Source of the DNA: Gammaproteobacteria bacterium
GTDB taxonomy: Bacteria; Pseudomonadota; Gammaproteobacteria; CAJXQU01
Direction: 5' to 3'
DNA length: 64,000 nt
Assembly: GCA_965238175.1 (NCBI GenBank)
Contig: CBDEGZ010000003.1
Coordinates: 3,232,001 to 3,296,000 of the forward strand
Shown: piece after piece, positions 1-64,000 of the stretch
Position numbering within the stretch: position 1 is the stretch's first letter
Layout: each line of letters opens with the position of its first letter
Position numbers and translations under genes: made by a program
The notes under the pieces: generated by a model
What the model was told of the DNA's origin: nothing
Database searches by the model: none
What the model saw: the letters and a program-made list of their open reading frames with translations, nothing else

Positions 1-669
1 AACGGTAAAAATTTGATTTCGCGACAAGGAAATCGTTTTAGTGTACCGAACTGGTTTACCAAAAAATTTCCAGATCAAAAACTCGATGGTGAACTCTGGA
101 TCGGGCGCGGTACCTTTGAGCAACTGGTCAGCACTGTTAGAAAACATCGGCCTGTTGATTCCGAATGGCAAGAAGTCAAATACATGATTTTTGATCTACC
201 CGATTCGGGCAAAAACTTCACTGATCGTTTAGTTGAATTGAAAACACTCATCGATCAAGTCAGTCTTCCGCACTTGCAACTCATCAAACAGACACGTATT
301 ACTAATCACGATCAATTACAAAAAAAATTACAAAGTGCGATCAAAAAAGGCGCTGAAGGTTTGATGTTACATCGTGACGATTCACATTATCGCACTGGGC
401 GCAGTAGTGACCTATTAAAAGTTAAAACCTATCAAGATGCTGAAGCCATTGTGATCGCTTACTTACCTGGCAAGGGTAAATATAAAGACATGCTTGGCGC
501 GCTATTGGTTGAAATGCCGAATGGGAAACGGTTTAAAGTTGGATCTGGTTTTAAAGACAAGGATCGAAAAGCCCCACCTAAGATTGGATCTCAGATCACT
601 TATAAATATTTTGGTTTTACAAAAAAAGGCATTCCAAAGTTTGCGAGCTTCTTACGTATCAGGAAGTAA
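1..669 (+). CDS. ATP-dependent DNA ligase, minimal Lig E-like type, 5' truncated by window edge
   Basis: Frame open from base 1 (NGKNLISRQG). Ligase motifs LDGELW, YMIFDLP, EGLML and LLKVK, and an OB-fold C-terminus FKVGSG...PKFASFLR. Confidence 0.85.
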   Translation, partial: NGKNLISRQGNRFSVPNWFTKKFPDQKLDGELWIGRGTFEQLVSTVRKHRPVDSEWQEVKYMIFDLPDSGKNFTDRLVELKTLIDQVSLPHLQLIKQTRITNHDQLQKKLQSAIKKGAEGLMLHRDDSHYRTGRSSDLLKVKTYQDAEAIVIAYLPGKGKYKDMLGALLVEMPNGKRFKVGSGFKDKDRKAPPKIGSQITYKYFGFTKKGIPKFASFLRIRK

Positions 670-688
670 ATCAGCTCTAAAATTTTAT

Positions 689-2737
689 CTATACTCGGGC
701 AATCTCCACCAACACAGAATGCACAGTACTGCTTTCACCCATGTCAGATTTTATGCCTGGATTGAGAACATTAATATTCGCTTTGCTACCTTGCTGGCGC
801 TTCGGCCAAAATCCTTTGTAACTGAGTGCAACCCCACGTGGCACCTGATCAGAAACAGCCAGTTCTAAATTTATCTCGCCCGTGTCATTGTATAAACTGA
901 CTTGATCACCAATAAATAATTCTCTGTTGCTGGCTTCTTCGGGATGCAGGATCACTTTTGCTTTTCTCAATTGCTTTTCAATTTTCGGATCAATTCCGTA
1001 GCTGCTGTTCAGTAACCAAGCTGACGCAGGCGAAAGTAATTTGAGCTGACTTCCCAATGATTCAGGATCCAGATCGGCATGTGGTTCTGGGATCAAAGGG
1101 TGACCATCTTCCTCAGCCTGTTTTGAGGCAATTTCGATCTTTCCGCTTGGTGTCGGGAAATGACCATCAGTAAACTGTAGAACAGGATCTTTTGCGATAG
1201 GAACAGTGCCTTTTTCAGAAAGTGATTCAAATGTTTCTCCAACGCCGGATCCTTTGAGTACGCGATCAATAATCGCTCGATCAGATTCAAATAATTCAGC
1301 TTCAGTGAATCCCATCGCCTTAGCTAGACACCGAAAGATCTCGGAATTTTGTAATGACGCTCCCATCGGCTCAACGGCCTTAACTTGAGCGGACAAGCTT
1401 AAATTGAAATAGGACACGACTAAATCGTCATGTTCGAGAAAACTTGCTGCGGGCAAAATATAATCCGCATAATCTGCAGTATCAGTTGGAAAGATGTCTA
1501 GCACCACCGTCAATAAATCCTCGCGAGATAATGCTTCGCGTTGTCTTGTTTGTTGTGGGTTAGAAGCCAAACTATTCGCGTTCCAGCAAAAAAAGGCCTG
1601 GGAACGATCAGGATCTTCCAAACAATCGGCAAGATCCATATGACTGATACTTTCTGATCCTTCGCCCAAATGTGATCCTGACACATAATCTTCATCGATA
1701 TTGCGATTTCCAAAACCATTAAGATACAAAAAACCACTACCTGCTTTACCAAAATTTCCCGTCACGGCGGGTAATAAAGAACAGGCGCGCATCGCATTCC
1801 CTCCGCGATTTTGTCGTTGCAAACCCTGTCCGAGCCAAAGCATGGCCGACCCACTTCCATAAATCTTTGCGGCTTGTTCGATGAAGTGCGCAGGGACACC
1901 AGTTTTCTCTTCGGTCCAATCGGGCGTGCAAGACAATAACTTCTCTTCTAGCTGTTCCCAACCGATTGCATTATTAGCAAGATAGTCACGATCAATTTGT
2001 TCATCGCGAAGTAATACGTGCATTATTCCAAATGCTAATGCGGCGTCGCTGCCTGGATAATTCTGTAAATGCAGATCAGCAGCTTCAGCCGTTTCGGTAC
2101 GGATAGGATCTACGACCACAACTTTAGCAGATGACTCAGACAGCCAGTATTTATCAATGTGACTAGCCGAAGACGATGGGTTGGCTCCCCACACAAGAAT
2201 ACATTCAGCATCCTTCGCTGTGCGCGGATCAAAACCATCCAACGAACTACCGTAATTATAATCAAGTGCGGTATGACCTGCATTATTACAAACCGTATCA
2301 GGATTAACTTCGGTCGCGCCTAGTCGATTAAAGAAGCGCATAGGAAACAAAAAACCAAGTAACGCAAACGTACCCGTGTAATGGGTATTCAGTATTGTAC
2401 GCGCGCCTTTTTCCTGAATAATGTTTTGTAGCTTTTCAGCAATTTCAGATAAGGCTTGATCCCAACTTACAGGTTCAAAACGACCCTCACCCTTTCGTCC
2501 AGTCCGACGTAAAGGTTGGGTAATTCGTGAGTCTGGATCAAGCCAAGTATTGTTATAAGCAACAGCACATTTAGGACAAAGTTTACCGCGACTCACTGGG
2601 TGTTTTGGATCACCTCCTACTCTGAATATTTTATTATCTGCAATCGTGATGGCCATGCCGCAAGCATCGTAACAATCCCGTGGGCACGTTGTTAAAACCG
2701 TTCGTTTTTTACTAGTCGATGCTGCATTGGTTTCCAT
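689..2737 (-). CDS. Molybdopterin (DMSO reductase superfamily) oxidoreductase, cytoplasmic, substrate unknown
   Basis: N-terminal Fe-S motif CPRDCYDAC...LCPK, PLRR, VSWDQAL, WGANP, VVDP and TADYADYILPAA. No twin-arginine signal. GAGG SD before ATG 2737. Confidence 0.85.
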   Translation of the reverse strand: METNAASTSKKRTVLTTCPRDCYDACGMAITIADNKIFRVGGDPKHPVSRGKLCPKCAVAYNNTWLDPDSRITQPLRRTGRKGEGRFEPVSWDQALSEIAEKLQNIIQEKGARTILNTHYTGTFALLGFLFPMRFFNRLGATEVNPDTVCNNAGHTALDYNYGSSLDGFDPRTAKDAECILVWGANPSSSASHIDKYWLSESSAKVVVVDPIRTETAEAADLHLQNYPGSDAALAFGIMHVLLRDEQIDRDYLANNAIGWEQLEEKLLSCTPDWTEEKTGVPAHFIEQAAKIYGSGSAMLWLGQGLQRQNRGGNAMRACSLLPAVTGNFGKAGSGFLYLNGFGNRNIDEDYVSGSHLGEGSESISHMDLADCLEDPDRSQAFFCWNANSLASNPQQTRQREALSREDLLTVVLDIFPTDTADYADYILPAASFLEHDDLVVSYFNLSLSAQVKAVEPMGASLQNSEIFRCLAKAMGFTEAELFESDRAIIDRVLKGSGVGETFESLSEKGTVPIAKDPVLQFTDGHFPTPSGKIEIASKQAEEDGHPLIPEPHADLDPESLGSQLKLLSPASAWLLNSSYGIDPKIEKQLRKAKVILHPEEASNRELFIGDQVSLYNDTGEINLELAVSDQVPRGVALSYKGFWPKRQQGSKANINVLNPGIKSDMGESSTVHSVLVEIARV

Positions 2738-2933
2738 TACACACCTCAAACACAATTGCTATCATTCAAAAAATGAGCTGAAATTCTCTTTGATACTATC
2801 AAGGATAAATTGGATCAGTCTATTGCCCATCATGGGTAGCTCTGACAATTTTTGCTCGGACTGTAGTGTAAGTGTAACAACTGGACTGATCGTAGAACGG
2901 GACGTTAGTTAATTATCTTAAACCTGGTCTGGG

Positions 2934-3341
2934 TTAAGTAGAATGATAAACCTCACGCGCTGCCTTGAAATGTTCTAAGGAATAATCAGTCAGCCATTTG
3001 AGATCTAATGCTGGGCTCGCTTTGTCTTTCGCGTGATAGTAGGCTTCCATAAATTCTTCGTCGGGAGCATGTAACCATTCCTCTGTTTGAGTTTGGACTG
3101 ATAGTGAATCTTGTCGAAAGATTTCCTCAAAGACAGCATCAACAATGACGTCAAACGATTTTTCTTTTATGTTATAGCCAGTTGCATAACCTCGACAAAA
3201 ACCAAGAATAGAAGCGGTGATATATCGACTAGTTTGCATTTCAGACGGTACATTATCGTAAAGGCTTTTAAGTGGATCAAAACAATTTGAAAAAGCCTGC
3301 TTTAATTTTTTCTTGTGTTTCAAAACTTCCAAACCAAACAT
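2934..3341 (-). CDS. Hypothetical protein, paralog of 3372..3782
   Basis: Strong SD (AGGAGG). Aligns without gaps to its neighbour at about 50% identity by hand count. Confidence 0.85.
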   Translation of the reverse strand: MFGLEVLKHKKKLKQAFSNCFDPLKSLYDNVPSEMQTSRYITASILGFCRGYATGYNIKEKSFDVIVDAVFEEIFRQDSLSVQTQTEEWLHAPDEEFMEAYYHAKDKASPALDLKWLTDYSLEHFKAAREVYHST

Positions 3342-3371
3342 AGTTTATTTACCTCCTATGTGTTTCCCTAC

Positions 3372-3782
3372 TCATAACATTAAACCCGTCGCAGGTTTGA
3401 AGTTCGCCTTTAGGTATTCCGTTAACCAAGCAAGATCTACTGTCTCACTTTTCTGTGAACTCGCATGCTGATATGCCTTTAGAAATTCTTCATTGTTCTC
3501 GCTTTCCCAACTATCTGCACGGGTTTGAACAGCAACAGATTCTCGTCGGAACAATTCTTCGAACACCGCGTCTGCAATCACGTTGATGTCCTTTTGTTTA
3601 ATATTATGTGATGCGCTGTAAGTTCTACAGACACCTAAAATAGAAGCGGCAATTTGTGGGCTTGTTTGCATATCTAGTGGGACGTTTCCAAGCTCGTCTT
3701 TCAGCGGCTGAAAACAATCAGAGAACGCTCGTATTAATAATCTTTTATGTTTTCCAGCTCCAAACCCGAACATCTTTGCCAT
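3372..3782 (-). CDS. Hypothetical protein, paralog of 2934..3341
   Basis: GGAG SD before ATG. Shared blocks AFSxCFxPLK, NVPxxMQTS, ASILGxCR and DAVFEExFR. Confidence 0.85.
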   Translation of the reverse strand: MAKMFGFGAGKHKRLLIRAFSDCFQPLKDELGNVPLDMQTSPQIAASILGVCRTYSASHNIKQKDINVIADAVFEELFRRESVAVQTRADSWESENNEEFLKAYQHASSQKSETVDLAWLTEYLKANFKPATGLML

Positions 3783-3840
3783 TCTCCGAACTCTTAGATT
3801 GTTTAGTTTTAATCTGAAGTTTTCATTTTTAGATCAAAAA

Positions 3841-4216
3841 AGAGTTGGCCGATAAGCCGGGTTCTGTCCACCTCTAAATAAATTTAGGGATGTGACAGTC
3901 ATTCATCTGGGATGCACGTCACCATGCACCTCTAGCAACCTACCCGGGAACTCATGCGGACCACACGATACCGCTCGAAGCGGCGCATTCCCCTATTTGG
4001 TCTTGCTCCAGGTGGGGTTTACCCTGCCACTGGCTTTCACCAGCGCGGTGCGCTCTTACCGCACCATTTCACCCTTACCTGTCGAAACAGGCGGTATATT
4101 TTCTGCGGCACTTTCCGTAGGCTTTCGCCCCCTAGACGTTATCTAGCACCCTGCCCTATGGAGCCCGGACTTTCCTCTGTTACCTTATAGATAACAGCGA
4201 CTGCCTGGCCAACTCT
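3841..4216 (-). ncRNA. rnpB: RNase P RNA, class A
   Basis: Minus strand reads AGAGTTGGCCAGGCAGTCGC...GAGGAAAGTCCGGGCTCCATAGGGC...GGTAAACCCCACCTGGAGCAAG...ACAGAACCCGGCTTATCGGCCAACTCT. P1 ends are complementary. Lies downstream of rsmI as usual. Confidence 0.97.
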
Positions 4217-4223
4217 GCTGCCT

Positions 4224-4253
4224 AGTTTACCTGAACTAGCGACAAGCGGTTAA
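4224..4253 (-). promoter_or_regulatory. Probable sigma70 promoter of rnpB
   Basis: TTAACC-N18-TAAACT, with the -10 hexamer 7 nt before the P1 5' strand. Confidence 0.5.
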
Positions 4254-4264
4254 TTAGCAGGCAT

Positions 4265-4288
4265 AAAAAGCCTACAAAGATGAGGCTT
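4265..4288 (-). terminator. Possible intrinsic terminator after rsmI
   Basis: AAGCCT-N9-AGGCTT followed by TTT on the minus strand. Confidence 0.4.
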
Positions 4289-4359
4289 GTATATTATTTA
4301 AATCAAAAAGAAGCTTTATTTTTGATCTATTTTAAAGGCTGGGATATAACAACTTATTT

Positions 4360-5229
4360 TTACTTTTCCTGGTCTATTTTTTCTTGCGCCAACTTATAGA
4401 GCTGATTTTTTTTTGCCCCCGTGATCTTAACTGCCACTGCCACGGCCTGGCTTGGTGGAAGGCTTTCTAATAATATTTCCAGGATCCTTTCTGGTTCACC
4501 ATCTTCTTTTTGATCTTCTTGTTGAAACCCTTCAACAAGAATCACAATCTCACCTCGACATTGGCCTGGATCATTTTCTAGCCATTGTTCAAGTTCTTGT
4601 AACGATTCTGACCGTATCGTTTCATAGATTTTTGTTAATTCACGCGCAATGCAAGCGAGCCTCTTTGATCCAAAGATCTCTTTCAAATCAGAAATACAGG
4701 CGGCTAACCGATGTGGTGCTTCATAAAAAATCTGTGTCGCTGATTCCGCTTTTAAAGCCTGTAGTGTTTTTAGTCTCGCCATTTTCTTTGCAGGCAAAAA
4801 ACCATTGAAGGTAAATCGATCAGACGCGAGACCTGATACGCTAAGAGCTGCAATTAATGCACAAACTCCGGGTATCGGAATAACCTGAATGTCCACCTGT
4901 CGCGCAAGCGATAAAAGGTAATATCCCGGATCACTTACCAACGGTGTTCCTGCATCGCTGATCAAAGCCATGCTTTCGCCAGCTTGAATTCGTTCAATCA
5001 AATCTGCAGCGACTTTTCGCTCGTTATGATCATGACAGGCTTTCATTGAGGTCGTGATACCAAACTTTTTCAGCAAACCGCCACTATGCCGGGTGTCTTC
5101 TGCCAGAATCAGATCAACATTTTGCAAAGTCGCGATCCCTCGCGGCGTCATATCATCAAGATTTCCAATCGGTGTCGCAACAACATATAAAATACCGCTT
5201 TGTTGTTCCTGATCTTGCTTTCGTGCCAC
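4360..5229 (-). CDS. rsmI: 16S rRNA C1402 2'-O-methyltransferase
   Basis: LYVVATPIGNL, AEDTR, SDAGTP, FYEAPHR and RELTKIYE motifs. Divergent from lpoA. Confidence 0.96.
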   Translation of the reverse strand: MARKQDQEQQSGILYVVATPIGNLDDMTPRGIATLQNVDLILAEDTRHSGGLLKKFGITTSMKACHDHNERKVAADLIERIQAGESMALISDAGTPLVSDPGYYLLSLARQVDIQVIPIPGVCALIAALSVSGLASDRFTFNGFLPAKKMARLKTLQALKAESATQIFYEAPHRLAACISDLKEIFGSKRLACIARELTKIYETIRSESLQELEQWLENDPGQCRGEIVILVEGFQQEDQKEDGEPERILEILLESLPPSQAVAVAVKITGAKKNQLYKLAQEKIDQEK

Positions 5230-5295
5230 TTAAGAATACCCTCACGTTGAAAAATAAATGTTAAACTCCCAACTCATCCGATCGTAGGAACAGAA

Positions 5296-7207
5296 ATGTT
5301 GTTTCAACCACCAATTCGTTTATTTCCTTTTTTATTGATTCTGGCGCTATTTGCCGGCTGTGTTAGTCAACCAACCAAAGAAGAAGCTCCACCTCCAGGC
5401 CAAATCGAAGTTGCCATACAACTATTAGGCAGTGGTGATTATAACGCGGCGGCCGCTGAATATTTGAAATTAGCTAACAGTGCTTCTTCGACTCTAGAAG
5501 ATGGCACACCTTCTTTTTTGATATCCGATTACCAACTCTCAGCAGCTGAAGCTTACGTTAAAGCGGGTGACAGTCTCAAGGCCAGAAAAGTACTTGCGTT
5601 GGTCGAACACAATTTGTTAGATGCACCCTTAAGCGATCGATACCACCTAACTAGCGCAAAAATCGCACAACTTGACCAACAACCTGAACAGGTCATCAGT
5701 TCACTCGACCAAATATCAGCTGACCAACACACTCAAAAAATGCTGCAAATGCAGATTGCTGCCTTTGGAGAATTAGATTCGCCAATAGAAGCCGCTCGCA
5801 AACGAGCATTAATCGATCCCTTTCTTGAATCAACTCTCGAACAGAATGAGAATCGTCGAGCAATTTGGAAAACGATCAACCAGCAAGAACTAGCAATTCT
5901 CAAACAACTACAAACCAACTCACGAGATCCGTTAATAGGCTGGAGTCAACTTGCAAGCATAGCGAGAGAATCAATCTTTGACGCAGAAATTTTTGGGCGG
6001 GAAATTTCGAGGTGGCGTTTGAATTTCCCAGAACATGCTGCTGAAGAACCCATTCTCAGTGAGTTATTTGAAAAAAGTAAAACCTTAGGAACCAAAGTCA
6101 CTAGCATTGCACTGTTACTTCCTGAAAGTGGACGCTTTGCTCAAGCCGGTGCTGCACTGCGAGATGGTTTTTTATCTGCATGGTATAGCGAAAATGATCG
6201 ATCCGATCAGCCAATAGTTCACGTCTATGACGCAAATGAAGAAAACATTCTCGATGTTTATCAACAAGCTATTGAGGAAGGTGCGGATCTTGTCGTTGGC
6301 CCATTAGAAAAGAATACGCTGAAGACATTATTATCGATGCAAACATTGCCAGTAAGAACGTTGGCTTTAAATCAGCTTGATGAACAATCCTTAGTTCAAT
6401 TCCAAACCCATATTGATTCTGATCATTTTTACCAATTTGGACTCTCTCCCGAACAAGAGGCAAAGCAAGTTGCTAGCAAAGCCTGGGCAGAAGGTTATAC
6501 TCAAGCACTGGCTATAACGCCCGAAGGTAATTGGGGCGATCGGCTTTTTGATGCCTTTAAAACTGAATATGAAGAGCTCGGTGGCATCATTTTGGAACAT
6601 CAAAAGTTTGCCACTTCGACAACTGAATATTCCACTATTGTCTCTCACCTTTTGAATATTGATGGTAGTCAGCAACGTTTTGATGCCTTGACCAAAATAT
6701 TGGATCGCAAGATCAAATTTGAAGCGCGTCCAAGAAAAGATGTGGATTTTGTCTTTATGGCAGCCCTGCCAGTTCATGCACGTCAAATTCGACCACAACT
6801 ATTATTCCATCGTGCTTCACGAATACCCGTAATTGCAACTTCACATACCTTTGGTCTGCCACCCCGTGGAGAACCAGATCTTGATCTTGAAGGCGTTATT
6901 ATTGGTGATATGCCGTGGTTGATCGAGAATCAGGAAATAGATCCTGAGACACCTTTATCAATGCAGCAAAATTGGCCAGACAACAATGCTGCCTTCCTGC
7001 GACTTTTTGCACTCGGTATTGACGCATACAAAATTATTCCACACCTCGGTCGTTTAAGGTTGCAAATCGGTGAAAATTTCATTGGTGAAACTGGCACTTT
7101 ATCGATGAATGAAAATGCACAGATCCAGCGTGACCTGGCGTGGGCAAAATTCTTGCGTGGAAAACCTAGTTTGATCAAAAATCAATACTCTTCAAATATT
7201 CCATCTC

Positions 7208-7236
<29 letters not shown>
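5296..7236 (+). CDS. lpoA: Penicillin-binding protein activator lipoprotein (LppC/LpoA)
   Basis: Lipobox LFAGC, IALLLPESG, VVGPLEK and RLFALGIDAY. rsmI-lpoA-yraN synteny. Confidence 0.9.
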
Positions 7237-8163
<927 letters not shown>

Positions 8164-8172
8164 GAATTAATT

Positions 8173-8754
8173 ATGTCAAAAATGAGTTTGATAAATCTGT
8201 CACTGATTTGTTTGTTAGTACAGGCTTGCGCCGCCCCACTCGTCGTTGGTGGCGTTGCAACCGGAGCTGCGGTGGCAAACGATAAACGTACAACAGGCAC
8301 TTTTGTAGAAGACGAGGTGATAGAATTAAAGATCAGATCTGCACTATTAGGAGATAAATCTTTTAAAGATCAAATTCATATCAATGCCACCAGTTTTAAT
8401 ACTATTGTTTTACTTACTGGTGAAGCGACAACTGAAGCAATTCGTCAGCAAATCGTAACGATTGCTAAAAATATCGAAAAGGTTAGTCACGTCTTTAATG
8501 AAATCCGGATCGCGGCGCCAAGCGCACTGTTGGCGAGAAGTAGCGATACACTGCTGACATCAAATGTTAAAGCACGTGTTTTGGCCGACAAAACTGTTGA
8601 TGGCACCAAAGTCAAAGTCGTTACAGAAGCTGGGGTTGTTTACCTGATGGGAATTGTCACACGCCAACAAGGTGCGAATGCAGCACAAGTTGCAAGTAAA
8701 GCCTCGGGTGTTCAGAAAGTTGTTAAACTTTTTCAGTACATCGACCAGGGTTAG
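8173..8754 (+). CDS. dolP: Dual BON-domain lipoprotein
   Basis: Lipobox VQAC, DKRTTGTFVED, VLLTGE and KVVTEAGVVYLMG. Confidence 0.88.
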   Translation: MSKMSLINLSLICLLVQACAAPLVVGGVATGAAVANDKRTTGTFVEDEVIELKIRSALLGDKSFKDQIHINATSFNTIVLLTGEATTEAIRQQIVTIAKNIEKVSHVFNEIRIAAPSALLARSSDTLLTSNVKARVLADKTVDGTKVKVVTEAGVVYLMGIVTRQQGANAAQVASKASGVQKVVKLFQYIDQG

Positions 8755-8781
8755 TATTTAACAACTGGAACCTATGACTTG

Positions 8782-9198
8782 TTACTTTACGACGCGTAGG
8801 AAAGGCGGCTTTTTTGATCCCTTATTAGTAGGGGGAGGGGTACCAGGATCCTCAGGTGGTGACGTGGTTGGCGGCGGTACGTTTTCTTCTTCAGCAAACA
8901 CCATACCCTTACCATTTTCCTGCGCATATATTGCTTTCACTGCATAAACTGGTACGTGTATATCTTGAGGAACCCCACCAAAACGTGCATTAAAATAGAT
9001 CCACCCATTTCCTAGATCTAAAAATTTAACTGCCATGGGTGAGATATTCAATATTATCTGTCCATCTGTCACGAACTCGAGCGGGATTTGTGCACCTTCA
9101 GCCTCTGCATCTACCATCAAATGCGGTGTTAAGTCATTGTTGAGAATCCATTCATAAAATGCTCGAACCAGATAAGGTTTCGTTGGGCTTAAATCCAT
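8782..9198 (-). CDS. sspB: ClpXP adaptor SspB
   Basis: KPYLVRAFYEWI, ARFGG, IYAQENGKG and C-terminal ClpX-binding LRVVK. Confidence 0.95.
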   Translation of the reverse strand: MDLSPTKPYLVRAFYEWILNNDLTPHLMVDAEAEGAQIPLEFVTDGQIILNISPMAVKFLDLGNGWIYFNARFGGVPQDIHVPVYAVKAIYAQENGKGMVFAEEENVPPPTTSPPEDPGTPPPTNKGSKKPPFLRVVK

Positions 9199-9215
9199 GT
9201 CTAACCTACCTCACA

Positions 9216-9839
9216 CTATCCAAGTTCTCGTTCAGCTTCAGACATACTCGTCTGAAAACCTTCGCGATCAAATAACTTCTTCGCATATTTCTGTAATGGT
9301 TTTGCCTGTGGTGGCAGCTCCACGCCGTAGCTTTGAAGACGCCAAAGAATGGGGCCAAGACTACAATCGACCAGGGAAAAATCGTCAGACATAAAAAATT
9401 CAAAACTTTCAAAGGCGGGTGAAATTGCAGTAAGGTTATCGCGCATTATTTTTTGAGCATTTGTTTTTACTGCTTCTTTACCATTTCCTATATCATCTAT
9501 GAGACTGTAAAGATCTTTCATAATTCGGTAGGCTAACTGACGATTCGTTGCTCGGGAGACAGGATCAACCGGCATAAGTGGAGGATGCGGAAATCGTTCA
9601 TCCATATATTCCATAATAATCCGTGGTTCATACAAAACCAAATCACGATCTACCAGTGTCAATACAGAGTTGTAGGGATTTAATCCGATGATTTCTTCAG
9701 GAATATTGTCATGATCTACGAAATTGACTTCAACATTAATGTCTTTTTCTGCAATACAAAAACGAACACAGTGACCAACCGGATCCAATGGATCAGAATA
9801 AAAAGACATGACTGAACGTCGATTAACAAGCGCATTCAT
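9216..9839 (-). CDS. sspA: Stringent starvation protein A
   Basis: NPYNS, LVDRDL and EYMDERFPHPPLMPV. Confidence 0.95.
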   Translation of the reverse strand: MNALVNRRSVMSFYSDPLDPVGHCVRFCIAEKDINVEVNFVDHDNIPEEIIGLNPYNSVLTLVDRDLVLYEPRIIMEYMDERFPHPPLMPVDPVSRATNRQLAYRIMKDLYSLIDDIGNGKEAVKTNAQKIMRDNLTAISPAFESFEFFMSDDFSLVDCSLGPILWRLQSYGVELPPQAKPLQKYAKKLFDREGFQTSMSEAERELG

Positions 9840-9933
9840 TAGAAAACCCCATAAAGAAATACTAAACGAAAATCATACCACGCTTGTCAACCCCTTCCCC
9901 ATTCAATAAATGGAGGAGGATAAAGTCTTAATA

Positions 9934-10665
9934 CTAACGTACGTCTTTCCAGTATTCTTTTTTCAGCAAATAGGCGGGAACAAGCAATACTAATAGGAAT
10001 ATAATCACCCAGAAACCAATATCCTTTCTGATTAATTTTGCAGGCTCCCCCATGTAGACCATGAAATTAACCAAATCACGCCGTGCGGTTCTAAATTCAC
10101 TTTCACTCATCTTACCCGGCGTCATCAGTGCTAAATTATTAATCACCTTTGATGACTCATCGCCATGATGATCGTCATAAACTGGTTTTTGCATACCCTG
10201 TAATTCCAGTAAAACATGCGGCATCGCAGTATCTTTGAAAACCAGATTATTAACGCCTGTCTCTTTACCAGGATCAACATAATAAGAATCCAGGAAAGTA
10301 TAGATCCAGTTCGCGCCACGTGAACGGGCAATCACAGAAAGATCTGGCGGTGCTACACCTAGCCATTTCTTCGCATCATCAGCACGCACGGCAACCTTCA
10401 TGTTATTACCGATTTTATCGGTGGTAAACACCATGTTTTCGAGCATAACCTCTTCAGGTATACCCAAGTCTTTTGCCATGCCGTTAAAGCGCATGTAAGC
10501 CGCGGAATGGCAACTTAAGCAATAGTTAACGAATAGCTTCGCCCCCCGTTGCAATGATGCCCTGTCACTAAGATCTACACGTGCATCTTTAAGTCTAACA
10601 CCGGCACCAGCAGCAGAAGCCGCAATAGGGACAATCAATAAAAAAATCAGTATAAGTTTTTTCAT
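9934..10665 (-). CDS. petC: Cytochrome c1
   Basis: Signal peptide, CLSCH heme motif, PPDLS, MPHVL and C-terminal TM...EYWKD. Confidence 0.96.
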   Translation of the reverse strand: MKKLILIFLLIVPIAASAAGAGVRLKDARVDLSDRASLQRGAKLFVNYCLSCHSAAYMRFNGMAKDLGIPEEVMLENMVFTTDKIGNNMKVAVRADDAKKWLGVAPPDLSVIARSRGANWIYTFLDSYYVDPGKETGVNNLVFKDTAMPHVLLELQGMQKPVYDDHHGDESSKVINNLALMTPGKMSESEFRTARRDLVNFMVYMGEPAKLIRKDIGFWVIIFLLVLLVPAYLLKKEYWKDVR

Positions 10666-11900
10666 TTGTACGTCACCCTTTCTGGAACTGGCTTAGTCTT
10701 ATCCCATTTGGAATAAAACGGCATGAGAAGGAAAAATGCAAAGTAGATGCCTGTAAAAATCTGTGCCAGTAGTGTCAATAGTGGTGTTGGATTTTTTAAT
10801 CCTAACCAGCCTAATGCGATAAAGCTGAAAATGAATATCGCAAGGATCACCTTATATAAACCGCCGCGATAACGCAGCGATTTAACCGGATTACGATCCA
10901 ACCACGGTAACAAAAATAACACCATCACAGCCGCGCCCATCGCCAACACTCCTGGAAATGCTGAGCCCCCAACCGAGGGTATAGCACGCAAAATGGCATA
11001 AAACGGTGTGAAGTACCAAACCGGTGCAATATGCTCAGGAGTGACTGCTGGATTCGCTGGAACAAAATTATTATGCTCCAGGAAATAACCACCCATTTCT
11101 GGTGCAAAGAAAACAATCAGTGCGAAGAAGATCAAAAAGACCACCACGCCGACAATATCTTTGACTGAGTAATAAGGGTGGAATGGAATTCCATCAAGCG
11201 GGATCCCATTTTTATCTTTATTTTTCTTGATATCGACACCGTCAGGGTTGTTTGATCCTACCTCATGCAAGGCAAGAACATGAACCATCACCAGCCCCAG
11301 TAATGCGATTGGAACGGCAATGACGTGGAAAGAGAAAAAACGGTTCAGTGTGACATCGGAAACAAAAAAATCTCCACGAATCCATAAAGCTAAGGTCTCC
11401 CCTATGAAAGGTACCGCCCCAAATAAAGAGATAATCACCTTTGCCCCCCAGTAAGACATTTGTCCCCAAGGTAACAAATAGCCAAGAAAGGCTTCCGCCA
11501 TTAGGCACAGGTAGAGAAACATCCCCGTTATCCATAATAATTCACGTGGATGCTTATAGGATCCGTACATCAAACCACGAAACATATGTAAATAAATCAC
11601 CACAAAGAACGCTGAGGCACCGGTGGAATGCATATAGCGAATGAGCCAACCCCATTCAACGTCTCGCATAATATATTCAACGGAAGCAAATGCTAGCTCA
11701 GCATCTGGCTTATAACTCATCGTCAACCAGATACCAGTAACGATCTGGTTAATCAGAACAACCAGGGCTAGAGAACCGAAAAAATACCAGAAATTAAAAT
11801 TCTTTGGTGCGTAGTATTTAGCCAGATGATCATTCCACAGTTTTGTTAATGGAAAACGTGCATCGATCCAAGCTAGAAGGTTTGTTAATAATTTGATCAT
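10662..11900 (-). CDS. petB: Cytochrome b of the bc1 complex
   Basis: IRYMHSTGAS, GYLLPWGQMSYWG, RFFSFH and the gammaproteobacterial PVWY Qo motif. Confidence 0.97.
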   Translation of the reverse strand: MIKLLTNLLAWIDARFPLTKLWNDHLAKYYAPKNFNFWYFFGSLALVVLINQIVTGIWLTMSYKPDAELAFASVEYIMRDVEWGWLIRYMHSTGASAFFVVIYLHMFRGLMYGSYKHPRELLWITGMFLYLCLMAEAFLGYLLPWGQMSYWGAKVIISLFGAVPFIGETLALWIRGDFFVSDVTLNRFFSFHVIAVPIALLGLVMVHVLALHEVGSNNPDGVDIKKNKDKNGIPLDGIPFHPYYSVKDIVGVVVFLIFFALIVFFAPEMGGYFLEHNNFVPANPAVTPEHIAPVWYFTPFYAILRAIPSVGGSAFPGVLAMGAAVMVLFLLPWLDRNPVKSLRYRGGLYKVILAIFIFSFIALGWLGLKNPTPLLTLLAQIFTGIYFAFFLLMPFYSKWDKTKPVPERVTYK

Positions 11901-12517
11901 TATGAGGCCCCCTCATCTTCACCAATCAACAACAATGTTTCGCTTAAAAAATGGTATGGTGGAACTAATAGATTCTTCGGAGCAGGTACATTTTTGTATA
12001 CGCGACCGGCCAAATCAAATTTGGAACCATGACATGGGCAAAAGAACCCCCCCTGCCAGTCTGGCCCAAGATTATTTGGCGTCCCCAATGGAAGATATGT
12101 GGGTGAGCAACCAAGATGCGTACATCGCCCCATCACCACTAAATACTCAGGGTTAATAGCACGAGAGATATTCTGGGCGTATTCTGGTTGCTCGGGTTCT
12201 TTAGATTCTGGATCTGCTAATAAATTAGACATATTCTCTAGTGCTTTCAATGTCTCTGCAGTTCGCCGTAATACCCAAACATATTGACCTCGCCATTTTT
12301 GTACAATGCGCTGTCCAGGCTCAAGCTTACTTATATCAATCTCAATTGGTCCACCAACAGCCTTAGCTCTTTCACTTGGCTGAAGTGATGATACAAACGG
12401 TACAGCAGCTGCAATTGCACCAACAGTACCAACCCCTGCAGTGGTTGTGATCAAAAATCGTCGTCGCTCAACATCGACTTCATCTTCACTAACCAAACTG
12501 TCTCCCCTATCTGACAT
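11900..12517 (-). CDS. petA: Rieske Fe-S subunit of the bc1 complex
   Basis: Tat motif RRRFL, CTHLGC and CPCHGS. Confidence 0.97.
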   Translation of the reverse strand: MSDRGDSLVSEDEVDVERRRFLITTTAGVGTVGAIAAAVPFVSSLQPSERAKAVGGPIEIDISKLEPGQRIVQKWRGQYVWVLRRTAETLKALENMSNLLADPESKEPEQPEYAQNISRAINPEYLVVMGRCTHLGCSPTYLPLGTPNNLGPDWQGGFFCPCHGSKFDLAGRVYKNVPAPKNLLVPPYHFLSETLLLIGEDEGAS

Positions 12518-12586
12518 AAGATTATTCCGAATTGTGTTCGTTAAAAAAACTCATCCCTGAAGTGAAGCCTACGGATTCTACCAGCA

Positions 12587-13660
12587 TTAATTCTGTAGTT
12601 CGATAATTTTTAAGAGAGAGTTGTTCTCTTCCGCAGTTCCGATCGTGACACGCAAACATTGCGCCAACTTCTCATGTGTACCATCTAAATTCTTAATCAA
12701 GATATTATTTTGTTTTAAAAAATCAAAGATTTCTTGTGCTTTTGCGCTACGCAATAATAGAAAATTTGCATAGCTGGGCCAAACTTCTATCTGAAAATGT
12801 TGACTAAGTGAGTCATACATAAATTGTCGATCTGCTCTTATCTGCGCTGCCTGTTGATCAAAAACATCAACATGTTCTAGCATAAATGTTGCACTGACTT
12901 GTGATAAAGCATTGATATTATAGGGCAACCTTATTTTATTAAGCTCATCTAACCAGAGCTTTGAACCAACTAACATCCCGATCCTTAATCCGGCCAACCC
13001 AATTTTAGATAAGGTTCGCATAACCAGCAAGTTTTCATAACGTGGCAAATCATCGATCCAACTGACCTGTGCAAAACTATGATACGCCTCATCGATAATC
13101 ACTAAACCTTCGCTAGCTTGGAGAATAGCTTCTATGTCTTTTTGATCAAATAGATTGCCTGTCGGGTTATTTGGATAGGCCAGAAAAATGACCGCCGGCT
13201 GATGCTTTTCTACCGCTGCCAACATTTCCGGCATATTAAGACTGAAATCTTCATCCTTCAGCGGAACACCAATATACTGCATGCCTAGAGACTGCGCGAT
13301 GATGCGATACATTACAAAACCTGGCTCAGGAGCGAGTAAGGTTCGGTTTTCTCCTGCAACAGCCATCGCCACAATTTGGATTAATTCATCCGAACCATTA
13401 CCCAACAAAATTTCTTGATCAGATCCCAAGCCAAGATATTGTTGTAACCTTTCTTTTAATAGCCCAGCACTTGCATCCGGATATCGATTCAACTCAAGTT
13501 GACGTAAAGTATCCAACCAATTTTCGATGAGTGCCTCAGGTAAGGAATAAGGATTTTCCATAGCATCCAGTTTAATAAAACCGTGGGAGTCGGGTACATG
13601 ATAAGCCGCCAGCGCACGTATTTCTGGACGGATCCAACGACTGATCAAATCACTTGTCAT
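12587..13660 (-). CDS. hisC: Histidinol-phosphate aminotransferase
   Basis: KLDAMENP, NRYPD, GNGSDE, PNNPTG, DEAY and RTLSK. Start moved to ATG 13660, just after the hisD stop. Confidence 0.93.
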   Translation of the reverse strand: MTSDLISRWIRPEIRALAAYHVPDSHGFIKLDAMENPYSLPEALIENWLDTLRQLELNRYPDASAGLLKERLQQYLGLGSDQEILLGNGSDELIQIVAMAVAGENRTLLAPEPGFVMYRIIAQSLGMQYIGVPLKDEDFSLNMPEMLAAVEKHQPAVIFLAYPNNPTGNLFDQKDIEAILQASEGLVIIDEAYHSFAQVSWIDDLPRYENLLVMRTLSKIGLAGLRIGMLVGSKLWLDELNKIRLPYNINALSQVSATFMLEHVDVFDQQAAQIRADRQFMYDSLSQHFQIEVWPSYANFLLLRSAKAQEIFDFLKQNNILIKNLDGTHEKLAQCLRVTIGTAEENNSLLKIIELQN

Positions 13661-13670
13661 TTTATGTATA

Positions 13671-14993
13671 TTACTGTTCTGTCGGATTTTTGCGAAATTC
13701 TGCCGAACGAGCATGCGCTGTTAATCCTTCTGCACGTGCAAGTGTAGAAGCAATATTGCCTAAATATCCTCCCGCAGCTTCTGGCGAACATTGGATAATC
13801 GATGAACGTTTTTGAAAATCATAGACACCTAAGGGTGATGAAAAACGTGCTGTTCGAGATGTTGGTAAAACGTGATTTGGTCCAGCGCAGTAATCACCAA
13901 GCGCTTCAGCAGTATGCCGGCCCATAAAAATCGCACCCGCATGATTGATCTTTTCTGCTAATGACTCAGGATCTTCTACGGACAACTCCAAATGCTCAGG
14001 AGCAATCATATTTGAAACAGAAGCCGCTTCATCAAGATCTTTTACCTTGATCAAGGCACCACGACTTTCTAGCGATTCTCGAATTATTTCTGCACGTTCC
14101 ATCGTCGGTAACAGTTTCTCAATACTCGCTTGCACTTGATCAATATATCCCTGATCAGGACATAACAAAATTGATTGTGCTTGTTCATCGTGCTCTGCTT
14201 GAGAAAACAGATCCATCGCGATCCAATCTGGATTAGTTTTACCGTCACAAATGATCAAAATTTCCGAAGGACCAGCGATCATATCAATTCCGACCTTACC
14301 GAAAACCATCGCTTTTGCGGTCGCGACGTAAATATTCCCCGGCCCAACTATTTTATCCACTTGCGGAACCGTTTCTGTTCCATAAGCCAAAGCCGCAACT
14401 GCTTGCGCACCACCAATTGTAAAAACACGATCAACACCCGCAATACTGGCTGCCGCAAGAACGGTTTGATCAAGCACCCCATCAGGGGCAGGAACAACCA
14501 TTATAATTTCTTCAACACCCGCTACTTTAGCGGGTATCACGTTCATTAAAACTGAAGATGGATACGCCGCTTTGCCACCAGGAACATAAACGCCAACACG
14601 TTCCATAGGTGTCACTTTTTGACCAAGCACGGTTCCATCTTCTTCGGCATAGCTCCAAGAGGTTTGAAGTTGATGCAAGTGGTATTCGCGGATCCGTTCC
14701 GCTGCCGCATCCAGTGCTTCTCGAACGTCTGAATCTAATTCTAGCTTCGCTTGATCAAGTTCAGCTCGTTGTAACGCTAGTTCAGAGATCTCTGATACTG
14801 TTCGTCGATCAAATTGATTAGTGGTTTCGATTAAGATCTGATCGCCTTTTTTACGAACATCATCAAGAATACCACGAACCGTTTCCGTGACCTTTTGATC
14901 CGTTTCGTCATTCCATGCTAACAAACGCGTCAGATCTTGTTCAAAACCCAACTGATCAATACTTAGACAAGAAATATTTATTGCGCCACTCAT
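13671..14993 (-). CDS. hisD: Histidinol dehydrogenase
   Basis: [36 protein letters not shown] and [13 protein letters not shown]. Confidence 0.97.
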
Positions 14994-15014
14994 CTTTTCT
15001 TCAACTCGCTATAT

Positions 15015-15643
15015 TTAATCAATCACTTGGGCCAATTCATTAACTAATGTTTTTATCGCTGTCGATTTCATTTTCATAGAAGCCTTGTTCACAACTAACC
15101 TGGAACTGATATCGATGATTTGTTCGGTTGGAACCAAACCATTCGCTTTTAATGTGTTACCCGTATCAACCAGATCAACTATTCCGTCGGCAAGTCCCGC
15201 AAGCGGCGCAAGCTCCATAGAACCGTAAAGCTTGATCACTTCAACCTGCTGTCCTTTTTGGGCAAAATACTGGCGCGTAAGATTAATATATTTGGTTGCT
15301 ATCCGCGCACCACTTTCCGGCAAAGGATTGTCATTCGGAATCGCGACCATTAAACGACAACGCGCGATTTTTAAATCTAAGGGTTCATAGAGATTATCGC
15401 TACCAGCTTCGAGCAAAACGTCTTTACCGGCAACACCTAAATCAGCGGCACCATGTTCCACAAACGTCGGTACATCAGTCGCCCTAATTACCATTAGATT
15501 CAAATCTTCTCGGTTGGTAGGAATGATCAATTTACGCGATGTTTCTGGATCTTCAATCGGTTTTATGCCGATTTTATCCAATAATGGCAGGGTATCTTTA
15601 TAAATACGCCCTTTTGAAAGTGCGAGGGTTAATCCTGAATTCA

Positions 15644-15644
<1 letters not shown>
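15015..15644 (-). CDS. hisG: ATP phosphoribosyltransferase, short form (needs HisZ encoded elsewhere)
   Basis: [19 protein letters not shown] and [14 protein letters not shown]. 209 aa with no C-terminal regulatory domain. TAATG overlap with murA. Confidence 0.96.
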
Positions 15645-16912
<1,268 letters not shown>

Positions 16913-16915
16913 TTA

Positions 16916-17173
16916 TTATTTAAGAACTTTCAGGCAACTATTTTTATCCCACTCAGCACGCGTCATCGGTCGAATTGAGAGCGCATGTATTTCCGCCTTC
17001 ATTTTATCGCCTAGCGTTTTATAAACCAATTGATGTTTTTTAACTAAAGATAAATTTTCAAAAGCATCACTGATCACAATAGTTTCAAAATGAACTCCAT
17101 CGTCACCTTCAACAAGCGCTTCCGAGCCTTCAATGCCCGCTTCGATTAAAGATTTTATTTCCTGTGGCGTCAT
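16916..17173 (-). CDS. ibaG: BolA/IbaG family protein
   Basis: GDDGVHF, SDAF, HQLVY and EIHALSI. Directly upstream of murA. Confidence 0.9.
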   Translation of the reverse strand: MTPQEIKSLIEAGIEGSEALVEGDDGVHFETIVISDAFENLSLVKKHQLVYKTLGDKMKAEIHALSIRPMTRAEWDKNSCLKVLK

Positions 17174-17324
17174 GAAAATGATCCCCGCTCCCTAAAAAGG
17201 AGTGAAGGATAGCGTCAAGATCAAAAACCAGCAAGTAATGAAAAGGGTTTTAACAGAACAGATATGATTTAGGCCCCTTAAGCAGGAGCCTTTATTTAAA
17301 ACTATCGACTTAAATATCGAATTC

Positions 17325-17954
17325 TTATAAATCAATCCCTTGATTCTTATCTACAAGGTTACTTAACAAACCATCAATCCCAACTTTGCTAATCTCAGAT
17401 GAAAATGAGGAGCGGTAGGTAGAAACTAAACTAACCCCGCCAACGGTAATATCAAAAATCTTCCAGTTTCCATCTTTATTGTGCATACGATATTGAACGG
17501 TAAAATGTTTACCATCCGGCAAAATAATCTCTGACTTTACTTTAACCTTTCCATCCTTAACACCACCTTCAACTTCAGGATACACAATTTCTTCATCAGA
17601 AAGTTTTAGCAGTGCCGTCGAATAGGTTTTTATAAGCAATTTCTTAAATTCACCCGTGAATTGTACCTTTTGATCTTTCGATGCCTTCTTCCAATACTTG
17701 CCAAGCACCCAACGAGACATTCTCGAAAAATCTACATTTGGCGCAACCTTATTATTTACTAAGTAATAAAGTCGTTTTGGATCGGCTTCGTAATCCAAAC
17801 GGTGTGTTTTAACATTAGAGATTACATCTTCCGCTGTCGACTGAATTAATTCTCTGGCCTGTTCAGCACTAATTTCTGAGGTAGCCAGAACTGTCACGGT
17901 ACAAAAAAATACAATCAAGGCTAGAATTGATCGTACTTTAATAAGGCTTCTCAT
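17325..17954 (-). CDS. mlaC: MlaC/Ttg2D periplasmic phospholipid-binding protein
   Basis: Signal peptide, DFSRMSRWVLGKYW and WKIFDITVGGVSLVSTYRSSF. Confidence 0.88.
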   Translation of the reverse strand: MRSLIKVRSILALIVFFCTVTVLATSEISAEQARELIQSTAEDVISNVKTHRLDYEADPKRLYYLVNNKVAPNVDFSRMSRWVLGKYWKKASKDQKVQFTGEFKKLLIKTYSTALLKLSDEEIVYPEVEGGVKDGKVKVKSEIILPDGKHFTVQYRMHNKDGNWKIFDITVGGVSLVSTYRSSFSSEISKVGIDGLLSNLVDKNQGIDL

Positions 17955-18124
17955 ATTTTTTCCTTCATGTATATATTTTGGCTCAGCTTAGATCAATTAA
18001 GTATCTTGATAATATATCGTTTAGATCTGCGTAAAACTTAACCGAAACATGAAAAAAATAAATTTCACAAAAAACGTTCCTAATAACTCGCTAAGCAAAT
18101 GTAGTGATAGGAGAAACGGAAGGA

Positions 18125-19258
18125 TTAGTATCTAAACTCTCGTCTTATAGGGTAATTTTTGCGTAAATGATCAAATACTTGGCTAACTGGAACACTATCC
18201 AAGCTAAGTGTTTTCTTTAATGCAGCACTATCTTCTCGAATATCATAATAAAATAACACCTGTTCCCGTAGTTTCTCTTGAATACCTAAGCTATCTCTAA
18301 AATCCAAGCTACCCGGAATGTCGATGTTTAGTTGATCTTCCGTAAAATTAGAATTTTGCTCGTCTGAACGTTCGGGTCCATCTGACCACTTCATTTCCAA
18401 GTTATAAAACGCGGTAACAGCATCAAACAACATTCTTGTCGCCTTTACTTTTCCATCATAACTATAACCAGCGATATGTGGTGTTCCCAACGAAACCTTC
18501 TCCAACAAAACAGGGTCAATATTGGGTTCATTCTCCCAGCAATCAATCACCGTCTTCATTTCAGGAGTTTGTTCTATCCTTTTAACCAATGCGCTTTCAT
18601 CAACTACCCCCCCCCTAGCCGCATTTATAAAAATCGCATGCGGCTTTAACCTATCTAACTCCCTCGCAGAAATCAGCTTGTGAGTGGCATACTTTCCACC
18701 GAAAGTTAACGGTGTGTGTAATGTCACAATATCTGCCGACAATGCTTCATCTAATGATCGATATTTTCGCTGAGCAGTCTCATCATGAAATTGATTTTTA
18801 TTAATTTGGCTCACAAGCGGTGGATCATTCAAGATACATGTGATGCCAATCGCCCGGAGTGATTTTTCAACCTCTGAGCCAACATGACCACAACCAATAA
18901 TTCCCGCTGTCATTGTTTCAATTCTTTGATCAGAATTTGAACCTGCAAGCACAGCAGACAAAATATACTCCGCCACAGAAGCCGCATTACTCCCGGGACA
19001 ATAAGAAAAATGAATTCCGTTTTGTTGGAGGTATTCACAATCAATATGATCAAAACCACTTGTTGCAGTACCAACAAATGACACGCGACTATTGTTTAAT
19101 AATCTATCATCAACCTGAGTAACCGATCGGACTAACAGAATATCAACATCACGAACCAGATCATTTGTCCATTCACGACCTGGGACACAAACAACATTTC
19201 CGATTTGTTCAAATCGTTCAAGAAGTGGAATGTTCGGATCGGCTAAAATTTTCTTCAT
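18125..19258 (-). CDS. pdxB: 4-phosphoerythronate dehydrogenase
   Basis: KILADPNIP, LVRSVT, GTATSGFDH, PGSNAASVAEY, TPHIAGYS and FDHLRKNYPIRREF. Confidence 0.93.
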   Translation of the reverse strand: MKKILADPNIPLLERFEQIGNVVCVPGREWTNDLVRDVDILLVRSVTQVDDRLLNNSRVSFVGTATSGFDHIDCEYLQQNGIHFSYCPGSNAASVAEYILSAVLAGSNSDQRIETMTAGIIGCGHVGSEVEKSLRAIGITCILNDPPLVSQINKNQFHDETAQRKYRSLDEALSADIVTLHTPLTFGGKYATHKLISARELDRLKPHAIFINAARGGVVDESALVKRIEQTPEMKTVIDCWENEPNIDPVLLEKVSLGTPHIAGYSYDGKVKATRMLFDAVTAFYNLEMKWSDGPERSDEQNSNFTEDQLNIDIPGSLDFRDSLGIQEKLREQVLFYYDIREDSAALKKTLSLDSVPVSQVFDHLRKNYPIRREFRY

Positions 19259-19331
19259 TCGATCATTTTACCGCGCTTACGTAACTTCAGCACGATGAAA
19301 TAGCCAGACAAAAAAATTGTAGTCCTTAATT

Positions 19332-19380
19332 AAAAAAGGCCGACCTTTAGAATTCTATGGAGGGGGTCAAAGGGCCGGCC
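19332..19380 (-). terminator. Intrinsic terminator with large C-rich loop after the Spy-like gene
   Basis: Minus strand GGCCGGCCCTTTG-ACCCCCTCCATAGAATTC-TAAAGGTCGGCC-TTTTTT. Confidence 0.75.
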
Positions 19381-19429
19381 AAAAGGGAGTTGTTTAAAAA
19401 AAGAATATCAAAAAATAATTACATTATGA

Positions 19430-19759
19430 TTAAATGTGAGTAAGGTGCTTACCACCCTTACAGTCCTTACCTTTACCAGGCCGCCAATTTTCATGTCGAC
19501 GACGCATTTCTTCCATTTTTGTGATTTGGTCATCACTTAAAACAGCACCTAACTTTGTTTTTGTTTCTTCACGCAGTGCCTTTTTCTTTGCGTGCTGTTC
19601 TTTCATGATTGATTTAACCTGTTCAGCTTGAGCCGTGTTCAACTGTAACTTTTCTGTCATTCGTTCGACAAAATGATTCACATGGTCACGTTGAGCAAAA
19701 GAAACGACTGAAGCTGTAAGCAATGTAACACCACCTAGTACGACAAATAATTTACGCAT
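19430..19759 (-). CDS. Spy/CpxP-like (LTxxQ) periplasmic chaperone
   Basis: Signal peptide ending VSFA and two LTxxQ-like motifs (LQLNTAQ, VLSDDQ). GGAG SD before ATG 19759. Divergent from baeSR. Confidence 0.75.
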   Translation of the reverse strand: MRKLFVVLGGVTLLTASVVSFAQRDHVNHFVERMTEKLQLNTAQAEQVKSIMKEQHAKKKALREETKTKLGAVLSDDQITKMEEMRRRHENWRPGKGKDCKGGKHLTHI

Positions 19760-19830
19760 ATTTTTTCTCCATTGATTACACAATATTAATAATTTTTCTG
19801 TAAACTTTCACGATGGTTAGTTTGCAAGTG

Positions 19831-19873
19831 CAATGTAAAGAGAGTTTTAAGAAAATGTGAAGAAATTATGGAT
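19831..19873. promoter_or_regulatory. Four 11-bp-phased direct repeats, candidate BaeR/OmpR-family operator
   Basis: Minus strand TCCATAATTTC-TTCACATTTTC-TTAAAACTCTC-TTTACATTG, between the divergent genes. Confidence 0.5.
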
Positions 19874-19922
19874 CCTTTGACCATTTCCTTCGATGCAATC
19901 CCTAACATGGTATAAAGCCATT

Positions 19923-21365
19923 ATGAAAATTCGGATATGGCATAAGCTCGCTTTAGTTTTGTTACTGACCACAACTCTTGTGATCGCCATCGCTTTTTTT
20001 CTCGCACAAATAAGCTTTCGTGAGGACTTCAGTGGCTATTTAAAAGAACAAGAGAAAAATCAAGTTGAGTTACTCAGTGAGCGACTTGCAGAAGGTTATC
20101 AAGAAGTAGGCAGCTGGAAGTTCCTGACAGAAAAACCGCGCCTACTCAGATTAATCATTCGTGAATCTTATAGAAATGAAACACAGCGCAACGAACCTCA
20201 ACAATTTACGCCATTACCTCCTCTTAAAAATGACTCGCGACCACCGTTCAAACCAGAACATGCCTTTAAAACCCATCCGATTTCTCGATACGCAATCCTT
20301 GATGAAGCAAAAAATAAAGTGCTCGGCTCGATCAAAAAAGGACTTTCAATTAAAGACCACCCGATTAAATTAGATGATAAAATAATAGGTTATCTGCGAA
20401 TTCGTTCAGTTTCTAATTTCACCAATAAACTTGATCGGCGTTTTATAAAAAGTCAATTACATTCCTTAATAGGGATTGCCATTCTAGGTTTTATCTTATC
20501 ATTGATCGCAGCTTGGTTATTATCCAATTATTTTCGCAAACGATTCATTCAACTTACAGATATAGCCAACGATCTAACAGCAGGAAAGTTTGATCAACGC
20601 ATAGAAATTACTCATGACGATGAGCTTTCTGATCTGGGTAGGAACTTCAATGTTCTGGCCGATACATTAGATAAAAATAGACAAGCACAAAAACGCTGGA
20701 TCGCAGATATTTCTCATGAACTTCGCACGCCTTTATCTATACTCAGTGGTGAGGTTGAAGCATTACAAGATGGAGTTCGCCCACTCGATCAAAAAGCAAT
20801 CAAATCTCTATCAAATGAAGCATCCCACTTAAATCGTCTAGTGAGCGATCTCTATCAGTTATCACTTTCAGATCTTGGTAAATTAGATTATCAAAAATCA
20901 CGAATTGATCTTACCGATATTCTTAATCGCGTCATCGCTCAATACCAACCTCGCCTTGAAACACAAAACCTGACCTTAGGAACTTTGATCAACTCAGAAG
21001 AACCCGTTTTTGTGAGCGGTGACGAACAACGACTCGTACAACTTTTTTCTAACCTGCTCGACAATACGATCAAATATACCGATCAAAATGGCCAAATAAT
21101 TATTGCTTGTGAACAAGTCCAAGGCCGTGCACTTTTACGTTTTGAGGATTCCAGCCCTGGGATCCCTGAACAGAATTTACCGCAAATATTTGATCGACTC
21201 TATCGTGTTGAGAATTCACGTAATCGTAAAACAGGAGGTGCCGGTCTTGGTTTAGCAATTGCAACATCGATTGTTGAAGCACATCAAGGGGAAATAACCG
21301 CAAGTAATTCTGATCTTGGTGGGCTTAAAATAATGATTACAATCCCTTTAGATAAAACGTCCTGA
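19923..21365 (+). CDS. baeS: BaeS-like sensor histidine kinase (2 TM, HAMP, HisKA, HATPase)
   Basis: DELSDL, WIADISHELRTPL, LQDGVR and YRVENSRNRKTGGAGLGLAI. Confidence 0.85.
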   Translation: MKIRIWHKLALVLLLTTTLVIAIAFFLAQISFREDFSGYLKEQEKNQVELLSERLAEGYQEVGSWKFLTEKPRLLRLIIRESYRNETQRNEPQQFTPLPPLKNDSRPPFKPEHAFKTHPISRYAILDEAKNKVLGSIKKGLSIKDHPIKLDDKIIGYLRIRSVSNFTNKLDRRFIKSQLHSLIGIAILGFILSLIAAWLLSNYFRKRFIQLTDIANDLTAGKFDQRIEITHDDELSDLGRNFNVLADTLDKNRQAQKRWIADISHELRTPLSILSGEVEALQDGVRPLDQKAIKSLSNEASHLNRLVSDLYQLSLSDLGKLDYQKSRIDLTDILNRVIAQYQPRLETQNLTLGTLINSEEPVFVSGDEQRLVQLFSNLLDNTIKYTDQNGQIIIACEQVQGRALLRFEDSSPGIPEQNLPQIFDRLYRVENSRNRKTGGAGLGLAIATSIVEAHQGEITASNSDLGGLKIMITIPLDKTS

Positions 21366-21382
21366 TTGAATAGCTATCTAAA

Positions 21383-22078
21383 ATGAAAAACGAACAGCAT
21401 GTTCTCATTGTTGAAGATGAACCTAAAATTGCACAATTGCTCATCGACTATTTAACCACCAGTCATTACAAAACTTCTTGGTTAGAAAATGGAAGTGAGG
21501 TCATTGCCTGGATGTCTGAAAACAAACCTGACTTAATCCTGCTCGATCTAATGTTGCCCGGCAAAGACGGTATTGAGATCTGCCAGCAAGTTCGCGACTT
21601 TTCTCAAGTACCCATCATGATGTTAACAGCAAGAGTCGAAGAAATTGATCGTATTCTAGGACTGGAGATAGGTGCAGACGATTATGTCTGCAAGCCGTTT
21701 AGTCCGAGAGAAGTAATGACACGAGTGAAAGCACTTTTGCGTCGAGCAAACTTCTCTGAACAAGCAAATAAAATCAGTCCGACGAGATTAAATCTAGACC
21801 TCGAAAAATTCGAAGCACGTTATTTAGATCAAATTCTAGATCTAACACGTGTAGAGTTTCGATTATTACATGCTCTTTCGGAAAGGCCCGGTTTTGTTTT
21901 TTCTCGCCAGAAATTAATCGATCAAGTCTATGATGATCATCGTGTTGTCAGTGATCGAACCATGGACACGCATATAAAAAATCTACGCAAAAAAATTCAA
22001 GAAGCTAATGGCGAACCAGAAATGATCAGATCAATCTATGGCATTGGCTATAAATTTGACGATTCAACACTCACCTAA
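21383..22078 (+). CDS. baeR: BaeR-like OmpR-family response regulator
   Basis: LIVEDEPKIAQLLIDYL, DDYVCKPFSPRE and YDDHRVVSDRTMDTHIKNLRKK. Confidence 0.88.
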   Translation: MKNEQHVLIVEDEPKIAQLLIDYLTTSHYKTSWLENGSEVIAWMSENKPDLILLDLMLPGKDGIEICQQVRDFSQVPIMMLTARVEEIDRILGLEIGADDYVCKPFSPREVMTRVKALLRRANFSEQANKISPTRLNLDLEKFEARYLDQILDLTRVEFRLLHALSERPGFVFSRQKLIDQVYDDHRVVSDRTMDTHIKNLRKKIQEANGEPEMIRSIYGIGYKFDDSTLT

Positions 22079-22209
22079 GTCACTGCATAGACACTATCAA
22101 ACATACAGCATATATTGACATTACAATGTAAAAGAAGGGGAGTTCTGAACCAATCTGTTTAAATGGCTCTCCAACCCAAAATAATAATTGATAAGAAGTG
22201 GCTCTCCCT

Positions 22210-23490
22210 ATGTCCAAAGATGTCAATTTATCAAAAAGTACTCTGCAATGCGCTTTCTCATTTAAAGAAAACTTTCGTTCTATTTATACACGTAGAGCAT
22301 CTAATTATGCTTCCATCGATGGCATTCGAGCAGTATCAATTATTCTGGTTTTGATCTTCCATACTTTTTTTGTTTATCAACTCGCACACCCAACTGCAAC
22401 CGTCACTTCAATGATTGATGAACTCGGTGGTTACTGGTCATGGGCTTTAAATGGCGATAAGGGGGTTGATGTCTTCTTTGTTATGAGTGGTTTTTTGATC
22501 ACCGGCATTTTACTCCGGACATATACTAAATCTGGCAATATGAACTTGAAGAACTTTTATATTCGACGTTACTTACGTTTAACACCAGCCTACTATTTTA
22601 CACTCATCGTTTATTGGCTAATGAGTGGTCCTCATAGCGAATGGATCTGGGCAAATTTTCTCTATATCAATAATTTTATCCATTACAGTCATCAGGCCGT
22701 CGGATGGACATGGAGCCTTGCTATTGAAGAGCAATTTTATTTTCTCTATCCACTCATTTTGATCGTAATCCTAAAATACTCAAAATCACCTGGTTACATG
22801 ATGCTATGGTTATTTTTTATCTCAATCGTAGTTCGCTTTGGTATTGTAATGACAGATGATGCGATTCGGACTTCACCAGGCAGTCGAATATATACCGATC
22901 ATGATTATTTTAATCACTTCTTCACAGTACTTTATGACAATCTTCATTCGCGTTTTGGTGGCTTACTGGTAGGTTGTATCACCGCTTATAACTTTCATTT
23001 TCATAAGAAAAAGTTAACTGACTTTTTTAATTCTTCTTTGGGAATAATTACCACAATTTTCGGGATTGGAATTGTGCTTTTCTTTATGGCCTTTGCGAAT
23101 TATTTACCCATCTATGACGAGTATCAAAACCTGCATGTGTTGTATTACATCTTCAACCGAAATATATTCTCCACAGGTATTGGCATCATTATTTTAGCCA
23201 TGTTGTTACAACAACATATGATTGCAAATCTTATAAGACGATTCCTCTCCCTCTCTTTTTGGTATCCGTTTGCGACCTTATCTTATTCGCTTTATTTAAT
23301 TCATTTAGTGGTGATGTCCGTCGCTATACCGACCTTGATCAGTTTAACTATCACGATGCCTGTCGAATATCCGTGGTCGATGGCTGAAACACTCACCTAT
23401 GGATTTTTGATCAGCACCGTATTGAGTATGGCGATAGCGTCGATAATGTATTTGTTTATCGAAAAACCAATCATGAACCTAAGACGCTAA
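22210..23490 (+). CDS. Acyltransferase-3 (OafA/YrhL-type) integral membrane acyltransferase, no SGNH domain
   Basis: IDGIRAVSI..H, GVDVFFVMSGFLI, FYIRRYLRL, WSLAIEEQFY, SYSLYLIH and IEKP. Start uncertain (GTG 22198 or ATG 22210). Confidence 0.88.
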   Translation: MSKDVNLSKSTLQCAFSFKENFRSIYTRRASNYASIDGIRAVSIILVLIFHTFFVYQLAHPTATVTSMIDELGGYWSWALNGDKGVDVFFVMSGFLITGILLRTYTKSGNMNLKNFYIRRYLRLTPAYYFTLIVYWLMSGPHSEWIWANFLYINNFIHYSHQAVGWTWSLAIEEQFYFLYPLILIVILKYSKSPGYMMLWLFFISIVVRFGIVMTDDAIRTSPGSRIYTDHDYFNHFFTVLYDNLHSRFGGLLVGCITAYNFHFHKKKLTDFFNSSLGIITTIFGIGIVLFFMAFANYLPIYDEYQNLHVLYYIFNRNIFSTGIGIIILAMLLQQHMIANLIRRFLSLSFWYPFATLSYSLYLIHLVVMSVAIPTLISLTITMPVEYPWSMAETLTYGFLISTVLSMAIASIMYLFIEKPIMNLRR

Positions 23491-23494
23491 GTAA

Positions 23495-23656
23495 AGGAGC
23501 CGCTGATTAATCCATAAACGTTCAATTTGAGCCCAAAATAATCAATCTCATCGTTGCAAAACTTAGCAATAGTCCCGCTATTACTTGCATTTTGCGCCTT
23601 GGCCTTGATTATTTTGAATCTCAAATTGTTTCGCCTAGAATTAATCAGAGGTTCCC
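23495..23656. mobile_element. MITE (about 162 bp) with imperfect terminal inverted repeats and possible TAA target duplication
   Basis: Left end AGGAGCCGCTGATTAATCC versus right-end reverse complement GGGAACCTCTGATTAATTC. Flanked by TAA at 23492-23494 and 23657-23659. Internal hairpin AATAG-TCCCG-CTATT. No transposase. Confidence 0.7.
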
Positions 23657-23671
23657 TAAACGAGATCAAAC

Positions 23672-24754
23672 ATGAAAATTTTAAAAAAGATTTTTTATAC
23701 ACTAATCATACTTGTTGTTCTGGGCGCTGGCTTCATTGCTTATCACATGCAATACCACGCAGATATGACGATTGTTGAAGTGATACCTGATGATGAAGAA
23801 AAAGAAATTCAGCGCTCAGTTGATAACTTCTTAGGCATCATAAAAACATTCCAAACAGATATAGCACATCGAGGTGCACACGCTAAAGGTCATGCTTGTG
23901 TAAAAGCATATTTTGATATTAATAAAAATCTTGATCCTGAATTACAACAGGGAATTTTTAAACAAGATGGGAAACGCTTTAAAGCATGGATCCGATTCTC
24001 TAATGGTACACCACGCATTGCAGCTGATTCCGAAAAAGACTCACGCGGTATTGCCATTAAATTATTGAATGTTGTTGAACAAAATAAAACCCAGGAGTTT
24101 TTATTACATAACAGTCCCGCTTTCTTTTCCGTTGATCTAAAAGACTATAATGGTTTAGTTGAAAGTGAAAATAAAATGAAATATTTTTTAGCTGGCTACA
24201 ATCCGTTTAAATGGCGACTACGAGAGCTATCTCACGTTTTGGATACCTTAGCCACCCCATCCTATAGCCCTCTCTGGGATAAATATTTCAGTAACACGGC
24301 GTATAAATTTGGATCAAAAAACGTTAAGTATAAAGTCCAATCCTGCCAGTCTTTAAATCTAGTCAATGTTGATAAAGAACAAGATCAAACTGATGCTGAT
24401 TTTTTACGCAAAACCCTGGCCAGTGAATTAAATGCCAACAACGCTTGCATGCAATTTATGGTTCAAGTTCAAAATCCCAAAAAATATATGCCTATTGAAG
24501 ATCCAAGTGTTTTATGGAAAGAATCGGATTCGCCTTATCAACAAGTTGCAACCATCACTATACTTAAACAAGAAATTGATTCAGCCAAACAGCAGCAATT
24601 TTGTGAAAACTTATCCTTTTCACCCTGGAATGGTTTGGATGAGCATCGCCCAATCGGTGCGCTGAACCGAGTTAGAAAAGTGGTTTATAAAGCAAGCTCT
24701 ATGTATCGGCACCAGTTTAATAAAGTAGAAGTACTTGAATCTTTGAATTGGTGA
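23672..24754 (+). CDS. Short catalase-related heme protein with N-terminal membrane anchor
   Basis: RGAHAKGHAC (distal His), WIRFSN, RGIAIKL, PIED, FSPW and HRPIGALNRVRKVVY (RxxxY proximal Tyr). Hydrophobic residues 7-24. Confidence 0.85.
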   Translation: MKILKKIFYTLIILVVLGAGFIAYHMQYHADMTIVEVIPDDEEKEIQRSVDNFLGIIKTFQTDIAHRGAHAKGHACVKAYFDINKNLDPELQQGIFKQDGKRFKAWIRFSNGTPRIAADSEKDSRGIAIKLLNVVEQNKTQEFLLHNSPAFFSVDLKDYNGLVESENKMKYFLAGYNPFKWRLRELSHVLDTLATPSYSPLWDKYFSNTAYKFGSKNVKYKVQSCQSLNLVNVDKEQDQTDADFLRKTLASELNANNACMQFMVQVQNPKKYMPIEDPSVLWKESDSPYQQVATITILKQEIDSAKQQQFCENLSFSPWNGLDEHRPIGALNRVRKVVYKASSMYRHQFNKVEVLESLNW

Positions 24755-24779
24755 TTTTGAAATTTTTTATTAGCCGTAT

Positions 24780-24813
24780 AAAAAAACGAAGATGACATTC
24801 GTCACCCCCGTTT
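24780..24813 (-). terminator. Intrinsic terminator of the HhH/OmpA operon, possibly bidirectional
   Basis: Minus strand ACGGGGGTGAC-GAAT-GTCATCTTCGT-TTTTT. Confidence 0.75.
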
Positions 24814-24841
24814 AGTCAAGTCTTTAATCTTACTTACTTTT

Positions 24842-26374
24842 CTACTGATTAGAATAACCTATATTGATTTCCACTCGGCGAGCTTCTGAAGGCTCACCGG
24901 TTCCTGTGGTTTCAACTGGTTTCTCGGAAATAATACGATCAGCAGAAATACCTGCAGCCCTTAACATTTTAACAGCCGTTTTCGCACGTCTTTGAGCCAG
25001 ATCCTGATTATAAAGGGCGTCACCACTAGGATCATGATAACCAGAAACAAATGCTATCGCCCCCGGGTTATTGTTCATATAAGTAACTACGCTATCTAAG
25101 GAATTATTACTGTCATCAGGACTTCCATCCTTATCCACTCCAAAGTAGAGCCGTGCGGCTGGCACAAATGCCGCCCCCAGCTCCAACTCAGCCACAACTT
25201 TCCCGGGCCCGGGAATAAATTGAACAGGCTCAGAAACAACAATCCTACGAGTTGCTATAGATGTGTTTCCTGCACTATCTGTTGCCGAATAAATAAGAAC
25301 ATGAGCGCCAACGCGGCTAGTGTTAACCACACCTTGAGTAATCACTGATAGATTACCATCCGTTGCATCATGCGCTTTTGCCCCAGGATCCGAGTAATTT
25401 TGACCTCTCTCCAAATATTTCACGGGACTATCATTCAAAGTGATAACAGGTGCCGTCGCATCAGCGGCTTCTACAACGACTCTACGCGTTTTTGTCGCAG
25501 CATTTCCAGCTGAGTCAGTAACGTTATAAGAGATTTTATATTCACCTGGCGTATTTGTGTCTACAGTACCCATAGTTGTGACTTTGAGAGCGCCATCATT
25601 TGCATCAACAGCTATTGCACCATGCTCTACATACTGAGAGCCTGATTTCAAATAAATGACTGAAGCATCATTCAAACTAATAATAGGCGCTGCTCTGTCT
25701 GGATCAATAACAACCACTTTACGCATTGCAGTCGAAGTATTTCCAGCCGAATCCGTAGCTAAATAATTAATTGCATATTCACCCGCTGTCCCTGTATCGA
25801 CCATACCTTCAGTTTTTACAGAGATATCACCATCGAGCTCATCAACTGCTGAAACACCTGCTTCTATATACTCTTCACCGGTTTTTAAATATACCGTTGG
25901 CACACCACCCAAAGTAATCAAGGGTGCTGCAGTATCATCAGGATCAGAAACAATCACTTTACGTGTTTCTGTCGCTGTGTTCCCTGCCCCGTCCGTGACG
26001 CTATAGGTGATCATGTATTCTCCAGCAGTTTTAGTATCAACCATACCTCCTGTTGTCACGGCAACATTACCATCAACACCATCAACGGCTCGTGCTCCGG
26101 GGTCAACATATTGTTGACCCGTCGTTAAATGCAAAACAGGATCATTATTTAAGGTAATCAGCGGAGCGATTGTATCTGGTGCCGTGATCAATTTTTCGAC
26201 AGTTTTAACCTCTGTTCTAACTTCAACAGGAACAGGACAAGCCTTACCGCCTGGCCCGTATCCCATAAACCATGTGATCAACAAAAAAAGAAATAACAGT
26301 ATCGCTACAATCCACCACAAACTGCGAAAACCAGCCCAATGGGGTGAGATATATTCTTCGTTATGATTAGTCAT
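24842..26374 (-). CDS. Single-pass membrane protein with 4 DUF5011-like Ig repeats and a C-terminal OmpA-like peptidoglycan-binding domain
   Basis: TM at aa 18-37. Four repeats of about 79 aa, APxIxL...YxxxG..AxD..DG...V[DN]T...G...xY..TDxAGN...R. C-terminal LYFG, SGYHD, NQDLAQRRA and ARRVEI. Confidence 0.85.
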   Translation of the reverse strand: MTNHNEEYISPHWAGFRSLWWIVAILLFLFLLITWFMGYGPGGKACPVPVEVRTEVKTVEKLITAPDTIAPLITLNNDPVLHLTTGQQYVDPGARAVDGVDGNVAVTTGGMVDTKTAGEYMITYSVTDGAGNTATETRKVIVSDPDDTAAPLITLGGVPTVYLKTGEEYIEAGVSAVDELDGDISVKTEGMVDTGTAGEYAINYLATDSAGNTSTAMRKVVVIDPDRAAPIISLNDASVIYLKSGSQYVEHGAIAVDANDGALKVTTMGTVDTNTPGEYKISYNVTDSAGNAATKTRRVVVEAADATAPVITLNDSPVKYLERGQNYSDPGAKAHDATDGNLSVITQGVVNTSRVGAHVLIYSATDSAGNTSIATRRIVVSEPVQFIPGPGKVVAELELGAAFVPAARLYFGVDKDGSPDDSNNSLDSVVTYMNNNPGAIAFVSGYHDPSGDALYNQDLAQRRAKTAVKMLRAAGISADRIISEKPVETTGTGEPSEARRVEINIGYSNQ

Positions 26375-26376
26375 GA

Positions 26377-27393
26377 CTATTCCTTACCTCCATCAAGTTC
26401 ATCTTGCCATTTTTTCAGTGCTTGCCATTCATTCTTAGCGGCGAGATCAGATTGTTCCGGCCAAGTACCAGGAACTGCAAGAGAAAAATTTGGCCCTGCT
26501 TTATCCAGAGTTTCTTGAATAGAGGCAACGACTGTACTGGCAAGTTCAGCGTAGGTATGGATACCATCAGCATGTAGTAGTTCATTAATTTTCGGGCCTA
26601 TACCCTCAACGACTGTAAAATCATCTCTATCTCCTTTACGTCTAATTCTAAAACCAGCCGCTTTTGCTTGATCAAGATCCGCAACCGATCCTTTAGGAGC
26701 TGCTGCTAGGCGGTAAGCTTGTAACTCTCCTTCAAGTTCTTGAATCCTTGCAGAATCATTTGAAGATGAACCATTGCCTGAACTGTTTGAAGATGCATCA
26801 GGGTAAACACCACCATCAAGAATATCTTGTAATGCTTTTAGAGCAGGCCAACGGTTTGATGCGGCAAGATTAGCTTGATCAGGCCAAGTGCCAGGGTTAG
26901 CCATCTGATAATTTGAACCTGCCTTGTCTAGAATTTTTTGGATATAAGAAGGATCTGTTTCTGACAATTCTCGGAAGGTATGAATACCATCAGCATGGAT
27001 CAGATCATTAATTTTCGGACCGATACCTTCAATGGCAGTGAAATCATCTTCTTTTTTAATCGTGATTCCAGCCGCTCGAGCTGCAGGCAAATCAATTGCC
27101 GGACCACGTTTCCAAACGTTGATTTCATCCTGGAGTAGATCGATTCTTTTCAAATGTTCCGGATTATCAACTAACTTTTCCACTTCAACTGTCGCAGGTT
27201 TTGTATTTTCGAGTTTTGAAATAAGCGCCAAGTGCTTTGGATTATCAACTATTCTTTCAACTTCAACTTCTTTTTCGACAATCCTTTCTACTGGTGGCTC
27301 TCCATACTTAAGTCGACGCGCAAACCAACCACTGAGTAACCAGCCGATCAAACCGCCAGCCAACCAGGGCCATAACTTACAAAGTAATAACAT
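26377..27393 (-). CDS. Membrane-anchored protein with two tandem helix-hairpin-helix (DUF4332-like) domains
   Basis: N-terminal TM, V/E/K-rich stalk, and two copies of DDFTxxEGIGPKINxLxHADGIHT...LDKAG...PGTWPxQ..LAA...W.ALK..QD.LDGG. AAGGGAG SD. Confidence 0.85.
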   Translation of the reverse strand: MLLLCKLWPWLAGGLIGWLLSGWFARRLKYGEPPVERIVEKEVEVERIVDNPKHLALISKLENTKPATVEVEKLVDNPEHLKRIDLLQDEINVWKRGPAIDLPAARAAGITIKKEDDFTAIEGIGPKINDLIHADGIHTFRELSETDPSYIQKILDKAGSNYQMANPGTWPDQANLAASNRWPALKALQDILDGGVYPDASSNSSGNGSSSNDSARIQELEGELQAYRLAAAPKGSVADLDQAKAAGFRIRRKGDRDDFTVVEGIGPKINELLHADGIHTYAELASTVVASIQETLDKAGPNFSLAVPGTWPEQSDLAAKNEWQALKKWQDELDGGKE

Positions 27394-27591
27394 ATTTTTC
27401 TCCCTTTCAGAGATTATTATTGCGTCATCAATATATGCCGATGACGTTCTTATTTTGGTGTTGATTCGTCTATAAGACCTATTCAGGTTTCATTACTATG
27501 TTTTACTAACACCCCTAGTCCATTTCTATAGAACTGGCACCATTTTAAACCCAGCTCTTTCATATTTGTCAAATTTCTGACATCACTGTGT

Positions 27592-29712
27592 CTATTCGAT
27601 TATCGGACTGTCGGTTTTTGAAATGTTTTTTAGCCGTTCCAAAAGATCTAACCAATCTACTTCATGGTTAAATCCTTTGATGTTAAGCCAGGGAGGTAAA
27701 AAACCACGTTTAACAATATAGTAATAACCATTATCTGCTTTCTCGATACCATCCATATAACAAATGGAATCGACCAACTTGCAGCTCAATCCCAATTTCG
27801 AATAGGGAAAATCTTCAAAGATACCAAGCACACCTCTCGAAATGACATTAGCCTCACCGCCTCCGCCAATGCTGGTTAAGTTATCAATCGCACGTTGGCT
27901 GATCCGGTGGTGAGATTTATCATTCTCCGGCGTCCCAAAATAAGCGTCAAAGTTTACAGGTTGCCAGGTGTCAAGACGCATATCATGCATATAACCACTA
28001 AGCTTGCCGGTAATATCACCAAATTCAAACGTTTTGGTAAGAATTCCAAGGTCAAGATTTTCTACAGACAGATCTGCATACAACGTCGGAATAAGATCAA
28101 ATAAACCTTCTATTCTCAGCTTGCTTATTACAATATCTCCGTCAAAAACATTGATATGTAACTGACCCTCACTCGTCAAGTTTCCCTGATGAAATGATAC
28201 TCCCGGTATCTCACCAGAAATATCACCTGCCATAAGTGGCCAGCCTAAGCTCTCAGTAAATTCACTTAAGGTAATCGATGTCAGTTTGCTATTTATGTGG
28301 ACGGAATAATCAGCGAAACCCAGCTCCTTCATCTCAAGTTTATCCACATGAAGCGCGCCATCAAAAACTGGGATAACCATTTTCTCTCGAAGTGACATTG
28401 AGCGTCCTTTAGATGACAACTTCATTTCACTCGCGCCAATATTCATTTTATAAATTGATCCGCCTTGCCACTGCATTGCAGAACCTTTTACGTTTGGATC
28501 ACTATTCAAACGTATATCACCATCCAAACCGGCAACATGAAATCGACCTGCCTTATCTTCAACAAAAACATCTTCCATCATAAGATGAAAATCCGTAATA
28601 CCACTTGCGGACATAATTACTTTTAAATTAGTTTCACCAACAATCTCCAATTGATCGAGTCCACTCCCAAACAGTAAAGGTTGTAAATAAACAGGAAAGA
28701 CTGTTTGCAGATCCTGGGTATTCAATTCAAATGTGAGATCTTCTATAGATGATTCTTTAGGCGGTTCCTTTTTAGAATTAATAATGCCATTAGATTTAAT
28801 CGTCACGACATCGGGGTGATCAAATAACAAGTTATGAATTTTTATTTGATCATGCTGCCAGCTCCCATTTGATGACAAAGTAATTGGCTTCGACTCTGGG
28901 GAAAACAAAAATCCTGGTGAAACTTCACCAATGGTAAAACCGGGTTCTATATAAATGGCACCAGCGATCAATTCCAATATTTCTCTGAAGTGATACTCAG
29001 CACCTTTTTTTTCAACGAAAATGTCTAAACTCGCATCCAGTTCTTCAGCAACGGAGTTACCATCAAAACCAAGAGCAAAAGCTCGCAGGCTTATATTCGC
29101 GGAGCGGAGATTTGTATCCCACCCATTTGCGATCACGTTTAAATTTATGAGCCCTGTTTCATCAGATGTCACATCTGGCAAATCAACAAACGATGTGGCG
29201 ATCTGTTTTAAAGCCGCAACTCCGAGTGATTTTCCTTTAAGCGCAATTTCCCAACGTTTATCCTTCAACTTTAAATCAAGATCAAGGCGACCTTTTGCTA
29301 GCTGCAAATTTTTGATCGAGGCTTCAAGTTGATCATTTTCCTGATCAAATAAGAAATCAAGCTGCCCTTTTAACCTTCCAAGTTGTGCGTGCTTTACAGA
29401 AAGGTTTCCTGATAGACATTCTAGTTTTTTAAACTGCAGATAATATTGATGTGAAGAAACTGGACAGCTTATGGAAATTTGTTTGAGGTCGATCCCTGTA
29501 GCAGACTTTATTTGTTCTATCGAGATCATTAATTCCGGGATGCTTGTAGACGAACTTTCAGGAAAAATCTCAAACTGAAAACGAAGGTTATTAAGTTTCC
29601 AACCAGAAAACTCAGCCTCTTCAATTTCAAAATCAAAAAGATCAAATCCACTGGTTTTTGTAACTAGAACACTTGAAATCAGTAACAAAAAAATCAAGCA
29701 TATTTTTATCAT
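27592..29712 (-). CDS. YdbH/AsmA-like beta-rich periplasmic protein
   Basis: N-terminal signal anchor, alternating beta-strand pattern, and C-terminal block FGDITGKLSG...ISQRAIDNLTSIGGG...FPYSKLG...VDWLDLLERL. Confidence 0.6.
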   Translation of the reverse strand: MIKICLIFLLLISSVLVTKTSGFDLFDFEIEEAEFSGWKLNNLRFQFEIFPESSSTSIPELMISIEQIKSATGIDLKQISISCPVSSHQYYLQFKKLECLSGNLSVKHAQLGRLKGQLDFLFDQENDQLEASIKNLQLAKGRLDLDLKLKDKRWEIALKGKSLGVAALKQIATSFVDLPDVTSDETGLINLNVIANGWDTNLRSANISLRAFALGFDGNSVAEELDASLDIFVEKKGAEYHFREILELIAGAIYIEPGFTIGEVSPGFLFSPESKPITLSSNGSWQHDQIKIHNLLFDHPDVVTIKSNGIINSKKEPPKESSIEDLTFELNTQDLQTVFPVYLQPLLFGSGLDQLEIVGETNLKVIMSASGITDFHLMMEDVFVEDKAGRFHVAGLDGDIRLNSDPNVKGSAMQWQGGSIYKMNIGASEMKLSSKGRSMSLREKMVIPVFDGALHVDKLEMKELGFADYSVHINSKLTSITLSEFTESLGWPLMAGDISGEIPGVSFHQGNLTSEGQLHINVFDGDIVISKLRIEGLFDLIPTLYADLSVENLDLGILTKTFEFGDITGKLSGYMHDMRLDTWQPVNFDAYFGTPENDKSHHRISQRAIDNLTSIGGGGEANVISRGVLGIFEDFPYSKLGLSCKLVDSICYMDGIEKADNGYYYIVKRGFLPPWLNIKGFNHEVDWLDLLERLKNISKTDSPIIE

Positions 29713-29726
29713 CGATAATCCTTATC

Positions 29727-30644
29727 TCAACCAGGGAAAACTCCAGTGGAAATATATCGATCACCTCGATCACAAACAATAACCGCAATCACCGCATTCT
29801 CTACCTGCTCAGATAAACGCAAAGCAGCCGCAACAGCACCACCGGAAGACACACCACAAAATATCCCTTCCTGTGTACCTAACTGACGCATGGTTTCTTC
29901 TGCCGTTTTTTGATCCATATCGAGTACTTTATCAACACGAGTAGCATCGTATATCTTGGGTAAATATTCTTCAGGCCAACGACGTATTCCTGGAATACTC
30001 GCATCTCCTTCAGGCTGAACACCAATAATCTGAATTTCGGGGTTAACACTTTTCAAATATTTTGACGTTCCCATAATCGTGCCCGTTGTTCCCATCGAAC
30101 TCACAAAATGGGTCAGTTTGCCTTGCGTATCTCGCCACAATTCTGGCCCAGTGCCTTCAAAATGCGCACGCGGATTATCGGGATTAGAAAATTGATCAAG
30201 AACAATACCTTCTCCTTGAGCCTCCATCTGTCTTGAAAGATCAATCGCAGATTCCATACTACCTTCTGCAGGCGTAAGAATTATTTCTGCACCATAGGCT
30301 TTCATCGAGGCACGTCGTTCTTCACTCATATTATCCGGCATGATCAAGATCATACGATAACCTTTGATGGCTGCGGCCATCGCAAGAGCAATGCCCGTAT
30401 TACCACTTGTTGCTTCGATCAAGGTATCACCCGTTTTTATATCGCCGCGTTTTTCAGCATGAAGGATCATACTGAGCGCGGGCCGATCTTTTACTGACCC
30501 AGCGGGATTATCACCTTCCAACTTGACCAGGATTGTATTGCTCGGATGTCCTTGTTTTTTAGGTATCCGTTGTAAGCGTACTAGTGGCGTATTACCAACA
30601 AAATCTTCAATCGTCGGAAAATTATTTAAAAAGGTATTATCCAT
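29727..30644 (-). CDS. cysM: Cysteine synthase B
   Basis: VGNTPLVRLQR, KLEGDNPAGSVKDR, SSMGTTGT, IPGIRRWP and CDRGDRY. Confidence 0.96.
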   Translation of the reverse strand: MDNTFLNNFPTIEDFVGNTPLVRLQRIPKKQGHPSNTILVKLEGDNPAGSVKDRPALSMILHAEKRGDIKTGDTLIEATSGNTGIALAMAAAIKGYRMILIMPDNMSEERRASMKAYGAEIILTPAEGSMESAIDLSRQMEAQGEGIVLDQFSNPDNPRAHFEGTGPELWRDTQGKLTHFVSSMGTTGTIMGTSKYLKSVNPEIQIIGVQPEGDASIPGIRRWPEEYLPKIYDATRVDKVLDMDQKTAEETMRQLGTQEGIFCGVSSGGAVAAALRLSEQVENAVIAVIVCDRGDRYISTGVFPG

Positions 30645-30656
30645 ATAATGTATTAC

Positions 30657-31127
30657 TCATATAAATAATTCCTTCGCCATAATGATCGCATCTTCCCGAC
30701 CATCAATCGTCGGATAATAACCTTTGCGTAAACCCACTTCTGAAAAGCCTTCCTCTTCATACAAGTGATATGCAGCTACATTGCTCATTCGCACTTCCAG
30801 AAAAACAGTCGCAGCTTTTTGAATTCGCGAAATTTCTAGTAAGTGATTTAACAATATTCGTCCCAAACCATAACGACGATAATCTTTCCTTATACAAATA
30901 TTTAAGATATGCGCCTCACCAACTGCGGCCGTCATGACACCATAACCAACAATTCTCTGAGCATATTCAAGCACCCAACAGCCATAGCCAACTTTCAAAC
31001 AATCCTTATAAATGGTTTCTTTCCACGGAAATTCATAAGACACCATCTCAATCTCCATCACACTATCAATATCTTCTAATTGCATGGGTCGAATATCTGA
31101 TAAAACAAGATTGCTGGCGGTACTCAT
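30657..31127 (-). CDS. rimI: Ribosomal protein S18 N-acetyltransferase
   Basis: FPW, EAHILNI, FLEVRMSN, RKGYYP and REDAIIM. ATGA overlap with the upstream gene. Confidence 0.93.
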   Translation of the reverse strand: MSTASNLVLSDIRPMQLEDIDSVMEIEMVSYEFPWKETIYKDCLKVGYGCWVLEYAQRIVGYGVMTAAVGEAHILNICIRKDYRRYGLGRILLNHLLEISRIQKAATVFLEVRMSNVAAYHLYEEEGFSEVGLRKGYYPTIDGREDAIIMAKELFI

Positions 31128-31957
31128 ATTTCCCCCATCAGAGACTTTGCTAATAATAAATCTTCCCATGATTTATATTTTTGTGTTGGGGATCGCAATA
31201 AATAAGCCGGATGATAAGTGACGACGACGGGAATATTCTGCGGTTCATAAGTATAATTTTTACCACGCATTTTCCCAATTGGCGTATCTACTTTTAGTAA
31301 ATTTTGCGCTGCAATCCTCCCTACGCATAGAATAATTTTAGGTTTGATCAATTCAACCTGTCGTTGTAGGTAAGCAGAACAAGAAACCACTTCCTCTGAT
31401 CTTGGATCACGATTACCTGGCGGTCGACATTTAAGAATATTCGCAATAAATACCTGCTCACGAGATAAACCAATCGCCATTAACATCGAGTTTAAAAGTT
31501 GTCCTGCACGCCCAACAAAAGGTTCGCCTTGACGATCCTCCTCTGCACCAGGAGCTTCACCAATAATCAACCAATCGGCATTTTGATTTCCGACACCAAA
31601 AACAACTTGTGTTCGTGTTGTATGCAGATCACATTTAATACAACTAGCAACTCGGTTTTGGAGCACATCCCAAGTGTCATTGTTGATCTCTACAACATCC
31701 TGAGTTTCAAACCTTTGGACTTCAATATGATCTTCGTGAGACAAATTTTCATCACCCTCAATAGGTGATTTTTCAATCGCCATATTGCTTGATTGAATGT
31801 GGGTTGATTGTGTATGGGGCGCTTCAACAATTTGATCAATATCATTATCTTTTTCAACCGCAATCTGATTACTCACGTCAAACTTCTCAGCGTTCGTATC
31901 CCGCCTGACCCAAACGTCAATTCCCATGGCATTCAGGTAAGCGAGTTTTTGACTCAC
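31124..31957 (-). CDS. Family-4 uracil-DNA glycosylase with psi(HolD)-like N-terminal peptide and acidic linker
   Basis: [28 protein letters not shown] and [10 protein letters not shown]-terminus [18 protein letters not shown] overlap with leuA. Confidence 0.9.
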
Positions 31958-33501
31958 AGCTTGACCGCAACCTGCGGATGTTTTCTCCCTGTGACCGACA
32001 TAAGCGTATTCACGGCGTTCAAATATGCTTTAGCCGAAGCAGCGATAATATCGGTATCTGCCCCCTGACCATTTACAACACGATCTTCAAGTTGCAATCG
32101 AACAGCCACTTCACCTTGAGAAGACGTACCACTGGTAATATTACTCACGGAGTATAACAACAAGTCACTGCCACTTTTGACTATCGTTTCTATCGCCATA
32201 AAGGTCGCATCAACAGGTCCACTACCTGCCGCAGATCCGGTTTTTTCTTCCCCATCAACTGTCAAAGTGATTTCAGCAATCGGTGTTTCACCCATTTCAG
32301 AATTAACTTTTAATGCGATCAGTTTTACCCATTCATGATCGCTTGCAAGATTAGTCTCGGTCACTAACGCTTGCAGATCCTCATCGAAAATTTCGTGCTT
32401 CTTATCCGCAAGATTTTTAAATCGTTTAAAGGCATCATTCAGATCTTCCTCGCGTTCAAAACTAACACCTAATTCGTGTAAACGTGTTTTGAACGCATTT
32501 CTCCCGGAGTGTTTACCCATGACCATTCTATTAGCATTCCAGCCAACATCTTCCGCACGCATAATCTCGTAAGTTTCACGACTCTTGATCACGCCATCCT
32601 GGTGAATACCTGACTCATGTGCAAAAGCATTCGCACCAACGATTGCTTTATTCGGTTGCACTGGAAATCCCGTAACACTTGAGACTAAACGTGAGCAATT
32701 CATAATCTGCGTCGTATCGAGATCTGTATCACATGGAAAAATATCCTGACGCGTTTTGATCGCCATAACGATTTCTTCCAGTGATGCATTTCCAGCACGC
32801 TCACCTAAACCATTGATCGTACATTCCACCTGGCGGGCACCGTTCAAAACAGCAGATAATGAATTACCTACCGCAAGACCTAAGTCATTATGACAATGTA
32901 CGGAAAATACTGCTTTATCGCTGTTTGGGATCCTTTCGATCAATTCACCAATTAATGCACCAAATCGATCGGGCAAATTATAGCCAACCGTATCTGGAAT
33001 ATTGATTGTTGTTGCACCTGCATCAATAACGGCTTCGATAATACGACAAAGAAAATTGGTTTCTGATCGACCAGCATCCTCAGGTGAAAACTCAACATTT
33101 TCTGTCAAATTTCTTGCTCTTTTGACTGCCCGAATTGCTTGCTCAACAACTTGATCAGGCTCCATTTGCAATTTCGCTTTCATGTGAATTGGCGAGGTTG
33201 CTATGAAGGTATGGATCCGCGATGAGATCGCTGGCTTTAATGCTTCACCTGCACGATCAATATCTTTGTCCAATGCCCTAGCCAAGCCACAAACTGTACT
33301 GTCTTTAACTGCCTCAGCGACCGCCTTTACAGATTCAAAATCTCCAGGACTAGCAATAGGAAATCCTGCTTCAATGACATCTACCTTCATACGTTCCAGC
33401 GCCTTAGCAATACGCAGTTTTTCACCTTTCGTCATCGAGGCGCCTGGACTCTGTTCACCATCACGCAAGGTTGTGTCGAAAATAATTAATTTATCAGTCA
33501 T
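31954..33501 (-). CDS. leuA: 2-isopropylmalate synthase
   Basis: [45 protein letters not shown] and C-terminal regulatory domain GSGPVDA. Confidence 0.97.
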
Positions 33502-33613
33502 TTTTTGATCGCTCCTGCTGCGTATTCTAGCAGCATGCTACCTATTGTTTCTATTCAATACTTTGTTTGAGAATACGGTTTTTGTAAGATGCGTTTTTCC
33601 TCGCCAGGTGAAA

Positions 33614-33727
33614 TTAATAATTAGTCCGCAAGGGCAGAAGCAGGAGAGTAGAAAGACACAACAATAACTCACGCGTGTTGCGCACACGTTTAACGTGGAT
33701 AATTAATTGTTGTTTAGTAGAAACCAT
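33614..33727 (-). CDS. Leu-rich leader peptide of leuA (37 aa)
   Basis: Hand translation MVSTKQQLIIHVKRVRNTRELLLCLSTLLLLPLRTNY*. 10 Leu, 9 of them in codons 21-33. Confidence 0.75.
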   Translation of the reverse strand: MVSTKQQLIIHVKRVRNTRELLLCLSTLLLLPLRTNY

Positions 33728-33735
33728 ATTTGTAA

Positions 33736-33765
33736 AAGATAACCGAGAACTAGTTAAGTTATCAA
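33736..33765 (-). promoter_or_regulatory. Candidate sigma70 promoter of the leuA leader
   Basis: TTGATA-N18-TATCTT, 8 nt before the leader ATG. Confidence 0.45.
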
Positions 33766-34547
33766 CCATTTTCTTCAGAACTTGAGTCTTCCAGATTTGT
33801 ATCTTCAGAATTTGAGCGACGTGCTCGATGTTTTTTTAGTTGAAACAAAGTCACTACCGGGCCAGATAAGGCATAAGCCATGAACAGAATGAATAATACT
33901 GAAGGCGGTTCAAGCGAAACCAAAACAAAAACTAGCACGACAGCTAATATATGCACGAAAGGAACCTTACCTTTCAAGTCGATACCTTTGAAACTGTTAT
34001 AGCGTACATTACTGATCATTAAGATACCCGCTAAAACAATGACAATCATTGCGACTATACTTAACCCACCGGAAGGCTCAAGCTTATATTCTTCACCTAC
34101 CCAGACCAGTGCGACAACAATCCCTGCTGCAGAGGGGCTTGGTAAGCCCTGGAAATAGTTTTTATCCGCCGTCTCAACTTGAGTATTAAATCGAGCTAGA
34201 CGCAATGCCGCCGCCGCAGTGTAAACAAATGCTGCAACCCAACCAACCCGACCAAGCCCAGTCAAACCCCACTGATATATGATCAATGCAGGAGCCAAAC
34301 CAAATGAAATCACATCGGATAAACTATCGTATTCGGCCCCGAAATCACTTTGTGTATTCGTCATGCGAGCCACACGTCCATCCATTCCATCTAAAATCAT
34401 CGCGATAAAAATAGCGATGGCCGCCGCTTCAAAACGACCGTTTATGGCAGCTACAATGGCATAAAAACCAGAAAATAATGCGGCCGTAGTGAACAGGTTT
34501 GGAAGGAGGTAAATTCCTCGGCGTTGATTAAGATGATTTTTTGGCAT
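33762..34547 (-). CDS. pssA: CDP-diacylglycerol--serine O-phosphatidyltransferase
   Basis: GIYLLPNLFT, DGMDGRVAR...FGAEYDSLSD, LRLARFN and FQGLPSP. Confidence 0.95.
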   Translation of the reverse strand: MPKNHLNQRRGIYLLPNLFTTAALFSGFYAIVAAINGRFEAAAIAIFIAMILDGMDGRVARMTNTQSDFGAEYDSLSDVISFGLAPALIIYQWGLTGLGRVGWVAAFVYTAAAALRLARFNTQVETADKNYFQGLPSPSAAGIVVALVWVGEEYKLEPSGGLSIVAMIVIVLAGILMISNVRYNSFKGIDLKGKVPFVHILAVVLVFVLVSLEPPSVLFILFMAYALSGPVVTLFQLKKHRARRSNSEDTNLEDSSSEENG

Positions 34548-34564
34548 GTCCTAATCCTCGCGAG

Positions 34565-34593
34565 AAAAACACGGGCCTCACCAATGAAGCCCG
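34565..34593 (-). terminator. Intrinsic terminator after ilvC
   Basis: Minus strand CGGGCTTCA-TTGG-TGAGGCCCG-TGTTTTT. Confidence 0.7.
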
Positions 34594-34607
34594 AAAATAA
34601 TATTGGA

Positions 34608-35648
<1,041 letters not shown>

Positions 35649-35656
35649 TTAATTGT

Positions 35657-36148
35657 TTACAAATGAAGTGCATTTTCGCCACGGGCAATCCCGGTGAGAC
35701 CGGTACGCACCACTTCGATGATTTCTTTTTTATCTAACGCTTCTAAAAGCGCATCAAGCTTTTTACCTGTTCCAGTGAGCTCGATCGTATAGGTTGTATC
35801 CGTTACATCAATAATGCGTCCACGGAATATATCAACCAATCGTTTTACTTCTTCACGAGCCACACCGCTGGCATTTGTTTTAACCAACATCAACTCACGT
35901 TCGATATGTTTAACTTCATTCAGATCCGCTAATTTGATCACATCAACCAACTTGTTCAACTGCTTTTGGATCTGTTCGACTGTCGCATCCGATCCACTCG
36001 TCACCAACGTCATTCGAGACATGGTTGGATCTTCGGTCGCTGCAACCGTCAACGATTCGATGTTGTATGCACGCGCAGAAAATAATCCTGCCACCCGTGA
36101 CAATGCGCCCGCTTCGTTTTCCAATAGGATCGAGATGATATGTCGCAT
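35657..36148 (-). CDS. ilvH: Acetolactate synthase small subunit
   Basis: MRHIISILLENEAGALSRVAGLFS, ERELMLVK and EVVRTG. Confidence 0.96.
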   Translation of the reverse strand: MRHIISILLENEAGALSRVAGLFSARAYNIESLTVAATEDPTMSRMTLVTSGSDATVEQIQKQLNKLVDVIKLADLNEVKHIERELMLVKTNASGVAREEVKRLVDIFRGRIIDVTDTTYTIELTGTGKKLDALLEALDKKEIIEVVRTGLTGIARGENALHL

Positions 36149-37890
36149 TATGATAGCTCCCTGCTAACATCAGAACTCGGTGGTAATTCCATTTCATTAT
36201 GGCCTTTACCAGCAGCGATCATTGGGTACACATTTTCAGTTTGGTCTGTGACGATATCCATCAACACTAATCGATCTTTCATACCAATCGCTTCTTGCAA
36301 TGCACCACTCACATCTGCCGTTTTTTCTACCCGCATACCCACATGGCCAAACGACTCTGCCAACTTAACAAAATCAGGCAAGGCATCCATATATGAATGC
36401 GAGTAGCGGCGATCATAGAAAAATTCTTGCCACTGTCTAACCATGCCCATATAACGGTTATTGAGGCTAATTATTTTGACTGGTAAACCATATTGCAAAC
36501 AAGTGGACAGTTCCTGAATACACATCACCAATGACGCTTCACCACTGATACAACAAACCAGTTCATCAGGATAGGCGAGCTGTACGCCCATTGCAGCAGG
36601 AACACCAAAACCCATCGTGCCAAGTCCGCCAGAATTGATCCAGTGTCGCGGTTTATCGAACCCATAATATTGGGCTGCCCACATTTGATGCTGACCAACA
36701 TCAGAAGTAATAAACGCTTCCCCATTTGTTAGTCGAGATAATTCTTCGATAACATATTGCGGTTTAATCACGTCAGTCGTTTTGTCATAACGCATGCAAT
36801 CAACTGCACGCCATTTGTTGATCTGATTCCACCAAGCATCCTTTTCTTGGTTCATAGGATCAAAACTACTTGCACGGATCAACTTGTTCATTTCACCAAG
36901 TACATTGGAAACACTACCCACGATTGGGATATCCACAGCAACATTTTTCGAGATTGAAGCAGGATCAATATCAATGTGAACTATTTTTGCATGTGGGCAA
37001 AATTCTTCGAGTTTTCCAGTGACACGATCATCAAAACGTACACCAATTGCGATCAAAACATCACATTGATGCATGCCCATATTGGCTTCGTAAGTTCCAT
37101 GCATTCCTAACATTTGGAGATTCTGAGGATCCGACGCCGGATATGCACCCAAACCCATCAAAGTTTGAGTAATCGGATAACCCAATAAACGCGTGAATTC
37201 AATCAGTGAATCTGCCGCGTTATCCAAGACTACGCCACCGCCAGAATAGATCATCGGCTTTTTCGCAGCCAAAATCATATTAACTGCTCGTTTTATCTGT
37301 CCGGGGTGTCCTTTTGTTATCGGCTTATACGAACGCATTTCAACCGTATCAGGGTATGAATATTCCGTCACATCCGCAGTAATATCTTTAGGTATATCAA
37401 CCACAACTGGGCCAGGGCGACCGGTTGTCGCCACATGGAAAGCCTTTTTAATCGTAATCGCCAGATCCTTTACATCAGAAACCATAAAGTTGTGTTTTAC
37501 ACAAGGCCGTGTGATGCCGACATTATCCACTTCCTGGAAAGCATCATTCCCAATTAAATGACTGGGCACCTGACCAGTAAGAACAACCATTGGAATTGAA
37601 TCCATATATGCCGTCGCAATACCAGTAACGCAGTTTGTTGCGCCGGGGCCAGAAGTTACAAGTACAACTCCCGCCTTACCTGTAGATCGCGCATATCCAT
37701 CTGCAGCATGAGTAGCACCTTGTTCGTGACGTACAAGAATATGTTTGACTGCATCTTGTTTGAAGATCGCGTCATAAATATGCAGTACTGCTCCACCGGG
37801 ATAACCAAAGACAAATTCAACGCCTTCATCATCCAGCGCTTTCAGTAATATCTCTGCTCCCCGTAATTTTTCACCCACTTGACTCACCAT
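36148..37890 (-). CDS. ilvI: Acetolactate synthase large subunit
   Basis: FGYPGGAVL, RHEQGA, TSGPGATN, RFDDRVTG, SDVGQHQMW and SGGLGTMG. Start placed at ATG 37890. Confidence 0.96.
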   Translation of the reverse strand: MVSQVGEKLRGAEILLKALDDEGVEFVFGYPGGAVLHIYDAIFKQDAVKHILVRHEQGATHAADGYARSTGKAGVVLVTSGPGATNCVTGIATAYMDSIPMVVLTGQVPSHLIGNDAFQEVDNVGITRPCVKHNFMVSDVKDLAITIKKAFHVATTGRPGPVVVDIPKDITADVTEYSYPDTVEMRSYKPITKGHPGQIKRAVNMILAAKKPMIYSGGGVVLDNAADSLIEFTRLLGYPITQTLMGLGAYPASDPQNLQMLGMHGTYEANMGMHQCDVLIAIGVRFDDRVTGKLEEFCPHAKIVHIDIDPASISKNVAVDIPIVGSVSNVLGEMNKLIRASSFDPMNQEKDAWWNQINKWRAVDCMRYDKTTDVIKPQYVIEELSRLTNGEAFITSDVGQHQMWAAQYYGFDKPRHWINSGGLGTMGFGVPAAMGVQLAYPDELVCCISGEASLVMCIQELSTCLQYGLPVKIISLNNRYMGMVRQWQEFFYDRRYSHSYMDALPDFVKLAESFGHVGMRVEKTADVSGALQEAIGMKDRLVLMDIVTDQTENVYPMIAAGKGHNEMELPPSSDVSRELS

Positions 37891-38071
37891 TAAGTAAACG
37901 ACTTTTCGCTGATTTTTGATCAACAGGAATAGTTCTTGCTTCCTAAATTCAACAATAGAAATACACCCCGCGAACCCGATTCGCAGGCTAATCGCTTATC
38001 ATGACTGAAACCTGGGCCTTAGGTCAACATATAAAAGCAAATTTAGTTGCTTTAAAAACGATAGAAATCTT

Positions 38072-38557
38072 ATGAAATATAGTTATCACCTTTATATCTT
38101 ATCAACGCTTTATTTGATCTTCACCTTTACTACCCATTCCTTTTCGTTTTCGAATGCTGAAGCTAAAGGTATATACAAGTGCGTAAAACCCAATGGTGAA
38201 GTTGAATACACGCAATCACGATCAAAAATGTGTCAGGATCACAACACTAAAAAGTTGAAGAATACCGGTGGTCGTGCTGATCCCGCTGCAATCGCAAAAC
38301 AAAAAGCAGAAAAAGAAAATTCTTTAAAAACAGAAGAAAACCGTAAAATCAAAGAACTAAAACAACAAGATCAAGAACTCATCAATCAAGAAAAAAAGCA
38401 TTATTGCGATAATGTGCAAAAAAACCTGGATCAAATTCAAACATCACCGCGGTTGTTTAAAACGGACGATCAGGGTAACCAAGTTATTCTCGGTGAGGAA
38501 GAACGGCAAAATAAAATTCAGACAAACAAAGAAAACCTCGCTATCCATTGTAGTTGA
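38072..38557 (+). CDS. DUF4124-like exported protein
   Basis: Signal-like N-terminus, IYKCVKPNGEVEYTQ, coiled coil and Cys pair. Upstream of proS. Confidence 0.65.
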   Translation: MKYSYHLYILSTLYLIFTFTTHSFSFSNAEAKGIYKCVKPNGEVEYTQSRSKMCQDHNTKKLKNTGGRADPAAIAKQKAEKENSLKTEENRKIKELKQQDQELINQEKKHYCDNVQKNLDQIQTSPRLFKTDDQGNQVILGEEERQNKIQTNKENLAIHCS

Positions 38558-38631
38558 TACTTTTGTTATTTCTTGTTGTAGAATCCCCCATTCTATAGTT
38601 CATAAATTAGAACCATACTCAAAAACTAGTA

Positions 38632-40338
38632 ATGCGATTATCAAACCTATTACTCCCCACTCTTAGAGAAGCTCCCGCCGATGCTGAAGTCATTAGCCAT
38701 AAATTAATGTTACGGGCCGGGATGATCCGGCAAACGGCTTCTGGCGTCTATTCCTGGCTACCTTTAGGTTTAAAAGTTCTACGTAAGGTAGAAGCCATCG
38801 TCCGTGAAGAAATGGATCTTGCTGGTGCACAGGAATTATTAATGCCGTCAGTACAGCCGGCTGGCTTATGGGAAGAATCAGGTCGTTGGGAACAATACGG
38901 TCCCGAATTACTGAGGATAAATGATCGACATAATCGTGAATTTTGTTACGGGCCAACGGCTGAGGAAGTGATCACATCTTTAGTACGCAATGAGATCAGA
39001 AGCTACAAACAATTACCAGCTAACTTCTATCAAATACAAACCAAATTTCGTGATGAAATCCGCCCTCGTTTTGGTGTTATGCGGGCGCGTGAATTTCTGA
39101 TGAAAGATGCTTATTCCTTTCATCTTGATCAAAAATCGCTAGAAGAAACCTACCTAATAATGCACGACAGCTACTGCCAGATCTTCACCCGTTTAGGTCT
39201 GAAATTTCGTGTGGTTGAAGCAGATACCGGTAATATTGGCGGTAGTGCTTCACATGAATTTCATATTCTGGCTGACTCTGGCGAAGACGATATTGCCTTC
39301 AGTAGCGAAAGTAAATACGCATCAAATGTCGAGCTGACACCTGCTCCAATGCCTGCTAACAATAGAGCAACTGCAACTCAAACGATGACAACAGTCGATA
39401 CACCTGGACAGCAGAGTATTGAAGAGGTTTGTAATTTCCTAAAAATTGAACAATCTCAATGTCTAAAAACCTTAATAGTCGAAGGCCAAGACGATTCATT
39501 GGTTGCATTAGTTTTGCGCGGTGATCATGAATTAAACACGATTAAGGCCGACAAGATCAATCAAGTTTCTTCACCTCTTCGCTTTGCTGAAAATGAAAAA
39601 GTCAAACAGATTCTCGGGTGCTCTGTAGGATCTATCGGCCCTGTCGGATTGAATATTCCAGTTATTTTTGATCAATCCGCTATGGTAATTTCAGATTTCA
39701 CCTGTGGTGCAAATGAGGATGGAAAACATCTTATCGGTGTTAATCTGGAACGCGATATAGCAGAACCACTAGTCGCCGATATTCGTAATATTCAAGAAGG
39801 TGAACCTAGCCCTGATGGAAAAGGCGTGATCAAAATTGCCAGGGGAATTGAAGTCGGTCATATCTTCCAATTAGGTGATAAATACAGCAAAAGTATGAAG
39901 GCAAATTGCCTCGACGAAAATGGCAAAGCAGTCGATATGCTGATGGGTTGTTATGGCATCGGTGTGTCCCGTATCGTTGCGTCAGCCATTGAGCAAAATC
40001 ATGACGATTCGGGCATTATCTGGCCAGCAGCAATTGCCCCTTTTCAAGTATCAATTGTTCCCGTTAATGCACACAAATCTGTACGGGTAAAAGAGGCTGC
40101 TGAACTACTCTATTCTGAATTAGTCAATAGCGGAATTGACGTCCTGCTTTGCGATACAAAAGAACGCCCAGGCGTAATGTTTAATGACTTGGAACTAATC
40201 GGGATACCTCATCGATTAGTACTAAGTGACCGTAGTTTAGATGCTGATCAAATTGAATACAAAAGTCGACTAGATAAAGAATCAACCAATGTCGAGGCAG
40301 GATTGGCTCTGGAATTTATTAGGGACAAACTCTATTGA
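38632..40338 (+). CDS. proS: Proline--tRNA ligase with INS editing domain
   Basis: [43 protein letters not shown] and MGCYGIG. Confidence 0.98.
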
Positions 40339-41279
40339 GTTTCTAAATCAATCACAATGCGATGGTCAGATGTAGAAAACTCTGGGCACTTGATTAGAGC
40401 AAACACTTCATTACCACTTCCACGATACTCTATATTTACAAAACTGATCAGACTTGCCATAGCAATTCCACGCCCATGACTATCCGTCAGTCGATCTGGC
40501 TGTATCTCCATGTATGGCTCCCAATCAAACCCTATACCCTGATCTTTAATGGTTATCTCAATATATCTACCGACATGTTGGAACCCAACTGTTGCGAATT
40601 TATGTTTGTTCTCTTCAAATTTCAACCTTCTGTTTACTTCTGCTACCCATGAACCTCCCGTACTATTCAGTATAGACTTTTCAGCATACGTAATGCCTAA
40701 GTTACCGTGCTCAACAGCATTCACCATCAACTCTGAAAGCCCAAGAACGACCTTTGCAGGATCGGGACAAGCTTTTGCCAAAAAAGAAGATAAAGACCGC
40801 GCTTGTTCTAAAGTTTGGAATCGAAAACTCGAAGAAACCATTAGTCCAAGTGAATCTTCCTCCTCATGAACCATTTCCTGTAGTTCTTTAAACTGCATTC
40901 GATCCTGAACAGCAGTGTCTATAATGGAAAGTAATTGCTCTTCTTCAAAAGGCTTAGTTAAATAGTAAAAAGCACCAGCACGCATCCCTTCAAGTATTTC
41001 TTCATGATTATTCAGTGCTGTTTGTAAGATTACTGGGCAGTTTTTCAACTCCGGATGCGACTTAATTCTTCTCAAAACTTCCATACCATCCATTCTAGGC
41101 ATTAATCGATCTAGCAGGATAACGTCATATTTTTCAGGCTCCTCTTCTAACCGTTCTAGCGCATCTTGACCATCAACCGCCGTTTCAATTTTATAATTCT
41201 TATCCGACAGATTTTCCGTCAAGATCTCAAGATTAAAAGGCTCGTCATCAACAACAAGAATATGTGGTATAGAGTTCAT
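40332..41279 (-). CDS. Receiver domain fused to RsbW-like HATPase (no HisKA)
   Basis: ILVVDDE, LLDRLMP and TKPF, then [20 protein letters not shown] and SHGRGI. Confidence 0.82.
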
Positions 41280-41845
41280 CGCGCTTACTCCACTTTATTA
41301 TGATTTTTATAGGGGTATATCAATAGCAGAATAGTCTCAAACATATGGATACTTTATTTCTCCTCACTTACCAGAATAATTTGTGCTAATAACAAAAATA
41401 TCTTCAATACTTACTGAGAGGCTTAACAACAAAATCTTTTACACCTCTAGCATGTGCATCCATGGCGAATATTAAGTGCAGCACTTGCTGTAAACATGCT
41501 ATCTCGGACGCCACCACAACCATACTCCCTAAACTCAAAGGCCAGCATCAACACTACTAGCCTAAGAATGCAGCATATGGGGTACCAATATCCACATATG
41601 TAAAATAAACCATTATCTATTTGAATATTATAGGTTTTATAGTATTTCTAACTTTAAGAACAAAAATTATCACACTGTCAAAAAATGTCGCAGCATGGAT
41701 GAAAAACCAACCATAATTGTTTAAAAACAAAAAGTTAGTAATTGCTAATAGCATGCTGTTAGCAACTAATGTTGCATAGGTGGTTGGTGCCAAGTATCAT
41801 CAGGTTTGGACAGCCAACTATCCACATTCCTTATGATTTTATGCA

Positions 41846-43276
41846 ATGCAAGAGATGAGTAAATCAATTTCATCAAAAATGCCGATCCTTATTGTCGACG
41901 ATGATCAACATATTGTTCAGGGTACCTCTTTACTCCTTCGCTCAACCGGAATGCAGGAAGTTATATCTCTCACCGATAGCCGAGAGGTCATGCCATTACT
42001 TCACCGCCAGGAAGTTGCAGTAATACTACTTGACCTTCAAATGCCTCACTTTTCTGGTTCTGAAATACTCGACAAAGTTAAAGAGGAATTCCCTGAGATC
42101 GCGATCATTATTATTACGGCACATGATGAGCTGGAAATTGCTATCAAATGTATGCAAGCAGGTGCATTTGACTATCTAGTGAAACCGATTGAGAAAAGTC
42201 GACTCACCTCATCTATTCACCGTGCCATAGAAATCAGCTACTTAAAAGGTGAGTTATCTCTGCTAAAGAACCGTCTTTTAAACGATGATCTTGTAGATAC
42301 ATCAGCGTTTGATCACATCATCACGCGTGAAAAAAAGGTACAAGTACTTTTTCAGTATATCGAAGCAATTTCGACTTCTGATCAGCCCGTTTTAATTACC
42401 GGACAAACTGGAACAGGCAAAGAACTATTTGCCAAAGCAGTACACTTAGCATCTAAAACAGAAGGTGATTTTATAGCCGTTAACGTCGCAGGTTTAGACG
42501 ATACGACTTTCTCCGATACTTTATTCGGCCATGTAAAAGGCGCATTTACTGGTGCTGATCAAAAACGTGAAGGGTTAATATCACAAGCGGCTAATGGCAC
42601 TCTGTTTCTTGATGAAATTGGGGATCTAGATCTTTCTTCTCAGATCAAGTTACTACGACTGTTACAAGATCGTAGTTATTATCCATTGGGTTCAGACGTC
42701 TTACAATACAGTGCTGCTCGAATCGTGGTCGCAACGAATAGCGATTTAAATGAAGCTATCCAAAATAATACTTTCCGCAAAGATCTCTATTTCCGCTTGC
42801 GCGCGCATCAGATTAACCTGCCAACACTACAAGAACGAAAAAATGATCTACCGCTCCTCTTAAACCATTTTGTCAAAATAGCCTGTCAAGCTCTGAAAAA
42901 GAAACAGCCGGTCATCCCACAAGAATTATACATACTTCTAAACACGTACTCATTCCCTGGTAATGTACGAGAGCTGGAAACCATGACATTTGATGCAGTT
43001 GCCAGAAATCAATCACATGTTTTATCTCTGCAGAGCTTCAAAAAAATCATTGGCGAAGAGATTTTACCGATAAGCGATTTACAAGATGGGATTATTGAAA
43101 TCTTCTCAGAATTATTCCCTGAAAAACTCCCTTCGTTAAAACAAGCAGAACGTCTTTTTATCAGTGAATCTATGCGGCGTGCACAAAATAATCAGGGAAT
43201 AGCTGCATCTATGTTGGGCATTTCTCGTCAGGCCTTAAACAAACGTCTAGTAAGAGAACGTAAAGGTCGAGAATAA
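41846..43276 (+). CDS. NtrC-family sigma54 enhancer-binding response regulator
   Basis: REC domain, GQTGTGKE, GAFTGA, LFLDEIG, FRKDLYFRL, PGNVREL and Fis-type HTH AASMLGISR. Confidence 0.93.
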   Translation: MQEMSKSISSKMPILIVDDDQHIVQGTSLLLRSTGMQEVISLTDSREVMPLLHRQEVAVILLDLQMPHFSGSEILDKVKEEFPEIAIIIITAHDELEIAIKCMQAGAFDYLVKPIEKSRLTSSIHRAIEISYLKGELSLLKNRLLNDDLVDTSAFDHIITREKKVQVLFQYIEAISTSDQPVLITGQTGTGKELFAKAVHLASKTEGDFIAVNVAGLDDTTFSDTLFGHVKGAFTGADQKREGLISQAANGTLFLDEIGDLDLSSQIKLLRLLQDRSYYPLGSDVLQYSAARIVVATNSDLNEAIQNNTFRKDLYFRLRAHQINLPTLQERKNDLPLLLNHFVKIACQALKKKQPVIPQELYILLNTYSFPGNVRELETMTFDAVARNQSHVLSLQSFKKIIGEEILPISDLQDGIIEIFSELFPEKLPSLKQAERLFISESMRRAQNNQGIAASMLGISRQALNKRLVRERKGRE

Positions 43277-43296
43277 AAAATCTAAACAATTTCTGT

Positions 43297-44871
43297 TTAA
43301 AAAGCTTCTTCAGGTTGGCTTTCTTTTAGCCTGGTATTTTCTTTCTTTTTCTTAAATACTACTCTGGTGATCGGGATCAAAAAACTAAAACAAGCACCAT
43401 CACCACTACTACTCTCAACCCAAAGCTCACCTTGGTGTGCTTCAATAATTTCTTTACAGATCGACAATCCCAACCCTGTACCGCCAGCTTCTGTTTTAGT
43501 TTTACTGCTTTGTACAAATTTATCAAAAACAGCATTTAATTCCGTTTCAGGAATACCTACCCCTTGATCTCTAATTCTAAATAAGAGTGCTGGAACAACA
43601 AAAACATCATCACCCTTCCTTCGACCTGGACAGATTTTATCTTGCTCTACAGAAAAAGTTATCGTCTTACCTTCAAGTGAAAATTTGATCGCATTTGAAA
43701 ATAGATTAGTGATTACTTGTCCAATTCGAACAGGGTCAATTTCGGCAGTTGTTTCAAGCTGAGCTGGAGTAACTTCCACAGTGAGTTTCAGCTCTTGTAG
43801 TCTCGTTTCCTGCTCTGCAATACTCTGTTCAATAATGGTTGCTAGATCCGCCTTCTCAAAATGATACTCCATCTTCATGGCTTCCATTTTTGAGAGATCG
43901 AGTAGATTATCCACAAACGAAAGCAATCGCTGACCACTATTATTAATTTGAGTAAAAAAACGCTCGAAGATCTCCTCAGATGTGTTTTTTGTTTTATTTT
44001 TACCAAGCTTAGAAAAACTCAGAATTGCATGTATTGGTGTTCTCAATTCATGAGACATATTTGCCAGAAATTCACTTTTTGAATCACTTGCTCGTTCTGC
44101 CGCTTCTTTTGAAAGTCGCATATCATGAAGCTGATCATCAACCAGTTCTTGTAAATGATCTCGATGTTTTCGCAATTCAGTCTCTTTTTCTTCAACTAAC
44201 TCAATAGCAAGCTTCAGATCAGAAGCTTCCTTCTCAAGCTTAATTTGCGCAACTTCTCCTCGCCAATATTCGTTCTCAACACATCTACCAATTAAAATAA
44301 TGAATACAGGGTAGAGAGAACTGATTAAGGCTAAAAGGTAACCTTGGCCATCCCCAGTCATTCCATGGTAAAGACAAGCAATCGCAATTGGTACAAAAAT
44401 AGTACTGGTGTATAAAGTCCAAAAATGAAAATATAGAGTCATTGTCCCAACGGCAGCGCCCGTTATTCCTACAACAACAACCATCATAATCATAAACTCA
44501 TCTGACATACCTTTGTCGAAAGAGAGAAATGCCACAAAAGTGCCAACACATAGCGTATTAGTTAACGTCCACCAACCATATGATTTCAAACGTTTCTCTG
44601 TTGTCATAATTGATGACTTAGCTAAACGATTACCTGAAAAAAATCGAAATATACTGATAACAGCTAATAGTCCTATTATCCATTCCAGTAGATGAACATG
44701 GTGTTCGTGAGCCTTTGATAGAAAAATAACCCCCAGAATAGGGTATACAAAAACAAGAAACCTACCGCGCGTACCAAGTTCACATGCACCTCGGTTATTG
44801 ACCACACACGCGTCATCATCCAGTAATTCCGAAAGTTGCGAATTCATCTTAAAAAGATCGATCATGATCAT
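43297..44871 (-). CDS. Multi-TM sensor histidine kinase
   Basis: About 6 TM segments, KSEFLANMSHELRTP, NLFSNAIKFS, DQGVGI, FDKFVQ and GGTGLGL. Start uncertain. Confidence 0.9.
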   Translation of the reverse strand: MIMIDLFKMNSQLSELLDDDACVVNNRGACELGTRGRFLVFVYPILGVIFLSKAHEHHVHLLEWIIGLLAVISIFRFFSGNRLAKSSIMTTEKRLKSYGWWTLTNTLCVGTFVAFLSFDKGMSDEFMIMMVVVVGITGAAVGTMTLYFHFWTLYTSTIFVPIAIACLYHGMTGDGQGYLLALISSLYPVFIILIGRCVENEYWRGEVAQIKLEKEASDLKLAIELVEEKETELRKHRDHLQELVDDQLHDMRLSKEAAERASDSKSEFLANMSHELRTPIHAILSFSKLGKNKTKNTSEEIFERFFTQINNSGQRLLSFVDNLLDLSKMEAMKMEYHFEKADLATIIEQSIAEQETRLQELKLTVEVTPAQLETTAEIDPVRIGQVITNLFSNAIKFSLEGKTITFSVEQDKICPGRRKGDDVFVVPALLFRIRDQGVGIPETELNAVFDKFVQSSKTKTEAGGTGLGLSICKEIIEAHQGELWVESSSGDGACFSFLIPITRVVFKKKKENTRLKESQPEEAF

Positions 44872-44923
44872 TTTTAGCGACGATTTAACCGAGAACTTTA
44901 AGTCGGTGATTTACAGAAAACCA

Positions 44924-46165
44924 TTATTGAAACAAAGAGTTCAATGGTGCCTTCATAGATCCTTTAAGGCTGCTAAATGCCTTCCCTAGCTCAGCAAAAA
45001 GTCGTTCATTCCAGATATCTTCCCGAATCAGATCGGAATCAGTCAATGGCAAACCTCCAGGCAAAGCACGATAAAGGCTTAAAAGTGTCTCCTCACCTAA
45101 ATCACGCAATAATACCCAAGCACCATCTTCTGTTCTTTGTAGCCAAGCGGCTTCTCTTAGTGCACGTAAAATTTCATAAATCCGTTCATCATTCATGTCA
45201 GGCTCGTAGACAATTAGATCAGATACCGTACATGGATTGCCCTGAATCTGATGCTTCCAAATTTGGCCAGTAATACGGTAAGCATCCACAAATAAATTTC
45301 GTTTCCGATCGTCTACACGTCCAACATAACGATGATAAATCATATGACAACGTGTGATTTCAGCCCCAAGTAAAATGATAAGCCAGGACAAATATATCCA
45401 AAGCAAAAAGATCGGGATGGTCGCAAATGCGCCATAAATTGCCTGCTGGCTTGGAAAGTTAACAACATAATAAGCAAACAATCGTTTTGCAATTTCAAAA
45501 AAGATGCCTGCGACCACAGCGCCTATCAAGGCACTTTTTGTTGTAACGGTCCTGTTGGGTAATAAACGGTAGATCAAATAAAAAGCCAATGTTGTGGTCA
45601 GCAATGGAAGCAAAACCAGAAACTTCCTTTTAATCCCAAGTGTCGCATCGACCTCACTAAATATCGGTAAAGAAACCAGATACGAAGTTGCAATAAAACT
45701 CGTTCCTACCAGCAATGGCCCCAATGTCAAAACTGCCCAATAGATCATAAAGCGCGTTACCGGTTTTCGTTTCGAACGAACTCGCCAGATGTCATTAAAT
45801 GCCATCTCAATAGTGTTCATCATCGCTAATACTGTCACGAATAAAAAACCAACGCCCACAGCTCTCAGGCCGGCTGCCTTTTCACTAAATTCGTGCAAAT
45901 AGGTTCTTACTGTTGAGCCAAGCGCAGGGACAAAATTATTGAACACAAAGGCTTCAATATCTTTTTCCATACCCTGGAAAACGGGAAATGCTGTTAGCGT
46001 TGAGAACATCACAGCCATCAAAGGCACCAGCGATAATAGTGAAGTATAAGATAATGAGGAAGCCGTTCGTATACAATTATCACTCATAAAGTGCTTTTTA
46101 ACGAAGATCAAAAAATCTCGCAATTCTTGAAATTTCGAAATAACCTGCGCTGGAATAGAATTCAT
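44924..46165 (-). CDS. YihY/BrkB family membrane protein with C-terminal winged-helix-like extension
   Basis: ASSLSYTSLLSLVP, AFNDIW, YWAVLTLGP and IYGAFATIPIFLLWIYLSW..LLGAE. Confidence 0.88.
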   Translation of the reverse strand: MNSIPAQVISKFQELRDFLIFVKKHFMSDNCIRTASSLSYTSLLSLVPLMAVMFSTLTAFPVFQGMEKDIEAFVFNNFVPALGSTVRTYLHEFSEKAAGLRAVGVGFLFVTVLAMMNTIEMAFNDIWRVRSKRKPVTRFMIYWAVLTLGPLLVGTSFIATSYLVSLPIFSEVDATLGIKRKFLVLLPLLTTTLAFYLIYRLLPNRTVTTKSALIGAVVAGIFFEIAKRLFAYYVVNFPSQQAIYGAFATIPIFLLWIYLSWLIILLGAEITRCHMIYHRYVGRVDDRKRNLFVDAYRITGQIWKHQIQGNPCTVSDLIVYEPDMNDERIYEILRALREAAWLQRTEDGAWVLLRDLGEETLLSLYRALPGGLPLTDSDLIREDIWNERLFAELGKAFSSLKGSMKAPLNSLFQ

Positions 46166-46214
46166 ATTAGAATAATCTCACTATTTCACACTTAAACCTA
46201 CAGGAGCCCAACCG

Positions 46215-47173
<959 letters not shown>

Positions 47174-47189
47174 TGATAAGGATAAACCT

Positions 47190-47573
47190 GTGACCAAGAT
47201 CATTATAGCGCGAATAGCAACACTGATCGGATATTTCGGATTATTGATGTTAGTCGTTTACTGGGCGATAAACCCGACCCAGCTTAACCCAGAAAAACTC
47301 GGAGTTTCTGCAACAAGTGTGATTTTGTTATTTGGTGGCTTGCCGCTGATTTTGGGGATTTCTGGGATATTAAAAAAGAAACCCTACACACATGCATGGA
47401 TTTGTATCATTTCCCTTTTCTATTTGATCCACGGAATCGTTGAGGTTTGGAGCCAGCCTGAAAATAGATTACTGGCTAGCATTGAAATAATTCTGAGTAC
47501 CTTGCTATATCTTGGAGCTGGTTTTTATGCGCGCTATCGTGCTCGGGAATTAAAGGCAAAAGACAGGATCTGA
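47190..47573 (+). CDS. DUF2069-like membrane protein
   Basis: 4 TM segments, YTHAW...LFYLIHGIVE...YAR. Usual position after wrbA. Confidence 0.75.
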   Translation: MTKIIIARIATLIGYFGLLMLVVYWAINPTQLNPEKLGVSATSVILLFGGLPLILGISGILKKKPYTHAWICIISLFYLIHGIVEVWSQPENRLLASIEIILSTLLYLGAGFYARYRARELKAKDRI

Positions 47574-47640
47574 TCCTGAGTGAGGGTTTCAAATTGTTAA
47601 ACTGAACGAATAATACGACATGGAAAGACCTGAGGGTTCC

Positions 47641-47975
47641 TGAACTACCCCCATCCATAAAAACGGACAGGTTAATTAAGCCGCATTCATTAATTCAAAC
47701 TCATGTGGAGATAAATTATCCAATGTTTGATGAATACGTTGCCGATTATAAAAGATTTCTATGTAATCAAAGATAGCGGTCTTTGCTTCCTCCCTTGTTT
47801 GATAACGATAATGATAAATCAGTTCATTCTTCAGGTTATTAAAAAAGCTTTCAGCCACGGCATTATGACCAAAACACTTCGTGGGGCAGGCCTCCCAACA
47901 ATCTCTCTTACGACTCATACTGGGTATCATGCCATGCTGTTTTAATAAATCACGATACTGCTTATAGTCGTGTAA
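47641..47975 (-). mobile_element. IS3-family remnant: terminal inverted repeat plus 3' part of transposase (pseudogene)
   Basis: SMSRKRDCW...NAVAESFFNNLKNE...IFDYIEIFYNRQRIHQTL..LSP. IS3-like end TGAACTACCCC...AAACGGACA at 47641, just past the stop. N-terminal part and other end absent. Confidence 0.85.
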
Positions 47976-48054
47976 TATTTTCCAAAGCAATACAGACACT
48001 CTACCAAACTTTTTTAACACGAAAGTGAAATCTATTAGTTTAAAATATAAAAAA

Positions 48055-48771
48055 CTAACCTGTTAGATTCTGCTCCAATAACTCCTTAACAAACGGCACG
48101 GTCAATTTTCGTTTTGCCGCAAGACTCGCGTGATCAAGTTTATCCAGAAAACCACACAAAGCGTGCATGTCTCGAGGCAATCTTTTGATCAGAAATTCAC
48201 CTACATCATCAGGCAAAGCAAAACTTTTTTTGTCTGCCCTTTGTTGTAACACGGTCAACTTTTTATCATCCTCCAGGTCTTGCAACTGATAGATCAAACC
48301 CCAGTTCATCCGTGAAGCAAGATCTGGCAATTTAAACTCGATTGTCTTGGGTGCGGAGCCTGCCGACATAAGCAATATGTGATCAAGTTCTTTTACTCGA
48401 TTGAATAAATGAAAAATCGCTTTTTCCCATTCCTGATCGCCTGTGATTTGATCGACGTCATCCAAACAAATTACTGGTAGCTCTTCTAAACCTTCTAAAA
48501 ATAAGGGTGTGAATTTCTGCCTGTGAGATAAGGGTAAATAAACTGATTGTTGATCAGATTCCGCAAGTGCTTTGCATAATGCTTGTAGTAAGTGACTTTT
48601 ACCTACACCTTTAGCACCCCAAATAAAAATAGACTCCTTCTGTAATTCAGGCTCTACAATTAAACGAAGTTTCTGTACAACTTCGGAATTAGATCCGTTT
48701 AAGAATTGATCAAAAGAGAAAGATTCAGTCTGGCCAAATGTTAGAGGAAGTTGATGGCCACTATTATTCAT
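48055..48771 (-). CDS. hda: DnaA regulatory inactivator
   Basis: Clamp-binding QLPLTF, GVGKSHLLQA, FHLFNR, LPDLASRMNWG and RKLTVPFVK. Confidence 0.95.
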   Translation of the reverse strand: MNNSGHQLPLTFGQTESFSFDQFLNGSNSEVVQKLRLIVEPELQKESIFIWGAKGVGKSHLLQALCKALAESDQQSVYLPLSHRQKFTPLFLEGLEELPVICLDDVDQITGDQEWEKAIFHLFNRVKELDHILLMSAGSAPKTIEFKLPDLASRMNWGLIYQLQDLEDDKKLTVLQQRADKKSFALPDDVGEFLIKRLPRDMHALCGFLDKLDHASLAAKRKLTVPFVKELLEQNLTG

Positions 48772-48780
48772 TCTGGTTCC

Positions 48781-49872
48781 TTACGGAGTATAAAAATCGC
48801 TCTCTTTATACAGCTCATGCCAGTGTCGCAAAATAACTACGATAACCGCAGCCACTGGAAGCGCCAGTAAAACACCGACAAAGCCAAACAATTGTCCTCC
48901 AGCCATGACAGCGAAAATAACTGCGACAGGGTGAAGACCAATTCGATCGCCGACCAACAAAGGTGATAAAACCATCCCTTCTAAGGCCTGTGCTATTCCA
49001 AACACAATCGCCACGTAGACGAGATGGATAACATCGTGAAATTGCATCAGTGCCGCAACACTTGCAGCAACGATCCCAACGATAAAGCCCAGATAAGGCA
49101 CAAAACTAACTAATCCAGAAATTATGCCAATCAACAAGGCGACATCAAGCCCGACTAGCATTAATCCGACAGTATAAATAAGGGTGAGAACCATCATCAC
49201 TGACAGTTGGCCTCGGAAAAATTCAGCTAAAACTTGATCACATTCTTTGGCTAATCGCGTCACGGTATTCTCAAGACGACGTGGCAGAAGATCATGAATT
49301 CTTTCTATCAATAAATCCCAATCACGTAATAAATAAAAGGTCACAACCGGGATCAAAACTAGAAAAGCAAGCCAGTTAAAAATCTTCAACCCTGAATGGG
49401 TTAGCTTGCCAAACACTCCGCCCATTGCACCACTTAGACTTTCCCAGTTTCCAATAATGGCGCGCTTGAAGGCACTCGTATCCAATGTTGGCGTTTCAAA
49501 ACCGGCAAATTCTGCAATTCTTGGAAGCAGGTTTTCTTGAAAGTAATCAATGCCTGCGGGGATTTTGACGATCAAAACTGAAATTTGTTTTTCCAACAAT
49601 GGAATCATAACCAGTAGTAATATCACTGCAATCAGCGACATGACAAAGAAGACCACTACGACACCTAAGGTACGAGAAAACTTATGCGTTTCGAGTCGAT
49701 CAACCAATGGATCACCCAAATAGGCTAATAAAGCGCTGATCAAAAATGGTGTCAAAACGGGTGCGAGCAAATAGACCAACCAACCACTGAGGGCTAACAC
49801 AGCCAACATAAACCATTTTTGTGAATCACTGAGTTTGCTTAACAAATTTCTTCCTCTGTAAAAAGCGATCAA
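48781..49872 (-). CDS. AI-2E family transporter
   Basis: LTPF..LAYLGDPLVD, FYLLRDW, FFRGQ, FVPYLG and GLHPVAVIFA..GG. True start may be TTG near 49845. Confidence 0.88.
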   Translation of the reverse strand: MIAFYRGRNLLSKLSDSQKWFMLAVLALSGWLVYLLAPVLTPFLISALLAYLGDPLVDRLETHKFSRTLGVVVVFFVMSLIAVILLLVMIPLLEKQISVLIVKIPAGIDYFQENLLPRIAEFAGFETPTLDTSAFKRAIIGNWESLSGAMGGVFGKLTHSGLKIFNWLAFLVLIPVVTFYLLRDWDLLIERIHDLLPRRLENTVTRLAKECDQVLAEFFRGQLSVMMVLTLIYTVGLMLVGLDVALLIGIISGLVSFVPYLGFIVGIVAASVAALMQFHDVIHLVYVAIVFGIAQALEGMVLSPLLVGDRIGLHPVAVIFAVMAGGQLFGFVGVLLALPVAAVIVVILRHWHELYKESDFYTP

Positions 49873-49958
49873 TAATACGATAGGATAAAATAACTACAAA
49901 TTGTAAATCATTTTCATCGATACAAACGCTATTTCATAATACTTATTCAAGTCAACCC

Positions 49959-49987
49959 TTGTTCAAAGCGACTATAGTTTATAGAAT
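49959..49987 (+). promoter_or_regulatory. Candidate sigma70 promoter of purM
   Basis: TTGTTC-N17-TAGAAT. Confidence 0.5.
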
Positions 49988-50014
49988 TGCCTGTTTAGTG
50001 TACTGCAAAATACG

Positions 50015-51055
50015 ATGACACAAACTCCACCTCTCACCTACAAAGATGCTGGTGTCGATATCGACAGCGGTAACCAACTTGTTGATCAAATAAAACCATT
50101 AGTAAAACGAACTCATCGTAAAGGCGTGATGGGCAATGTTGGCGGGTTTGGAGCATTATTCAAATTAGCTGACACCGGTTACAAAAATCCAGTGTTAGTT
50201 TCTGGAACCGATGGCGTTGGAACCAAGCTACGCCTTGCCATCGAAATGGCAAAACACGATACCATCGGCATTGATCTAGTCGCTATGTGTGTCAATGATC
50301 TGATTGTCCAGGGTGCAGAACCTCTGTTCTTCCTTGATTACTATGCAACGTCTAAGCTAAGCGTCGATATTGCAACCGATGTCATCAGCGGCATTGCTAC
50401 TGGTTGTGAACAATCGGGTTGTGCACTCATTGGTGGTGAAACGGCAGAAATGCCGGACATGTATTCTGCTGGAGATTACGATCTGGCTGGATTTTGTGTT
50501 GGTGTGGTGGAAGAAGATCAAATTATCGACGGCAGCCAGGTCAAAGCGGGTAACGCATTAATCGGAATTGCGTCGAACGGTCCTCATTCGAATGGCTATT
50601 CGCTAATCAGAAAAGTTCTGGAAGTATCCAACACCAACTTAGACGAAGACTTTAATAGTCGCCCTATTGGTGAAGTACTCCTGGAACCAACTCGGCTTTA
50701 CGTCAAACCTCTGCTTAAAGTGATCGAGGAATTTTCTATTCATGCACTGGCACATATCACGGGGGGCGGTTTATTAGAAAACATCCCACGCGTCATGCCT
50801 GAAAATTGCACTGCTGTGATTGATCCTGACAGCTGGGAAACACCCGAAATTTTTAACTGGCTGAAAGAAAAGGGTAGTATTGATCAAACTGAAATGTATC
50901 GAACGTTCAATTGTGGTATAGGTATGGTTTTGATCGTTGATAATGATCAAACTGACTCCATTATTGAGCGGCTTTCAGAATTAGGGGAAAAAGCATTCAA
51001 GATCGGCCATATTGAAGAAAAACTCGGTAGTGAACAAGTCATCATTTCAGCATAA
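50015..51055 (+). CDS. purM: AIR synthetase
   Basis: [40 protein letters not shown] and HITGGG. Confidence 0.98.
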
Positions 51056-51069
51056 ATGGGAGCAAACTA

Positions 51070-51933
51070 ATGGCACATAGCATGACTGCTTTTGCACGAC
51101 ACAGCGCTTCAGGAAAATGGGGAAATGCAGTCTGGGAAATACGTTCAGTCAACAACCGCTATCTGGATATCAATTTACGCCTACCAGAAGAGCTACGCGG
51201 TTTAGAACATCAACTACGTGAGAGAATTTCCAATAAGCTAAAACGTGGCAAAGTTGATTGTACACTCAAATTTAAAACTGAATCTCAACAAACGTCACTC
51301 AAAATAAACTTGCCTCTAGTAAAGGAATTGGCGATCGCAACCAAACAAATAAAAAGTGTGGTTTATGAAACCACAGCATTAAGCCCAATTGATGTCCTTC
51401 TGTGGCCAGGCGTACTCAATAATCCTGAACTTGATGTTGAACAAACCGGGAAAGCCATAACTTCTTTGATGGATGAAACATTAGAGATCTTGATCGAAAC
51501 ACGCCAGCGAGAAGGGAAAGCTCTTGTAGATCTTATAGAAACCCGTTGTAACTCAGCCCAAACGCAAGTTACAAAAATCCGTCAACAAATGCCTACAATC
51601 GTCGGATCCTTAAATAAAAAATTGATCGACCGTGTCGAAGAAATCGTTGAACGAATGGATGAAACTCGCCTGGAACAAGAAGTCGCGCTACTGGCACAAA
51701 AATTGGATGTAGATGAAGAGCTTGATCGCCTAAATGCACATATCAATGAAGTACTGCGAGTGATCAATCAAAAAGAACCCATTGGGCGAAGGTTAGATTT
51801 TCTAATGCAGGAAATGAATCGTGAAGCAAATACACTCGGTTCAAAATCGGCACATATGGAAAGCACAGAAGCATCTATAGAACTAAAAGTTTTGATCGAA
51901 CAAATGCGTGAACAGATCCAAAATATAGAATGA
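51070..51933 (+). CDS. yicC: YicC/YloC endoribonuclease
   Basis: SMTAF, RSVNNRYLD, RGKV, GRRLDFLMQEMNREANTLGSK and MREQIQNIE. Confidence 0.95.
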   Translation: MAHSMTAFARHSASGKWGNAVWEIRSVNNRYLDINLRLPEELRGLEHQLRERISNKLKRGKVDCTLKFKTESQQTSLKINLPLVKELAIATKQIKSVVYETTALSPIDVLLWPGVLNNPELDVEQTGKAITSLMDETLEILIETRQREGKALVDLIETRCNSAQTQVTKIRQQMPTIVGSLNKKLIDRVEEIVERMDETRLEQEVALLAQKLDVDEELDRLNAHINEVLRVINQKEPIGRRLDFLMQEMNREANTLGSKSAHMESTEASIELKVLIEQMREQIQNIE

Positions 51934-52541
51934 GCGGCCAACTTTACATTATCTCAGCTCCTTCAGGTGCGGGTAAAACCAGCCTTGTAAGTGCACTTGT
52001 TAGTGCAACAGCAGACATTTCAGTTTCAATTTCGCATACCACCAGAGAAAGGCGTTCTGGTGAGAATAGTGGTGTGGATTACCATTTCATCGATAAGGCA
52101 AAATTTGATCAGATGGTTGAAACAGACGATTTCCTCGAACATGCTCAAGTTTTTGATAATTATTACGGAACTTCAAATACCACAGTCGAAGCGCAGTTAG
52201 CAACCGGAACCGATGTTATTTTGGAAATTGACTGGCAGGGCGCTCAGCAGATCAGGAAACAAAAACCTGATTGCCGTAGTATTTTTATACTCCCTCCTTC
52301 ATATCACGAACTGGAGCAACGACTATATCGCCGTGAAGAAGATAACAAAATTATCGAGAGGCGTATGCGTGATGCGATCGCTGAGATGTCCCATTATAAG
52401 GATTACGAATTTATTGTTGTTAATGACGATTTCCATACAGCACTAGCAGATTTACAATCAATTTTTAGAGCAACTCGACTTCGATCAAAAATTCAGCAAC
52501 AAAGTTTAAAAACATTATTAAAGGACCTGTTTGATCAGTAA
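51930..52541 (+). CDS. gmk: Guanylate kinase
   Basis: SAPSGAGKTS, SHTTR, YYGTS, LEIDWQGA and FILPPS. Confidence 0.97.
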   Translation: MSGQLYIISAPSGAGKTSLVSALVSATADISVSISHTTRERRSGENSGVDYHFIDKAKFDQMVETDDFLEHAQVFDNYYGTSNTTVEAQLATGTDVILEIDWQGAQQIRKQKPDCRSIFILPPSYHELEQRLYRREEDNKIIERRMRDAIAEMSHYKDYEFIVVNDDFHTALADLQSIFRATRLRSKIQQQSLKTLLKDLFDQ

Positions 52542-52713
52542 CCAAATTCAGCAGCAAATTTAATTTTCAGTTTTTATAGATATATACCCGTGCCACCTGG
52601 AAATGCAGATCGACGTCAGCACGCCTGTTGGTGATAAAAAACTCCTGCAAAAAATATATCTTCGTACTAAAACAGCGAATTTAGTCGTTATTTAAAATAA
52701 TATGCACAAATTA

Positions 52714-52755
52714 TGTTGCGCCGCAACAATTTGTCTGCTATGCTGCATTGCAACA
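52714..52755. promoter_or_regulatory. Two PhaR-type TGC-N3-GCA operators upstream of phasin 1
   Basis: TGTTGCGCCGCAACA (52714-52728) and TGCTGCATTGCAACA (52741-52755). Confidence 0.7.
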
Positions 52756-52810
52756 ATCATTAAATGGTTGCTACTTTTTTATTTTTTCTCATTCAATAAA
52801 GGTGAATAAC

Positions 52811-53155
52811 ATGGCTAAAACAGAACAAGTTAAACAAATCGAAGAAACAATTGCTCCATTTACTGAATACAACAAATTGGTTAGCGAAGTCGTAGAAAAA
52901 TCTTTTGATCTGCAAATATCAACATTTGAAAAACTTGTGAAAGCAGGCTTCGACAATGTGAATTCTATTTTCAATGTTAAATCAACAGAAGACATAAAAG
53001 CCTACGCAGAAAAACAACAGACTGTCGCTAAAAGCGTTGCGGAAATTATTGTGACAGATGCAACGGCTCAAGGTGAGTTAGGTAAAACTTTCGTTGAACA
53101 CTCAACAAAATTGATCGAAAAAAATGTCAAAATGCCTAACTTAAAGGCGGCTTGA
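52811..53155 (+). CDS. phaP: Phasin (PHA granule-associated protein)
   Basis: Short helical protein with phasin-like pattern (PFTEYNKL...LQ...KSTED). AAGGTG SD, PhaR-type boxes and PHA context. Confidence 0.75.
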   Translation: MAKTEQVKQIEETIAPFTEYNKLVSEVVEKSFDLQISTFEKLVKAGFDNVNSIFNVKSTEDIKAYAEKQQTVAKSVAEIIVTDATAQGELGKTFVEHSTKLIEKNVKMPNLKAA

Positions 53156-53175
53156 TAAATAGCTTAAATTAAGAT

Positions 53176-53212
53176 AAACCTCGCTATCTCATACTTAAAG
53201 ATAGCGGGGTTT
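53176..53212 (+). terminator. Intrinsic terminator after phasin 1
   Basis: AAACCTCGCTATCT-N9-AGATAGCGGGGTTT(T). Confidence 0.75.
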
Positions 53213-53460
53213 TAGAATCCAGTATTTGTTGAGCAAACGTTGATTACCGTCCTAAATGGTCACACTGGATAATGGGTTTGTAACTACCCAGCTTATTAAG
53301 CCTAAACCCAACTACTTTTGATAAAGTAATATTAAGTAGAAAATGTAATGATAGGACAGAGTATAAAACATACAGATCTACAGTATGCAATCACATAAGC
53401 ATTTTGTGATTACAACATTAGAGTGTACATTAATTAGCGAACTTTTTAGGAGTCATACTT

Positions 53461-53922
53461 ATGAATAACCCTTTTGATTTTAGTCAGTTTTTTCCAAAAT
53501 ACGAACCTCAAGACATGATGCGTCAATTTCAAAATGCCTTCGCTCAATTTGCAACACCACAAACACCAAGCTTCGATTTTTCGTCAATGACCGATGTTCA
53601 GCGTAAAAACATTGAAGCAATCGTCACGTCAAATAATAAGGCAATTGAATGTACTCAAGCGATTCTTACCATGCAAGCAGAGTTATTCCAGGAAGCTATA
53701 AAGGATGCTACTGATGCTGGTCAAGCATTTGCTGAAAATGCAAATGACAAGACCAAACTGAGTGAAAAACAAACCGAATTGATGCAAACAGCTTTCGATA
53801 AAGCCCTGAAGTCTTCTACAGAAATTAGTGAGCTTATCAGCAAAACACAAGAGGAAATGACAGAAACTATCTCAGCAAGAGTTAAAGAAGGATTAGATGA
53901 GATCCGGGAATCCGTTAAGTAA
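53461..53922 (+). CDS. phaP: Phasin, second type
   Basis: FDFS...QRKNIEAIVTSN...AFDKAL...ISARV. AGGAG SD. Directly before phaC. Confidence 0.82.
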   Translation: MNNPFDFSQFFPKYEPQDMMRQFQNAFAQFATPQTPSFDFSSMTDVQRKNIEAIVTSNNKAIECTQAILTMQAELFQEAIKDATDAGQAFAENANDKTKLSEKQTELMQTAFDKALKSSTEISELISKTQEEMTETISARVKEGLDEIRESVK

Positions 53923-53983
53923 AGACTTAATGCTTCATTTACTCAGCTAACTTGTCTTAAAGTAATTTCATAATAAAAAGAGA

Positions 53984-55813
53984 ATGAACACAGCTATGCC
54001 TACAGATAAAACACACGAAGCGATTGCTGCCCTCGGTTTTGGTCAGGCTGCGCAAGCACTTTCGGATAACTTCAAGCAATGCGAGACGATGCTTGAAGAT
54101 TATTCAGAAAAACTAAAAAACAGTGATTTTGATCCGCTCAACTTAGAAAATCTTTTCGCTGATTTCACAAAAAATCTGGCACAAGATCCATCTAAGCTGA
54201 TGGAAGCAAATATGCGTTTTTTTGCTGACTCTATGAAACTGTACCAAGAAATGTCTTCTCAGATGGAAAGCATTATTTCTGGAGAAGAACAATCTGCTGA
54301 TACTAAAAAAGATGATGTGGCATTTACGATTGAACCCGCTCCTGATGACAAGCGCTTTCGTCATGAAGCTTGGGAAAATCATCCTGTATTCAAACATATT
54401 CGTGATACTTATTTATTAACCTCGAAATGGATGAGAACTATAATCAGTGAAACCGAGGGGATGGACAAGAACACAGCGAAGAAACTGGAGTTTTTCACTG
54501 AACGCTACCTCGACGCACTCTCACCAACCAATTTCGCAGCGACCAATCCTGCCGTACTAGAACGAATGCTTGAGACCAAAGGTGCGAGTTTGGTTCGTGG
54601 TGCAAAAAATATGTTATCTGATATTGAGGCAGGTGAAGGCGAGCTAAAAATTAAAATGGCGGATGCAAATGCCTTTACGCTTGGGGAAAATATCGCAACA
54701 ACGCCAGGAAAAGTTATTTTCCAAAATCATATCCACCAACTGATTCAATACACACCGAGTACAAAAACTGTTTATAAAAAACCATTATTGATCGTTCCAC
54801 CTTGGATCAATAAATATTATATTCTTGATTTACAAGCAAATAATTCATATCTCAAGTGGTTAGTTGATCAAGGACATACTGTGTTTGTCATTTCCTGGAT
54901 TAACCCTGATGAATCTTATCGGAATACCGAGTTTTCAAACTATGTTGAAGAGGGTGTGCTGGCAGCACTTGATGCGATCAATAAGGCAACAGGAGAAACA
55001 CAAGTCAACGCGATTGGTTACTGTATTGGTGGTACTTTGCTTGCGGCAACATTAGCATACATGCAAGAGAAAAAAGACGAAAGGATATCCAGCGCAACTT
55101 TTCTAACCACAATGCTCGATTTTGAAGAACCTGGTGATTTGGGTGTTTTTCTCGGTGAAGAAGAAATCTCTTCTCTGGAAACAAAAATGAACGACCGTGG
55201 TTATCTTGATGGTTCTGAAATGTCTGGTACTTTCAATATGCTGCGTGCAAATGATCTGATCTGGTCTTTCTATATTAATAATTATCTTTTGGGAAATGAT
55301 GTAAGACCTTTTGATCTACTCTACTGGAATTCTGATTCAACAAGAATGCCGGCCAAAATGCATAGTTGGTATTTACGTAATATGTATTTGAATAATTTAC
55401 TCAAACAACCTGGAGCACTTGAAATCAATGGTGTCTCTATCGACTTAAACAAAGTCACAGTACCTGTTTGTTTTGTTTCTACCGTTGAAGATCACATCGC
55501 TCCCTGGAAATCAACTTATGCAGGAACCACACTCTTTGGTGGATCAAAAAGATTTATACTCGGCGGATCAGGACACATTGCCGGCATTATTAATCCCCCT
55601 GCCGCAAACAAATATGATTACCGCGTAAGCAGCAAACCACCCGTAGATCCAGACAAATGGTTTGAGAAAGCCGAAGTGCATGCCGGTTCATGGTGGCCAG
55701 AATGGGAAAAATGGGTCAAAGCGAAAGCGGGTAAAAAGGTCTCCGCCAGAACTCCGGGAGAAGGAGATCTTGGTATCATTGAGGACGCACCTGGTACTTA
55801 TGTTAGTCAATAA
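53984..55813 (+). CDS. phaC: Class I PHA synthase
   Basis: DKRF, LSPTNF, VPPWINKYYILDL, GYCIGG (catalytic Cys), FDLLYWNSD, EDHI, SGHIAG and GSWWP. Confidence 0.97.
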   Translation: MNTAMPTDKTHEAIAALGFGQAAQALSDNFKQCETMLEDYSEKLKNSDFDPLNLENLFADFTKNLAQDPSKLMEANMRFFADSMKLYQEMSSQMESIISGEEQSADTKKDDVAFTIEPAPDDKRFRHEAWENHPVFKHIRDTYLLTSKWMRTIISETEGMDKNTAKKLEFFTERYLDALSPTNFAATNPAVLERMLETKGASLVRGAKNMLSDIEAGEGELKIKMADANAFTLGENIATTPGKVIFQNHIHQLIQYTPSTKTVYKKPLLIVPPWINKYYILDLQANNSYLKWLVDQGHTVFVISWINPDESYRNTEFSNYVEEGVLAALDAINKATGETQVNAIGYCIGGTLLAATLAYMQEKKDERISSATFLTTMLDFEEPGDLGVFLGEEEISSLETKMNDRGYLDGSEMSGTFNMLRANDLIWSFYINNYLLGNDVRPFDLLYWNSDSTRMPAKMHSWYLRNMYLNNLLKQPGALEINGVSIDLNKVTVPVCFVSTVEDHIAPWKSTYAGTTLFGGSKRFILGGSGHIAGIINPPAANKYDYRVSSKPPVDPDKWFEKAEVHAGSWWPEWEKWVKAKAGKKVSARTPGEGDLGIIEDAPGTYVSQ

Positions 55814-55998
55814 GCTCGCGAAATACATAACAAAAAATAAGTGTCTAAATTTAAATAGAGATTTTTAGCAATACCGACTTGCTATTAAACATAATTTCGA
55901 TAACAAATAGTTGCTGCACTCCTAATATAAAACTGATATAAAGAACTTGTATTAATTTAATTCATGCAAGCTTTTTTCGTATTATAAGGAGAACAATT

Positions 55999-56721
55999 AT
56001 GTCTAGATGTGCGATTGTTACAGGAGGCACTCGAGGAATAGGGGAAGGTATTTCTACTGAACTTAAAAATCGAGGTTACAAGGTCGCTGCAACCTATGCA
56101 GGTAACGACGATGCTGCAAAAGAGTTTACTGATAGAACCGGAATAGCAACCTATAAGTTTGACGTTAGTAACTTTGATGCATGTGCAACGGCTGTTGAAC
56201 AAATTGAAAATGATCTTGGATCTGTAGATGTACTAATCAACAATGCGGGAATTACACGCGATTCCACAATGCACAAAATGGACACCTCCAAGTGGGAAGA
56301 TGTTATTAACACAAATCTGAGTTCATGTTTTAACATGTGTCGCACAGTGATCGAAGGAATGCGTGACAGGAAATTTGGACGTATCGTTAATATTGGTTCT
56401 GTCAATGGTCGTGCTGGACAATACGGTCAGGTCAATTATGCTGCCGCCAAATCAGGCATCCATGGCTTCACAAAAGCACTAGCAAGAGAAGGGGCTGCTG
56501 TAAATGTCACTGTCAATGCGATTGCACCGGGTTATGTTGAAACGGATATGGTTCGTGCTGTACCAGAAAAGGTATTAGAGAAGATTATTACTACCATCCC
56601 TGTTGGTAGACTCGGACAGCCACAAGATATTTCACGTGCAGTGATGTTTCTTGTGGAGGATGAAGCTGGCTTCATTACTGGATCGACTATAGATATTAAT
56701 GGCGGTCAACACATGTTCTGA
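55999..56721 (+). CDS. phaB: Acetoacetyl-CoA reductase, copy 1
   Basis: TGGTRGIG, NNAGITRD, GQYGQVNYAAAK and NGGQHM. Confidence 0.93.
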   Translation: MSRCAIVTGGTRGIGEGISTELKNRGYKVAATYAGNDDAAKEFTDRTGIATYKFDVSNFDACATAVEQIENDLGSVDVLINNAGITRDSTMHKMDTSKWEDVINTNLSSCFNMCRTVIEGMRDRKFGRIVNIGSVNGRAGQYGQVNYAAAKSGIHGFTKALAREGAAVNVTVNAIAPGYVETDMVRAVPEKVLEKIITTIPVGRLGQPQDISRAVMFLVEDEAGFITGSTIDINGGQHMF

Positions 56722-56840
56722 TCATCTTCACATTGTTTTATCTTTACAAAAACAATTTTTATTAATCGGCAATCCATGCGGATTTTATGTAACGTCTAAT
56801 TAAACTAAAACCTTGTTAATTTTAGCTATACGGAGGCAGC

Positions 56841-57308
56841 TTGAGAATAATTAAAAAGTATCCAAACCGGCGCTTATACGATACTGAAGAGAGTAAATAT
56901 ATAACCTTGGCGCGCGTCGCCGAATATGCAAAAGCTGGAGAACAAATTAAAGTCATAGATACAGAGACAAAAGGTGATATAACTCGCGGCGTTTTACTTC
57001 AAATTATTCTAGAACAAGAAACTTCTGATCAAGCCATGTTTTCTGTTGACTCACTATCCGAAATAGTGGGTTATTACGGTAATACTATGCCCAGCCTGTT
57101 CAATGAATATTTTCAACAAAGTCTCAAAGCATTTTCAGAAAGTCAAACTCAATTACAAAACCAGTTTAATGCAGACTCGATGAAAATTTTTGAGGACATG
57201 GCAAAAGATAATTTGGACATGTGGACAAACGTTCAAGACAATTTTCTTAAAATGGCAGGGCTTAACCCAATCTCTCCAGACAAAGAAGCTGATGGAAAGG
57301 AGGATTAG
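56841..57308 (+). CDS. phaR: PHA synthesis repressor
   Basis: IIKKYPNRRLYDT..YITL and DITRGVLLQIILEQE. TTG start with GGAGG SD. Confidence 0.94.
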   Translation: MRIIKKYPNRRLYDTEESKYITLARVAEYAKAGEQIKVIDTETKGDITRGVLLQIILEQETSDQAMFSVDSLSEIVGYYGNTMPSLFNEYFQQSLKAFSESQTQLQNQFNADSMKIFEDMAKDNLDMWTNVQDNFLKMAGLNPISPDKEADGKED

Positions 57309-57322
57309 CACCAAAAAAGTAC

Positions 57323-57377
57323 TTGACATAATTCCTTGAACTGCTATTGTGCAGTGCAGCATTTGTGCATTGCACAA
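57323..57377 (+). promoter_or_regulatory. Promoter of phaB2-bktB overlapped by two PhaR-type boxes
   Basis: TTGACA-N16-TATTGT with extended TG. TGTGCAGTGCAGCA at 57348-57361 and TTGTGCATTGCACAA at 57363-57377. Confidence 0.7.
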
Positions 57378-57413
57378 TTTAATAGTGATACTAACTACAA
57401 GGAATTATGTTAC

Positions 57414-58163
57414 ATGACTAAACAGAGAATTGCCCTGATTACAGGTGGTGTTGGTGGTATTGGAACAGCAATTTGCTATCAACTAACACAACAAAATGTA
57501 CACGTTTTTGCAAACTATTATCCCTCAGAAGCAGATCTGGCCAAGACCTGGCAAGAGGATCAAAAAAAGAGGGGAGTGAATATCGACCTGATAGGAGCAG
57601 ATGTTGCTTCTTATACCGATTGCGAAAAAATGGTTGAGACTATTGAGGCCAAAATCGGCACTATTGATATACTAGTGAACGCAGCAGGTATAACGCGTGA
57701 TAAAACCATACGCAAAATGGATCCTGTTGACTGGAATGCGGTTATCGACACGAATCTCAACAGCGTCTTCAACGTTTCAAAACAAATCTTTCCAGGCATG
57801 ACAGAGCGTGGATTTGGTCGAATAATCAACATTTCGTCTGTAAATGGACAACGTGGCCAATTTGGCCAAACCAACTATTCAGCTGCTAAAGCTGGTATGC
57901 ATGGTTTTACAATGGCGCTTGCCCAAGAAGGTGCAGCAAAAGGCGTTTGTGTAAACACCATTTCACCAGGCTATATCTCAACGCCGATGACTCAAGCGAT
58001 GTCATCTAAAATCCGCGATCAAATTGTCTCAGGAATTCCAGCTCGTAAAATGGGTCAACCGGAAGATATTGCTAATTTAGTATGCTTTTTAGCTAGCGAC
58101 AATAGTAGTTACATCACAGGAGCGAATATACCCGTCAATGGTGGTCTATTCATGAGCTTCTAG
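57414..58163 (+). CDS. phaB: Acetoacetyl-CoA reductase, copy 2
   Basis: RIALITGGVGGIGTAIC, AGITRD, SSVNGQRGQFGQTNYSAAKAGMHGFT and NGGL. Confidence 0.93.
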   Translation: MTKQRIALITGGVGGIGTAICYQLTQQNVHVFANYYPSEADLAKTWQEDQKKRGVNIDLIGADVASYTDCEKMVETIEAKIGTIDILVNAAGITRDKTIRKMDPVDWNAVIDTNLNSVFNVSKQIFPGMTERGFGRIINISSVNGQRGQFGQTNYSAAKAGMHGFTMALAQEGAAKGVCVNTISPGYISTPMTQAMSSKIRDQIVSGIPARKMGQPEDIANLVCFLASDNSSYITGANIPVNGGLFMSF

Positions 58164-58207
58164 TTTTAAATACCTTAAACTTATAAACAAAAAAAACGAG
58201 GCCAAAT

Positions 58208-59398
58208 ATGTCAAATTCAAGAGAAGTCGTTATTGTAAATGGAGTAAGAACTGCTATAGGAGGATTCGGAGGGTCACTGAAGGATCAGGCTCCCGGCGAT
58301 CTTGCTGCAAAAGTCATCGCTGAGGCAATCAGCAGATCTGATGTTGAATCAAAAGACGTTGGCGCATGTGTTTTAGGCAATGTAATACATACAGAAACGC
58401 GCGATATGTATATCTCAAGATATGCATCAATTAAAGGTGGTTTACCCCATTCAAGTCAAGCAATGACCTTAAACCGGCTTTGCGGTAGTGGACTACAGGC
58501 AATAGTATCAGCATCCCAACAAATCATGCTTGGTGATACCGATGCAGCCGTCGCCGGTGGTGTCGAGGTTATGAGTCGTGGTGGTTATTTATCACCATCC
58601 GCCCGTTGGGGACAAAAAATGGGTAATTTCGAAACAATGGACATGATGGTGGGTGCATTAACAGATCCCTTTGACAGTGTTCACATGGGTATAACCGCAG
58701 AAAACATTGCAAGCAAATGGAATATAAGTCGTGAAGATCAAGATGCCCTCGCGGTTGAAAGCCATCAAAAAGCAGCTAAATCGACAGAAGCTGGCTATTT
58801 TAAGGATCAAATTTTACCTATCGAATTAAAGTCCCGTAAAGGAACCACAGTATTTGATACAGATGAACATATTCGTGGGGATGCTAGCGTTGAAGGTATG
58901 GCAAAACTTCGTGCCGTATTTAAATCCGATGGTTCAGTCACTGCAGGTAATGCATCCGGCATTAACGATGGTGCAGCTGCAGTTGTGCTTATGGACACCG
59001 ACACCGCCGAACAAAAAGGTCTTGAACCAATGGCTCGATTGGTCGGTTACGCATTAGCAGGTGTTGACCCAGAGTATATGGGGATAGGTCCGGTGCCGGC
59101 AATCAAAAATGTGCTAACCCGCACAGGTTTAAAAATTGAAGATATGGATATAATCGAATTAAATGAGGCATTTGCTGCACAAGCGATCGCATGTGTCCGA
59201 GATTTAGATCTTGATCCAACGAAAGTAAATCCAAATGGTTCAGGGATCGGGTTAGGTCATCCAATTGGAGCTACAGGTGCTATTCTGACAGTAAAACTAA
59301 TCCATGAATTAAAACGAACAGGTGGTCAGTTTGGACTGGTAAGTATGTGCATTGGTGGTGGCCAGGGTATCGCTGCTATTTTTGAAAGAATGTCATAA
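58208..59398 (+). CDS. bktB: Beta-ketothiolase, BktB type
   Basis: GNVIHTETRDMYISR and NRLCGSGLQAIVSA (BktB-like), NEAFAAQ, GHPIGATG and MCIGGGQG. Confidence 0.85.
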   Translation: MSNSREVVIVNGVRTAIGGFGGSLKDQAPGDLAAKVIAEAISRSDVESKDVGACVLGNVIHTETRDMYISRYASIKGGLPHSSQAMTLNRLCGSGLQAIVSASQQIMLGDTDAAVAGGVEVMSRGGYLSPSARWGQKMGNFETMDMMVGALTDPFDSVHMGITAENIASKWNISREDQDALAVESHQKAAKSTEAGYFKDQILPIELKSRKGTTVFDTDEHIRGDASVEGMAKLRAVFKSDGSVTAGNASGINDGAAAVVLMDTDTAEQKGLEPMARLVGYALAGVDPEYMGIGPVPAIKNVLTRTGLKIEDMDIIELNEAFAAQAIACVRDLDLDPTKVNPNGSGIGLGHPIGATGAILTVKLIHELKRTGGQFGLVSMCIGGGQGIAAIFERMS

Positions 59399-59438
59399 AT
59401 TTGTTGACCTCGTTGGGTGTGGCCTACCCAGCATTATG

Positions 59439-59471
59439 GGCGATAGTTGTCAATAACTATCGCTCTTTTTT
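59439..59471 (+). terminator. Intrinsic terminator closing the PHA cluster
   Basis: GCGATAGTT-GTCAAT-AACTATCGC-TCTTTTTT. Confidence 0.85.
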
Positions 59472-59541
59472 CATTACATATTCCCTCTTACTAATCAATT
59501 GAAGGACGAGTGGTTTGACGAAAAACCCTCGAACTTGTAAC

Positions 59542-59570
59542 TTGGATATAAAATAATATATTGGTATACT
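59542..59570 (+). promoter_or_regulatory. Sigma70 promoter of rpoZ-spoT
   Basis: TTGGAT-N17-TATACT with extended -10 TG. Confidence 0.6.
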
Positions 59571-59608
59571 TATCTGCTGTTTTATGTCTTTTTCATGAGG
59601 AAACCCTA

Positions 59609-59896
59609 ATGGCTCGAGTTACTATTGAAGATTGTTTACCGCTTGTTGGCAACCGTTTTGACCTTGTTTTACTAGCCAGTAAACGCGCTCGACAGATCGC
59701 CATGGGTTCTCCCACTTTAATTGACGAAGAAAAGGATAAACCAACTGTTATCGCCTTGCGCGAAATTGCGGCTGGATTGATCAACATGGAAAAAGTCGAT
59801 GCTATCGATGCAAAAGAGAAACTAGACGAAGAAATGGAAGCTCTTGGAGAAGAAGCGGAAGCATTATTTCCTACCGAGGAAAATAATCCTCGTTGA
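59609..59896 (+). CDS. rpoZ: RNA polymerase omega subunit
   Basis: [24 protein letters not shown] and [17 protein letters not shown]. Confidence 0.97.
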
Positions 59897-59955
59897 TTTC
59901 CAAAAATCGAACATTGGATGTTCAGTAACACTCAACTCTAGGTTATGCTCTGGTC

Positions 59956-62079
59956 ATGTACGGAATCAATGACCTTTGCGAATTATCCGCAACTTATCTC
60001 AAACCTGAACAAGTAGAAACTATACGTCGCTCGTATGAATACGGGGCGGCTGCACATGAAGGCCAGGCACGTGCAAGTGGTGAGCCCTATATTCAACACC
60101 CTTTACATGTGTCGACGATACTCGCAAATATGCATATGGATCATGAAACATTGATCGCCGCAATATTGCATGATGTACTCGAAGATACCTCCATATCAAA
60201 AGAAGATTTAAGTACCGAGTTTGGATCAGAGGTTGCGGAAATTGTCGACGGTGTTAGCAAGTTAACCCATCTTGAATTCGAAAGTCAGGCAGAAAAACAA
60301 GCTGAAAACTTCCGAAAAATGATGATGGCAATGTCGAGTGATATTCGCGTCATTTTAGTTAAGTTAGCTGATCGAACACATAACATGCAGACGTTAAAAG
60401 CGTTGAGTTATGAAAAACGTCGTAGAATCGCCAAAGAAACACTAGATATCTATGCCCCAATCGCACAACGACTTGGAATGAACAACGTAAGGTTAGAGCT
60501 TGAAGAGCTTGGTTTTTCAACTCTCTACCCGAAGCGTTATGAGGTCCTCACTAAGGAGATAAAAAAAGCACGGGGTAATCGCAAAGAAATCGTCAAAAAA
60601 AATAAAAATGCCATACAGCGCCGCTTACGACAGGAAAAACTTTCAGGCGAAGTTTTGGGTCGAGAAAAGCATGTTTATAGTTTGTACAAAAAAATGCGCG
60701 ATAACCATCTTTCCTTTAATGAAGTATTCGATGTTTATGGTTTTCGTATCATCGTTGATAGTGTTGATATGTGCTATCGAATTTTAGGCGCAGTTCACAA
60801 CTTATTTAAACCGGTTCCCGGAAAGTTTAAAGACTATATTGCCATTCCTAAATCTAATGGCTATCAATCTTTACATACCGTTCTATTCGGCCCACACGCC
60901 GTTCCAATTGAAGTTCAAATCCGCACACAAGAAATGAATGATGTTGCCAAAGTCGGTATCGCTGCACATTGGCTATACAAAACCAGTGGCAGTGCAGCAA
61001 ACAATGCCAATAAACGTGCTCGTGACTGGTTAAAACGCATTTTAGAAATGCAACAGCAGGCTGGTGATTCAGAAGAGTTTCTCGAGAATGTGAAAGTTGA
61101 TCTATTTCCAGACGAGATATATGTGTTTACACCTGCGGGGGAAATTCTTGAACTCCCACGCGGAGCCACAGCTGTAGATTTTGCTTATGCCATACATACT
61201 GATATTGGAGATGGTTGTGTAACAGCAAGAATCAACCGACGTTTGGCACCTTTGAAAGCCGAACTTGAAACAGGACAAACAGTTGAGATTGTCACCGCTC
61301 CTGGAGCCAAACCAAACCCTGCCTGGCTAAACTTTGTTGTGACAGCAAAGGCACGTTCACAAATTCGTCATTTTTTGAAAAATCTCAAAGACGACGAAGC
61401 TAAATCACTTGGTCAACGCATGCTTAATCGTGAATTAGAGCGTTTCGATACTGAATTTGATCAAATTCCAAAAACAAGACTAAACAATGTTTTAGAAGAA
61501 TTTAGTTTAGAATTAACAGATGACTTATTAATCCAAATTGGCCTAGGAAATCGATTGGCTATAATTGTCGCACAACACTTGGTTCCCGACAGTGCACCGA
61601 AAAAAACGAAAAGTGAAAAAGAAAATAAACTACCACTTGCCATCAAAGGTACTGAAGGCATGGTCCTTACTTTTCCGAAATGTTGTTACCCATTGCCCGG
61701 TGACGAAATCCTCGCTTATGTGTCAGCAGGTAGAGGGATCGTGATACATAGGAAAGCATGCAGCAATGTCGCTGAGTTCCGTAATCACCCAGAAAAATGG
61801 GTTGACGTTCATTGGGAAGATCAAGTCGATGGTGAGTATCGCGCTGAAATCCGGATCGAAAATTCAAATCAGCGAGGAGCCTTAGCGACCATCGCGTCTG
61901 CTATTTCTGGACAAAATGCAAGTATCGAAGATGTCACTATGTCAGACGGTGATGGAAAATACGTTGGAATTACATTCATCATTACCGTTAAGGGCAGGCA
62001 TCATCTTGCACAAGTGATCAAAGCAGTGCGCCCGCTTAAATCTGTTTCAAGAGTTTATCGCTCAGGTTGGTCAGGATAG
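59956..62079 (+). CDS. spoT: Bifunctional (p)ppGpp synthetase/hydrolase
   Basis: SGEPYIQHP, intact LHDVLED, KLADRTHNM, KDYIAIPKSNGYQSLHT, TGS and ACT domains. Confidence 0.97.
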   Translation: MYGINDLCELSATYLKPEQVETIRRSYEYGAAAHEGQARASGEPYIQHPLHVSTILANMHMDHETLIAAILHDVLEDTSISKEDLSTEFGSEVAEIVDGVSKLTHLEFESQAEKQAENFRKMMMAMSSDIRVILVKLADRTHNMQTLKALSYEKRRRIAKETLDIYAPIAQRLGMNNVRLELEELGFSTLYPKRYEVLTKEIKKARGNRKEIVKKNKNAIQRRLRQEKLSGEVLGREKHVYSLYKKMRDNHLSFNEVFDVYGFRIIVDSVDMCYRILGAVHNLFKPVPGKFKDYIAIPKSNGYQSLHTVLFGPHAVPIEVQIRTQEMNDVAKVGIAAHWLYKTSGSAANNANKRARDWLKRILEMQQQAGDSEEFLENVKVDLFPDEIYVFTPAGEILELPRGATAVDFAYAIHTDIGDGCVTARINRRLAPLKAELETGQTVEIVTAPGAKPNPAWLNFVVTAKARSQIRHFLKNLKDDEAKSLGQRMLNRELERFDTEFDQIPKTRLNNVLEEFSLELTDDLLIQIGLGNRLAIIVAQHLVPDSAPKKTKSEKENKLPLAIKGTEGMVLTFPKCCYPLPGDEILAYVSAGRGIVIHRKACSNVAEFRNHPEKWVDVHWEDQVDGEYRAEIRIENSNQRGALATIASAISGQNASIEDVTMSDGDGKYVGITFIITVKGRHHLAQVIKAVRPLKSVSRVYRSGWSG

Positions 62080-62090
62080 GAAAATACTGT

Positions 62091-62855
62091 TTATTGTTTT
62101 ATCCCTGCCCCCTTGTTCAGAACCCACATTGCTATGTAAGTAAGCACCGTAATAAAAATTCCGATCACCACAAAAGCCGTTACGATTCCTATGTCGGAGC
62201 TACCAAGAATTCCGTAACGAAACGCGTTAACCATATACAAAATGGGATTAGCTAAAGAGGCCTGCCGCCAGAAATCAGGTAATAAATTAATAGAGTAAAA
62301 TACACCACCTAAATACGTCAGTGGTGTAAGGATAAAAACAGGAATGATTGATACATCATCAAAACTCTTAGCATATGCCCCATTAATCAGCCCTCCTAAT
62401 GCAAACAAAATTGAGGTGCAAAGGACGGTCAGGATGGTAATGAAAATAGAATGGATATGAAGTTGAGTGAAAAATAAAGCAACGCAAGTGACGACTAAAC
62501 CCACCATCAAACCGCGACTAACACCACCCGTAATATAACCCGCTAAAATGACCCAATTAGGCACGGGTGCGACCAACATCTCTTCTAGATGTTTCTGAAA
62601 TTTAGAACTGTAAAAAGATGAAACGACATTTGAGTAAGAATTCGTGATTACAGACATCATAATGATGCCAGGTGCGATGTATTGCATATAACTAACCCCG
62701 CCCATTTCACCAATACGCGCCCCGATCAAATTTCCAAAGATCAAAAAATACAACGTCATCGTGACTGCAGGTGGCAAGATCGTTTGAGGCCAAATCCGTA
62801 AAAATCGCGAAACTTCCTTATAAACAATCGTCTTGTAGGCAATCCAATATTTCAC
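62091..62855 (-). CDS. yadH: ABC-2 transporter permease
   Basis: RFLRIWPQTILPP, YSNVVSSF, PLTYLGGVFYS and YMVNAFRYG. Confidence 0.9.
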   Translation of the reverse strand: MKYWIAYKTIVYKEVSRFLRIWPQTILPPAVTMTLYFLIFGNLIGARIGEMGGVSYMQYIAPGIIMMSVITNSYSNVVSSFYSSKFQKHLEEMLVAPVPNWVILAGYITGGVSRGLMVGLVVTCVALFFTQLHIHSIFITILTVLCTSILFALGGLINGAYAKSFDDVSIIPVFILTPLTYLGGVFYSINLLPDFWRQASLANPILYMVNAFRYGILGSSDIGIVTAFVVIGIFITVLTYIAMWVLNKGAGIKQ

Positions 62856-62856
62856 G

Positions 62857-63768
62857 CTAGCCCTTCTCCAATAAACGCAAAAACAATTCTTCGAGGCGAT
62901 TCGATTTATTCCTCATACTGCTGATCTCAATTCCAAGATCTGTCAGGTGATAAAATAATTTGTTGATCGACTGATGCTTTTCTATTTCCACTTCCATTGT
63001 GACCTCATCGCAGAGTTTAATTTGATAGCCTTCAATTTTGGGTAACTCCTTAAGCGCTGATACAACATCAAGTACGATCGTTTCGACATGAAGTTGTCCG
63101 AGTAGCGACTTCATCGATGTGTTTTTAATAATCGAACCTTGATCAATAATTGCGATATTACGACAGAGGCTTTCCGCCTCCTCAAGATAATGAGTCGTCA
63201 AAATTATCGTAATTCCTTGAGCGTTAATTTCTTGCAAAAAATCCCACATTGAGCGACGCAACTCAATATCAACACCAGCGGTTGGTTCATCAAGAATAAG
63301 TAATTTAGGCTTGTGGACTAGCGCTCTTGCGATCATTAATCGACGTTTCATACCGCCTGATAAAGTTCGAGCGGCATCGTGGCGTTTTTCCCATAAACCG
63401 AGCTGTTTGAGATATTTTTCCGCACGTTGTAACGCAAGTGGACGCTCAATGCCATAAAAACCACCTTGATTAACCACAATTTGTTCGGGCGTTTCAAACT
63501 GGGAAAAATTGATCTCCTGTGGGACAAGACCAATAAACGATTTAGCTGTCTCTATATCCTGATCAATTTTGATACCGAAAATCTCTACCTCCCCTTCTGT
63601 CTTATTTACCAATGATGAAACTATTCCAATAAGGGTCGATTTACCTGCACCATTGGGACCTAAAAGCGCAAAAAAATCGCCCTCTTCTACACTTAGGTCA
63701 ATTCCCTTAAGTGCTTCAAAACCATTCATGTAGGTCTTTTTCAGATTAGTAAGCTTTAGTGCCTTCAT
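62857..63768 (-). CDS. yadG: ABC transporter ATP-binding protein
   Basis: GPNGAGKST, LSGGMKRR, LDEPTAGVD and NRLEELF. Confidence 0.9.
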   Translation of the reverse strand: MKALKLTNLKKTYMNGFEALKGIDLSVEEGDFFALLGPNGAGKSTLIGIVSSLVNKTEGEVEIFGIKIDQDIETAKSFIGLVPQEINFSQFETPEQIVVNQGGFYGIERPLALQRAEKYLKQLGLWEKRHDAARTLSGGMKRRLMIARALVHKPKLLILDEPTAGVDIELRRSMWDFLQEINAQGITIILTTHYLEEAESLCRNIAIIDQGSIIKNTSMKSLLGQLHVETIVLDVVSALKELPKIEGYQIKLCDEVTMEVEIEKHQSINKLFYHLTDLGIEISSMRNKSNRLEELFLRLLEKG

Positions 63769-63856
63769 TGATTTGAGGTTTAGTTTTCTCGTTCTGTCAA
63801 AACGTGGAATTGTACTATATGATCATCCCCCTCTCGCCAAAAAATAATTTTTATAA

Positions 63857-64000
63857 ATGGAACATAATCTCAATCTGCTACTGATATTGATTGCTGTGCT
63901 CGGTATCAGTGTTCAATGGATTGCATGGCGATTCAAAATTCCGGCAATTATTTTATTAACGATTGCGGGTTTAATTGTTGGACCAGGTTTAGGTTTGTTG
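63857..64000 (+). CDS. Cation:proton antiporter (CPA1/NhaP-like), 3' truncated by window edge
   Basis: Hand translation MEHNLNLLLILIAVLGISVQWIAWRFKIPAIILLTIAGLIVGPGLGLL. Confidence 0.7.
   Translation, partial: MEHNLNLLLILIAVLGISVQWIAWRFKIPAIILLTIAGLIVGPGLGLL

What the first reader, a model, noticed from the sequence alone, without database searches (positions are those of the whole stretch)
24842..27393. Two-gene trans-envelope module: cytoplasmic tandem HhH protein plus periplasmic Ig-OmpA anchor, each with one membrane-proximal Cys
Seen: the genes are 2 nt apart and share a terminator. Protein A has a TM followed by RRLK, a V/E/K stalk and two HhH domains; its only Cys is residue 5. Protein B has Arg before its TM, a similar V/E/K stalk (PVEVRTEVKTVEKL), 4 Ig repeats and OmpA_C; its only Cys is residue 46. 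Established: the positive-inside rule predicts A as N-out/C-in and B as N-in/C-out; OmpA_C binds peptidoglycan; HhH motifs usually bind DNA without sequence specificity. Inference: both cysteines sit at the periplasmic face and could form an intermolecular disulfide, giving a nucleic-acid-to-cell-wall tether with an Ig spacer. I know of no described system like this.
Basis: partly seen in the sequence, partly recalled or inferred. Interest (0 to 1): 0.75.

Follow-up and report, generated by a model that had tools for sequence, protein, structure and literature searches.

The report
Conserved wall-to-cytoplasm membrane protein pair
Two adjacent genes encode inner-membrane proteins, one reaching out to grip the cell wall and one reaching into the cytoplasm with two helix-hairpin-helix units; the pair recurs in several bacterial phyla, no paper found describes it, and its cytoplasmic target is unknown.

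Summary
A (26377..27393, minus strand, 338 aa) and B (24842..26374, minus strand, 510 aa) lie 2 nt apart, with one terminator-like hairpin after B. A has an N-terminal TM, RRLK, a V/E/K stalk and two HHH_5/DUF4332 units. B has a TM, four PF16403 Ig-like repeats and OmpA_C. Each has a single Cys (A5, B46).

The pair is a conserved module. In all 38 testable proteobacterial or desulfobacterotal loci a B-type gene directly follows the A-type gene. In 8 of 8 Bacteroidota loci the same two architectures are adjacent in reversed order. Both Cys are present in 36 of 37 loci where both N-termini are readable. The one exception has lost both; no pair is discordant. Charge bias places A's C-terminus inside in 37 of 37 pairs.

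The claim that the ligand is nucleic acid is not established. The HhH cores are acidic, no solved structure matches the unit closely, and a 2025 paper calls the domain's function obscure. The same unit is fused to RpoC, S1, S2, L21, NuoE and an RC-LH1 subunit, all cytoplasmic.

Complex modelling was unavailable.

Verdict: a real, undescribed, widespread two-gene envelope module. It probably forms a disulfide-linked complex tying an unknown cytoplasmic ligand to peptidoglycan.

The parts
26377..27393 (-). Gene A: bitopic inner-membrane protein, N-out/C-in, 338 aa, with two HhH units
   Evidence: ORF. RBS AAGGGAG before the ATG. Pfam HHH_5 and DUF4332 above cut-off. 1737 homologs at E<=1e-3.
27379..27381 (-). 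Cys5 codon (TGT) of A, two residues before the TM, predicted periplasmic face
   Evidence: The Cys is kept in 112 of 114 motif-bearing homologs and in 36 of 37 paired loci.
27319..27375 (-). A's transmembrane helix LWPWLAGGLIGWLLSGWFA (residues 7-25), with invariant G13, W18 and G22
   Evidence: AF2 models a helix over residues 2-30 with block pLDDT 82-94. Residues 1-31 are as conserved as the HhH units: mean commonest-residue frequency 0.80, against 0.57 for the stalk.
27307..27318 (-). RRLK basic cluster directly after A's TM (cytoplasmic side)
   Evidence: R26 and K29 are invariant. K+R counts are 4.11 after the TM and 0.78 before it, in 37 of 37 pairs.
27097..27306 (-). A's stalk: V/E/K repeats plus two VDNPxHL coiled-coil starts (residues 30-99). 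Its length varies greatly among orthologs.
   Evidence: Alignment A1 shows 0 to several repeat units. A orthologs range from 202 to 870 aa. Low pLDDT at 42-49 and 65-72.
26800..27096 (-). HhH unit 1 (residues 100-198): basic leader AARAAGITIKK, a GIGPK hairpin, then a helical TWPDQ..W..LK.LQD.LDGG part
   Evidence: Pfam HHH_5 at 116-154. pLDDT 95-97. Core net charge -5.
26689..26799 (-). Ser/Asn-rich linker and short helix between the two HhH units (residues 199-235)
   Evidence: pLDDT below 50 at 195-209. Least conserved region, 0.31.
26380..26688 (-). HhH unit 2 (residues 236-338)
   Evidence: Pfam DUF4332 at 256-298. Domain model pLDDT 90.8, pTM 0.83. E28, G29, G31, P32, W76, Q79 and W88 are invariant in 54 sequences.
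24842..26374 (-). Gene B: bitopic inner-membrane protein, N-in/C-out, 510 aa, with Ig spacer and OmpA_C
   Evidence: ORF. GGAGG RBS and a 2-nt gap after A. Pfam. 395 homologs at E<=1e-3.
26264..26374 (-). B's cytoplasmic tail with conserved SPxWxGF(R/K)xLW (residues 1-18) and its TM (19-37)
   Evidence: S10, W13, F16 and W20 are invariant in 34 sequences..
26237..26263 (-). GYGPGGKAC juxtamembrane motif ending in Cys46 (TGT at 26237..26239), periplasmic face
   Evidence: G38, P41 and C46 are invariant in 34 sequences. The Cys is kept in 38 of 38 B-type hits..
26168..26236 (-). B's V/E/K stalk PVPVEVRTEVKTVEKLITAPDTI (residues 47-69)
   Evidence: In 9 of 37 pairs this stalk carries the same VDNPxHL-type repeat as A's stalk.
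25223..26167 (-). Four Ig-like repeats (PF16403) starting at residues 70, 150, 229 and 308. The repeat number varies among orthologs.
   Evidence: Pfam 228 bits, 4 stretches. Repeat starts. B-type partners in the loci range from 187 to 586 aa; some homologs are longer (up to 730 aa).
24860..25168 (-). OmpA_C-like peptidoglycan-binding domain (residues 403-505)
   Evidence: Pfam OmpA at 419-494, 36.7 bits against 27.2. NCBIfam Pal/YiaD-type matches at 403-508. G445, G451, N456, L459 and R463 are invariant and D448 nearly so.
24784..24813 (-). Terminator-like hairpin plus T run after B, between B and the convergent catalase-like gene

Best explanation
A and B are the two subunits of a conserved inner-membrane complex that physically couples the peptidoglycan layer to something in the cytoplasm.

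Shown:
- B is a bitopic protein with a short conserved cytoplasmic tail and one TM. Its periplasmic part is a variable-length spacer (four Ig-like repeats here) ending in an OmpA_C domain with its conserved residues intact.
- A is a bitopic protein of the opposite orientation. It has a 6-residue periplasmic N-terminus carrying the Cys, one glycine-rich TM and an RRLK stop-transfer cluster. A variable V/E/K and coiled-coil stalk follows, then two copies of a roughly 90-residue HhH-containing unit in the cytoplasm.
- The two genes are translationally coupled and co-inherited across phyla.

Inferred:
- The two proteins associate through their unusually conserved TM and juxtamembrane segments.
- Cys5 of A and Cys46 of B, both at the periplasmic membrane face, form an intermolecular disulfide that makes the link load-bearing.
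- The HhH units hold a cytoplasmic ligand. My best guess is DNA or the nucleoid, or the transcription and translation machinery on it. That ligand would then be fixed in position relative to the wall, and the variable stalk and spacer lengths would set the reach on each side.
For: Module:
- B directly follows A in 38 of 38 testable A-type loci. Of these, 32 came from the script; L022, L026 and L004; L029; L040. L011 and L021 end too early to test. Where listed, the gaps are mostly 2 nt or a 1- to 4-nt overlap.
- 8 of 8 Bacteroidota loci carry a TM-Cys-OmpA gene 19-80 nt upstream of a TM-coiled-coil-HhH gene. Pfam OmpA scored 60-91 bits in the 5 proteins scanned.
- No other neighbour is conserved beyond the closest relatives L001 and L003.

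Complex:
- A residues 1-31 are as conserved as its HhH units (0.80 against 0.57 for the stalk).
- 8 of B's 20 invariant columns lie in residues 1-46.

Cys:
- Both are present in 36 loci, both absent in 1 (L017), discordant in 0. Close relatives of L017 (L019, L009) keep both.

Topology:
- charge counts.
- The 2-TM variants L073 and L076 have 'GCATC' in the inter-TM loop.
- The HhH unit is otherwise found on cytoplasmic proteins: RpoC in 29 of 30 Planctomycetota loci; S1; NuoE, L21 and S2; and RC-LH1 protein-O, whose TM hairpin ends on the cytoplasmic side (PMC12079452, passages).

Nucleic-acid ligand:
- HHH_5 membership and an invariant GIGP hairpin.
- The weak structural hits are all to HhH parts of DNA enzymes.
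- A Halomonas PhaC2 carries this COG3743 unit, and a related Halomonas PhaC2 carries a histone-H1-like DNA-binding domain. The authors read both as signs of DNA binding (PMC8686332, passage).
Against: - No direct evidence that A binds B; complex modelling could not be run.
- The co-loss of both Cys is a single event. Given one loss in each partner among 37 loci, coincidence has odds of about 1 in 37.
- Bacteroidota partners carry 1-4 Cys after the TM and their A-like proteins 1-2, so a simple one-to-one disulfide does not fit everywhere.
- The HhH cores are acidic: mean net charge -3.7 and -5.1, or -5.6 and -6.7 per 100 aa in the window protein, against a window median of -2.9. This is unlike typical non-specific DNA binders and more like the protein-binding acidic HhH repeats of NusA (my recollection). 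NusA is among the weak fold hits.
- No solved structure matches the unit: 0 hits at E<=1e-3, best E 0.2, TM-score at most 0.43.
- Nine of 37 B stalks carry the same VDNPxHL repeat as A's stalk. This is odd if the two stalks lie in different compartments.
- No A-B fusion was found among 87 longer homologs.
Confidence: 0.5

Rival explanations
1. The architecture and the A-B complex are the same, but the HhH units are protein-binding or self-associating modules, not nucleic-acid binders. A-B would then anchor a protein machine to the wall, such as RNA polymerase, ribosomes, a cytoskeletal element or another HhH-tagged protein. RodZ and ZipA similarly use cytoplasmic domains to hold protein partners.
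For: - The HhH cores are acidic.
- The same unit is appended to many unrelated large cytoplasmic machines: RpoC, S1, S2, L21, NuoE and RC-LH1 protein-O. This fits a common docking or clustering tag.
- NusA, whose acidic HhH repeats bind proteins (my recollection), is among the best fold hits (probability 0.90, 0.38).
- The authors of PMC12079452 could assign no function.
Against: - A canonical GIGPK hairpin is invariant.
- Basic leaders (AARAAGITIKK, AKAAGFRIRRK) precede each core.
- A Halomonas PhaC2 carries the unit and a related PhaC2 carries a histone-H1-like domain; the authors read both as signs of DNA binding.
- No partner was identified.
Confidence: 0.3
2. A and B work together, but the two cysteines do not link A to B. 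Each would form a homodimer disulfide (A-A, B-B) or serve another role at the membrane surface.
For: - OmpA-like anchors commonly dimerise (my recollection).
- Bacteroidota partners have unequal Cys numbers: 1-4 in the OmpA protein, 1-2 in the HhH protein.
- Some proteobacterial B orthologs have two Cys, for example SSCC and GCGGDNC.
- A's glycine-rich TM (G13, G17, G22) could drive self-association.
Against: - 0 discordant pairs among 37 loci, and one joint loss.
- Both Cys sit at the same predicted membrane face, within about 10 residues of their TMs.
Confidence: 0.25
3. A's C-terminal part is periplasmic, giving a ComEA-like membrane-anchored DNA receptor. The similar A and B stalks would then pair in the periplasm.
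For: - 9 of 37 B stalks carry A-type VDNPxHL repeats.
- ComEA is a precedent for an extracytoplasmic HhH protein (my recollection).
Against: - K+R counts of 0.78 before and 4.11 after A's TM, in 37 of 37 pairs.
- Every fusion partner of the unit that was identified in these calls (RpoC, S1, S2, L21, NuoE) is cytoplasmic.
- Protein-O's TM hairpin places the unit in the cytoplasm.
- The 2-TM variants place the loop outside and the C-terminus inside.
- A has no signal peptide.
Confidence: 0.05
4. The two genes are only neighbours and function independently.
For: No binding test could be run.
Against: - Adjacency in 38 of 38 and 8 of 8 loci, across phyla and in both gene orders, with no other conserved neighbour.
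- Translational coupling.
- Concordant Cys pattern.
Confidence: 0.03

Closest known systems
Inner-membrane-anchored OmpA_C proteins that pair with a membrane partner (MotB/PomB with MotA/PomA; TagL/TssL in type VI secretion)
   Same: B has an N-in TM followed by a periplasmic spacer and an OmpA_C peptidoglycan-binding domain. It is encoded next to, and probably complexed with, another inner-membrane protein. NCBIfam gives weak matches to the TssL long form and MotY.
   Different: The partner A has a single TM and no MotA/ExbB/TolQ domain. B's TM has no acidic residue (sequence). There is no flagellar or T6SS context. A's cytoplasmic HhH units have no counterpart in those systems.
COG3743 / DUF4332-type HhH unit, found as a C-terminal extension of NuoE, L21 and S2 and in RC-LH1 protein-O of Dinoroseobacter shibae (PDB 8yy9 chain O)
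   Same: A's units match these extensions by sequence: NF009040 NuoE at 9.5e-12, NF008915 L21 at 1.4e-10, and 8yy9_O at 2.2e-5. Protein-O likewise has a membrane anchor, a flexible linker and a cytoplasmic unit, plus a disulfide in its anchor (PMC12079452, passages).
   Different: Protein-O has a TM hairpin with an intramolecular disulfide, one unit and no OmpA partner. Its authors call the function of the unit obscure. In A the unit is doubled, carried on a coiled-coil stalk and paired with a wall anchor.
Bitopic proteins with a cytoplasmic binding domain on a linker (ZipA: N-out TM, linker, FtsZ-binding domain; RodZ: cytoplasmic HTH that binds MreB, with a periplasmic domain). Recalled, not tested.
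   Same: This is what A-B would work like: a membrane-spanning adaptor that positions a cytoplasmic structure relative to the envelope. A has ZipA's unusual N-out/C-in topology.
   Different: There is no sequence relationship: Pfam gave no ZipA or RodZ match. Here the wall contact is made by a separate subunit.
ComEA (membrane-anchored or periplasmic HhH DNA receptor of competence). Recalled.
   Same: A TM anchor plus HhH.
   Different: Opposite predicted topology, acidic units, and no ComEA-family match in Pfam or NCBIfam.

Membership tests
HhH (Pfam HHH_5 PF14520 / DUF4332 PF14229) | Profile score above the curated cut-off | tested here: met
   HHH_5 scores 35.5 bits against 27; DUF4332 scores 28.9 against 23.2.
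HhH (Pfam HHH_5 PF14520 / DUF4332 PF14229) | Conserved Gly-hydrophobic-Gly hairpin between two helices | tested here: met
   EGIGP is invariant in 54 sequences. The models place helices on either side of it.
HhH (Pfam HHH_5 PF14520 / DUF4332 PF14229) | Fold similarity to a solved (HhH)2 DNA-binding domain | tested here: inconclusive
   0 matches at E<=1e-3. The best hits are the Pol-theta helicase domain (E 0.2, TMq 0.42), NusA, the Dpo4 thumb and RadA.
HhH (Pfam HHH_5 PF14520 / DUF4332 PF14229) | Non-sequence-specific DNA binding | not testable with these tools
   The cores are acidic, which argues against simple electrostatic binding. EMSA is needed.
FEN-1-like 5' nuclease (the name sources give to COG3743 proteins) | A nuclease catalytic domain | tested here: not met
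   No nuclease family appears among the Pfam or NCBIfam hits of A. Only the H3TH/HhH-like part is present.
OmpA_C peptidoglycan-binding domain (PF00691) | Profile score above the cut-off | tested here: met
   36.7 bits against 27.2, at residues 419-494. Pal/YiaD-type matches.
OmpA_C peptidoglycan-binding domain (PF00691) | Conserved Asp and Arg of the G-x-x-D...N-x-x-L-x-x-R-R-A motif that contact peptidoglycan (motif recalled) | tested here: met
   GYHDPSGD...NQDLAQRRA is present. D448 is nearly invariant and N456, L459 and R463 are invariant in 34 sequences.
Bacterial surface Ig-like domain (PF16403) | Repeated profile matches | tested here: met
   228 bits, 4 stretches. Repeat starts at residues 70, 150, 229 and 308.
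MotA/MotB-type stator | A multi-TM MotA/ExbB/TolQ partner, and a conserved acidic residue in the B-type TM (recalled) | tested here: not met
   A has one TM and no MotA_ExbB match. B's TM LWWIVAILLFLFLLITWFM has no Asp or Glu.
Pal-type lipoprotein | A lipobox with a small residue directly before the Cys (recalled consensus) | tested here: not met
   The residue before B's Cys varies among orthologs (A, S, N, K, V, H, G, C, L, R), and the hydrophobic stretch is 19 residues long.
ComEA | Extracytoplasmic HhH domain | tested here: not met
   Charge bias places A's C-terminus inside in 37 of 37 pairs. No ComEA match.
Known anti-phage defence systems (PADLOC) | A match to any PADLOC model | tested here: not met
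   0 families for A, B and the upstream 706-aa protein.

The most novel reading that the evidence does not exclude
A and B form a covalent, disulfide-locked rivet through the inner membrane that ties the nucleoid, or HhH-tagged transcription and translation machines, to the peptidoglycan. The lengths of the cytoplasmic coiled-coil stalk and the periplasmic Ig spacer would act as rulers. This would be a bacterial analogue of the disulfide-linked SUN-KASH bridge of eukaryotic nuclear envelopes (analogy recalled). The widespread COG3743 HhH unit would be a general tag for attaching large machines to the same ligand.
Probability: 0.2. Interest if true: 0.85.

Novelty: new variant of a known kind. 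Interest (0 to 1): 0.62.

Why it matters
How bacteria fix the position of cytoplasmic structures relative to the cell wall is known for only a few systems. Here two domains of known families, OmpA_C and HhH, are combined in a two-subunit arrangement that I found described in no paper. The arrangement is conserved across Pseudomonadota, Desulfobacterota and Bacteroidota. It also has a built-in, testable prediction: a periplasmic Cys pair that was lost jointly in one lineage.

It also gives a handle on the COG3743/DUF4332-type HhH unit. That unit is appended to RNA polymerase beta-prime, ribosomal proteins S1, S2 and L21, NuoE and a photosynthetic reaction-centre subunit, and its function was called obscure in 2025. 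Finding the ligand of A's units would probably explain all of these extensions.

Tried and rejected
- Complex modelling of A(1-100) with B(1-75) from alignments A1 and A2. The queue was full and then the tool was declared unavailable. Nothing was folded, so A-B binding stayed unchecked.
- Foldseek of the full-length A model and of unit 2 alone against the PDB. No match at E<=1e-3; only weak HhH-level similarity.
- Search for A-B fusions among longer homologs. None of the 87 hits carries OmpA. It found fusions to RpoC, S1 and other proteins instead.
- Conserved third gene. Window neighbours recur only in the closest relatives L001 and L003, so the 706-aa upstream gene and the catalase-like gene are not part of the module.
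- PADLOC: no defence-system match.
- ESM Atlas: only generic L21p, DUF4332 and HHH_5 clusters, all scoring below 0.9.
- Literature searches: 'DUF4332', 'COG3743', 'flap endonuclease-1-like', HhH + OmpA-like + inner membrane + nucleoid, and NuoE + C-terminal extension + HhH. No paper on the pair.
- Lipoprotein, MotB-type stator, ComEA and FEN-1 nuclease readings were rejected; see the membership tests.
Full report
**1. Observation**

The window holds two co-oriented ORFs on the minus strand. A is at 26377..27393 (338 aa) and B is at 24842..26374 (510 aa). A's TAG stop and B's ATG are separated by two bases. Purine-rich Shine-Dalgarno-like sequences precede both starts: AAGGGAG before A, GGAGG before B.

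A terminator-like hairpin (13-pair stem plus T run) lies at 24813..24784 (-), directly after B. Nothing comparable lies between the genes. The consensus scan alone is weak evidence: 3 sites were found in 24600..27700, against 2.3 expected in shuffles.

Pfam and NCBIfam confirm the domain content.
- A has two HHH_5/DUF4332 matches, at residues 116-154 and 256-298.
- B has four PF16403 Ig-like repeats (228 bits) and an OmpA domain at 419-494.
- The Ig repeats start at residues 70, 150, 229 and 308.
- A's only Cys is residue 5 and B's only Cys is residue 46.

**2. The pair is a conserved module**

A has 1737 homologs and B has 395 at E<=1e-3. Many A and B hits share the same longest-contig length, which was the first hint that they are co-located.

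A scan of one genome per species returned 78 loci.

- **A-type loci (40).** These carry an A-type gene with the N-terminal motif xLCxLWPYLAGGLIGWLLxGWxARRLK. They come from Thiotrichales/Cocleimonas, Desulfobulbaceae, Desulfobacterales, Methylococcaceae, Rhodocyclaceae, Burkholderiales and Cellvibrionales MAGs, and from Cocleimonas flava.
- **Adjacency.** In 38 of these loci the DNA after A is long enough to test, and all 38 have a B-type gene directly downstream. Of these, 32 came from the script; L022, L026 and L004 from the ORF listing; L029; and L040, whose A is cut at the contig start. L011 and L021 end too early. Where listed, the gaps are mostly 2 nt or a 1- to 4-nt overlap.
- **Length variation.** B orthologs in these loci range from 187 to 586 aa, because the number of Ig repeats varies from none upward. 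A orthologs range from 202 to 870 aa, because the stalk repeats and the number of HhH units vary.
- **No third gene.** No other neighbour is conserved beyond the two closest relatives.
- **Bacteroidota loci (8).** All eight (Saprospiraceae and Lewinellaceae) show the same two architectures adjacent in the opposite order. A TM-Cys-rich-OmpA gene ends 19-80 nt before a TM-coiled-coil-HhH gene. Pfam OmpA scored 60-91 bits in the five proteins scanned.

Conservation of a gene pair in both orders across phyla is strong evidence for a functional unit.

**3. Topology**

Across 37 pairs (36 loci plus the window), A has on average 0.78 Lys+Arg before its TM and 4.11 in the 15 residues after it. The bias favours C-in in 37 of 37 pairs.

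B's bias is weak: 1.92 before and 1.41 after, with 20 pairs favouring N-in, 13 ties and 4 opposite. Its orientation rests mainly on its OmpA_C and Ig domains, which function outside the cytoplasm (established knowledge).

Two independent lines agree that A's HhH part is cytoplasmic.
- The unit occurs elsewhere on cytoplasmic proteins. It is at the C-terminus of RpoC in 29 of 30 Planctomycetota loci, with rpsL downstream; the 30th locus, L066, is cut at the contig start. It is on ribosomal protein S1. It is on NuoE, L21 and S2. It is on RC-LH1 protein-O of Dinoroseobacter shibae, whose TM hairpin ends on the cytoplasmic side (8yy9_O, E 2.2e-5; PMC12079452, passages read).
- The Bacteroidota relatives L073 and L076 have an extra N-terminal TM. 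Their two Cys ('GCATC') sit in the short loop before the conserved TM. This places the Cys outside and the C-terminus inside.

**4. The cysteines**

- Among the 120 listed A homologs, 114 show the motif my regular expression looked for, and 112 of those keep the Cys. The exceptions are P0104 (Tyr) and P0119 (Ser). P0018 was missed by the regular expression but also has the Cys.
- All 38 B-type hits keep a Cys within 30 residues after the TM. C46 is invariant in a 34-sequence alignment, though I chose those rows by eye for a B-type N-terminus.
- In the loci, both Cys are present in 36 and both are absent in one. That one is L017, a Cocleimonas MAG, where A has Tyr and B has no Cys at all. No locus is discordant.
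- Close relatives of L017 (L019, L009) keep both.

It is a single event, however. Given one loss in each partner, the chance of coincidence is about 1 in 37.

Against a simple one-to-one disulfide: Bacteroidota OmpA partners have 1-4 Cys after the TM and their HhH partners 1-2. Some proteobacterial B orthologs have two.

**5. Evidence for a complex**

A's first 31 residues are as conserved as its HhH units: mean commonest-residue frequency 0.80, against 0.57 for the stalk and 0.31 for the inter-unit linker. Its invariant residues include G13, W18, G22, R26 and K29.

Eight of B's 20 invariant columns lie in residues 1-46: M1, S10, W13, F16, W20, G38, P41 and C46.

Such conservation of TM and juxtamembrane segments is what one expects of specific helix-helix contacts. 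This is inference.

**6. What the HhH units bind is open**

For nucleic acid:
- HHH_5 membership, with an invariant EGIGP hairpin.
- Basic leaders before each core.
- All the weak structural neighbours are HhH parts of DNA enzymes or NusA.
- A Halomonas PhaC2 carries this COG3743 unit, and a related Halomonas PhaC2 carries a histone-H1-like DNA-binding domain. The authors read both as signs of DNA binding (PMC8686332, one passage read).

Against:
- The cores are acidic, with mean net charge -3.7 and -5.1 over 37 sequences. In the window protein this is -5.6 and -6.7 per 100 aa, against a median of -2.9 for the window's long ORFs.
- A confident model of unit 2 (pLDDT 90.8) has no PDB match at E<=1e-3. 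The best is E 0.2 with TM-score at most 0.43.

A protein-binding or self-associating role is therefore a serious rival. NusA's acidic HhH repeats, as I recall them, are a precedent.

The source annotation 'flap endonuclease-1-like 5' DNA nuclease' is a misnomer for A, because no nuclease domain is present.

**7. An unexplained detail**

Nine of 37 B stalks carry the same VEK...VDNPxHL repeat as A's stalk, although the two stalks are predicted to lie in different compartments. The same V/E/K repeat also occurs in the Bacteroidota A-like stalk.

I read these repeats as generic extended or coiled-coil spacers, exchanged between adjacent genes. The alternative, that both stalks are periplasmic, conflicts with all the topology evidence.

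**8. Comparison with known systems**

B resembles the inner-membrane-anchored OmpA_C proteins MotB, PomB and TagL. Its partner, however, is not a MotA/ExbB/TolQ protein, and B's TM has no acidic residue. B is not a lipoprotein.

A has ZipA-like topology, and its unit belongs to the COG3743/DUF4332 group. Neither protein matches a PADLOC defence model.

I found no paper describing the pair. That library lacks most subscription-journal papers.

**9. Verdict**

The feature is real and widespread. The individual domains belong to known families. The two-subunit arrangement, the opposite topologies and the concordant periplasmic Cys pair are undescribed.

I rate it a new variant of a known kind: a wall-anchored inner-membrane complex. 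My estimates are about 0.5 that it is a disulfide-linked tether of a cytoplasmic ligand, and roughly 0.35 that this ligand is nucleic acid.

Noticed in passing
L037, L044, L047, L052-L055, L057-L065, L067-L072, L074, L075, L077, L078 (for example L037 2552-7861): In Pirellulaceae and other Planctomycetota the tandem HhH unit is fused to the C-terminus of RNA polymerase beta-prime, giving ORFs of 1700-1900 aa with rpsL downstream. 29 of 30 such loci show the RpoC motif or rpsL.
   Followed up: partly
Proteins P0286-P0325: Many proteins of roughly 710-850 aa combine S1 domains (PF00575) with a C-terminal HHH_5 unit. One is named ribosomal protein S1 of a Saprospiraceae bacterium. That family also carries the OmpA/HhH gene pair.
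   Followed up: no
L017 7001-8415 and the gene downstream: The only locus where A lacks the N-terminal Cys (Tyr instead) is also the only one where B has no Cys at all.
   Followed up: yes
window 27592..29712 (-): A 706-aa ORF upstream of A has no Pfam, NCBIfam or PADLOC match. It recurs only in the two closest relatives (L001, L003).
   Followed up: partly
window 23672..24754 (+): A 360-aa protein with an N-terminal hydrophobic segment and a partial Catalase match (45 bits, profile positions 41-338 of 383). It is convergent with B and shares the intergenic hairpin.
   Followed up: no
window 27032..27475 (+): A 147-aa antisense ORF inside gene A has BLAST matches in 17 loci. It is a shadow of A's conserved coding sequence, not a gene.
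   Followed up: partly
P0241 (1553 aa): A very long relative (bit score 947) with an N-terminal hydrophobic segment and many HhH-family Pfam hits, apparently many tandem units.
   Followed up: no
L076 about 6950-7050: The A-like gene of this Saprospiraceae locus is interrupted by a masked run of N. Its stalk carries many copies of the KEVPVEKIVEVEKIVEV repeat.
   Followed up: no

Follow-up and report, generated by a model that had tools for sequence, protein, structure and literature searches.

A family-4 uracil-DNA glycosylase upstream of rimI with homology to the psi subunit of the DNA polymerase III clamp loader

In a window of 64,000 nucleotides of gammaproteobacterial DNA, by which we mean the whole stretch that was analysed, the gene directly upstream of rimI was found to encode a homologue of HolD (psi) that carries a uracil-DNA glycosylase (UDG). 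The protein, called psi-UDG here, consisted of three parts: a conserved N-terminal peptide, an acidic linker that was predicted to be disordered, and an intact family-4 UDG domain. Its homology to HolD extended over the entire protein, and it held the slot of HolD upstream of rimI, replacing HolD in genomes without HolD. These results suggested that psi-UDG may be the psi-equivalent subunit of the Pol III clamp loader and at the same time a still working family-4 UDG, and we give this reading a probability of roughly 0.65. Such a protein would bind DnaX, bind chi and excise uracil. To call it a psi homologue or orthologue that probably works like psi is our own reading. The initial annotation had already proposed a bifunctional psi-UDG, and this was supported by the peptide profile, the lack of a canonical holD, the presence of holC, the slot upstream of rimI and the homology to HolD.

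Gene organisation and the three parts of the protein

The positions of the gene, its parts and its neighbours are given in Table 1. GTG at 31957 was the sole start codon upstream of the N-terminal motif in the open frame. At the other end, the stop codon overlapped the rimI start in an ATGA at 31124-31127, as the initial annotation had claimed. The identity of rimI was supported by TIGR01575 with 131.9 bits. The same order of leuA, psi and rimI was also observed in two loci of other genomes, L159 and L162.

Table 1. Positions in the window of psi-UDG, its parts and the adjacent genes
Feature	Position	Strand	Remarks
psi-UDG CDS, whole	31124..31957	-	277 aa, GTG start, TGA stop
psi-type N-terminal peptide, aa 1-20	31898..31957	-	putative DnaX-collar docking element; predicted helix aa 2-10
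Linker, aa 21-95	31673..31897	-	acidic, little conserved, predicted disordered
Family-4 UDG domain, aa 96-277	31127..31672	-	four Fe-S cysteines, GEAPG, HPAY
Helix, aa 150-162	31472..31510	-	first predicted chi-contact segment; among the segments aligning with HolD
C-terminal helix, aa 254-277	31127..31198	-	second predicted chi-contact segment; best kept in HolD and degenerate forms
rimI	30657..31127	-	ATGA overlap with psi-UDG stop
leuA (2-isopropylmalate synthase)	31954..33501	-	stop overlaps psi-UDG GTG start (GTGA)

The N-terminal peptide was compared with a HolD-peptide HMM made from 15 Pfam-defined HolD N-termini. The psi-UDG ORF scored 24.4 bits (E 2.5e-5) and ranked first of the 30,735 stop-to-stop ORFs of the genome, with the runner-up at E 0.059. 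The psi-like N-terminus seen in the initial annotation was thus the single clear match of the genome. Among 28 homologues, W16 was invariant and L8, G12 and R19 were at least 90% conserved. The motif stayed constant while the linker spanned 32 to 122 aa in these aligned homologues, and it was found together with the UDG motifs in one ORF in 96 of 110 loci (regex, two samplings). This meant that the motif was not due to chance. When a psi-UDG peptide profile of 96 peptides was searched against 177,635 distinct PDB sequences, the top match was the collar-bound psi peptide 3gli_O, in which psi residues 8-23 aligned with the peptide; the match was weak (E 0.16) and tied with unrelated nucleoside 2-deoxyribosyltransferases (E 0.19-0.2). 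A phmmer search of PDB with the 30-aa N-terminus returned no psi chain and only mite allergens at E >1. Judged by its sequence, the N-terminus can be assigned as a putative clamp-loader (DnaX collar) binding peptide of psi.

The linker was strongly acidic. Its 76 residues (20-95) contained 19 D/E (25%) against 4 K/R, and the pLDDT was <50 over residues 22-81. This agreed well with the stretch of about 75 acidic low-complexity residues that had been described before.

The UDG domain was clearly recognised by the curated models. PF03167 matched aa 120-267 with E 3.8e-40 and 137.7 bits against a cut-off of 24.3, and UDG_fam4 (TIGR00758), whose cut-off is 125.3, gave 231.1 bits. The score for the UdgX family (TIGR03914) was 157.7 bits, which was under the cut-off of 189.95. 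In a phmmer search, aa 95-260 matched the UDG of Thermus (chain 1ui0_A, E 1.6e-45), and structure comparison with 1l9g_A gave Z 19.5. C106, C109, C177 and C193, which we take to be the 4Fe-4S cluster ligands, were invariant in 28 homologues, and so were G133-E-A-P-G137, H249-P-A-Y252, the GEPFVGRAG loop and N173. Motif A of family-4 UDGs is GE[AGS]PG and motif B is HP[AS], and both GEAPG and HPAY aligned with 1ui0_A. The family-4 UDG domain was therefore as intact as had been noted in the initial annotation. With every catalytic feature of the family in place, the enzyme looks active, and it would be expected to excise uracil. Two more UDG-superfamily genes were present in the same genome, so that replication-coupled excision need not be the unique role of psi-UDG.

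Homology to HolD, distribution and possible origin of psi

Profiles of 20 HolD sequences and 28 psi-UDGs were compared using hhalign. They aligned end to end over 156 columns with a probability of 99.7% (E 1.6e-25). When the peptide and one UDG-like HolD, that of locus L017, were left out, the probability was 98.7% (E 1.6e-16), and it was 97.8% (E 9.1e-13) when three other UDG-like HolDs were left out as well. Controls with chi or with a reversed alignment gave 0.1-0.3%. Homology between psi-UDG and HolD over the whole length was established by this computation. In addition, the resemblance of the psi fold to the UDG fold, which had been stated in the initial annotation, was observed directly. 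E. coli psi (3sxu_B) superposed on the UDG domain with an rmsd of 3.2 Å over 101 of 102 residues and ranked 16th of 48,161 chains; its Z of 6.2 is middling, with unrelated Rossmann-like chains reaching 5-6.

The homology was visible only with the HolD family profile. When the single sequence of E. coli psi was used, only residues 1-23 could be aligned with the psi-UDG alignment (E 0.023, probability 2%). PF03603 gave no match to the psi-UDG protein in Pfam at E<=10, and no NCBIfam model for psi matched it at E<=1. In the same way, hmmsearch with the psi-UDG profile against PDB returned no psi chain at E<=10; apart from UDG-superfamily chains it found one DNA polymerase from a phage and two matches due to chance. 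psi-UDG is outside the psi family as the databases define it, because the curated models PF03603 and TIGR00664 miss it.

Distribution was investigated in 400 scored genomes of Gammaproteobacteria (in the GTDB sense), and the kinship of these genomes inflates all co-occurrence counts below. PF03603 was found in 20 genomes, the psi-UDG profile in 310 and chi in 333. The psi-UDG match was strong in 294 genomes, about three quarters of the sample. Among the matches listed, 137 of 150 began at profile position 9 or before, so the peptide was included. Fifteen of the 20 HolD genomes had no psi-UDG match, and in four the match was the HolD ORF itself. In the remaining one, a separate UDG4 was matched from profile position 55. 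A separate peptide-bearing UDG was thus not demonstrated in any of the 20 HolD genomes of this sample. The next gene downstream was rimI in each of 30 psi-UDG loci and in 15 of the 20 loci with HolD. The same was true in E. coli K-12, where holD had been expected directly upstream of rimI. psi-UDG therefore holds the slot of HolD and replaces it in genomes without HolD. Chi was present in 276 of the 294 strong-match genomes, compared to 12 of the 20 HolD genomes. It was not detected in the other 18 strong-match genomes, several of them incomplete, which meant that chi either is not an obligate partner or was missed.

In the genome of the window, a separate holD and a holC were looked for, as the initial annotation had suggested. 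No canonical holD was found in a genome-wide PF03603 scan, whereas holC (chi) was present with E 1.4e-40. The best PF03603 match (E 0.09) had four stops inside and was rejected as noise. In the source databases, the homologues had no names other than 'uracil-DNA glycosylase' or 'DNA polymerase', and it had been rightly foreseen that pipelines would name the protein just as a UDG. The architecture was not special to this genome and was the usual state in the sampled class. Listed carriers included Thiothrix eikelboomii, Thiocystis violacea and a Methylococcus MAG.

Several proteins stood between the two families. The protein of locus L017 passed the Pfam HolD model with 22.6 bits, yet it scored 85 bits on TIGR00758. 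Three degenerate forms (L075-L077) with rimI downstream retained the peptide, HPAY or HPAW and the C-terminal helix, and were without the cysteines and GEAPG. A search with these three forms returned a 'hypothetical protein' of Granulosicoccaceae and then active UDGs, and no protein named psi by any source database. Long proteins of about 260 aa with an N-terminal AYL.AMQV..WLPR were also found upstream of rimI in loci L159 and L160, which represent two genomes of one sampled family. With the HolD profile these two matched at 94-95%, but with that of psi-UDG the E was only 1.4e-3; with the long protein of L162 included, the ranges were 94-97% and E 1.4e-3 to 0.1. Unlike psi-UDG, the long proteins of L159 and L160 had no recognisable catalytic motifs. 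In another locus (L161), a 479-aa ORF upstream of rimI showed a psi-like C-terminal motif and no N-terminal motif by regex. A lead from the ESM Atlas (0.76) to a 139-aa cluster was left unused.

The end-to-end profile homology and the intermediate forms gave direct support to the earlier idea that psi-UDG represents the ancestral state of psi. The proposed direction from UDG to HolD is based on parsimony and on the intermediate forms. The sequences suggest that E. coli psi may be a catalytically dead descendant of a psi-UDG-like enzyme. In the wider sense, we lean slightly towards the view that psi began as a family-4 UDG, that most sampled gammaproteobacterial clamp loaders still carry an active UDG as psi, and that HolD and the pseudomonad psi are dead-enzyme relics.

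Predicted chi contact, proposed role and alternative explanations

The complex of psi-UDG with chi was modelled. The ipSAE was 0.89 in three runs, and the best of 3 controls was 0.02. Of 80 solved complexes, 58 reached the ipSAE mark, and so did 2 of 110 mismatched pairs. At least 97% of contacts were common to the runs, with a partner pLDDT of at least 92. The modelled contacts involved chi residues 49-64, which hold eight of the columns invariant in 21 chi sequences, and the two helices common to HolD and the UDG. Chi is thus predicted to bind helix 150-162 and the C-terminal helix of the UDG domain. Since the E. coli chi:psi complex is already solved (3sxu), the pass of the model may reflect this likeness and not an independent prediction.

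We propose the following role. The helix-forming N-terminal peptide would insert into the collar that domain III of three DnaX subunits forms, like the E. coli psi peptide, and the acidic linker would act as a flexible tether. The UDG domain would use helix 150-162 and its C-terminal helix to bind chi (HolC), whose own partner would be the SSB tail. In this way the glycosylase would be held at the fork, on or near SSB-coated and newly primed DNA, and uracil excision could be coupled to replication. Descendants of such an enzyme would be E. coli-type HolD and the long psi proteins like those of pseudomonads, in which the catalytic motifs and the Fe-S cluster were lost while the peptide, the fold and the helices that bind chi were retained. 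What is gained by tethering a UDG at the fork is not self-evident, since uracil excision from a single-stranded template would leave abasic sites there.

An unlikely alternative is that psi-UDG is an ordinary repair UDG with a borrowed psi-like peptide for transient recruitment, in which case it would be neither a stable subunit nor a bridge to chi, and the true psi would be absent or some other protein that has escaped recognition. It would fit with the failure of every psi family model to match psi-UDG, with the 18 strong-match genomes without detectable chi, and with a chi model that may be a memory of the solved chi:psi complex. In addition, psi is hard to recognise, and that of P. aeruginosa was reported in 2022 as not findable by homology search (PMC8879598). 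However, no other ORF of the genome carried the peptide, the next best standing at E 0.059, and a peptide-bearing UDG separate from HolD was not demonstrated in any of the 20 genomes with HolD. The gene also lay in the same slot upstream of rimI, the segments common with HolD were exactly those predicted to touch chi, and chi was found more often with strong psi-UDG matches (276 of 294 genomes) than with HolD (12 of 20). Convergence or chance, with the N-terminal motif serving another partner or protein maturation, is very improbable. The motif is short, and its match to 3gli_O (E 0.16) tied with the deoxyribosyltransferases (E 0.19-0.2), but the globular domains were homologous at 97.8-98.7% without the peptide. 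Gene position and the mutual exclusion of HolD and psi-UDG also agreed with the psi reading, and the solved UDG4 chains of Thermus, Thermotoga and Sulfolobus begin at the catalytic domain and so have no such extension.

It is also possible, though we consider it quite unlikely, that psi-UDG serves as psi with a UDG domain that has lost uracil excision and is kept for structure alone, as a pseudo-enzyme or a UdgX-like module that binds DNA or uracil. The descendant forms did lose catalysis and keep the psi features, TIGR03914 gave a match too (157.7 bits, under the cut-off of 189.95), and P. aeruginosa psi has been reported to bind ssDNA (PMC8879598). Against this, the Fe-S cysteines, GEAPG, the GEPFVGRAG loop, N173 and HPAY were invariant in 28 homologues whose linkers had diverged freely. 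The match to 1ui0_A (E 1.6e-45) and a score far over the UDG_fam4 cut-off also argued for a working enzyme.

Implications and comparison with known systems

Until now, psi has been regarded as a small structural adaptor with a narrow distribution. If psi-UDG is a psi subunit that still excises uracil, psi gains an evolutionary origin, replication-coupled uracil excision becomes a built-in activity of the replisome, and the psi that was 'missing' in most Gammaproteobacteria with chi is identified. Thousands of entries named 'uracil-DNA glycosylase' or 'phage-type DNA polymerase' upstream of rimI would then gain a second role. Chi has been described as spread over more bacteria than psi (2012 review, PMC3290774), and an origin of psi from a UDG would explain why chi is far more widespread than recognisable psi. 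In literature searches that covered titles and, for the listed rows of most searches, the starts of abstracts, with most subscription journals outside their scope, no listed paper linked psi to a UDG. The word 'glycosylase' was absent from the available text of the 2022 Pseudomonas psi paper (PMC8879598), and its one mention in a 2024 E. coli review was unrelated to psi. The reading opens to experiment the co-purification of psi-UDG with the clamp loader, the effect of tethering on the C-to-T spectrum, and the handling of abasic sites at the fork.

Compared with HolD (PF03603, TIGR00664; E. coli b4372; 3sxu_B, 3gli_O), psi-UDG has the N-terminal L-x-x-[ML]-G-I-x-x-W-x-x-R peptide, the alpha/beta fold, the LL..mL.AiGL helix and the C-terminal P..K[RK]..W.dL helix in common. 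However, HolD in the 20 loci had 127-199 aa with a short or absent linker, against 277 aa for psi-UDG of the window, and it lacked the Fe-S cysteines, GEAPG and the catalytic His motif. P. aeruginosa HolD (PA4679), which was compared by its reported length of 278 aa (PMC8879598), is nearly equal in size to psi-UDG.

Family-4 UDGs of known structure (Thermus thermophilus 1ui0; Thermotoga maritima 1l9g/1vk2; 4zbx) have the catalytic domain, the 4Fe-4S ligands and the motifs in common with psi-UDG. We take the source organism of 4zbx to be Sulfolobus. Unlike psi-UDG, these enzymes have neither the psi peptide nor the linker, and their residue 2-6 aligned with residue 94-95 of psi-UDG. We know of no link of these enzymes to chi or rimI.

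UDGs tethered to the replisome are found in other systems. Archaeal family-4 UDG associates with PCNA, and a Deinococcus UDG with the SSB C-terminus (3ufm) was among the structural matches. Human UNG2 is reported to be recruited to PCNA and RPA (PMC8053108). UNG2, the archaeal enzyme and bacterial Ung with the SSB tail follow the same logic as psi-UDG, in which a glycosylase is recruited to replication proteins. In those cases a short clamp- or SSB-binding motif is located on a free enzyme, whereas psi-UDG appears to be an integral clamp-loader subunit that would reach SSB via chi. If this is true, a bacterial replisome would have a resident base-excision enzyme, in parallel to eukaryotic UNG2 with PCNA and RPA.

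Architecture and neighbourhood of the psi-UDG gene

The gene in the window was found to encode a psi-type N-terminal peptide, an acidic linker and a family-4 UDG domain. This protein and its homologues are referred to as psi-UDG. The initial annotation had described the reading frame, its N-terminus, the acidic linker, the UDG motifs and the overlap with rimI, and it was correct throughout. The 5' neighbour was leuA, coding for a 515-aa protein with HMGL-like and LeuA_dimer domains in Pfam. Its stop was overlapped by the psi-UDG start as GTGA, and the psi-UDG stop overlapped the ATG of rimI (131.9 bits to the rimI model TIGR01575) as ATGA at 31124-31127. Therefore, the three genes were packed for co-translation. 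On the 3' side of rimI, a 305-aa PLP-dependent enzyme with a cysteine-synthase-like look was encoded at 29727-30644 (-) (PF00291, E 9.5e-73), followed by a 706-aa ORF at 27592-29712 (-).

Features of the psi-UDG gene and its protein
Feature	Position	Strand	Description
psi-UDG ORF	31124-31957	-	277 codons; GTG start at 31957, TGA stop
psi-type N-terminal peptide	residues 1-20		
Linker	residues 20-95		acidic, 19 D/E vs 4 K/R; predicted disordered
Family-4 UDG domain	residues 96-277		Pfam, NCBIfam, PDB sequence and structure matches

The UDG domain matched PF03167 (E 3.8e-40), the UDG_fam4 model TIGR00758 (231 bits, cut-off 125) and the Thermus UDG 1ui0_A (E 1.6e-45), and its structure superposed on the T. 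maritima UDG 1l9g_A with Z 19.5. Across 28 aligned homologues, the four cysteines, GEAPG, the GEPFVGRAG loop and HPAYLLR were invariant. In the N-terminal peptide, W16 was invariant, and L8, G12 and R19 were each at least 90% conserved. The linker varied from 32 to 122 residues and was net acidic in all 28 homologues; in the structure prediction, pLDDT was below 50 over residues 22-81. This conservation pattern is that of a predicted docking peptide on a flexible tether joined to a predicted working enzyme. In addition, the same genome (G000) carried two UDG-superfamily genes outside the window, at G000:C3:1790154-1790612 (-) and C3:31115-31588 (+), with 90.4 and 66.6 bits to PF03167. Psi-UDG is thus not the sole uracil glycosylase there, and given these two genes it may be specialised for replication-associated uracil.

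Relationship to the clamp-loader subunit psi

A 17-column HMM was built from the HolD N-termini of 15 of the 20 PF03603-positive genomes, with no psi-UDG sequence included, and was run on the full set of 30,735 stop-to-stop ORFs (40 aa or longer) from the own genome. The window ORF was the one clear match (24.4 bits, E 2.5e-5), and the next best had E 0.059. This ranking bore out the proposed psi-like N-terminus. The canonical HolD peptides YLQQMGIPVWLPR, YLRMMGIQQWVRR and YLNAMDIPVWQLR carried the same word as the psi-UDG peptide. In the reverse test, a profile from 96 psi-UDG peptides was searched against the PDB. The best match was residues 8-23 (LQQLGITQWSLRRPGA) of 3GLI chain O, DNA polymerase III subunit psi, which was weak (E 0.16, tied with an unrelated family) and served as corroboration only.

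Homology extended over the whole length. Profile-profile comparison (hhalign) of 20 HolDs with the 28 psi-UDGs gave 99.7% with E 1.6e-25, and the 156 aligned columns ran from end to end. Without the peptide and without L017, the most UDG-like HolD locus, the result was 98.7% (E 1.6e-16), and leaving out three further UDG-like HolDs gave 97.8% (E 9.1e-13). Controls with chi or a reversed alignment gave 0.1-0.3%. The common segments were the helix LL..mL.AiGL (psi-UDG residues 153-164) and the C-terminal P..K[RK]..W.dL helix. By profile-profile comparison, the whole of psi-UDG is related to psi. Less sensitive methods missed the relationship: psi family models of Pfam and NCBIfam did not match psi-UDG, no psi chain was found in the PDB by hmmsearch with the psi-UDG profile or by phmmer, and E. 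coli psi as a single sequence aligned over residues 1-23 only (E 0.023). In the structure search, E. coli psi (3sxu_B) ranked 16 of 48,161 representative chains, mostly behind UDG-superfamily members. It superposed on the UDG domain with Z 6.2, which is middling alone, at an rmsd of 3.2 A with 101 of 102 psi residues aligned, in agreement with the suggested resemblance of the psi and UDG folds.

A complex of the own-genome chi (HolC) and the UDG domain (residues 85-277) was modelled; each partner was supplied with an alignment, that for chi being made of chi sequences from 20 psi-UDG genomes. All three runs gave a complex score (ipSAE) of 0.89, compared with at most 0.02 in three controls. The mark for this score is attained by 58 of 80 solved complexes, compared with 2 of 110 mismatched pairs. 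Contacts agreed by at least 97% between runs, with partner pLDDT of at least 92. On the chi side they involved residues 49-64, a stretch with eight of the alignment's invariant columns, and on the UDG side residues 150-162 and 254-277, including both segments common to HolD. Because the E. coli chi:psi complex is already solved, the pass may reflect that structure, and it indicates likeness rather than binding.

Genomic distribution and proposed function

The own genome contained holC (E 1.4e-40), and a search of it for HolD found none, as asked by the initial annotation. Its placement of the gene in the holD slot also held: all 30 psi-UDG loci and 15 of 20 HolD loci had rimI directly 3', and holD overlaps rimI in E. 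coli K-12. There (L167, 4608646-4609323), the gene that comes next after holD-rimI is yjjG, which carries a pyrimidine 5'-nucleotidase annotation; such a further pyrimidine-related function beside the psi slot may be coincidence.

Among the 400 scored genomes of the class, 20 had HolD (PF03603), 310 matched the psi-UDG profile, 294 of them strongly, and 333 had chi; these and all co-occurrence counts come from related, non-independent genomes. The unpublished genomes G039, G141, G296 and G308 enter the tallies and one locus (L040) only and carry no claim. Among the psi-UDG matches listed, 137 of 150 began at profile position 9 or earlier and therefore contain the peptide. Fifteen HolD genomes had no psi-UDG match, in four the match was the HolD gene itself, and one (G227) had a separate UDG4 matching from profile position 55 with about 40 residues of open frame upstream. 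A second, peptide-bearing UDG was thus demonstrated in none of the 20. Chi accompanied 276 of 294 strong psi-UDG matches, with no chi detected in the other 18, and 12 of 20 HolD genomes. The eight HolD genomes without chi at E<=1e-3 were mostly of 1.5-2.1 Mb, and chi there is either lost or too divergent for detection.

Two reviews (PMC3290774, PMC11253446) state that the psi N-terminus binds each of the three DnaX subunits at domain III. The psi-UDG peptide would likewise dock in the DnaX collar, and the acidic linker would supply reach. The UDG domain would hold chi, which would hold the SSB tail, and the glycosylase would thereby be stationed at the fork. In source databases, the names given to the homologues are limited to 'uracil-DNA glycosylase' and 'DNA polymerase', much as had been expected of annotation pipelines. 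No link between psi and a UDG was found in the full-text literature searched, which included look-ups in PMC3290774, PMC11253446 and PMC8879598 and had most subscription journals outside its reach.

Degenerate forms and the proposed origin of psi

A series of forms (INTERMEDIATES) comprised the loci L017, L075-L077 and L159, L160 and L162. From the sequences, it reads as a succession of active psi-UDG, then long forms that are catalytically dead, and finally short HolD. The catalytic apparatus of an Fe-S enzyme is far easier to lose than to gain. Therefore, psi-UDG reads as the ancestral state of psi, as had been proposed.

L017 (G216:C91, about 10071-10613, -) encoded 186 aa (IMIIGEALDEQGEP..GLLLNNMLAAIG ... 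IPFIVTYDTAYLLRTPKDKRKAFEDLL). Its score of 22.6 bits to Pfam HolD exceeded the cut-off, and it gave 85 bits to TIGR00758 and 123 bits to the psi-UDG profile. No rimI was found at this locus, which by its sequence appears to be a half-degenerate psi-UDG. L075, L076 and L077 (G073, G064, G194) were 228-295 aa stop to stop with rimI downstream. They started with the psi peptide (YL.AMGI..WQ) and kept HPAY/HPAW and the C-terminal helix, without the Fe-S cysteines and GEAPG. The Pfam HolD model missed them, and their nearest named relative was a 'hypothetical protein' of Granulosicoccaceae. A 346-aa ORF at L073 (G191:C25), also with rimI downstream, had a degenerate UDG-like C-terminal half (psi-UDG profile E 2e-16) and LRELLRELL repeats near the start, partly masked by N bases.

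At L161 (G016:C22, ORF 1958-3395, -), rimI was preceded by a high-GC ORF of 479 aa that had a psi-like end (...AAAKRAFWPQLRALRK), and a regex for the N-terminal psi peptide found none in it. Five of the 39 chi-positive genomes without a HolD or psi-UDG match were examined. Three of the five genomes (G228, G378, G008) had a long protein of about 215-265 aa upstream of rimI (L159, L160, L162), preceded in L159 and L162 by leuA as in the window. The N-termini were AYL.AMQV..WLPR in L159 and L160 and LLALGLPVYSRR in L162. The three matched the HolD profile at 94-97% and the psi-UDG profile barely. According to PMC8879598, P. aeruginosa psi has 278 aa and is undetectable by homology search. The three long proteins are similar to it in size and may represent cryptic psi subunits of the pseudomonad type.
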